A stretch of DNA of 32,431 bases from the IMG/VR virus record IMGVR_UViG_3300032164_000928, positions 1 through 32,431 of that record, one strand, 5' to 3'. The notes under the pieces were generated by a model. That model did no database searches and had not been told where the DNA came from. It worked only from the letters and a program-made list of their open reading frames with translations. This stretch comes from a virus (Duplodnaviria; Caudoviricetes). Below are positions 1 to 32,431 of this stretch, one piece after another. Within the stretch, counting starts at the first letter, position 1. Each line of letters starts with the position of its first letter. The translations under genes and the position numbers were made by a program.

Positions 1-1678
1 CTGACACTCTCGTAAATACCCAATCACCTGTTTGAAATGGGTGTGCCGATGACGTGGTAACTCTGCATTTACCACTACCATTGTTCGCCACAGCAGTGAT
101 AGTAGTATAGTCACAAGGAGCCACAAACCCACCTGTTGCGTCCGCTGTGTATGAAACAGACGTGTCTACATAAGTGTTAGTAATTGCTGTTATTGTATGT
201 ACTACATTGTACCCAGATACCGACGTTGCAGAAACACAAAGTGTGCTGCCAACACGCAAGTTACTGTTGACCAACGGTTGCGCAAAGTAAATCCTGCACG
301 TACCGCCATTATTAGCAATAGACACTACCTGCCTACTAGATGCAAGAAATACATACCCTACTGATGTTGCACCCCAAGTTGCGCCTGTATCGAACGAAGT
401 ACCTGTAGGAACATTAGTTACTCTCCAAATGCTACTGTTACCAGTGGTTAGCACGATACCTACAATTTGCCCTACTACTAGATTGTGGTTGTCAGTTGTA
501 GTGAACCTACAAGTTCCACCATTGTTTGCAATGCTAGTGATCCTAACAGCTCCAAGAATCTTCCTTAGCGTTCCAACAAAAATCCCTGTTGCTGCCAACT
601 GGTAGCCAGCAGACGTAGTCACAGTCGTAGTAGCCGATGCTGTAACACGCATTGCACAACACCCCGCAACCTCAACAGGAACTGTTAGCGCCCCCGTAGT
701 TGCTACACCAGGAACGAACTGCACCACATCTCCGACCACGAGCCCGTGCCCTGTGGGCACTGTAAACTGCTGGAATCCACCAGAATTAGCTCCGTCCGTA
801 ACCAAAATCGTGTCTGCTGGAACCTTAGTGCTCCAACCACCTGTGCCCCCAGAAGGGTGGGCAGCTCCAGCGTTTACAAATCCAGGATCGACATACGGGT
901 CGAAATCATGCACCACTACAGTGCCTGTATTCTCCACGTTTCGACCGCAACCACCTCCGCCCCCAGCTCCCACAGCAGGACTCACAATAGCTACCCCAGC
1001 TCCCGCTGTCCCAGCCGTTGGATTCGTAACAGACTGCTTGATCGTAGCATTCGAGGCCTGCCCAATTGAATCTGGTACAGGTATAAATCCATCAGAACTC
1101 GTAGCACCTACTGCTGTCCCCGCCGTACTAGTCCCTGTGTTGATCCCAGCACCACCTGCTGCACCGCTTGCAGAATCTGAAGACGCAGTACCGCCAGCTC
1201 CATTTGTGCTCACTAGCCCTGCACCACCTCCACCACCACCTCTATTCGTCGCAGTTGGCGTAGATTGTACAGGATTTGCTAAATACCCAAAGCTACTACG
1301 TGCGCCTTGAGTCCCTGCAGTACCAGCAGCTCCTGCAGTACCTGCTGTTGTCGCTGTAGCTACAAACGCCCCGCCAGCACCAGCAGCTCCTCCGGTGCCA
1401 CCCGCTCCACAAACGATGTTATACGTGTTGCCAGGTGTTACGTTGAGGTTGCGGTACACCGTCCACTGTCCTGCAGCTCCATTATCTCCTCGTCCACCAC
1501 CAGCACCTGCTCCTCCTGAATAAAGCGTAGTAGCGTATCCAGTGCCACCTCCACCGCCACCAGATCCACCTTGGCCACCATTGCCGCCGCCGCACAGGTA
1601 AACGTTCGCCCGAGTTACCCCAGAAGGACAAACCCAGGTGTCACTTGCACTGATTTTCTTTGACCGATTGAAACCCAT
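1..1678 (-). CDS. Glycine-rich tail fibre-like protein with C-terminal beta-rich repeats (3' end outside window)
   Basis: Not in the ORF track. ATG at 1678 with AGGAGG 5 nt upstream; I read the frame to base 2 with no stop (559 codons). Starts MGFNRSKKISASDTWVCPSGVTRANVYLCGGGNGG...VTPGNTYNIVCGAGG, typical of phage Gly-rich fibre domains. Confidence 0.88.
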   Translation of the reverse strand, partial: MGFNRSKKISASDTWVCPSGVTRANVYLCGGGNGGQGGSGGGGGGTGYATTLYSGGAGAGGGRGDNGAAGQWTVYRNLNVTPGNTYNIVCGAGGTGGAAGAGGAFVATATTAGTAGAAGTAGTQGARSSFGYLANPVQSTPTATNRGGGGGGAGLVSTNGAGGTASSDSASGAAGGAGINTGTSTAGTAVGATSSDGFIPVPDSIGQASNATIKQSVTNPTAGTAGAGVAIVSPAVGAGGGGGCGRNVENTGTVVVHDFDPYVDPGFVNAGAAHPSGGTGGWSTKVPADTILVTDGANSGGFQQFTVPTGHGLVVGDVVQFVPGVATTGALTVPVEVAGCCAMRVTASATTTVTTSAGYQLAATGIFVGTLRKILGAVRITSIANNGGTCRFTTTDNHNLVVGQIVGIVLTTGNSSIWRVTNVPTGTSFDTGATWGATSVGYVFLASSRQVVSIANNGGTCRIYFAQPLVNSNLRVGSTLCVSATSVSGYNVVHTITAITNTYVDTSVSYTADATGGFVAPCDYTTITAVANNGSGKCRVTTSSAHPFQTGDWVFTRVS

Positions 1679-1687
1679 TTCGTCCTC

Positions 1688-4600
1688 CTAGCTATTAACT
1701 CCTGAAACAATCCAAGTATTTTTCGGCGCATCGAAACGAACCCAGTCGGTTCTATACGTATTTATAGGCGTATACACAGGCGTGTACTGTGTCGGCCCAG
1801 GATCGTAGACTGACAATCCTTCTGGAGTCATTCCGCCCACAATCGGCTCTGTCATCGGCTCGATAGGATCGGGCCACATCATTGCCAACCTGTACATCTT
1901 CTCGTAGTACGTAGCAGGTCGCAATGCGGCCGCCGCTCTAGCGTCGCAGAAATGCCCGATAAACGAGTAGCCCGAACCACCCGCACCGTTCGCATTGATA
2001 TGCCACTTCTTGCCAGCTCCCCATTGGATGTTCCCCGTAGCAGCTACCTTTGAAATGTACGCACCATCGAGATACAATCGCAGGAACTGCCCGTCATAAT
2101 TCAGCGAAGCCAGATGCCATACCCCAACCAACGACTGCAGATCTTCAGCTATCGTTGTGATCGAAAACGATCCGTGGTTGGTGATCATGGTAGCGCTTAG
2201 GCCGGCATTTGTAAGCTCTAGCCCAAACACTGTCCCGCCCGCATTATCCCCATACCCTAGCAAGTTGACCCGCTCGGCAGCAATCGCTTTGCGAAGTCGG
2301 AACCAGATCGAAAGACTACCCAACTTGTAGTCAAGTACTAGATCGGTTCCACCACGAAGCCCGGTACATGTTGTAGCGCCAACACGAGGACATCGGGTGA
2401 AGAATCCCTGCTCCCCCAACGTCATCCCAGCAATTACCGGAAACTCGATCCTAGTACGTTGTGTTGCAGGATTTGCGTACCCAATTACGTTCGTTGCGCC
2501 GATCTGATTGTCGCCCATCACACCAAGCACATCAAACTCGTCGTACGGCGTGATCCTAGTGCTCGTACTCGTACTCGGGTTTGATGATTCCCATTGCATC
2601 CTATCCGCTGAATAGATCAACTGAGCCCCGTCAGCTGGAGTCTCGTCGGCTTGGACAACAGGAAATCCCGCAATGAGCACATCGAACAAGAACGGACGCC
2701 AGGTATTATCCTCAGTGCGCCCTTCCAATCGCTTCAAACCTGGGTTGTATCGGTACCCTGGTCGGTACGTCCCATCTGTCTTTCGAGCAAGAATCTGGTA
2801 AGCATCATCAAGTTCAGCATCTAACGGACCAAACGTGACAGAACCGGAATCTCCTGTGACATGCCCACCTGGTTCTAGCCACAGATCCTTCCCACCTCCC
2901 GAACCCGTCCGATCCCCTGCTTTCAGATGCAGCACGCATCCTGTTGAAGACTCAGCAATCTGCACATGCCGGATGCCATCTATCATCGACCCAGCTGGAA
3001 GCGTTAGACTAGTAACCGCTGCCCAAGCCGTGCCGTTGTGCTCAAGATGCTGGTAGATTGTCCCAGACGGAAGTAATCCGCTCGCAATGGGAAACCATTC
3101 AAACGTCTTAGTTTGCAATTCCCAGCCATCAGATCCTTCATCGTAACGCACCCCAGGCGCGTAATCATTCGACCCGCTGGTCAAGTACGCAGGATCTGGG
3201 TAGAGCGCAAATTCCTCGCCATTCTTGGCCCCAAACAAGACCCGACCTTGTCCGCCAACGCTGTAGCCCGGACGTAGGCGCACGTCGCCGGCGAGTTTGC
3301 CTGCCTGGCTCGTGTTGCCTGTTTCTAAGGTGTAATGCGCGGTACCGTAGGTCGCCGAGTTCGCCGTCCCCATCGACAGCTCTTCTCCGTCTATTGCTGG
3401 AGCTGCCGTTCGAATATACCGGTAGACGGCCGACGCCATGATCCAATCGCTGGTCGGGCTCCAACCTGACCCGTTGTTGCGAAGAATCTGCCCAAGAGTT
3501 CCTGTAGGTAAGCCTGAACCAATTGCGAACCATTCCAACGATTTGGTCTGTAGTTCCCAGCCATCAGATCCTTCATCGTACCGAACCCCAGGCGCGAAAT
3601 CATTCGACCCACTGGTCAAGTACGCAGGATCGGGATACAGCGCGAACTCTGTGAATGCCCCATCCTTGTACCCGAATCGGGTCTGCCCCTGCCCTGCCGG
3701 ACCCTTACCTGGATGCAAGTACGCATGACCGCCGCGCTTTCCTCCACCTGTCGAATTGCCACCGCGCAGCTCCGCATCAACTCCGGTATAGACTCCAGTG
3801 TCGGCGCCTGTCAGAGTTGCTCGTTGGTTATCCGCTGTCGGAGTGGCGATCCCTACGGTACGAACGCCAGCAGGAAGAGCTAGATTGTCTCGCCAATCGT
3901 AGGCTGTTCCTGTTGATTGCAGGACCTGGTTGATAGCCCCTATCGGAACTGAGGAGGTTGCAAATGGATGCCACTGAAGCTCAGTCTCACCGTTAGCCTT
4001 CCACCACCACTGCCCGCCACTGTAACTCAACCCTGCTGGATTGCTTATGCTCACGTCTGCGTAGAATGACCACCGCGACTGATCCTCGTAATTGCCTCCG
4101 AAGCGACACTTCCCGTTTGCACTAGGTGAAGCTCCTCCACCAGGCGACCAATACGCATTCCCACCAGCACCCGAATCGCTACTTCCTCCAAAGATGCCGG
4201 CATAGCCTCCAGCCTTGCCAGTGCCCGTTGTGCTACCACCGCGAATAGCTGTGTTACGTCCAGCATAAACCGTTGAACTGTCAGGTTTGACTTCGAGCGT
4301 ATCCGAATCCGAATCTGGTGCGACCCCCACAAAGTCTCGTGTGACTATCCAACGACCAGGTGGTGGTGACTGCTGCCACGTCAAGAATTGTCGGTTCTCA
4401 GTTCCAGCCGGCAATATGAGACCGTCAATGTATAGCAGAATCTCGTTGACCCATCGCATCCACCCGCGAAGCTGCCCGGTGAAATTCATCTCGTTGGCTT
4501 CGGCGAGGAACGATGGGATAATCCAGCTATGCACGCGTGTGGGCACGGCAAAGTTCCGCACGTCGATGTTTTCACCCGTCGGCCCCCTCACCGTCAGTTT

Positions 4601-4849
4601 GACCCTGTAACACCCAACAATCCCGATCTCTGGCGTGAACGTTACAGAAGGAGCTGTACCTTCGGACAGAATGCCAGGTGAAATCGTCGAACCCAACGGA
4701 ACATCAAGAAGTTCGTACTTCCAGTACGTAACTCCCGTGTCGTCTGCGTTGGTAATGGTTACAAGAACGCCATCAACCCCGATATAGGATTGGGCAGGGA
4801 GGCCCGGAAGGCCTCCCTGAGAGAGGATCATCTGAGCGACAACAGACAT
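1688..4849 (-). CDS. Large fibre/receptor-binding protein: N-terminal PKD/Ig-like domain, four ~145-aa repeats, C-terminal LamG/concanavalin A-like domain
   Basis: W..ELLDVPLGS...FTPE..G.Y...LTV (PKD-like); SIWFR...WHLASLNYDGQFLRLYLDG...FIGHFCD (LamG-like); repeats begin LPAGT, VPIGA, LPTGT, LPSGT. Confidence 0.8.
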   Translation of the reverse strand: MSVVAQMILSQGGLPGLPAQSYIGVDGVLVTITNADDTGVTYWKYELLDVPLGSTISPGILSEGTAPSVTFTPEIGIVGCYRVKLTVRGPTGENIDVRNFAVPTRVHSWIIPSFLAEANEMNFTGQLRGWMRWVNEILLYIDGLILPAGTENRQFLTWQQSPPPGRWIVTRDFVGVAPDSDSDTLEVKPDSSTVYAGRNTAIRGGSTTGTGKAGGYAGIFGGSSDSGAGGNAYWSPGGGASPSANGKCRFGGNYEDQSRWSFYADVSISNPAGLSYSGGQWWWKANGETELQWHPFATSSVPIGAINQVLQSTGTAYDWRDNLALPAGVRTVGIATPTADNQRATLTGADTGVYTGVDAELRGGNSTGGGKRGGHAYLHPGKGPAGQGQTRFGYKDGAFTEFALYPDPAYLTSGSNDFAPGVRYDEGSDGWELQTKSLEWFAIGSGLPTGTLGQILRNNGSGWSPTSDWIMASAVYRYIRTAAPAIDGEELSMGTANSATYGTAHYTLETGNTSQAGKLAGDVRLRPGYSVGGQGRVLFGAKNGEEFALYPDPAYLTSGSNDYAPGVRYDEGSDGWELQTKTFEWFPIASGLLPSGTIYQHLEHNGTAWAAVTSLTLPAGSMIDGIRHVQIAESSTGCVLHLKAGDRTGSGGGKDLWLEPGGHVTGDSGSVTFGPLDAELDDAYQILARKTDGTYRPGYRYNPGLKRLEGRTEDNTWRPFLFDVLIAGFPVVQADETPADGAQLIYSADRMQWESSNPSTSTSTRITPYDEFDVLGVMGDNQIGATNVIGYANPATQRTRIEFPVIAGMTLGEQGFFTRCPRVGATTCTGLRGGTDLVLDYKLGSLSIWFRLRKAIAAERVNLLGYGDNAGGTVFGLELTNAGLSATMITNHGSFSITTIAEDLQSLVGVWHLASLNYDGQFLRLYLDGAYISKVAATGNIQWGAGKKWHINANGAGGSGYSFIGHFCDARAAAALRPATYYEKMYRLAMMWPDPIEPMTEPIVGGMTPEGLSVYDPGPTQYTPVYTPINTYRTDWVRFDAPKNTWIVSGVNS
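3092..3649 (-). repeat. Direct repeat of 123 nt within the fibre gene (3527-3649 and 3092-3214, offset 435 nt)
   Basis: Both encode EFALYPDPAYLTSGSND(F/Y)APGVRYDEGSDGWELQTK..EWF; by hand 17 mismatches in 123 nt, 3 amino acid changes. Confidence 0.95.
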
Positions 4850-4883
4850 GGCGCCCCATCTCGGCTACAGCCGAATTCCTGAA

Positions 4884-5687
4884 TTACGCCAAGAACGCCG
4901 TATAGTACTCGACTACGACTTCGCCGTCGCCAGTTTCAGCACCGACGATGTCAACATGTAGCACTGCTCCACTTGAGATGGTAAGCATCGGATCGTTGAG
5001 GTAGATTCCTGCCGATTCTGGATCGTTCTCGGTGGCAGCTTGCACCGTCTGTGCATCCACAGTTACAGTGATGGTCGTATCAGCTGTATACGGCGATGTG
5101 ATATTCGTGTAGACGCGCATAATCTTTGCGCTAGTCGGGATCACCGTTGTGGAGTCCACGTCGATCGTTGACAATGTCAGCTTGATTGCCCGAATGATGC
5201 CAGAAAAGCTAGGTGTTCCATCACCTTTCAACGTCCATGTGAACGGCGCAGACCCAGTCTGTGCCGTGTACACGCCATTGGCGATCAGACTGACCGTTCC
5301 TGCTACGACTGCCGTGGACAACAAGATGCTAGTCTTGTAGACCGTACATTCACCAAGGGTTGAGGCATCATCAAAGTAGATCTTGCCAGCCGTAAAGCCC
5401 CCACCTGTCGTGTGACAGAAGCCGTACTTCCCTGTGTTGTCAGCCGGATCGGGGGCATCTGCGCCATCAAAACTAAACTCGATCAGGAAGGCGCGTTCCT
5501 TCAAATCGAGGTAAGTGGACGCGTCGTCAGCACCAGACGCTCGCAGCACTTCCATGTGAGCATACGCACCGTTGTTTGCAGTACGCGCTTGAATAGCTCC
5601 GCTAGAATTGCGAAGCTGGGGGCCTTGCGGCCCACCGATGTGAAAGTACGATTGAATTGTTCCGAGAATGCTGTGATAGAGACCCAT
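4884..5687 (-). CDS. Putative virion structural protein with C-terminal beta-sandwich (decoration/fibre-adaptor-like)
   Basis: 267-aa ORF with purine-rich RBS; C-terminal domain IP..AKI..V...ITSPY...ENDP..A..Y is shared with the neighbouring gene. Confidence 0.7.
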   Translation of the reverse strand: MGLYHSILGTIQSYFHIGGPQGPQLRNSSGAIQARTANNGAYAHMEVLRASGADDASTYLDLKERAFLIEFSFDGADAPDPADNTGKYGFCHTTGGGFTAGKIYFDDASTLGECTVYKTSILLSTAVVAGTVSLIANGVYTAQTGSAPFTWTLKGDGTPSFSGIIRAIKLTLSTIDVDSTTVIPTSAKIMRVYTNITSPYTADTTITVTVDAQTVQAATENDPESAGIYLNDPMLTISSGAVLHVDIVGAETGDGEVVVEYYTAFLA

Positions 5688-5702
5688 TGTTCCTGTTCCT
5701 TC

Positions 5703-6365
5703 CTACGAAAATAGCACCGTTACACGTGCCGAACCTGCCGACGGAGTTCCCGTCGGGAAGTACACCTTGATTGGCGTGTCAACAGGCCATGTCTTGTTGC
5801 ATGCCGTTCCGTACTTGTTTGCTTGTGTCGGATCGTTCTCAATGACGGCCATCAACTCTTGATGGTTTGCAGCCGTCCCTATGCTGATTTCTGTTGCACC
5901 GTCGAACGGTGTTAGAACTTCCACAAATACCGATTCTACTAAGACTCCCACGGGTATTGTGTCAATGTTCTTTACACCTACCGCAACATCCGCCCACGTA
6001 ATGTCGACAATTGCGTGCTCCATGCCACCAGGTGACATGTGAGTCTTGATCCAATCGACGACTTCCTGTACTGTCTCTGCCCCTGTTGGGGGGCCAACTT
6101 TGTCATCGTTGTACGTGACGGTGTCTGAGTTGTCGCATGCCGAGATCATTACGGCATCGCACATGTACGGTTCAGCACCTTGTTCGCGTAGAATTTCTGC
6201 TTTAGCTGCAGCAGAAAGAACCTCCGGTGTTGAGTCAACGAGAACGGCTCCGCAGCTCACCATCTGTTCGATGATAGTCGCCTCCAACACTGTGTCGAAC
6301 GACGTACCTGCGTAGTGTAACTGCGTCCCCAACCGCGTTGAGTTGATTAGGTACTTTCGCGGCAT
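5703..6365 (-). CDS. Putative virion structural protein with C-terminal beta-sandwich
   Basis: 220-aa ORF; IPVGVLVESVFVEVLTPFDGATEISIG...ENDP pattern resembles phage cement/decoration jelly-roll domains. Confidence 0.7.
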   Translation of the reverse strand: MPRKYLINSTRLGTQLHYAGTSFDTVLEATIIEQMVSCGAVLVDSTPEVLSAAAKAEILREQGAEPYMCDAVMISACDNSDTVTYNDDKVGPPTGAETVQEVVDWIKTHMSPGGMEHAIVDITWADVAVGVKNIDTIPVGVLVESVFVEVLTPFDGATEISIGTAANHQELMAVIENDPTQANKYGTACNKTWPVDTPIKVYFPTGTPSAGSARVTVLFS

Positions 6366-6371
6366 GACCTC

Positions 6372-6399
6372 ATCCTATCATTTGTGGTTGCGCAATCAA
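6372..6399 (-). promoter_or_regulatory. Candidate sigma70-type promoter with extended -10, possibly giving a leaderless mRNA
   Basis: Minus strand TTGATT-16 nt-TAGGAT, with TGn before the -10; ATG lies 6 nt after the -10. Confidence 0.45.
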
Positions 6400-6626
6400 T
6401 CACAGGAATGAACTGGCGTTTCGTTTGGTGCGACATTCGGGCATATCCTACCATTAGCGCGTACTACCCTCTGTCTGGTTTGCACTTCTGCAACAAAAAA
6501 GTCGATATAGTTTCGGCCAGACCGCCACCATCCCCACCACCTCCAAAGCTGCCACCACTTCAGCTCGCACACCTTCCAGATACGGCCGGATGCATCGCCA
6601 ACATAAGTCCCGTCAGATAGCCGCAT
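6396..6626 (-). CDS. Small Trp/Arg-rich hypothetical protein
   Basis: 76 aa, fills the gap in the operon, AAGGA upstream, overlaps the end of the previous gene; contains KWWQLWRWWGWWR. Confidence 0.6.
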   Translation of the reverse strand: MRLSDGTYVGDASGRIWKVCELKWWQLWRWWGWWRSGRNYIDFFVAEVQTRQRVVRANGRICPNVAPNETPVHSCD

Positions 6627-7089
6627 CGAAGACTTCCTTTGGTATCTGGTAGAACGGGTCTTCTGCTGCTCGCTGTATGGCTAATTCTTTCTGTTTGACC
6701 TTCTGCACGAGATGTTGTTGAAACGCCTCGAACAGGTTGCCTTGCTTGAATACCAGTTCCGAATCTAGCGACGGTACGCCTGCGATGGGCCGTGCCTTTG
6801 TATGCTTCAATCGGTCGCGTTCGCGTAACCATAACCACTTGAGGTACAACGCAATGTCGCTTGCGTTTCCGTAACATGCCTTGCGAGCAAGCCTCCCTGC
6901 TCGAAGCGATGCAATTGAAAACTCGGTCTCGAAGTAGTTTGACGGCCAACATCCATACGTTCGGTAATGACACCACCCGTGCAACGCTGCGAGATGTTTG
7001 CAGGTAGCGTCTTTCCAGTCACCCGTGCGCAGGAATCTATAAAGCTCAACAACAACCTGTCGCTGACTCCTACGCGAAATGACGTTCAC
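6613..7089 (-). CDS. Hypothetical basic, helical protein (~158 aa)
   Basis: In-frame GTG at 7089 forms a GTGA overlap with the amidase stop, more plausible than the 7194 start of the track. Confidence 0.65.
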   Translation of the reverse strand: MNVISRRSQRQVVVELYRFLRTGDWKDATCKHLAALHGWCHYRTYGCWPSNYFETEFSIASLRAGRLARKACYGNASDIALYLKWLWLRERDRLKHTKARPIAGVPSLDSELVFKQGNLFEAFQQHLVQKVKQKELAIQRAAEDPFYQIPKEVFDAAI

Positions 7090-7754
7090 GGCTTCGATGT
7101 CTTGAGCTTTGGAGGAGAAGATACTTCGGGCAACGAAAAGTCCTCTGGCACAAGAGCACGCACAGACAATGGGATACTTGTGAAGTCTACCCATCCTCGC
7201 AATGTTCGAGCGTCAACGAGAATGTGCCCTTCGCTTGTGCGCACGAGCTTGTGTGTCTTCAGCTTTCCACACGACCCGAGCTTGTAGTCCCATTGCCCAT
7301 AATCGCAGGTCACTGCCATCATGGTCGTCGCGTTCCAATCGATGACGATGCTTACGTGCTCTGGCATCGACACGTACAGCATGTTTCCCATGCTTGGCGA
7401 CCGAGAGTCGTTGTGCCGCGCCCACACGAAATGCTTCTTCGTGCCGTACACGAGCTTGGACAAATTCTGTCCGATCTCCCAACCAGACCCAACGACATCT
7501 CGGTTAACTATGCTTTCGTCTTTGCAGCCTAACGCCCACAAGATGAACTGTGGCAGGTCTCCACAAGAAGAGTACTTCGGCCAGACCTGACGCCCCTCAG
7601 TGACGAAGTCATAGATCGGATCCCCGAACGCGCACAGCTTACCTTTGACTGCATACTTGGCGAGGGCTTTGGCCGCCAACGAAACCATTGGTGTCGGAAG
7701 CTGCACCTCTTTCAGGTCTACGTACCCGCCATGCGGACCATCAATCCGTGCCAT
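7086..7754 (-). CDS. Putative endolysin, CHAP/NlpC-P60 papain-like cysteine amidase
   Basis: YSSCGDL (candidate catalytic Cys), PSMGNMLYV...EHVSIV (His), DYGQ; directly after a holin-like gene; ATG 7754 with AGGGGG RBS. Confidence 0.7.
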   Translation of the reverse strand: MARIDGPHGGYVDLKEVQLPTPMVSLAAKALAKYAVKGKLCAFGDPIYDFVTEGRQVWPKYSSCGDLPQFILWALGCKDESIVNRDVVGSGWEIGQNLSKLVYGTKKHFVWARHNDSRSPSMGNMLYVSMPEHVSIVIDWNATTMMAVTCDYGQWDYKLGSCGKLKTHKLVRTSEGHILVDARTLRGWVDFTSIPLSVRALVPEDFSLPEVSSPPKLKTSKP

Positions 7755-8010
7755 CGGTAGCCCCCTTCTTAGATTCAAGCTGTTTTCGTGATAGTAACGA
7801 ATTGGCTACGCTGTGGGGTACGGCTTGGAACGATGTCGCATCGACGACCGCTTGCGCTCCTATCCACACCATGACGACCCACTTCGAAAACTCCAAGGCT
7901 TCAGAACCTGAGACCTTGCCGAGTGCGGCCAACACGGTCACGCATGCAATCGAGACGAGCATGACAACGGCTTTACGGCTTGTGAGCATATCCCAAATAG
8001 ACGGATTCAT
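7741..8010 (-). CDS. Putative holin, two transmembrane segments
   Basis: SRK followed by a hydrophobic helix, GK turn, second helix ending IGAQAVVD, charged C-terminal tail. Confidence 0.75.
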   Translation of the reverse strand: MNPSIWDMLTSRKAVVMLVSIACVTVLAALGKVSGSEALEFSKWVVMVWIGAQAVVDATSFQAVPHSVANSLLSRKQLESKKGATDGTD

Positions 8011-9692
8011 GGTGCTACCTTCCAGCCAACGATACGTAACATCTCGCTCCCAGGTTCGATTAACTCTGGTGCTGGTGGATGACTAGGTATCTGATTGTCC
8101 ATCCATGTCACGAAGACCTTACGAACAAAGTAGTCTGATGTAGACTCAAATGGTGGTGTGGGGATGTCTACTTGAAATGTGATTCGCGTAGTAAGGTTTC
8201 CCGCATTATTCATTGTTGGATACATGTGACTAGTAGCACCCACAATGTTCCATAATGGGATGTCGGCTACTCCATCATTGTAGCCTGCTGATACGTAATG
8301 ATAGCCTTGAGGCCCAACAGGGTCATATGGATATATGTGCTTTAGCACACGTGTTATCTCAACACGGATAGCCTTAGCATTTGGGGGAAAATGGATTCCA
8401 TCATATAGTGTCCATGTTACAGTCTCAAATAGTCCCGTCGATGGAGCATCCGGTGCAATTGCAGGCGAACATAGATTGGTCGTTGCTAATTTCCCGTCCA
8501 CCATAATCCAATCGCCGTCGCTAATTGACGGCGCTGGGAGCACTGTTCCTGATGGGTGCGATGGGCCTGTTAAATGTGTGCCGCAAAATCCAGATGCGAC
8601 TACGCAACCAGCAGAACTTGACCCCAAGATGCCCGTCCATGTTGGAAGGGGGATGGGCAATAATGGCGCTCCGCGCCAATCAGGCGGAATTTGTGTCATA
8701 ACCTTAATCCCTGGAAGGTACCAAGGCACCCGAGGCACTCCTCTTGAGTACATCCTCCAGCCTGAAAGATTACGAGGAAATACAGTCCACAAATACCATG
8801 GGAGCCCGCTAGACCATGCCGTAAGTCCTGCAGCCCACAGACTGTCTACGGCAGTTCCAGGCTTCCATGGGTCGAGCAACACACCGTCTGAACTAAGCAA
8901 ATACCCGCGAACTTTCAACATTGCTGCTTCTTGTTCGCTTACCCCAAACAGCCCGCAAAACATCTCAGTATTATCGTAGGCACTAACGTGTGCTTGCTTC
9001 TGCACTAGCGTGATTTCTCGCATATCGAAGAACGGACCTGGTGCAGCTTCTTTTGCCAGCGGTCGAACATCCCACAGGTCACACTGATCTAACGTAGTTG
9101 CTGTAGATGGAACACGAATCACACATATGGGAACACGTCCTGTAACCATGCCAGGGAAGCCGCCCCCGGGCGCACCTTTAGTTACATGGTATTGCAATCT
9201 AGCGCGAGTAACCTTATTCACCAACACAGGTGAGAATAGTCCGGTTGTAGTATTGAAGATATCCCTACTGTCTGATTCCACAACCTCAAGGTACGGATTA
9301 GCGCTAATCACATCGATTCTCGTAGCACCGCTACCTGGATCGATTGTAACAACACCGTCTATTAGAATCCCAGGATCGTGTACGAACCGCCAATTTGAAT
9401 CGTCTGCTCCTGCTGCACCGTCATTCATGTACATTACGCCTGGCGTAACCCGAAGGCTCAACGACGCAGGTTGGGGCTGCACCATCAACCCGTTGATGAT
9501 TACAGCATTCGACTGAGGCGGAGCATATTCGAGAATGCTCCCGACCGCAGACAAGCTGAAACCTGTCACACCGAACATGTATCGCATTAGTTCGGCTAAG
9601 TCTGCGTCTTTGAACTTCTGCAACCGATTGAAATCGGTAGAGATTGCACGTTCGCGCGTATTGAATACTAGGCTCTTGGTTCCACTAGGCAT
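8007..9692 (-). CDS. Baseplate-attached tail fibre / fibre-network protein
   Basis: Follows the wedge genes; N-terminal IINGLMV...LRVTPG...RIDVI pattern typical of phage fibre attachment domains. Confidence 0.65.
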   Translation of the reverse strand: MPSGTKSLVFNTRERAISTDFNRLQKFKDADLAELMRYMFGVTGFSLSAVGSILEYAPPQSNAVIINGLMVQPQPASLSLRVTPGVMYMNDGAAGADDSNWRFVHDPGILIDGVVTIDPGSGATRIDVISANPYLEVVESDSRDIFNTTTGLFSPVLVNKVTRARLQYHVTKGAPGGGFPGMVTGRVPICVIRVPSTATTLDQCDLWDVRPLAKEAAPGPFFDMREITLVQKQAHVSAYDNTEMFCGLFGVSEQEAAMLKVRGYLLSSDGVLLDPWKPGTAVDSLWAAGLTAWSSGLPWYLWTVFPRNLSGWRMYSRGVPRVPWYLPGIKVMTQIPPDWRGAPLLPIPLPTWTGILGSSSAGCVVASGFCGTHLTGPSHPSGTVLPAPSISDGDWIMVDGKLATTNLCSPAIAPDAPSTGLFETVTWTLYDGIHFPPNAKAIRVEITRVLKHIYPYDPVGPQGYHYVSAGYNDGVADIPLWNIVGATSHMYPTMNNAGNLTTRITFQVDIPTPPFESTSDYFVRKVFVTWMDNQIPSHPPAPELIEPGSEMLRIVGWKVAP

Positions 9693-9701
9693 GATACGTT
9701 C

Positions 9702-9911
9702 CTATAGCCAACCGTTGGCTTCTTGTTCTGAGATCAACGACCTAGAATTAGGTGACGCGCGTATTACTGTCATACGTTCCATCATCTCTAAGGTTGCCCA
9801 TGGGCATACAGCTACTAACGCTGCGGTAAGTGCAGCTCGGGTATGTCCGGTTACTACCACAGTTGGAGCTCTTGGTAGATTGTCGATGATACTTTGCATT
9901 GGATCGGCCAT
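9702..9911 (-). CDS. Small hypothetical protein (69 aa)
   Basis: ATG 9911 with TGAGGT RBS overlapping the upstream stop; exactly fills the intergenic gap. Confidence 0.6.
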   Translation of the reverse strand: MADPMQSIIDNLPRAPTVVVTGHTRAALTAALVAVCPWATLEMMERMTVIRASPNSRSLISEQEANGWL

Positions 9912-9918
9912 GTGAACC

Positions 9919-11946
9919 TCACTCGATCTCGAAAGCATACGACACTCCCGCAGCTTTCCGTTCGCCTATAGTATCCCAAAGTTGCCGGTAGACACGACCC
10001 TCTAACCAAGGAAAACCATCGAAAAAGTCAGGGTATGGCGTCGTATCAAATGCACCGTAGGGGTGATCGTCATACGCAAATCCGAAATCACCTTGTTTTT
10101 GTCTAGGTAAAGATATCACAAAGAAAGCGCGCATTTCGCTGTAGTCGACAAGCAACTTCCAGCGGTCCTCTGGCCTACTCACAGGATCCATGTCGTAGGC
10201 AAAACTATGTGCTGGCGCCTCTCCTGCGTCACAATCGAAGAAAAATCCAGGAAATTGGATCGTGCCTATCTCACGAAATGTTCCTTGTACCCCTAACGGC
10301 AGCAGTACTTGTTGCATCGTACGCTTGATCGCATTGGGGCACACTACGTCAGCAATCTCATCGGTACGTTTGCGGAAGACCGTGTCGTCCTCCCCAACAA
10401 GCCGATAAATGCCACGTTCGGCGGCTAAAAGGTCCAACCAAGCTGCCCTACCGCCGCTAGGGCATACCGGGTTACTGACAGTAAGCCCCCAAACGTCGAT
10501 CCAGTCAAGAATCTCCCACTCGGCGGTCGCTGCTTCGGCGACCCATGCAGGTGTAGTCGTACTGATATCCGGAAACAATGCCGGATCTAAGATGGCAAAT
10601 GCGCCGGATTGCGCTCCGATAAGGCTTCTCCCAGCGCCAACCTCAAACCATCCTGATGTGAGCACAATTGTGAGCGTGAAATACGGATCGACTCCGCTTT
10701 GCTTCAGTACTGTACCTCGTGCGAGCGTTCCTGGCTGGTAAACTGCTTCGCCTTCAATGAAGCGCAATCGCCCCAGAGGCCCCCATATTGGGCACCGAAA
10801 CACGAATACACGTTCGAGGATGATCGATCCGCTTGTTGGCGATGTTGCAGCAAGGTCTGGACGAACATACCCGATAACACGTGCGATATTGCCTTCGTTT
10901 GCCCCACCAGTCATGCGTACGTATTGCCCGACATGCTGCGGAACAAATGTGTCAGGCTCGTTGTACCCGTCGAGCTTCACTGTGTTACCTGAGATACTCA
11001 CAGTGCCCCTAGTGTTCGACAGCCCTGTTCCAATCTGCTCGATGTGAGTGATGCTTTCGGGGGACGGATTGTTGTACCCATACCCGAAGTCCGCTGCATA
11101 AACCTTGGCAAATACCGACGCGGCTTCACCCGGGTTCAACACGAGCTGCGGAGTAGGCGAGTAGAATCGCGGCACGTACACCTCAAATCCAACAGGATCA
11201 CCCGACTCCATTGCAATCGGTTGCACTCGAATATCGGCGCTTATCACCACTGGTTGGTCGATGAGCTTGGTGCGTTGCACCGCAAGAGGTACTTCGGCTT
11301 TGCGCCCTCCGTGCGCTTCGGCACAGCTTTGTCCACTCCACGGCTTGAGGTACATCGCTTGCGTTGTACGTTCTATCGCCTTAGATACACGTACAAGCTG
11401 CTCGATGAGCTGATTGTAGACCTCTAACCCGTTACCATCCCCAGCCTGAATAAGTGGGTCTAAGTAGGTTGAGTCCGCAGTCGACGAAAGTAACGCGCGA
11501 ATATCATCTGCCGTATACGCTGTGGTAGGGTCGTCGTCTGGGGTGCATGCGGGCTGTACCGATACGAGTTGGCATTCGACGTACACAACAAATGACGCCC
11601 ACGAAACTGTTCCGGTTGGAGCATACGCAGCATCAATACGGACTTCGAGTGTATCTTCTGCAGCAACTACTACAGGTGATGTGAACGTTGCTGCAAACTC
11701 GATGAGTCCAACTACCTCGACAAAGTACCCAAATTCAGCTGTTACTACACCGTTCTTGAGCACACACGCGCGGTAATCTGGCCCTGACGGGGAAAGCCCG
11801 GTCACATCGACTGTGCCCTTCACGCCGAGCACAACGCCCTCCCAACCAGGTGGAACCGTCACCATGGGAGACATCAGTGCGGGTACTGCCACGCACGGAC
11901 CGAGATTGCATTCTGCTCGTAGCTCCCACGGTTGCAAGTTCATCAT
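9919..11946 (-). CDS. Baseplate wedge protein (P2 gpI / T4 gp7-like), extended
   Basis: Follows gpJ; WLDLLAAERGIYRLVGEDDTVFRKR and terminal KAAGVSYAFEI motifs match gpI-like wedge proteins. Confidence 0.7.
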   Translation of the reverse strand: MMNLQPWELRAECNLGPCVAVPALMSPMVTVPPGWEGVVLGVKGTVDVTGLSPSGPDYRACVLKNGVVTAEFGYFVEVVGLIEFAATFTSPVVVAAEDTLEVRIDAAYAPTGTVSWASFVVYVECQLVSVQPACTPDDDPTTAYTADDIRALLSSTADSTYLDPLIQAGDGNGLEVYNQLIEQLVRVSKAIERTTQAMYLKPWSGQSCAEAHGGRKAEVPLAVQRTKLIDQPVVISADIRVQPIAMESGDPVGFEVYVPRFYSPTPQLVLNPGEAASVFAKVYAADFGYGYNNPSPESITHIEQIGTGLSNTRGTVSISGNTVKLDGYNEPDTFVPQHVGQYVRMTGGANEGNIARVIGYVRPDLAATSPTSGSIILERVFVFRCPIWGPLGRLRFIEGEAVYQPGTLARGTVLKQSGVDPYFTLTIVLTSGWFEVGAGRSLIGAQSGAFAILDPALFPDISTTTPAWVAEAATAEWEILDWIDVWGLTVSNPVCPSGGRAAWLDLLAAERGIYRLVGEDDTVFRKRTDEIADVVCPNAIKRTMQQVLLPLGVQGTFREIGTIQFPGFFFDCDAGEAPAHSFAYDMDPVSRPEDRWKLLVDYSEMRAFFVISLPRQKQGDFGFAYDDHPYGAFDTTPYPDFFDGFPWLEGRVYRQLWDTIGERKAAGVSYAFEIE

Positions 11947-13049
11947 TCCGCCTGCACGTTCTCGACGCGAGTGCGAAGCGTAACTCCGCCGGCTGGATAG
12001 ATGTCGCCAGCAGGTTCTACGATAGAGCTGTCATCCACCAACAATCCGTCATTTCGGTACCGCTGCAACACGCTGTATATTGCCGACCGGGTTAGAGGTG
12101 CGCTGACAGGAATCGTGTTAATGTACTGTACAACTGACTGACGAATGATCTCCGTCAACGAATCTGTGTCCACACCAGCAACGAACACCAATCGCAGGAA
12201 CACGTCTACAATCTGCGGCATGCTTGGGTAAACAATAACTTGAATACCTCCGGCTCGGTACTCCATCAATCCATCGCGTACCTGTTGCGCCATCACTTCG
12301 GACGCAACCCCTGAGCTATCTGCAATGTAGAGTTCGATAATTCGAACAGGGCTACCTGTCGTACTCAACGTCTCTACGGCAGTTGCGCTCTCAACGCCTG
12401 AGATCGCACGAGCACCAAATTCGATTGCCGGCAACACACCTCGACGTACAGTCCTCCAAAAATCACGAGCACGATTGCGGAACGTGTCGTCATCTTCGAC
12501 ATTCTCACCATGAGCTGTCGCAGCGTCGTTAGTAACTTGCAACGTACGGTCGAAGAGTGCAGTAGGATCTGAAAACTTCCGAATTGCGTTCGCTCCTACT
12601 TGGCTCTCTTTCCCAGCCTGAACTGCTCGCACGTTAGCGAAGTTTTCGAGTGCTGATACTGCAAAGCTACATGTTGTCGTTGTGATGTACTCGATTCCGG
12701 TAAGCGTAAGCAGCTTCGTGTCTATTGGAATCGTTCCTGATGACCCGGCAGTGTCTCTCCAGAAGCGAACACGTCCGATAGCAGGAGCTGCGCCTTTTCG
12801 GATGATTTGATATCGGTCGGCTACCCATCGGTCGAGGGCTTCATCTTCGGCGCCATCCAACATCAAGTCGTTGATGCTTTGGATGAGCTGCATTACCAGC
12901 GCATACGAAAGACCTGATCCTACACCGCAAAAAATATTGACATCGCTTCCCTGCACGTATACTTGAGCCGGGTCGATGCGTAGCGCTTTCTGCAGAACGT
13001 AGTCCGCGCCAATCTTGAAGAGATCCAAACGGCTCGGAAGATCTGGCAT
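11943..13049 (-). CDS. Baseplate J-like wedge protein (P2 gpJ / Mu gp47)
   Basis: AEDEALDRW...RKGAAPAIG, GTIPIDT, GENVEDDDTFRNR, ISGVESA, YRAGGIQV motifs. Confidence 0.92.
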   Translation of the reverse strand: MPDLPSRLDLFKIGADYVLQKALRIDPAQVYVQGSDVNIFCGVGSGLSYALVMQLIQSINDLMLDGAEDEALDRWVADRYQIIRKGAAPAIGRVRFWRDTAGSSGTIPIDTKLLTLTGIEYITTTTCSFAVSALENFANVRAVQAGKESQVGANAIRKFSDPTALFDRTLQVTNDAATAHGENVEDDDTFRNRARDFWRTVRRGVLPAIEFGARAISGVESATAVETLSTTGSPVRIIELYIADSSGVASEVMAQQVRDGLMEYRAGGIQVIVYPSMPQIVDVFLRLVFVAGVDTDSLTEIIRQSVVQYINTIPVSAPLTRSAIYSVLQRYRNDGLLVDDSSIVEPAGDIYPAGGVTLRTRVENVQAE

Positions 13050-13058
13050 GCGAGGCTC

Positions 13059-13961
13059 CTACACAGCAAAGGGAACGTCAACGCGTAAGTCTAGCCCATC
13101 TTTCGTGCGTACGTAAGTACGATACCGGATAAGACTCGGCACGTTCTCATCTTGAACTATCTGGCACACGCATTTTGACACATCTGGCTCTTGCGTGATC
13201 TGCTTCTGCCCTTTGGCTATCAGCCGCGCTCGTGTCGCAGCCGTGTTCGACTTCTTCAGTTCTTGTGGAACTCCGACGCCGTATCCAGGGGCATGAGGAA
13301 AGCTGTCCTCGGCAGAAATTAGCCGCCGAATGATGCGCTTTCGCAGATTGGTTCGGCCTTCGTCTGCACCGTAATCCCCTGTGTCATCCACGACGAATGT
13401 ACCGAGCAAGTCCTCCGAAGGTTGTGGAAGCGGGTCGTAGAAGGCCGACAGTGTTTGTGGATTCGCAATGTCGCGTTTAGGTACCACTAGCTCGGGTAGT
13501 TGCACGGCAAGCATGCGATACACAGCACGAGCTTCAAACTCGACTGTGATTGCAGCCGGGTGCCCTGCTCCGTACAGGTTGACTACGCCGACGTAGTAGT
13601 GACACGGAAAGCACGACATCGGTCGGTCTACAGTCAAATCAATGAAGCGCCCGTAGTCGTACTCACCAACGTACGAAGGGTCTGTGCGCGTTGCCTTCAC
13701 CGGCTTGACTTCGCGCACGGATTGGCTGTCCATGCCGACTGTGCCAGTGACAACGCGGACGCTGTAGTGCTCGATGCGCGAACCGTCGTGCGGGTCTCCA
13801 ATCTCAGTCCAGTCCACGACCGAGTTGAATTTCAATCGGAACATGTTCTCACGGATTGATTGCACGTCCAGTAGTTGGAACACGCCAAAGGGAGACTCGC
13901 CGAAGCTGCCTCCCCATGGAGTCAATCCCCACGGTCCGCCGCCATATCCACCTGCCATCAT
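13059..13961 (-). CDS. gp25/gpW-like sheath initiator with N-terminal extension
   Basis: C-terminal NLRKRIIRRL...FPHAPGYGVG...QEPDV gp25-like motif; position before gpJ. Confidence 0.75.
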   Translation of the reverse strand: MMAGGYGGGPWGLTPWGGSFGESPFGVFQLLDVQSIRENMFRLKFNSVVDWTEIGDPHDGSRIEHYSVRVVTGTVGMDSQSVREVKPVKATRTDPSYVGEYDYGRFIDLTVDRPMSCFPCHYYVGVVNLYGAGHPAAITVEFEARAVYRMLAVQLPELVVPKRDIANPQTLSAFYDPLPQPSEDLLGTFVVDDTGDYGADEGRTNLRKRIIRRLISAEDSFPHAPGYGVGVPQELKKSNTAATRARLIAKGQKQITQEPDVSKCVCQIVQDENVPSLIRYRTYVRTKDGLDLRVDVPFAV

Positions 13962-14278
13962 GCCCTCATGTACTTTTCAGTGTCAACGTCATCTGGGTCA
14001 CGCGGCCCGGATGCTTTACGCCCTCCGCCCCATTCTACTCCTGCCGAGACATCAAAGGGGTCTCCCAAGTCACACTTGAACTTAAAGCTGAAGTTGAATG
14101 TCGGTGGAAACGGAATGCTGAAACTAGGTAATTTGAATCGAAGATTGAACTTGAATGTTGGGATCTGGAAACTACAAATACTAATCGCACCAGGCGCAGG
14201 CTCAAAGCTAGCGCTCGCATCTACGCCGACTTGATCCTCAACACTTGGCTCATCCGGAGGCGGGGGGTACCCAGGCAT
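13958..14278 (-). CDS. Small Phe/Pro-rich protein between spike and gp25-like genes
   Basis: 106 aa, coupled at both ends (TAATG and ATGA overlaps). Confidence 0.7.
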   Translation of the reverse strand: MPGYPPPPDEPSVEDQVGVDASASFEPAPGAISICSFQIPTFKFNLRFKLPSFSIPFPPTFNFSFKFKCDLGDPFDVSAGVEWGGGRKASGPRDPDDVDTEKYMRA

Positions 14279-15318
14279 TATACTAGCAATCCTACTGCCC
14301 CTAACCCGGGCATTCCTGTTATTCCGTCTGTCGGACTAGGTGGACGTTGTAATCCAGTTTGGATCAATCCTAATTGCGCAGGTGGTAGAGGTGTTGCTGC
14401 TGCCGCAGGAATTGCTCCTGTTAGAGGCAAAAATGCGGGAGGTATTCCGGACGGGTCAACCATTGTTGCTGCTAGGGACACTCCGGTAAGCGGTGTTACT
14501 CCTGTTGCTGCAAGCACCGTAGCCCATGCTACCATTGCTTGGTTTATCAAGTTGCAGATAGCCTCTACCGTTGTCGCATGAAAGAATGGCCACCCGCCAG
14601 CCGTGCCGATAGACAACACTCCAGGGACCATAAAGGTCGATGCCGTTCCGTCCCCATTCAGATCTACTACCACCGCTGCGTCTTTTCCTTTGATTAGGAA
14701 CTTGTCGTCCTCAAGTACGTACTGAATCTGAAATGCGCCTTCATTTCCAACGAATCCTACCCAGTCGGGACCCATGTGAAAGATGGTCTTGTTGCCATCC
14801 TTGAGGTAGATCGCGCCACTCTTATCGATCAAAAAACATGCTTCTGTTGGGATCTGTTTGATCAGGTACGAACTGGGCGCAGCAAACTCAAAGATGTACG
14901 GTGCGCGAACACGACGGAACCCTACGTTGTTCTTGGTGACGTCTGCACCTCCAACCATTGTAGGAAACTTGTCGATGCTCTGATTTAGCCGAGCGATGAT
15001 GATTGCGTTCCGCTCGCTACCTTCGGGCATCACGACCAGAACTTCGTCCTTTTCCAGGAACGGGTACCAGTCCGCCTCGCCGTTGCCAGCTACGAAACTC
15101 GCAACTCTGCACCGAACTTGTTTGCCAGCTGGCTGTAACGTGACATTGACTAGCGGGCCCATATCCTCGTCGAAGACTACAGACTTCTCTTCATCGCTCT
15201 CGCCGTCTGCGTCGACGATGGCATAACTGACCCACTCGCGCGGATCCATGCCTGGCCCAGAGAAGGCCTCACGCAAGGTCTGCATATCAAAGTCGCCGAA
15301 CGACTTAGACCGTTTCAT
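14278..15318 (-). CDS. Baseplate central spike (gpV/gp5 OB-fold)
   Basis: CRVASFVAGNG...WYPF...DEVLVVMPEG...IIARL OB-fold motif followed by beta repeats; ATG 15318 in ATGA overlap with hub stop. Confidence 0.85.
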   Translation of the reverse strand: MKRSKSFGDFDMQTLREAFSGPGMDPREWVSYAIVDADGESDEEKSVVFDEDMGPLVNVTLQPAGKQVRCRVASFVAGNGEADWYPFLEKDEVLVVMPEGSERNAIIIARLNQSIDKFPTMVGGADVTKNNVGFRRVRAPYIFEFAAPSSYLIKQIPTEACFLIDKSGAIYLKDGNKTIFHMGPDWVGFVGNEGAFQIQYVLEDDKFLIKGKDAAVVVDLNGDGTASTFMVPGVLSIGTAGGWPFFHATTVEAICNLINQAMVAWATVLAATGVTPLTGVSLAATMVDPSGIPPAFLPLTGAIPAAAATPLPPAQLGLIQTGLQRPPSPTDGITGMPGLGAVGLLV

Positions 15319-17288
15319 CGTGGCCCCCACGGTGTGCTAGCACCGCGCGACGGGAACTGCCCGGGTACTGCATCGGGCGCGAGCGAATTATCCCAATTTG
15401 ACATATTCGGGGCATTTGGGCTACCAGACCCGAAGTCGGAGCCACTCGACGTAGCAGTCTCCTTGTCAGTCGTAGCTGCCTGAGACTTTTCGGCAGTCGT
15501 CTCATCCTTGCTTTTCTTAGCTTGTTGCTTGTCCTTCTTGGTCTTCCCGCCCTGCTCCAATTCTTCGCCCTTAGGCAAGAGCTTTTCTGCTCGTACTGCT
15601 ATGTAGTTTACGCCTTGAATATCGAGCTTTACGCCGTCTTCAACATTCCACGTAATTCCCAGACTTTTCAGCCGAAATGTGCTTTGAAATCCACGGTCGG
15701 CATAGACCTTTGCGTACGTGCTAGCGAACGAATCACTGAATCCTACACTTTTCAAAAATGCTTGAGACCGGCTTTGCACAAGCAACATACCTTCGAGATT
15801 GGTGATCGCACTGAACGTTTCACCTTCTTCGTCACGGTGTACGAGCACATTGAATGGGTCTCCCGCCTTCATGTCCAGAATGTCGGGATCGAGGTTCCCC
15901 CCACCAAAGCTAGCAAGATTGTAGGTCTGCAAGCTGACAGACATCTCATTGCGCCCTTGTGTATCGTACACACTCTGTGCTAACAGTCGTAGCGTCTTTG
16001 CATCTTTCACCCCAGATACTCTCCACACAAGCCACTTCTGTTCGGCCTTATCCCCTGTGATCGGATGTACAACCTGATCCCCTGGCAACGGGAACCGCGC
16101 CACAAGTGTAGTCTTTTTCTCGCCAGAATAACACCTAACCTCAACGTTAGTTGGCTTACCTTTACCAAAATTCCGCTCTATGCGAAGCGATGAGATGTTT
16201 CGTCCGTAGATGAAATGCCTGGAATCAAAGTTCTTGCCACTAGGTAACGTACGCCCTTTGAACGAGTCGTCCGGACGTCCGCTGAACTCATTCGAGTACA
16301 AGGTTCGCACGGGTTGTACTACAATGATGCTTCCTTCTGCGCGTATGTTGTGCCCGACGCTCCCGCAAATGTCTGTCAGGTAGTCCATGACGCTAGTCTT
16401 ATCTGCAGCACCTCCAGTTGGGGTCGGCCCCTGCTTAGGGCGATACGATGTCTTTGACAATGCTTCTTCAAGTTTCGGAATAGGGATCCCACTAGGCCGA
16501 TATTCGACTGTGAGCCCTGCAAACTGCGGAAAGTTTGCTAGAAAGTCGGCAATACCCTTGTCCAGTTCTTCCTTAGACGCGATCACGCATTTCGGGGGTT
16601 GTATCTGGTCGATCAACATCTGCGTGTTATCACGACACTCCAAACGCGCAAGAGGCTCGTCATCGTCCCCTATATCCGCTTCCCACTTGTCTACCCACCC
16701 TTGGAACCGCAGGTTTGTGCGCAACGTTCCGTTCCCGTCGGTGTACGTGTCGGGCACCAGATTCAGCGGCTCGTTTGGATTCTCGCAATTGCCGCCGAAT
16801 GTTAGCCCTCTTGTCGCTCCTGCAATGCCTCGTTCAAAGTCTTCCGCCTTCACTGTTCCGAGGTAGAACTCAATTGCACACGAACGCACAGTTCGCGGAT
16901 CTATTGGAAGGTCGATGTACCGTATCGACACGTTCAACGTGTCAGCTTGCCGAGTGCCGTTGAGCCCCAAGTTTGCTTCACGCGGGATGATGCCGCCTAC
17001 TACTTGCGTCAGCCCGTCTGCTGACGAGTCTTGGTTCTGCGGGCCTCCAATAGGTGGTGGTGCTCCGCGCTGTACCAGTCGCCACTGCTTTGCGCCCGTA
17101 ATTGGGTCGGAATACTCTTGCACGTCAAGCGGAGCACGGTTCGACTTCGTACCCTTCGCTAGTGTCACTGGCACCTTCGGAGCTAACTCTTTGACCTTGG
17201 ATTCCTTTGCCTCGAACTCCTCGAACCGTATGATTAGACGCACCTTACTTGATGGATAGTAAGTTTGGTCAGGATACTCCTGCGCCAT
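15315..17288 (-). CDS. Baseplate hub protein (P2 gpD / Mu gp44 / T4 gp27-like)
   Basis: ADTLNVSI, FQGWVD, LECRDNT, FIYGRNISSL motifs; position between LysM gene and spike. Start could be GTG 17291. Confidence 0.8.
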   Translation of the reverse strand: MAQEYPDQTYYPSSKVRLIIRFEEFEAKESKVKELAPKVPVTLAKGTKSNRAPLDVQEYSDPITGAKQWRLVQRGAPPPIGGPQNQDSSADGLTQVVGGIIPREANLGLNGTRQADTLNVSIRYIDLPIDPRTVRSCAIEFYLGTVKAEDFERGIAGATRGLTFGGNCENPNEPLNLVPDTYTDGNGTLRTNLRFQGWVDKWEADIGDDDEPLARLECRDNTQMLIDQIQPPKCVIASKEELDKGIADFLANFPQFAGLTVEYRPSGIPIPKLEEALSKTSYRPKQGPTPTGGAADKTSVMDYLTDICGSVGHNIRAEGSIIVVQPVRTLYSNEFSGRPDDSFKGRTLPSGKNFDSRHFIYGRNISSLRIERNFGKGKPTNVEVRCYSGEKKTTLVARFPLPGDQVVHPITGDKAEQKWLVWRVSGVKDAKTLRLLAQSVYDTQGRNEMSVSLQTYNLASFGGGNLDPDILDMKAGDPFNVLVHRDEEGETFSAITNLEGMLLVQSRSQAFLKSVGFSDSFASTYAKVYADRGFQSTFRLKSLGITWNVEDGVKLDIQGVNYIAVRAEKLLPKGEELEQGGKTKKDKQQAKKSKDETTAEKSQAATTDKETATSSGSDFGSGSPNAPNMSNWDNSLAPDAVPGQFPSRGASTPWGPR

Positions 17289-18526
17289 CACACCCCTCGC
17301 GCAGTAGACAACACAGGGATTACCAGAGGCTTGCCTGGAGGCAATCGTACGGTGGTCAGCTTGATCTTGTTGGTCCTCAAAATGTCAATTGCATGGTCGG
17401 GAGTACCGTACCACTTCTTTGATATCGAATACGCCGTGTCCCCTTGCTTCACGACATGCACGCCGAGGATCGTTCGAGACGTCGTGTTCTGCGTCGCCGT
17501 GCGACGAACTGCTTCGTTGCGAGCGCCACCCATCTGGGAGATTTGTGTCTGTGCCGACACCGCCATCACTTGTGACTGCCTCGCGAGTTCTCGTCCCGTA
17601 CCTATCGTGCTTCCAAAATACTTTGCAGACCGCGTGAGATCGGCAACGTTGTGCTTCGTTGTGTAGGCTTCCGGGGGCATACGGCTCATCGTGTCGCAGT
17701 ACTGATTGCAAATGTACGTCGTGTTTCTGGCTACGCTTAGTAACGAATTGGCTACGCTGTATGGTACGGCTCGGAACTTGTTCGCCATGTCTGCAACGCG
17801 ACGGAGGCTGTTGACTTGCTGCCGGACCGCGCGCCCGAACGAATCGGCAATCGCCATTGGAGCATTCGCCAGAGCTTCGAGCTGTCCTAATGTGAGAAAG
17901 GACGTACTCTTCTTGAGGCCCTTTGCGTAGGCATTGATCGCATTAAAGTTAACGGCCGTATAACACTGCTCGGCGTAGGACAGATACTTCGAAATACTCG
18001 ATGCCTCTTCGTCGTCGCGTGTAGCTACAACCTTCTGGACGGTACCGCCTCTGCTCTGCCACTCCCACTCGAATTTCCATTTGATGTCTTCGAGTCGGGT
18101 ATGTGGGAACTCCCAGGTCTTGCACCGACCCTCGCGTACGAGGTTGAATTCCTGCCCGAGATAGTCCTCTGCCACCCACGTTACACGAAGCCGTTGCCCG
18201 CTGTAGAATATGGAATCGAACAAATCTCGGAGCGTCGTCGGGTTGACTACGCTCGAACTGTTTCCACCACCTTCGCTATACTTGCACGGATTGCGACCCA
18301 ACAACGTACGATGCCATTCGCCCTCCCAAGAGACCGGAACTTCGCGAGGACCGAATACTTGCTGAGTTGCCTCTTGGGGGTTACCTGGGTACCACGCAGT
18401 GACTAGCTTTTGTTCGGTCTTCCATGCTACGCCTTGATGAGGAAGACCCGCACCGTGAAGCTCAACTCGCCGTTTCTGTCCGGCTAGCTCCTCGACAATG
18501 ACGACTGTAGCTCGTTGCTTCGGCAT
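17288..18526 (-). CDS. Tail tube initiator fused to C-terminal LysM domain (gpU+gpX-like)
   Basis: C-terminal HVVKQGDTAYSISKKWYG...ILRTNKI...PGKPLVIP is LysM-like; directly after TMP. Confidence 0.85.
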   Translation of the reverse strand: MPKQRATVVIVEELAGQKRRVELHGAGLPHQGVAWKTEQKLVTAWYPGNPQEATQQVFGPREVPVSWEGEWHRTLLGRNPCKYSEGGGNSSSVVNPTTLRDLFDSIFYSGQRLRVTWVAEDYLGQEFNLVREGRCKTWEFPHTRLEDIKWKFEWEWQSRGGTVQKVVATRDDEEASSISKYLSYAEQCYTAVNFNAINAYAKGLKKSTSFLTLGQLEALANAPMAIADSFGRAVRQQVNSLRRVADMANKFRAVPYSVANSLLSVARNTTYICNQYCDTMSRMPPEAYTTKHNVADLTRSAKYFGSTIGTGRELARQSQVMAVSAQTQISQMGGARNEAVRRTATQNTTSRTILGVHVVKQGDTAYSISKKWYGTPDHAIDILRTNKIKLTTVRLPPGKPLVIPVLSTARGV

Positions 18527-20547
18527 TATCCTAGGTTCCCCACTCTGCTCTGCGTCGGTGTCAGCGCGGCTTTCAAGAGGTCTCGTTGGAACACAATGGC
18601 AATACGGTCAGGATCTTGGTCTCTGAAGTCCTGTTTGATGTTGAACGTGTTTCCTCCACCAATGAGCGGACCCCTATGTGGGGGCGGAACTCCGCCTTTC
18701 CCCTTACCCACAAGTTCCGCAAGATTGTTTGCCGCCTGCTCGAATTCGGGCCCTGCTGCCTTGAGCGCTGCTATGAGTGCATCAAATCCTCCTGTTATGC
18801 TCTCTCCCGACATAAATAGCGAATACTGCAAAGCATTACTGTTAGTCAGCGTAGATAACGCGACCTGCATCAACCCGGCATTCCCTGATGCAGCTGCAGC
18901 ATTGAACATCGCACTGTATTGAGATGCCATATCGGCCATTGCAGCTTGGGTATCAGACTGAACGAGCATCTTCTCGCGATCCAAACTGTTGGCGAGCACA
19001 TCTCCAAATCCTATCTCAGGTACCGGAATGTTCCCCCCCGCCCCTCGCCCAGTGGACATAGATTCGGTGTTGGCATAGCTCGCTTGCGCCGCGATGAACT
19101 CTGCACGTTTACCTTGCAGAGCTATTTGTTGATCGACTACGGCCTCTTCCTTCTTGTTAAGTGCTAATTGTGCTTCCAACCCGCGATTTGCTACACCTAC
19201 AGTCTCATCCCATAGCAGATACGCGTTGTAGGCAGCAGTACCTACAGCTGCGATCGCAAGTGTCGCGGCACCTAATGCAACGGCTGCGCCCATTGCTCCA
19301 GCCGATGCGGCCATCCCGAATATGGGTGCTCCTGCAGCACCTGCGCTAGCTATTGCTTTCACGACGAACCCTGCACCTTGCGCTGCGGCACCTACACCGG
19401 GCACTCCACTTGCCGCTTTAGCTGCTGCTAACGCAAGGATAATCTCCTTGTGCGCAACCATGAATTGCAACACGGACATCAGCGCAGCAGAGCCCTTTTC
19501 GAGTGCGGACCATATCTCGTTGCTGTGCGTCTGTAGGTAATTGAATGCCTCTTGCATCTTGGCAGCGGCTTCTTTCGACCATGCGCCTACCTTGTCGCCT
19601 AGCGACTTAGCCCATTGTTCGACTGCATCCTTATGTTCTGTGAAGTACTTACGAAGTTGCTCTAAAGACGGACGTATTGCATCGAGGATGCCCTTCAACA
19701 CTGGAACTCCAACCGTCTCTAGTAACAACGCCTTCTGTTCCTTGATAGACGTGATGAGTTGCCCCATCGACATCGGAATGGTCTTGGCTTTCGCCGCCAT
19801 AATTTCAATGGCCTTTTCGGCCATTGCCGTAACCGGAGCTTGTCCGGTCTTCCCCCATTCAGCGGCAATTGCTTTGATGTGCTTTGGCGCCTTTGCTAAG
19901 GCATCCTCAGACGCCATCATAGTCATGTCCTTGGCAATCTCCTTTGCCGTACCTCCCATCAATCCAGCCTGTTTGATGAGCATTACAATTGGATTGCGCG
20001 CACGAACAACGCCCATCTCTACCATCTGGAAGCCTTGAGTTATCGCCTCAAGTCCCCCAGGCACAATACGTCCGGCCATCGCTGCTTGCTCGACCATCTT
20101 TGTAATGTGGTCGGTAGACTTACTCGACCGCGCGGAAATATCCTCAAAGGCTTCAACCATTGAATGATGGGACGTTCCGGTTTCAATTCCGACCATCTGC
20201 ATCTGATGGACGTAGCCTTCCGCTTGTTTCTGGAGACTGCCCCAACTTCGGCTAGGATCGGACACCATCATCAACGTGGACGCCATATGCCGAACTTCGG
20301 TATTGTGCGCCTTTGCTGCTCCGATCATCTCGGTCCACATACCGCCGAGCCCCGAGACCATACTGCCGATATTGACTCCGATAGCAACAGCTGCCGTCTG
20401 CTTCGCAAAGTCTGCGAGCTTACCTACAGCAGAACCGGCAGCCCCCGATACTCGGTCGAACCCACTCTTGATACTGCTCAACGCCGAACTTGCACGATCT
20501 TCGAGCTTTAGTACCGCCGCAACCTGAACTTCGGTATTCTCAGCCAT
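18526..20547 (-). CDS. Tape measure protein
   Basis: 673 aa, Ala/Gly-rich helical, N-terminal LKLEDRAS motif, hydrophobic segments; follows frameshifted chaperone. Confidence 0.9.
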   Translation of the reverse strand: MAENTEVQVAAVLKLEDRASSALSSIKSGFDRVSGAAGSAVGKLADFAKQTAAVAIGVNIGSMVSGLGGMWTEMIGAAKAHNTEVRHMASTLMMVSDPSRSWGSLQKQAEGYVHQMQMVGIETGTSHHSMVEAFEDISARSSKSTDHITKMVEQAAMAGRIVPGGLEAITQGFQMVEMGVVRARNPIVMLIKQAGLMGGTAKEIAKDMTMMASEDALAKAPKHIKAIAAEWGKTGQAPVTAMAEKAIEIMAAKAKTIPMSMGQLITSIKEQKALLLETVGVPVLKGILDAIRPSLEQLRKYFTEHKDAVEQWAKSLGDKVGAWSKEAAAKMQEAFNYLQTHSNEIWSALEKGSAALMSVLQFMVAHKEIILALAAAKAASGVPGVGAAAQGAGFVVKAIASAGAAGAPIFGMAASAGAMGAAVALGAATLAIAAVGTAAYNAYLLWDETVGVANRGLEAQLALNKKEEAVVDQQIALQGKRAEFIAAQASYANTESMSTGRGAGGNIPVPEIGFGDVLANSLDREKMLVQSDTQAAMADMASQYSAMFNAAAASGNAGLMQVALSTLTNSNALQYSLFMSGESITGGFDALIAALKAAGPEFEQAANNLAELVGKGKGGVPPPHRGPLIGGGNTFNIKQDFRDQDPDRIAIVFQRDLLKAALTPTQSRVGNLG

Positions 20548-20863
20548 TGCGTTCGTTCCATCCAGGTACAGCGTCCTCGTTTTCCAACATTTCAGTTAGT
20601 ACGGCAGTTGCGGCATCCAACTCCGCAACAGGTCGGTGATTCCATCCGAAGAAGTCCACACGTCCGTACCTTGATAGTGCCATCTTCTGCCGCATTCTAG
20701 CCTTCACCCGATCTTCCACATCGAACTCTATCAAATGCCAGGCAGGTGCCGGCTCACCGTAGATTTGAGCGACTAGGAGCGTCTTGCACGCCTCGTAGTG
20801 CTCGTACAAATCGAAGGGCTCCCAGCCCTCGCGGGCTAAGAGACGTCCTCGATATGCAAACAA
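20540..20863 (-). CDS. C-terminal (-1 frame) part of tail assembly chaperone, lambda gpT-equivalent
   Basis: Overlaps the chaperone 3' end in the -1 frame just after a slippery heptamer; only a TTG start without RBS. Confidence 0.8.
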   Translation of the reverse strand: MFAYRGRLLAREGWEPFDLYEHYEACKTLLVAQIYGEPAPAWHLIEFDVEDRVKARMRQKMALSRYGRVDFFGWNHRPVAELDAATAVLTEMLENEDAVPGWNERNG

Positions 20864-20875
20864 TTGACGAAAAAA
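20799..20875 (-). promoter_or_regulatory. Programmed -1 ribosomal frameshift signal: T_TTT_TTC (20875-20869) plus downstream hairpin (20862-20799)
   Basis: GAT TTT TTC in chaperone frame; -1 frame reads RQLFAYRGRLL... to 20540; hairpin core CTCTTAGCCC-GCGA-GGGCTGGGAG. Confidence 0.85.
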
Positions 20876-21429
20876 TCGGCTTGGTCCTCCGAACTTAGAG
20901 CATGCGTCTTGAGATACACATTGATGAGCTGTTGCCGATAAGCCGGTCCGATCTCATCCCAGAACGTGTTGACATTTCCTGGCCCGGGCCTCCCCGACCA
21001 ATCAACTTTCACACCGTCGATTGCCCGAATAGTCATTTTCGTCATCTCGGACACCGAACGAAGGTTTTCGCCCATACACCGCTTAAGGGACACCATCTCT
21101 TCAGACGCAGTGAGCCCCCATATGATGATGCTACGATCTCCCTTGCTTGGAATTCGAGTGAGCTTAGCCTTGCAGCGTACGTATGTGACAAGCACCTCGG
21201 GTGGCATGGCAAGATTTGGGGGCACGACAACCCAAGCTGGATGCGTTCCGTGCGGCCGCGGTTCGACATCGTCGATTGCCAGAATGGGTTCTACAGCGTC
21301 GCTGGATTCTGGGCCAACTTCGCCTAAGAGTGCCTTCTCTTCGAGAGTGAGATTGGTAGATACCGTCGCTCGGACGGCGTCGGCAAACGTATCAGGTTTA
21401 CCCCTCTGCCGTTGTGCTGCTGCGTTCAT
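20836..21429 (-). CDS. Tail assembly chaperone, lambda gpG-equivalent
   Basis: Between tube and TMP, GGAGG RBS 7 nt upstream, slippery site near the 3' end. Confidence 0.85.
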   Translation of the reverse strand: MNAAAQRQRGKPDTFADAVRATVSTNLTLEEKALLGEVGPESSDAVEPILAIDDVEPRPHGTHPAWVVVPPNLAMPPEVLVTYVRCKAKLTRIPSKGDRSIIIWGLTASEEMVSLKRCMGENLRSVSEMTKMTIRAIDGVKVDWSGRPGPGNVNTFWDEIGPAYRQQLINVYLKTHALSSEDQADFFVNCLHIEDVS

Positions 21430-21552
21430 TACTGCGCCTCCAGTTAGGGTGGGCTCTCTCGGGGAGGTTGGAGGCGCAGGTTTAGCTGCGGGTGACCACC
21501 TCGATAGAGCCCAGAAACGGGCCTAAACCCGACTGCGCCTCCGTCCACATGC
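21430..21552 (-). promoter_or_regulatory. Structured intergenic RNA with RBS, anti-RBS and anti-anti-RBS segments
   Basis: Plus-strand actgcgcctcc at 21431-21441 and 21532-21542, complement at 21469-21479; second inverted pair 21450-21464 / 21499-21513 (13 of 15). Confidence 0.7.
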
Positions 21553-21981
21553 TTAGATCCTTTGCGGAACTTCGCACATACCGTCTAGCTTGACCTTCAC
21601 ATAGTCACCACGGGAACTGATGTTGATAGGCGTAGCTCCGAACTTTGCGTCCCCAAACATCATGGTCGGGGACTCCCCGTTCGGGAAGTTCATGACGGCC
21701 AGGATGTTGAACTGTAAGTCTGGGGTTACACGCATTTGCCGGTCCAGGATGGATTGATGGAAATCAAACCATTCTGTTGCATGCAGGTTCAGTTCGAGAT
21801 CGAACTTCGTCTGATTGTAGATGTCATCAACCTGATTCCACTTCTCGCCAAGGTAGCCTTGAGTCTTGGTTTCAGATTGAAACTCTGCATTGAAGTTCTG
21901 AATGTCCGTTAGAGTAGTCTGCGGTTCACCTGCTTTGCAGATGATAATCTGCACTTCTTGGCCTTTCAACCTTTGAGACAT
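21553..21981 (-). CDS. Tail tube protein
   Basis: 142 aa, beta-rich, directly after sheath; RLKGQEV...QGYLGE pattern. Confidence 0.85.
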   Translation of the reverse strand: MSQRLKGQEVQIIICKAGEPQTTLTDIQNFNAEFQSETKTQGYLGEKWNQVDDIYNQTKFDLELNLHATEWFDFHQSILDRQMRVTPDLQFNILAVMNFPNGESPTMMFGDAKFGATPINISSRGDYVKVKLDGMCEVPQRI

Positions 21982-22003
21982 ATTGACCTTCTTCCCTTGA
22001 CAA

Positions 22004-24199
22004 CTAGACTGTTTCAGTCGTCGTGATAACCGACTCGCCGATCATGGTTTCAAGCGTAATACTATCCAAACTGGATAGCGTGCGGATCTTCAACACTAGT
22101 CGGTAGAGACCCATGGCGAGCTCGGTTGGCGTATTTGACGAATCGCTCAAGGAGTAGCTATTCTGTCGGTTCTTGAGCGTATCCATGTAAGCGACGATCT
22201 CGCCTTTGACTGCCTTACGGCGCATAGCAGTTGCGAGCTTCTTCGAAAAACCCTTGAGACGGAGAGCCATGGTGTCTTGCACCATGTCTGCGTACCGGCG
22301 ACGCGCGATGTTTCGGTAGTTCGGGTACACGGCAGGATCGACACTTGTCACACCTGATTGGAAGAACGCGGTTCCTCCGTCGATACGGATCGCACAAATG
22401 CCAGACGACCTGAAGTTTGTGTAGTCGATGATCGTGAAGCCTTGGGCATTCGGGCTTGTTTCGACACTGTTGATTGCAGTGAGGAATGGAGTTTCTTGTC
22501 CGGGATTCTCTTCTGGCGGAAGCTGTGACATCAAACTGGCGAGGAACCCATCGGCCCCCACGTCGACAGCTCCAGTTGCGGTGAAGCCTGCACCTCCTGC
22601 AGTCCCTCGGGTGGCAATCGACGGTACCGTCGTGTTGACCCCAGGATAACAGTACGCTACCCGTTGGTCTCTGTACGCGCCGACTCCTGGTTCAGCTGCC
22701 GTACTGCGAGCCGTCGAACGTGTGATGCCAAGAGGGGCGCGAACACAAGCGAACCGCCCAAAGCATCCGTTCGCACTAGCATCAATTGCATTCGACTTTA
22801 CCATACGACGGACAGTGTTGGACTGGCGAGCACAGAAGGAGATGTTGACCTCCTTTGCAACCGAGTTCAGATCGACGGTGCTGGCATAAGCTGTTGTGTA
22901 GGTGGCATCAATTGCAGCTTCCGACAATGCGGCCACTAGCGGCGCGTAATTGATGCATGCAAAAGCGCCAATGTCTGGTGCGTCGTATACGGTCGTGATC
23001 GTACCTGCAACAGCTCCCACATTCGTTCCGTCGTCGAGTGCTGGGCGAACCTTCATAGTATAAGGTCCCGCACTAGCAGCCGTAATGCTCACATCCTGCA
23101 TGGTGACCCACTCGGTCCCACCGGAGTTCCGCACGCGCGTGCCTGCGGATAGCATACCTGCGTCTCCAGTTGCGGCACTAACTACAACATCCAACGGAGC
23201 GAATCCAAACGCGATTGCAGTTGAAGTACTCTTGACTTTCAATGTGCCCGTGCCTGGAATACCGATGTTGATCATCCGAATGCGAGATTGACTGTCTGTT
23301 GTGACCTTGAGATTCGGATCGGCTGCGACGCAGACCGTGTGAGCTTCAGATACGCTAACGGCTGCAATGTTCTGTACGTTACACGTACCAGGAGCCGGAT
23401 GCGTAACCGCAGCCGACAAGCCTAGCTTGGTGAGTACGCCTGTAGAGCCACTCACCACACCGACCGTACTTGCATTGCCCTTGATGCGAGCAGTCAGCCG
23501 AAGCTCACCACCAGACACTGTGGCGAATGTCCAACCAGCATATTGATTGATGCGAGCCGCAACCTGTGTGGCGGTCTGGTCACTGGACAAGAAAGTCGTG
23601 GTGAATTGCGGTTGATCGTCCCAGTACAACGTGAGCGTTTCACCACCAGCAAACACCGTCGGGTAGGTACCACCAGAGCCGGTCACGGCTGCTACGATTG
23701 CAGTAAACGTAGCTGTCACATCACCGGCGCCGCTATCGACAATTAGCGTCTGCCCCGAGTCAAGTACGTACCGCCATGCCGCAATACCTGTAAGCATTGC
23801 GCAACGGGTAAACGTCACAGACCCGGTACTCGTATCCGCGCGCACAAGCACGAGACGCTTGAACTTCTTTCCGTTGAGCTGCACGATAGAGTTACCGTTC
23901 CAATACTCATCGACAAGCGCTGCATCTGCACGACGCTTGACGGCGCAAGGATTGTTAGCTATCACCCCTCCGTAGGCGTAGCCGTGCGTTCCGAACACGT
24001 TCTTCAAATCGGTTGAGCTTGACACCTCTGTTGGCGTATTGAACGGGCCGTTTTCAAACTCCCCTACCAACATCACAGTACCTGTACCGATCCCCTGAAT
24101 GCTAGCAGGCGGTTCTAGGTCGAGAATGTTGATGGACTCGATCTCAAGCAGCACCTCATTGCCCGGATCGAAGAGAAATCGTCTAATGAAACCACTCAT
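22004..24199 (-). CDS. Contractile tail sheath protein with inserted domains
   Basis: IQGIGTGTVMLVGEFENGPFNTPTEVSS..DL..VFG N-terminal motif; C-terminal YRNIARRRYADMV. Confidence 0.93.
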   Translation of the reverse strand: MSGFIRRFLFDPGNEVLLEIESINILDLEPPASIQGIGTGTVMLVGEFENGPFNTPTEVSSSTDLKNVFGTHGYAYGGVIANNPCAVKRRADAALVDEYWNGNSIVQLNGKKFKRLVLVRADTSTGSVTFTRCAMLTGIAAWRYVLDSGQTLIVDSGAGDVTATFTAIVAAVTGSGGTYPTVFAGGETLTLYWDDQPQFTTTFLSSDQTATQVAARINQYAGWTFATVSGGELRLTARIKGNASTVGVVSGSTGVLTKLGLSAAVTHPAPGTCNVQNIAAVSVSEAHTVCVAADPNLKVTTDSQSRIRMINIGIPGTGTLKVKSTSTAIAFGFAPLDVVVSAATGDAGMLSAGTRVRNSGGTEWVTMQDVSITAASAGPYTMKVRPALDDGTNVGAVAGTITTVYDAPDIGAFACINYAPLVAALSEAAIDATYTTAYASTVDLNSVAKEVNISFCARQSNTVRRMVKSNAIDASANGCFGRFACVRAPLGITRSTARSTAAEPGVGAYRDQRVAYCYPGVNTTVPSIATRGTAGGAGFTATGAVDVGADGFLASLMSQLPPEENPGQETPFLTAINSVETSPNAQGFTIIDYTNFRSSGICAIRIDGGTAFFQSGVTSVDPAVYPNYRNIARRRYADMVQDTMALRLKGFSKKLATAMRRKAVKGEIVAYMDTLKNRQNSYSLSDSSNTPTELAMGLYRLVLKIRTLSSLDSITLETMIGESVITTTETV

Positions 24200-24229
24200 C
24201 TGATGTCTCCTATGCTGCTCGGTCTACGA

Positions 24230-24245
24230 GTCGCAACGTTGCGAC
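24230..24245. repeat. Perfect 16-bp palindrome GTCGCAACGTTGCGAC upstream of the sheath gene
   Basis: Loopless inverted repeat in a 54-nt intergenic gap. Confidence 0.85.
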
Positions 24246-24253
24246 ATAGTTTC

Positions 24254-24949
24254 TCACGTTCCATCGTTTACGTCTACAGCTGTGTACGGCTGCAACGTGA
24301 CAGCGTTCACAAGCGCCACTACGTTGAACCGCATTTCGATTGAAAAGTTGGTCTGTAGCCTACCCTTTCGGGCTGCATCGTTGCTTATATTCATACGGTC
24401 GAGCAAAGTGAAGCATACCGTCTCGTCCCAATAATCGGGCATTCGAAATCGTACACCGTACATGTACTCGATTGGCGTTAGCGATACTTCGATGCCAGCG
24501 CACAGAGCTCGACGCATCGTCCTAGTTGGCGCCCATACTTCTAACGTGAAGATCTCGAAGTACTCGCTCTGCCATTGAATGACTGTACCTTTGCCAAACT
24601 TGTCCCTTGTTGATTCGTCAAGGTATGCACACAGCCCGATGCAGTTATAGATGGCTTTACCAGGAGTGATTGCCATTGCCGGCAACTCTGCCTCTTGGAT
24701 TGCGTCAGCGTCCTCGATGAAAAACCGGTCTGGGCAGATTTTGAAGTCCTTAGAGGGACCGGGATTCGTAGCGGATACTTGGCTACCAGTGGGCACATAA
24801 AATGTAAGCTCTCCAATGTACTTCCGCAGAATGCTTAGAGCTACACTACGCCCATCCACTACAGGCAACGGCGGAGGCATGCGAGGGGGGTAGACAGTCC
24901 CCCAAGGCAATCCTTGAATCAATGCCGTCGCGTCGCCTTCGTACCTCAC
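24254..24949 (-). CDS. Putative tail terminator / tail completion protein
   Basis: Last neck gene before sheath; LPAMAI...FTLEVWAPT..MRRAL pattern; GTGA overlap. Confidence 0.7.
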   Translation of the reverse strand: MRYEGDATALIQGLPWGTVYPPRMPPPLPVVDGRSVALSILRKYIGELTFYVPTGSQVSATNPGPSKDFKICPDRFFIEDADAIQEAELPAMAITPGKAIYNCIGLCAYLDESTRDKFGKGTVIQWQSEYFEIFTLEVWAPTRTMRRALCAGIEVSLTPIEYMYGVRFRMPDYWDETVCFTLLDRMNISNDAARKGRLQTNFSIEMRFNVVALVNAVTLQPYTAVDVNDGT

Positions 24950-25440
24950 GGCTTCCCCATCTCAGCCGCAACATGTTTGTTGATTCTGGCTTGGATATTT
25001 GCACAAGCCTTCTCCAAGATGCGGAGTCCATTCGGCATCCACATACCTCGACGCTGTATTGACAATGCGATGGCAAATGCAATCTGCCGAACCTCGGTTG
25101 CCGTCTGAGCTAACCCATGCACCTTCACCCAGTGAGCAAGCTCATCAATCATCTTGCGCCCAATAGGGGCTCCGGCGCGTCGTCCGTACTCGATGATTGG
25201 CGCGTGCGGCGCCGTACTGAACACGATTGCTCCGTCGGGCAGCATTTTCGTCTTCCAAGACCCAGCATAAATGCCACGAAATCGCTGAAGACCTGATGCC
25301 GGGATGTACGACGATACGATGTCCCTATGCATTTCGACAGCAGCGGACTGCAACCCTTTGATTGCAGCCGTGCGTACCTTCGTATTGAAGAACGCCTGGA
25401 TCTTCACCCCAGCATCTTCAAGCCGAAACACATACGCCAT
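24946..25440 (-). CDS. HK97 gp10-like neck/tail component
   Basis: GIYAGSW...VFSTAPHAPIIEYG motif; synteny. Confidence 0.75.
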   Translation of the reverse strand: MAYVFRLEDAGVKIQAFFNTKVRTAAIKGLQSAAVEMHRDIVSSYIPASGLQRFRGIYAGSWKTKMLPDGAIVFSTAPHAPIIEYGRRAGAPIGRKMIDELAHWVKVHGLAQTATEVRQIAFAIALSIQRRGMWMPNGLRILEKACANIQARINKHVAAEMGKP

Positions 25441-25997
25441 TATCCCTCACATTGCGTGGTTAGAGTTGCAGTTGTTGCGTCGTGATCTGTGCCTATCCGT
25501 TCGAGCAAAATATCCCACGAAACCGAACCGGCTCGTCGATGCGGCTTTGCAGCCAGTCTGAATCGCTGCCGTAACGGCACAGGATCGCCCCGCCCGTCTT
25601 CGAAGATCTCATAGAAGAAGTTATGATTCTCGGGAAGCCGTTCTTCGTGGGGCTCGGGTACCCAATGCCCCGTCAATTGGTCGAGTGTGTAGGTTGCGCT
25701 TACTAACCGTACGCGCAGCAGGCCTATCGGGATCGAACCTATAGTGAACGCCGTCAGTAGAATGTTCTCCATCGACTCCACTCGCGGCGTCGGAAGGATC
25801 TCGATCCGTTTAATCTCGATTTCTCGACCTTCACCGCGTTCGGTGCCAGAAAACACAGTCCATACAAGGCATACTCGATACGGACGTAATCCTAGTTTCG
25901 TTGCAATCTGCCGCACACGATCAACTCTTGGACCTAGTCTATGCGCTAGAGAGCGCTTAGCTTGTCCGGGGTTGAGGGCGACAGGCTTAGGCATCAC
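25440..25997 (-). CDS. Putative head-closure protein
   Basis: Beta-rich 185-aa ORF after the adaptor; synteny only. Confidence 0.55.
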   Translation of the reverse strand: MMPKPVALNPGQAKRSLAHRLGPRVDRVRQIATKLGLRPYRVCLVWTVFSGTERGEGREIEIKRIEILPTPRVESMENILLTAFTIGSIPIGLLRVRLVSATYTLDQLTGHWVPEPHEERLPENHNFFYEIFEDGRGDPVPLRQRFRLAAKPHRRAGSVSWDILLERIGTDHDATTATLTTQCEG

Positions 25998-26392
25998 TAT
26001 CTCGATACAGGTATATTGATACCCATTCCTCCAAATCTTCTATCGAATGGATTAGCATAGATTCCGAGTAGGTTACTTAACGAATGCCGCCAGTACATGT
26101 ACTCCGTACGCAGTTCGCCCATCTCGGTCTTACGAATGCCGATCTCATCCACCTTGTCTACAGCCAGCAGCTCGCGGTCGGCATTCATTTGCTCCTCGAT
26201 GTTATCGAGAATTGCAACATGCCGGCGAACTTCGGGCTCAGCTGCTATGAGCACGCGATTCATCGCCCCTTCGATGATGAACTGTGTTTCGATTGCTGCG
26301 GGAGCCCCGAGCACGAACGTGAAGGCGGCAGCTACATTTAAGTACCCGAGATGATGTCTGATCTTCACTTTTTCTTCCTCAGAAAACGGCAT
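25997..26392 (-). CDS. Putative head-tail adaptor
   Basis: 131-aa helical protein beginning MPFSEEEKVKIRHHLGY; first neck-position gene; AGGAG RBS. Confidence 0.65.
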   Translation of the reverse strand: MPFSEEEKVKIRHHLGYLNVAAAFTFVLGAPAAIETQFIIEGAMNRVLIAAEPEVRRHVAILDNIEEQMNADRELLAVDKVDEIGIRKTEMGELRTEYMYWRHSLSNLLGIYANPFDRRFGGMGINIPVSR

Positions 26393-26403
26393 CAGATCAT
26401 CTC

Positions 26404-26961
26404 CTACTTCGAAGCAAACCGACCCTGTTCGTCGCGACGATACTCGTCGGACCCTCCGCCTAACGATGTATGGGTACTTGCATGTTCACGATGTTTAGCC
26501 GCAAGATCGTGATTCCCCTCTCGTCCGTGAATTGCAGCCGCATGCATATGTGCTCCCTGCGCATCAGCATGTGCTTTGGCTGTACCTAGCCGCTCCGCTG
26601 CATAAGTAGATTTGTAAGCGTTACTGGATGCAGCACGTAATTCTGCACTCGGAACCTTACGGCCTTCTTCTTTGAACCCTACCCCACGCGACTCAGCGGC
26701 ATTTGTGGCCCGTCTCATCATTTCAGTTGCGCGATTGTCGTGGTGGGTCAATTCCTTTTCGTTACCTTCACGTGCATGTGCTGCACTCGCAGTTGAATGA
26801 GCCTCTTCTGCTTTTTCCCAAGAACGCTCTGTATTAGACTTTTCTGCGCTCTGTTCTAATCTATCTGCAGCTGCACTTAGGTGCTCTGGGCTTTTTACGG
26901 AAACAGGAGACTTGTTGTACTCCTCAAACGATTTTGCCCACGCAGACATACCCTTGCTCAT
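26404..26961 (-). CDS. His/Ala-rich helical protein with C-terminal RDEQGRFASK motif
   Basis: 185 aa, AGGAG RBS, two internal AH..A...H.REGN repeats. Confidence 0.8.
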   Translation of the reverse strand: MSKGMSAWAKSFEEYNKSPVSVKSPEHLSAAADRLEQSAEKSNTERSWEKAEEAHSTASAAHAREGNEKELTHHDNRATEMMRRATNAAESRGVGFKEEGRKVPSAELRAASSNAYKSTYAAERLGTAKAHADAQGAHMHAAAIHGREGNHDLAAKHREHASTHTSLGGGSDEYRRDEQGRFASK

Positions 26962-26970
26962 TATCAGCTC

Positions 26971-27264
26971 CTACTTCGATGCGAACTGCCCCTTCTCGTC
27001 GCGATTGTACTCGGACCCCGCTGAAGTTACAGCATGTTCCACGTCGCGGAACGTACCTATGTGTTTGCCTCCAGCAGCTGCGTCATGATGCACAACTAAC
27101 TTCCCTGACTTCGCATCTATTCGACCCTCTGCACTGGCTCCGTACGCAGACTTCAGCTGAGACCTATCAGACCCCGTAATTCTAGTCTCTCCACGATCAT
27201 TAGTTGTGGACTGCGCCTGCTTGCGCACCCATGCAGATACAGCTTTTTCTCTAGACCCGGCCAT
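26971..27264 (-). CDS. Small basic protein with C-terminal RDEKGQFASK motif
   Basis: 97 aa, AAGGGG RBS, termini similar to the neighbouring gene. Confidence 0.8.
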   Translation of the reverse strand: MAGSREKAVSAWVRKQAQSTTNDRGETRITGSDRSQLKSAYGASAEGRIDAKSGKLVVHHDAAAGGKHIGTFRDVEHAVTSAGSEYNRDEKGQFASK

Positions 27265-27274
27265 TAGACACCCC

Positions 27275-27589
27275 TTACTCCGTAACGGGGATCAACTCGA
27301 CACCTTGTTCGCGCAAGAACGCGATGTCGTAGCACCGTTCGTCGATGACCTTACCCTGCTTCAACGTCACGCGAACGCCTCGATACATGATGGTACCTAA
27401 CGTAGCGATCTTGTACCGTATTGGTGCAGGTACTTTAGCTTTTCCACGCGGGGGAACCTTGTTGATGATAGGGGCCTGTTCGACAAGTGCCGGACTATCG
27501 AATGTGGGCGCGTCGGCTATAGGCGTACTCGCCGTGATAGACCCAGTACCTGCCGAAGTGGTTTCAGCCTTTGCCGGCTTATTTCGCAT
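27275..27589 (-). CDS. Small post-capsid hypothetical protein
   Basis: ATG 27589 with GGAGG upstream; disordered N-terminus and compact C-terminal domain. Confidence 0.7.
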   Translation of the reverse strand: MRNKPAKAETTSAGTGSITASTPIADAPTFDSPALVEQAPIINKVPPRGKAKVPAPIRYKIATLGTIMYRGVRVTLKQGKVIDERCYDIAFLREQGVELIPVTE

Positions 27590-27620
27590 CTCTACCGACC
27601 CTCCCACCCTTAGATGCCAA

Positions 27621-27674
27621 TGTTAGAGGGGGCCAAGCAGGCACGGTTCCCCGTGGCTCATGGTCCCCCCAACA
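27621..27674 (-). terminator. Long stem-loop just downstream of the capsid gene (stabiliser/attenuator; no U-tract)
   Basis: TGTTGGGGGGACCA...CACGG-GGAA-CCGTG...TGGCCCCCTCTAACA; G-U pairs and the GNRA loop work on the minus strand. Confidence 0.55.
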
Positions 27675-27680
27675 CACTAG

Positions 27681-29063
27681 TTACAGCGCGTGTTCGATAA
27701 TAACGCCGCGCTTATAGCGCTCAGGTCCAGTAGACGCGGTAACATCTGACGGAACCGGGAAGCACGTTGAGATCGACCAAGCTGCCGACACAACATCTTG
27801 CAAACGGTCGACTGGGGCACGAAGAATCAACCGTATTCGCTCAGTGGAGATCGAGATGCCGTTGTTGACAATGTCAAAGTCGCCAACTTTACCTGTGATC
27901 CCAGCTTCGGACACGTAGTTCTCTTCGTTCAGCCAACGTTCGTAGACCGTACCCTTGCCGGTCACGATGATTCGGCCTATGTTGGTGCCGCTTTCGTTTG
28001 TTGTTTCCGCTCCGATACCATTGGAGTAGAACGCACGGGTTCCAGTTGCAACGCGGTCACCCGCGTTCACTGGCTCAGGGGCCTCGGTATTCATCGAGAA
28101 GAGGATACCGCTGATCGTACCGATGAAACCTTCTTTGTAGATGACATGCTCGGGTAACGCCGTATTCAACCGCTGGAACACGTGATCGGCGAACACCTGC
28201 GCGTTCGCTTGCGGAGAGATGTGAGCATGGTAGAAGCCGTCGTCGTGCGGCTGAACGTTGTGCCGTCGCAGAATCGCAACTGCGTTGATGGCATCCTGCA
28301 GCACGAAGCTGTCGCCGCCGCCAATGGCATCCACGCTGTCTCCACCACCAGTACGAATGATGGTCGGCCGGTAGGCACTTAGTACTGCAGTACGGGCAGG
28401 ATAGCCTGCTCCGCCGACTGCGGCACTGAGCGCCAGTACTCCGGGGCCATTCGGATCGGTTGGATCGTTCGGAGAGAACCCAACCACGTTGCGAACCGTT
28501 GTTCCAATCGTGATCGGAAGTGGATTCGACGGAGACACGGGCATCGGACGAACGTTCGTCCCTGGTACAACAACGTCAGCGAATCCGTTCAAGGCTGCAA
28601 CTTGAATTGTGGTGTCGCCCGCACCCGCAGACACTGTAAGCACCGTGCTACCCGACAGATAGCTGATGAACATCTGATTACGCACGATACGATTGACAGA
28701 CTGCCCTGCCTGCAAACCGAGCTGATGGATGTTTCGCATGAACAAGTTTGCATTAGCGACCACGGACGTGGGCATGTGAACGTCAATCGAACCTGCATAT
28801 CGGTCGAGCCGTGCTACCCACTGCTCGTACGAGATTGCTTGAGGATCAGGGTCTTTGCCTGGAATGAGCGCCTTGACGATAGGCGCGAGCAGCCCAGGCC
28901 GAGACATGAAGATCTCGCCGCCTGTATTAGCAGGCCATTCTTCAGCCATAGCTTCGGAACGGTAGGCAAGATTTGGGTACAGACCATCATGAAAAGCACG
29001 TTCGAGCAGACCTTGCTGCACGAGCTGCATAATTGCTGGGGGAATTCCTAGAACAACGGGCAT
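27681..29063 (-). CDS. Major capsid protein (HK97 fold, with inserted beta domain)
   Basis: Follows scaffold; WPANTG..IFMSR, YHAHISP, GFIGTISG motifs; ATG 29063 with AGGAGA 7 nt upstream. Confidence 0.88.
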   Translation of the reverse strand: MPVVLGIPPAIMQLVQQGLLERAFHDGLYPNLAYRSEAMAEEWPANTGGEIFMSRPGLLAPIVKALIPGKDPDPQAISYEQWVARLDRYAGSIDVHMPTSVVANANLFMRNIHQLGLQAGQSVNRIVRNQMFISYLSGSTVLTVSAGAGDTTIQVAALNGFADVVVPGTNVRPMPVSPSNPLPITIGTTVRNVVGFSPNDPTDPNGPGVLALSAAVGGAGYPARTAVLSAYRPTIIRTGGGDSVDAIGGGDSFVLQDAINAVAILRRHNVQPHDDGFYHAHISPQANAQVFADHVFQRLNTALPEHVIYKEGFIGTISGILFSMNTEAPEPVNAGDRVATGTRAFYSNGIGAETTNESGTNIGRIIVTGKGTVYERWLNEENYVSEAGITGKVGDFDIVNNGISISTERIRLILRAPVDRLQDVVSAAWSISTCFPVPSDVTASTGPERYKRGVIIEHAL

Positions 29064-29189
29064 TGTCGTTTCTCCTGTTAGTGTCACATCCTTGTGCCCG
29101 CGCTCAATATCCCGTTCCGACTGTTAACCGCCGTCGTCGCGTGTGGGTTAGCGCGCGGTGCGCTCATTTACCTAGCAACACAGCACTCC
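29064..29189 (-). promoter_or_regulatory. Possibly structured 5' leader of the capsid gene
   Basis: CGCGCT-AA-CCC / GGG...AGCGCG helix enclosing short CGC/GCG and CGAC/GTCG crossing stems. Confidence 0.4.
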
Positions 29190-30053
29190 TCAGTAGGTAA
29201 TGCCGTTTTGTTTCCGATACGCCATCCATTCTGCGTTGGACATGCTATTAGGTCTGCCTGGACGGACGTCCTTTCCTCCAGGGCCGCCAGACGGTGGAGC
29301 TGCTGGCCGTGTACCAACAGGACCATTCGTGATAGGCGCGACAGGCTTTTCGGCTTCTTGGCTTTTCACGGCTAATTCCGGATTGCCTTCCGCGTACTCT
29401 TTGAACCATGCCTTCAGCACCTTATCGGTGACCTTATCGTAATCATTGTCGTATGTTTCGACGAGATGCTCTCGAAGATCGCGTGCCGCATACTTGTAGT
29501 ACTTCGGTGCAATGTACTCGTCGGCAATGCTACGGATATGCACGTCTTCTTGCGAAGCTAACCGATCCTCTTGGAGTTCGCTGGTACGGGCCTCAGCCAC
29601 TTCTCGAGCTTTGCGCTCAACCGCAGCTTCTTCCCGGAGCTTATCGATCTCGGACAAACTCTTTTGTCTAGCCTCTTCGCGTTCCTTTTCGTACGAATCT
29701 AGCTTCTGCTTCATCGTCACGATATCGCCGATGTTGTCCGTCCCGAAGAGCTTTCGCAATTCCGAACGACTAGCGCGCTGTACCCGACGATTGAACGCAG
29801 TCAGCGACATCTTGATGACCCCTTCGTCATCAGGGTGCGGCTCATCGTCATCGCTGTCCTCCTCTTTTGTAGAGGACTTAGCGGAAGTTCCCGGCGACGT
29901 AGTCCGAGGGGTTGTCGCCGGGACTTCCTTCTGGGACACGACAGCAGCTTTCGGAGGTGGGGCCTTGTCGGCTACCGTCGGGGCAGACTCTTGTTTCTGT
30001 TCAACTTCCGTGAGTGCAGGCTTTGCTGTCTCCTCCGTGTTACCAGTCAGCAT
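29190..30053 (-). CDS. Capsid scaffolding protein
   Basis: Disordered acidic N-terminus, E/K/R coiled coil, Pro/Gly linker, terminal MSNAEWMAYRKQNG helix; directly upstream of MCP. Confidence 0.85.
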   Translation of the reverse strand: MLTGNTEETAKPALTEVEQKQESAPTVADKAPPPKAAVVSQKEVPATTPRTTSPGTSAKSSTKEEDSDDDEPHPDDEGVIKMSLTAFNRRVQRASRSELRKLFGTDNIGDIVTMKQKLDSYEKEREEARQKSLSEIDKLREEAAVERKAREVAEARTSELQEDRLASQEDVHIRSIADEYIAPKYYKYAARDLREHLVETYDNDYDKVTDKVLKAWFKEYAEGNPELAVKSQEAEKPVAPITNGPVGTRPAAPPSGGPGGKDVRPGRPNSMSNAEWMAYRKQNGITY

Positions 30054-30061
30054 AGCTCACC

Positions 30062-30730
30062 TCACAGAATCGTAGTATCGGTCTCTTCAAGAAGGGCATT
30101 GACGTCGATTGCTGGCCCTACCCCTAAGAGAACTCGACAAGAAGTTACAACGTCGGCAGCATTGAACGCGATTGTGGTCTTCGCGAGATTCAATGCAGCA
30201 TGACCCGTAGCAGGAGCGGTCCCCGGCGGGTCGACAATCATCTTGGACACGAGCGTACCTGCTAGCGACTCGATCTGCATCGCAAGTTGAACGCCCTTTG
30301 CTGTGTATGCAGCCTGAAGCGTTGCCGTATTTGCTGCGACGGGCAGAGTCATCTCGTACCGGTCAACCTTCGCGGGGAAGTATACGAGATCGAGCTTAGT
30401 CCATGCGTCGGCTACGGCAAATTCAATGTCGCCAGTCGGATTGACGAAGTACGAGCCCGCATCGGGCGCCGTATGGGTATTCGCGACGAGCGGACCGAGA
30501 GTACCTCCGCCAGCTCGTGCGTACACCGCGAGACACGCTATCGCCTTTGCATCCGTAGGAAGGGTGATGACGTGCATCGGTGAACCGACGTACAAATTAC
30601 CTGTAGCTGGGGCAACGCCGATGAGTTGCGTCGGCAATGCGCGAAGGATATCACCAATCCCTAGTTTCCGGAACGCATCGGCCAAAGTTCCGAGCTGCGC
30701 CCGATTGATCGCTTCTTTCAATGTGCTCAT
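30062..30730 (-). CDS. Putative head decoration / structural protein
   Basis: Ala/Thr/Gly-rich beta protein in the head module; second ATG (30730) is correctly spaced from GGAGG. Confidence 0.55.
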   Translation of the reverse strand: MSTLKEAINRAQLGTLADAFRKLGIGDILRALPTQLIGVAPATGNLYVGSPMHVITLPTDAKAIACLAVYARAGGGTLGPLVANTHTAPDAGSYFVNPTGDIEFAVADAWTKLDLVYFPAKVDRYEMTLPVAANTATLQAAYTAKGVQLAMQIESLAGTLVSKMIVDPPGTAPATGHAALNLAKTTIAFNAADVVTSCRVLLGVGPAIDVNALLEETDTTIL

Positions 30731-30754
30731 ATCCATTCCTCCAAAGATGTCGGA

Positions 30755-31159
30755 CTAGCTGTTACCGCTAGCCATGTACTCTACCGTGCCTGAACCTTTG
30801 ACTTCTAGCAACTTCAATGCGTGGTCGTCTGGGAACTCATGAACGATTACGCCCGATACCCACTCTTCGGCAACAATATCTGAAGGAGTATCAACCATAG
30901 TCAATCGCAGCATGACCGGACTTGCCGCCTTGAAGTACAAGAAGTTCGCTCTCGTGATTGTGTCGGTCGTGCCTATCCCTGTCAACTCAACGTAGGCCGA
31001 AGGACTTTGCACATTTCGCGTGGTCTCAATGTAGACCTGTGCGGGCTTCGGGCTCGGGGTTGTCGAGAACGCGACCGAATTGATTGCAGCCGGAACGCCT
31101 CCGCCAGATGACGACTGTGGTCCTATAGTGACCGTCCCGTCGAGTGACACTTGCGCCAT
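30755..31159 (-). CDS. Putative structural beta-sandwich protein
   Basis: 134-aa beta-rich ORF coupled to neighbours. Confidence 0.6.
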   Translation of the reverse strand: MAQVSLDGTVTIGPQSSSGGGVPAAINSVAFSTTPSPKPAQVYIETTRNVQSPSAYVELTGIGTTDTITRANFLYFKAASPVMLRLTMVDTPSDIVAEEWVSGVIVHEFPDDHALKLLEVKGSGTVEYMASGNS

Positions 31160-31161
31160 GA

Positions 31162-31476
31162 TTAGGCCCCACGAAGGGAGAACGGCTTACGTCCTCCATC
31201 TGGTCGTCCAACAGGTGAGGTGCGTGTTGCCGAAGTCGGATCGGCTTTCAGCACCTTTCCGCCTTCTGCGACCGTCTCCTGATTGAGCGTGTCATCGTCG
31301 CCAGGCTTCTGCTCGGGATTGTTCTGCGTGAAATCCTTCCCGCCGGTCTTAGGAGCACCGCTCTCTGAATTCTTCACGAAGTCATGAGCACCCGATGCAG
31401 CTCCGGCTGCATTCGTTGCGCCCTTACCACTACCGAATGGGCTGCTAGCTCCTGTTCCTGATTTTTGTCCGTCCAT
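31162..31476 (-). CDS. Small disordered Gly/Ser-rich protein
   Basis: 104 aa, AAGGAG RBS inside the previous gene end. Confidence 0.7.
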   Translation of the reverse strand: MDGQKSGTGASSPFGSGKGATNAAGAASGAHDFVKNSESGAPKTGGKDFTQNNPEQKPGDDDTLNQETVAEGGKVLKADPTSATRTSPVGRPDGGRKPFSLRGA

Positions 31477-31477
31477 G

Positions 31478-31777
31478 TCATTTCTCCTTCAACTTGTATG
31501 GCGTCTTTGCGGTGACCTTCGGCCACGGTATTGCATCAGGATAGATCGGGACTTCGACGTGGTCGGAATGCGAGTGACTTGCACTTGCATTGCCCTCGGT
31601 CGGTGTTGTGCTCCCAACTTCATGATCCGGGGCACCTAACTCTTTCGCAGCTTCGAACAGGTCGTCGTAGTCATCTGTTCGATGCACGTGTTCGAAGACC
31701 TCTGCCTTTGGAGCAGCGAGAACCTTCATGCCTGCGTTGACAGAACCTTGTGGAGTAGGTCGTATGCGAAAGCTCAT
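31478..31777 (-). CDS. Small hydrophilic hypothetical protein
   Basis: 99 aa, first gene after the candidate promoter. Confidence 0.7.
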   Translation of the reverse strand: MSFRIRPTPQGSVNAGMKVLAAPKAEVFEHVHRTDDYDDLFEAAKELGAPDHEVGSTTPTEGNASASHSHSDHVEVPIYPDAIPWPKVTAKTPYKLKEK

Positions 31778-31801
31778 GGTAGCCCCGTTAGTTGCTCATT
31801 C

Positions 31802-31830
31802 AGAATAGTTCGGTTGTGCCGCGAAGTCAA
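31802..31830 (-). promoter_or_regulatory. Sigma70-type promoter
   Basis: Minus strand TTGACT-17 nt-TATTCT in the 55-nt intergenic gap. Confidence 0.7.
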
Positions 31831-31832
31831 AG

Positions 31833-32431
31833 TCATCGTTTCTCTTTCTTCTTGATATCAACGGTGCTCATTTTCGGCCGTTCGGGGGGAGCACCCGTCC
31901 TTCCATCTCTTGTCCACGCTGTAACGACTTCGCCATCATTGAGTGGTTCTAGCTCTGCTGGAATGTCCCATCCTAGTCGATGTGGTACAACAGCCTCTCG
32001 GTCGTTTGGTCGATTCGGTGGGTGTTGATACAGTTGAACTCCACCCTTCGGATCGCTCCATTCGAACGCTTCGTCTACACGTCGAATCTGCCCGTGTACC
32101 TGATACGAGTCCCACCCAGTACGGTCGTCGAATGTTGCACATAGGATCTTGCACATGTCGCCGAGCTGTGCGTCGGCCTCACGCATACCTTCCCACGAAG
32201 CCCTCCCGTAGGCATGCATAGACTCTGTGCGCACGATACGTTCGGCCCAATACGCCGGAGCATCCTGGAGGAACGGACTGACTGCAATTACATTGTTCCT
32301 TACATCCACCCAATGCTCGCGTGTAATGAGACCTTGCTGTAGCAACTCTTCGAAGTGCCCAATAGTTGCCGTACCGTATCTATCTAGAACGCCCGGTTGG
32401 CTAGGATGATAAGGGTCGGATTCGAGTCGAT
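31833..32431 (-). CDS. MuF / SPP1 gp7-like minor head protein (5' end outside window)
   Basis: WAERIVRTESMHAY, DDRT, HGQ, HPPNRPNDR motifs; frame stays open upstream of 32345 to the window edge. Confidence 0.85.
   Translation of the reverse strand, partial: RLESDPYHPSQPGVLDRYGTATIGHFEELLQQGLITREHWVDVRNNVIAVSPFLQDAPAYWAERIVRTESMHAYGRASWEGMREADAQLGDMCKILCATFDDRTGWDSYQVHGQIRRVDEAFEWSDPKGGVQLYQHPPNRPNDREAVVPHRLGWDIPAELEPLNDGEVVTAWTRDGRTGAPPERPKMSTVDIKKKEKR

What the first reader, a model, noticed from the sequence alone, without database searches (positions are those of the whole stretch)
21430..21552. Candidate two-state RNA switch gating translation of the tail assembly chaperone
Seen: in an operon with almost no spacers, this 123-nt gap reads on the mRNA as a (GGAGGCGCAG-ucgg-GUUUAG), b (UGGGCUCUAUCGAGG), a' (CUAAACCUGCGCCUCCA), b' (CCCCGAGAGAGCCCA), a'' (UGGAGGCGCAGUA-AUG, the chaperone RBS). 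a' can pair with the RBS (11 bp, OFF) or with the decoy a (10+6 bp, ON); these are mutually exclusive. b:b' (13 of 15) crosses both helices, giving pseudoknot topology or a third state. The decoy starts 10 nt after the tube stop codon. Inference: a terminating ribosome, a protein or RNA cleavage could flip the fold and so set the tube:chaperone ratio. I do not recognise it as a described riboswitch or ribozyme.
Basis: partly seen in the sequence, partly recalled or inferred. Interest (0 to 1): 0.85.

Follow-up and report, generated by a model that had tools for sequence, protein, structure and literature searches.

The report
Phage tail-chaperone RNA switch
Between this phage's tail-tube gene and its tail-chaperone gene lies a messenger-RNA segment whose pairing pattern is kept in about 50 related phage sequences, in which one strand is predicted to cover either the chaperone's ribosome-binding site or an upstream look-alike, so it likely limits how much chaperone is made; what flips it is untested.

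Summary
The element is conserved behind tube homologues of one phage clade: 46 of 62 loci by eye, plus two with wholly different a/a'/RBS sequences. None of the 46 sister-clade loci has it. All three helices covary (cognate versus swapped partners, permutation p 5e-5). G-U versus A-C counts of 87 to 4 in b:b' point to sense-strand RNA. b:b' is the strongest helix and probably the scaffold; a' pairs with the decoy or the RBS. No Rfam family matches. No leader peptide or terminator U-run is conserved. Best reading: a bistable anti-SD switch, caught ON by the decoy during transcription and drifting or pushed OFF, which limits G/GT output. The trigger (folding time, ribosome, protein) is unresolved and no RNA data exist here. 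This scan noted the same design before on other genomes.

The parts
22004..24199 (-). Tail sheath gene (731 aa)
   Evidence: phrog_23 tail sheath, E 7e-13
21553..21981 (-). Tail tube gene (142 aa)
   Evidence: No PHROG or Pfam hit. Atlas model matches a DUF2001 tail-tube cluster at TM 0.77. Lies after the sheath. 126 homologues.
21482..21550 (-). 22-codon ORF starting 2 nt after the tube stop; probably incidental
   Evidence: Seen; no conserved counterpart in 47 element loci
21533..21542 (-). a: decoy copy of the chaperone RBS (anti-anti-SD), starting 10 nt after the tube stop
   Evidence: covaries with a'
21523..21528 (-). GUUUAG: extends a:a' by 6 bp or pairs below b:b'; seen in this phage only
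   Evidence: not seen in relatives (by eye)
21495..21513 (-). b: 5' strand of the long scaffold helix, beginning at the conserved GGG
   Evidence: cognate partner best in 34 of 47 loci
21475..21490 (-). Predicted apical hairpin inside b:b' that hides half of a' and displays the CUAAAC loop
   Evidence: MFE; many relatives fold a' into a small local hairpin
21469..21485 (-). a': anti-SD strand, partner of either a or the RBS (core 21479-21469)
21448..21464 (-). b': 3' strand of the scaffold helix, plus the conserved CCC-ACC end (21453-21448)
21432..21442 (-). a'': Shine-Dalgarno region of the chaperone gene
   Evidence: -9.3 kcal/mol with a recalled 16S 3' end
20836..21429 (-). Tail assembly chaperone G, long type (197 aa)
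   Evidence: Atlas feature hits to Phage_TAC_5 and TAC_1 clusters at 0.90-0.91, a lead only; position; slippery site
20869..20877 (-). Predicted -1 frameshift site GATTTTTTC leading into the T reading frame (20540-20863)
   Evidence: a slippery run near the gene end in 43 of 50 complete long chaperone genes
18526..20547 (-). Probable tape measure gene, overlapping the end of the T frame by 8 nt
   Evidence: Position and size only; no family hit

Best explanation
The spacer is a conserved messenger-RNA structure that likely limits translation of the tail chaperone: its anti-SD strand a' is predicted to pair either with an upstream decoy (ribosome site free) or with the chaperone's ribosome site (blocked), on a long b:b' helix that would serve as scaffold. 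Shown by comparison: the three helices and their covariation. Inferred: a:a' forms first on the growing transcript, so the site is open when it is made. After b:b' forms, the two pseudoknotted states are predicted to be close in energy, so the RNA would relax to, or be pushed into, a partly closed state whenever the decoy is released. This would set G, and through the frameshift GT and the overlapping tape measure, below the level of tube. The folding-time route needs no ligand and is my first choice of trigger (about 0.4 of this reading). Ribosome occupancy of the decoy (0.3) and a bound protein (0.3) remain open.
For: Anti-RBS helix better than shuffles at p<=0.05 in 38 of 61 long-chaperone loci against 1 of 46 short-chaperone loci. 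Cognate versus swapped partners, mean kcal/mol: b:b' -34.4/-19.6, a:a' -23.2/-19.9, RBS:a' -20.8/-17.4, each p 5e-5; the same holds in 30 loci under 65% tube identity. Non-consensus a' bases are matched by both decoy and RBS in 37 of 245 cells against 13.6+-3.4 in permutations. L084 keeps the layout with different a/a'/RBS sequences; L016 and L111 change a' and the distant RBS together (by eye). b:b' has 87 G-U pairs against 4 A-C 1x1 loops, and the sense strand is more stable in 36 of 47. The a' core pairs upstream in the nascent prefix in 38 of 47. Blocking the decoy raises the SD-opening cost by over 2 kcal in 27 of 38 models, and from 7.9 to 15.0 in this phage. Crude pseudoknot energies differ by a median of 1.9 kcal (ON lower in 15 of 38), and linker lengths allow both states in 35-36 of 38.
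Against: No RNA-level data. The 47 element loci were picked by eye and b was anchored by its pairing, which inflates the b:b' test. The cognate RBS is the single best partner of a' in only 9 of 46, and RBS:a' shows no strand asymmetry (20 of 46). RBS complementarity is lost or weak in L012 (-6.9), L021 (-8.6) and L005 (-12.1) while a:a' and b:b' persist. In 8 loci the module stays at the tube stop when other genes separate it from the chaperone, which fits a role at the end of the tube mRNA. 14 of 62 clade loci lack the full element. Pseudoknot energies use a recalled penalty, and one search uses forced-unpaired surrogates.
Confidence: 0.6

Rival explanations
1. Ribosomes finishing the tube gene, or 30S subunits caught by the SD-like decoy afterwards, strip a from a' and so close the chaperone site: inverse coupling to tube traffic.
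For: The decoy starts within 21 nt of the stop in 38 of 46 loci, and extra hairpins lie after it (25) more often than before it (8) of 47. A footprint to +16 raises the SD-opening cost in 19 of 38 models. The decoy is a good SD in 40 of 47.
Against: A footprint to +10 does so in only 4 of 38. The decoy has lost SD character in 7 of 47 while still pairing a'. It lies 105 and 384 nt from the tube stop in L106 and L019, although a 68-codon ORF ends 15 nt before the L019 decoy. SDs of the short-chaperone genes sit at similar distances, so the position may be inherited.
Confidence: 0.2
2. A phage protein (free G, GT or tube) binds the conserved base of b:b' and locks the closed pseudoknot: autogenous repression like L20 on the rpmI operator.
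For: Conserved non-canonical columns next to the helix base: U.C 24 of 37, A.C 26 of 37, C.A 21 or U-A 10 of 37. The element occurs only with the long chaperone type.
Against: Element and long chaperone share one branch (100/99), so the co-occurrence is one event. The extra N-terminus is acidic (median net charge -8). Insert residues are as conserved in 13 loci outside the element set as in 37 within it. The conserved bases may be a tertiary turn.
Confidence: 0.2
3. The a:a' plus b:b' pseudoknot is mainly a 3'-end device for the sheath-tube mRNA (nuclease block, processing site or partial terminator), and pairing to the RBS is secondary.
For: The module stays at the tube stop in 8 loci with inserted genes, some of them antisense. 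b:b' is long (median span 19 nt). a:a' is stronger than a':RBS in 34 of 46.
Against: A U-run follows b' in only 4 of 47, and the consensus scan finds no terminator here. Three-way compensation with the RBS and anti-RBS hairpins in clade members that lack the element (L105, L100, L020) show selection on RBS pairing.
Confidence: 0.15
4. A chance duplication of the RBS or a DNA-level palindromic insertion without regulatory function.
For: The decoy resembles the RBS and lies where the ancestral RBS would lie. The nested folding z-score is -0.44.
Against: Conserved across tubes 39-62% identical to the window's; compensatory changes; G-U bias for the sense strand; one copy in the window and found only behind tube genes.
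Confidence: 0.03

Closest known systems
ColIb-P9 (IncI-alpha) repZ pseudoknot switch (PMC4705826, passages read)
   Same: Alternative pairings decide access to an SD; a loop-presented GGCG/CGCC contact nucleates a pseudoknot; a ribosome stopping upstream is the proposed trigger.
   Different: There the pseudoknot with the SD-adjacent strand activates, needs a leader peptide and is countered by an antisense RNA. Here the loop strand carries CGCC and blocks the SD, a decoy copy competes, and no leader peptide is conserved.
Levivirus (MS2) maturation-gene 5' UTR, delayed folding (PMC4615214, passages read)
   Same: An upstream complementary strand blocks the SD, and an earlier-forming pairing sequesters that strand so that a low-copy virion protein is translated briefly.
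   Different: MS2 uses a small metastable hairpin in an RNA genome leader. Here the trap is a 10-16 bp copy of the RBS in an intercistronic DNA-phage mRNA, crossed by a long helix; transience is not shown.
E. coli rpmI-rplT operator bound by L20 (PMC1888825, passages read)
   Same: Intercistronic long-range pseudoknot next to the downstream initiation site; repression passes on by translational coupling.
   Different: No binding protein is identified here; no decoy SD copy is described in the passages read.
Expression platforms of translational riboswitches (SD / anti-SD / anti-anti-SD; recalled, no paper read)
   Same: Three-segment logic.
   Different: No Rfam match; conserved bases are nearly all the switching strands plus about 6 nt at the helix base; a structural gene rather than a metabolic gene follows.
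Lambda G/GT frameshift (PMC5009743, passages read)
   Same: Same gene cassette; the 30:1 G:GT ratio is crucial and about 192 tube subunits are used, so stoichiometry matters.
   Different: It sets G against GT during elongation; this element would set G against tube at initiation.

Membership tests
Any Rfam 15 family | Match to a covariance model at gathering score | tested here: not met
   0 hits in the window; only E 3.9 and 6 near the spacer; none on the element in 12 relatives
Metabolite riboswitch | Anti-SD / anti-anti-SD expression platform | tested here: met
Metabolite riboswitch | Sequence-conserved aptamer | tested here: inconclusive
   Conservation is limited to a, a', RBS and a small helix-base motif
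Metabolite riboswitch | Ligand-dependent refolding | not testable with these tools
   Needs probing with and without ligands
IncI/IncB rep pseudoknot | Leader peptide whose stop lies at the switch | tested here: not met
   AUG 4-12 nt after the decoy SD in 12 of 47; lengths, stops and frames scattered
IncI/IncB rep pseudoknot | Loop-presented GGCG/CGCC contact | tested here: inconclusive
   The GCGCC core is the most conserved part and often folds into a small loop, with polarity reversed
IncI/IncB rep pseudoknot | Antisense RNA from the opposite strand | not testable with these tools
   No RNA run listed
MS2-type delayed-folding control | Earlier-forming pairing hides the anti-SD | tested here: met
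   Predicted in 38 of 47 nascent prefixes; equilibrium folding of prefixes, not kinetics
MS2-type delayed-folding control | Final fold closed, open fold transient | tested here: inconclusive
   OFF lower than ON in 23 of 38 crude estimates, median gap 1.9 kcal
Protein-bound translational operator | Binding by an operon-encoded protein | not testable with these tools
   Only indirect: acidic N-terminus and a single shared branch
Intrinsic terminator | Hairpin followed by a U-run | tested here: not met
   4 of 47 loci; none at this spacer
Self-cleaving ribozyme | Catalytic core matching a known class | tested here: not met
   No Rfam ribozyme match; cleavage itself not testable

The most novel reading that the evidence does not exclude
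Long-tailed phages carry an unrecognised first tier of tail stoichiometry control: a double-pseudoknot RNA that senses tube translation or free tail protein and meters G, GT and tape measure upstream of the known frameshift, with the same design arising in unrelated phage lineages.
Probability: 0.25. Interest if true: 0.85.

Novelty: new variant of a known kind. Interest (0 to 1): 0.62.

Why it matters
Tail assembly needs about two hundred tube subunits, fewer chaperones and very little tape measure from one mRNA. The G:GT frameshift ratio is understood (PMC5009743), but I found no described control of the tube:G step (paper searches). This element gives a concrete, mutable candidate with about 50 natural variants, including losses, gene insertions and fully rewritten sequences. 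It is also a compact natural example of one loop strand switching between two pseudoknots on a shared helix.

Tried and rejected
No cultured relative: blastn and tblastn of the tube region found nothing in 50,697 phage records. The capsid protein has only 28-30% matches, so the host is unknown. The tube profile found no locus in the GTDB genome scan. The motif scan there gave 14 hits with no tube, sheath or chaperone nearby, read as chance. Viral motif scans gave 5, 11 and 4 hits, of which 4, 2 and 1 lie behind tube homologues; the rest show no b:b' layout by eye. No RNA holder listed; contigs of four DNA runs showed no variant in the spacer, and two of them did not cover it. A leader-peptide model was rejected. 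The 14-bp anti-RBS at +465 in L012 first looked like a long-range switch; it is the reverse complement of the similar RBS and start of an antisense gene, so I discount it, though it counts among the 38. No correlation between b:b' length and linker length (rho 0.13). AlphaFold was busy; the PDB sequence search gave nothing meaningful. MAFFT could not align b with its partner columns, so only a sequence-only model was built. It found held-out members L007, L086 and L022, one copy in the window, and one weak hit (E 0.32, away from the spacer) among short-chaperone loci, but missed many true members. Whether the motif is among the unnamed candidates of PMC10690425 or PMC5737381 could not be settled: no term matched in the readable supplements of the first, its model and alignment files were unreadable, and the supplement of the second was too large.

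Full report
Context. The window is the head and tail operon of an uncultured contractile-tailed phage, all on the minus strand: major head protein (phrog_1357), sheath (phrog_23) and baseplate wedge (phrog_6) are recognised. The 142-aa gene after the sheath has no HMM hit, but its Atlas model matches a tail-tube cluster at TM 0.77. The 197-aa gene after the spacer has chaperone-like Atlas neighbours (a lead only). It ends in a slippery run before an overlapping frame, as do 43 of 50 complete genes of its type, so I read it as the G/GT chaperone. The tape measure label rests on position and size only.

Observation. With the RBS fixed, an 11-bp anti-RBS stem arose in 9 of 20,000 shuffles, both stems of 8 or more in 3, and a b:b'-strength duplex in 1 of 150. 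None of 30 other starts in the window exceeds 6 bp. Nested folding alone is not unusual (z -0.44), as expected if the helices cross. Rfam has no match.

Relatives. A tube alignment retrieved 160 loci with a tube stop, 118 distinct. Of these, 61 have a long chaperone (173-244 aa where complete), 46 a short one (113-168 aa), and 11 were left unclassified for short contigs, a near-duplicate or no hit. L162 was added from a motif scan. The two types lie on either side of one branch of the tube tree (100/99). Start codons were chosen by hand as the best SD in frame. An anti-RBS stem beat shuffles at p<=0.05 in 38 of 61 long loci and 1 of 46 short loci. By eye, 46 of 62 long loci carry the full layout: decoy, optional hairpin, RY-GGG, b, optional hairpin, a', b', CCC-ACC, RBS. 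L093 carries it on a contig too short to show the gene. L084 and L016 carry it with different switch sequences. Of the other 14, some keep an anti-RBS helix or a b:b'-like helix without a clear decoy (L105, L100, L020, L042, L051, L065) and some show neither (L018, L023, L029, L090, L091, L159, L161); L030 looks degenerate.

Covariation. Cognate partners beat swapped partners for all three helices: b:b' -34.4 versus -19.6 kcal/mol (cognate best in 34 of 47), a:a' -23.2 versus -19.9 (6 of 47), RBS:a' -20.8 versus -17.4 (9 of 46), each with permutation p 5e-5. The same holds in 30 loci under 65% tube identity. The b:b' figure is inflated because loci and the b anchor were chosen by pairing. Decoy and RBS were aligned to a consensus independently of their own a', dropping L005 and L012 for low scores. 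Non-consensus a' bases were then Watson-Crick matched by the decoy in 85 of 261 cells (null 59.5), by the RBS in 89 of 249 (null 55.4) and by both in 37 of 245 (null 13.6+-3.4). Relatedness is not fully removed from these counts, but compensations fall in separate branches (L095, L031, L107, L011, L115, L108). b:b' holds 87 G-U pairs against 4 A-C 1x1 loops and is more stable on the sense strand in 36 of 47; a:a' in 30 of 47; RBS:a' shows no bias, 20 of 46. Next to the helix base, three columns keep U.C, A.C and C.A or U-A (37 of 47 loci counted, 10 left out for doubtful anchors).

Specificity. Full elements appeared only behind tube homologues in three viral motif scans, and the 14 GTDB hits lacked tail genes. 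A sequence-only model found one copy in the window.

Mechanism. Shown: three conserved helices, two of them mutually exclusive through a'. Inferred: the order of synthesis favours a:a' first (38 of 47 nascent prefixes; in this phage until b' is complete). Crude estimates with a recalled pseudoknot penalty put ON and OFF within a median 1.9 kcal, and linker lengths allow both. With b and b' taken out of competition, blocking the decoy raises the cost of opening the SD in 27 of 38 loci. So the decoy is predicted to hold the site open, and its loss closes it. A terminating ribosome covering 10 nt past the stop does this in only 4 of 38, and coverage to +16 in 19 of 38. Seven of 47 decoys are no longer SD-like, and no leader peptide is conserved. 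I therefore favour a folding-time or mixed-state limiter, as in the MS2 maturation leader (PMC4615214, passages read), over strict ribosome coupling. Protein binding at the conserved helix base stays open. A role at the 3' end of the tube mRNA is a real rival, because the module stays at the tube stop in 8 loci with inserted genes and RBS pairing is weak in L012, L021 and L005.

Comparison and novelty. It works like a riboswitch expression platform (recalled), the ColIb-P9 rep pseudoknot (PMC4705826, passages) and the rpmI operator (PMC1888825, passages), but fails or cannot be tested for their defining features. Full-text searches listed no paper whose title or abstract start describes such an element between tube and chaperone genes. 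Term searches inside PMC10690425 and bioRxiv 10.64898/2026.10.21.760802 found no relevant passage, but unreadable supplements of PMC10690425 and PMC5737381 may hold it unnamed. Earlier notes of this scan describe the same design on other genomes, including a T5-like lineage. These are unchecked AI notes, and I did not test the T5-like claim. Verdict: a real, conserved, apparently undescribed structured RNA; a new variant of translational control by SD sequestration; trigger unresolved.

Noticed in passing
window 20869-20877 (-): Slippery GATTTTTTC at the end of the chaperone gene; a slippery run occurs in 43 of 50 long-type and 19 of 45 short-type genes, the latter with several different heptamers.
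   Followed up: partly
L004, L007, L009, L012, L016, L090, L091, L111, L112, between tube and chaperone: A 163-202 aa gene is inserted between tube and chaperone; it resembles HK97 gp10-like tail proteins (label recalled, not tested). In L004 it has its own a''-like RBS.
   Followed up: partly
L016 after the tube stop; L030 antisense in the spacer: ORFs that look like HNH-type homing endonucleases (label by eye) are inserted at or in the element.
   Followed up: no
L108 1-147: Partial group I intron match (RF00028, E 3.5e-6, below gathering score) upstream of the tube gene.
   Followed up: no
L100, tube stop +46 to +297: A 72-aa Cys-rich ORF in the spacer contains an anti-SD that can pair with its own RBS or with the chaperone RBS.
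   Followed up: partly
L105, L020, L042, L051, L065 spacers: Simpler anti-SD hairpins or b:b'-like helices without a clear decoy: possibly independent or reduced ways of damping the chaperone RBS.
   Followed up: partly
window 29088-29189 and 27608-27680 (-): 102-nt and 73-nt gaps flank the major head gene; no anti-RBS stem over 6 bp; not folded or compared.
   Followed up: no
window 21040-21250 (-): Long-type chaperones carry a conserved insert with P.W...P, WT..P..GDR motifs that is absent from the short type.
   Followed up: partly
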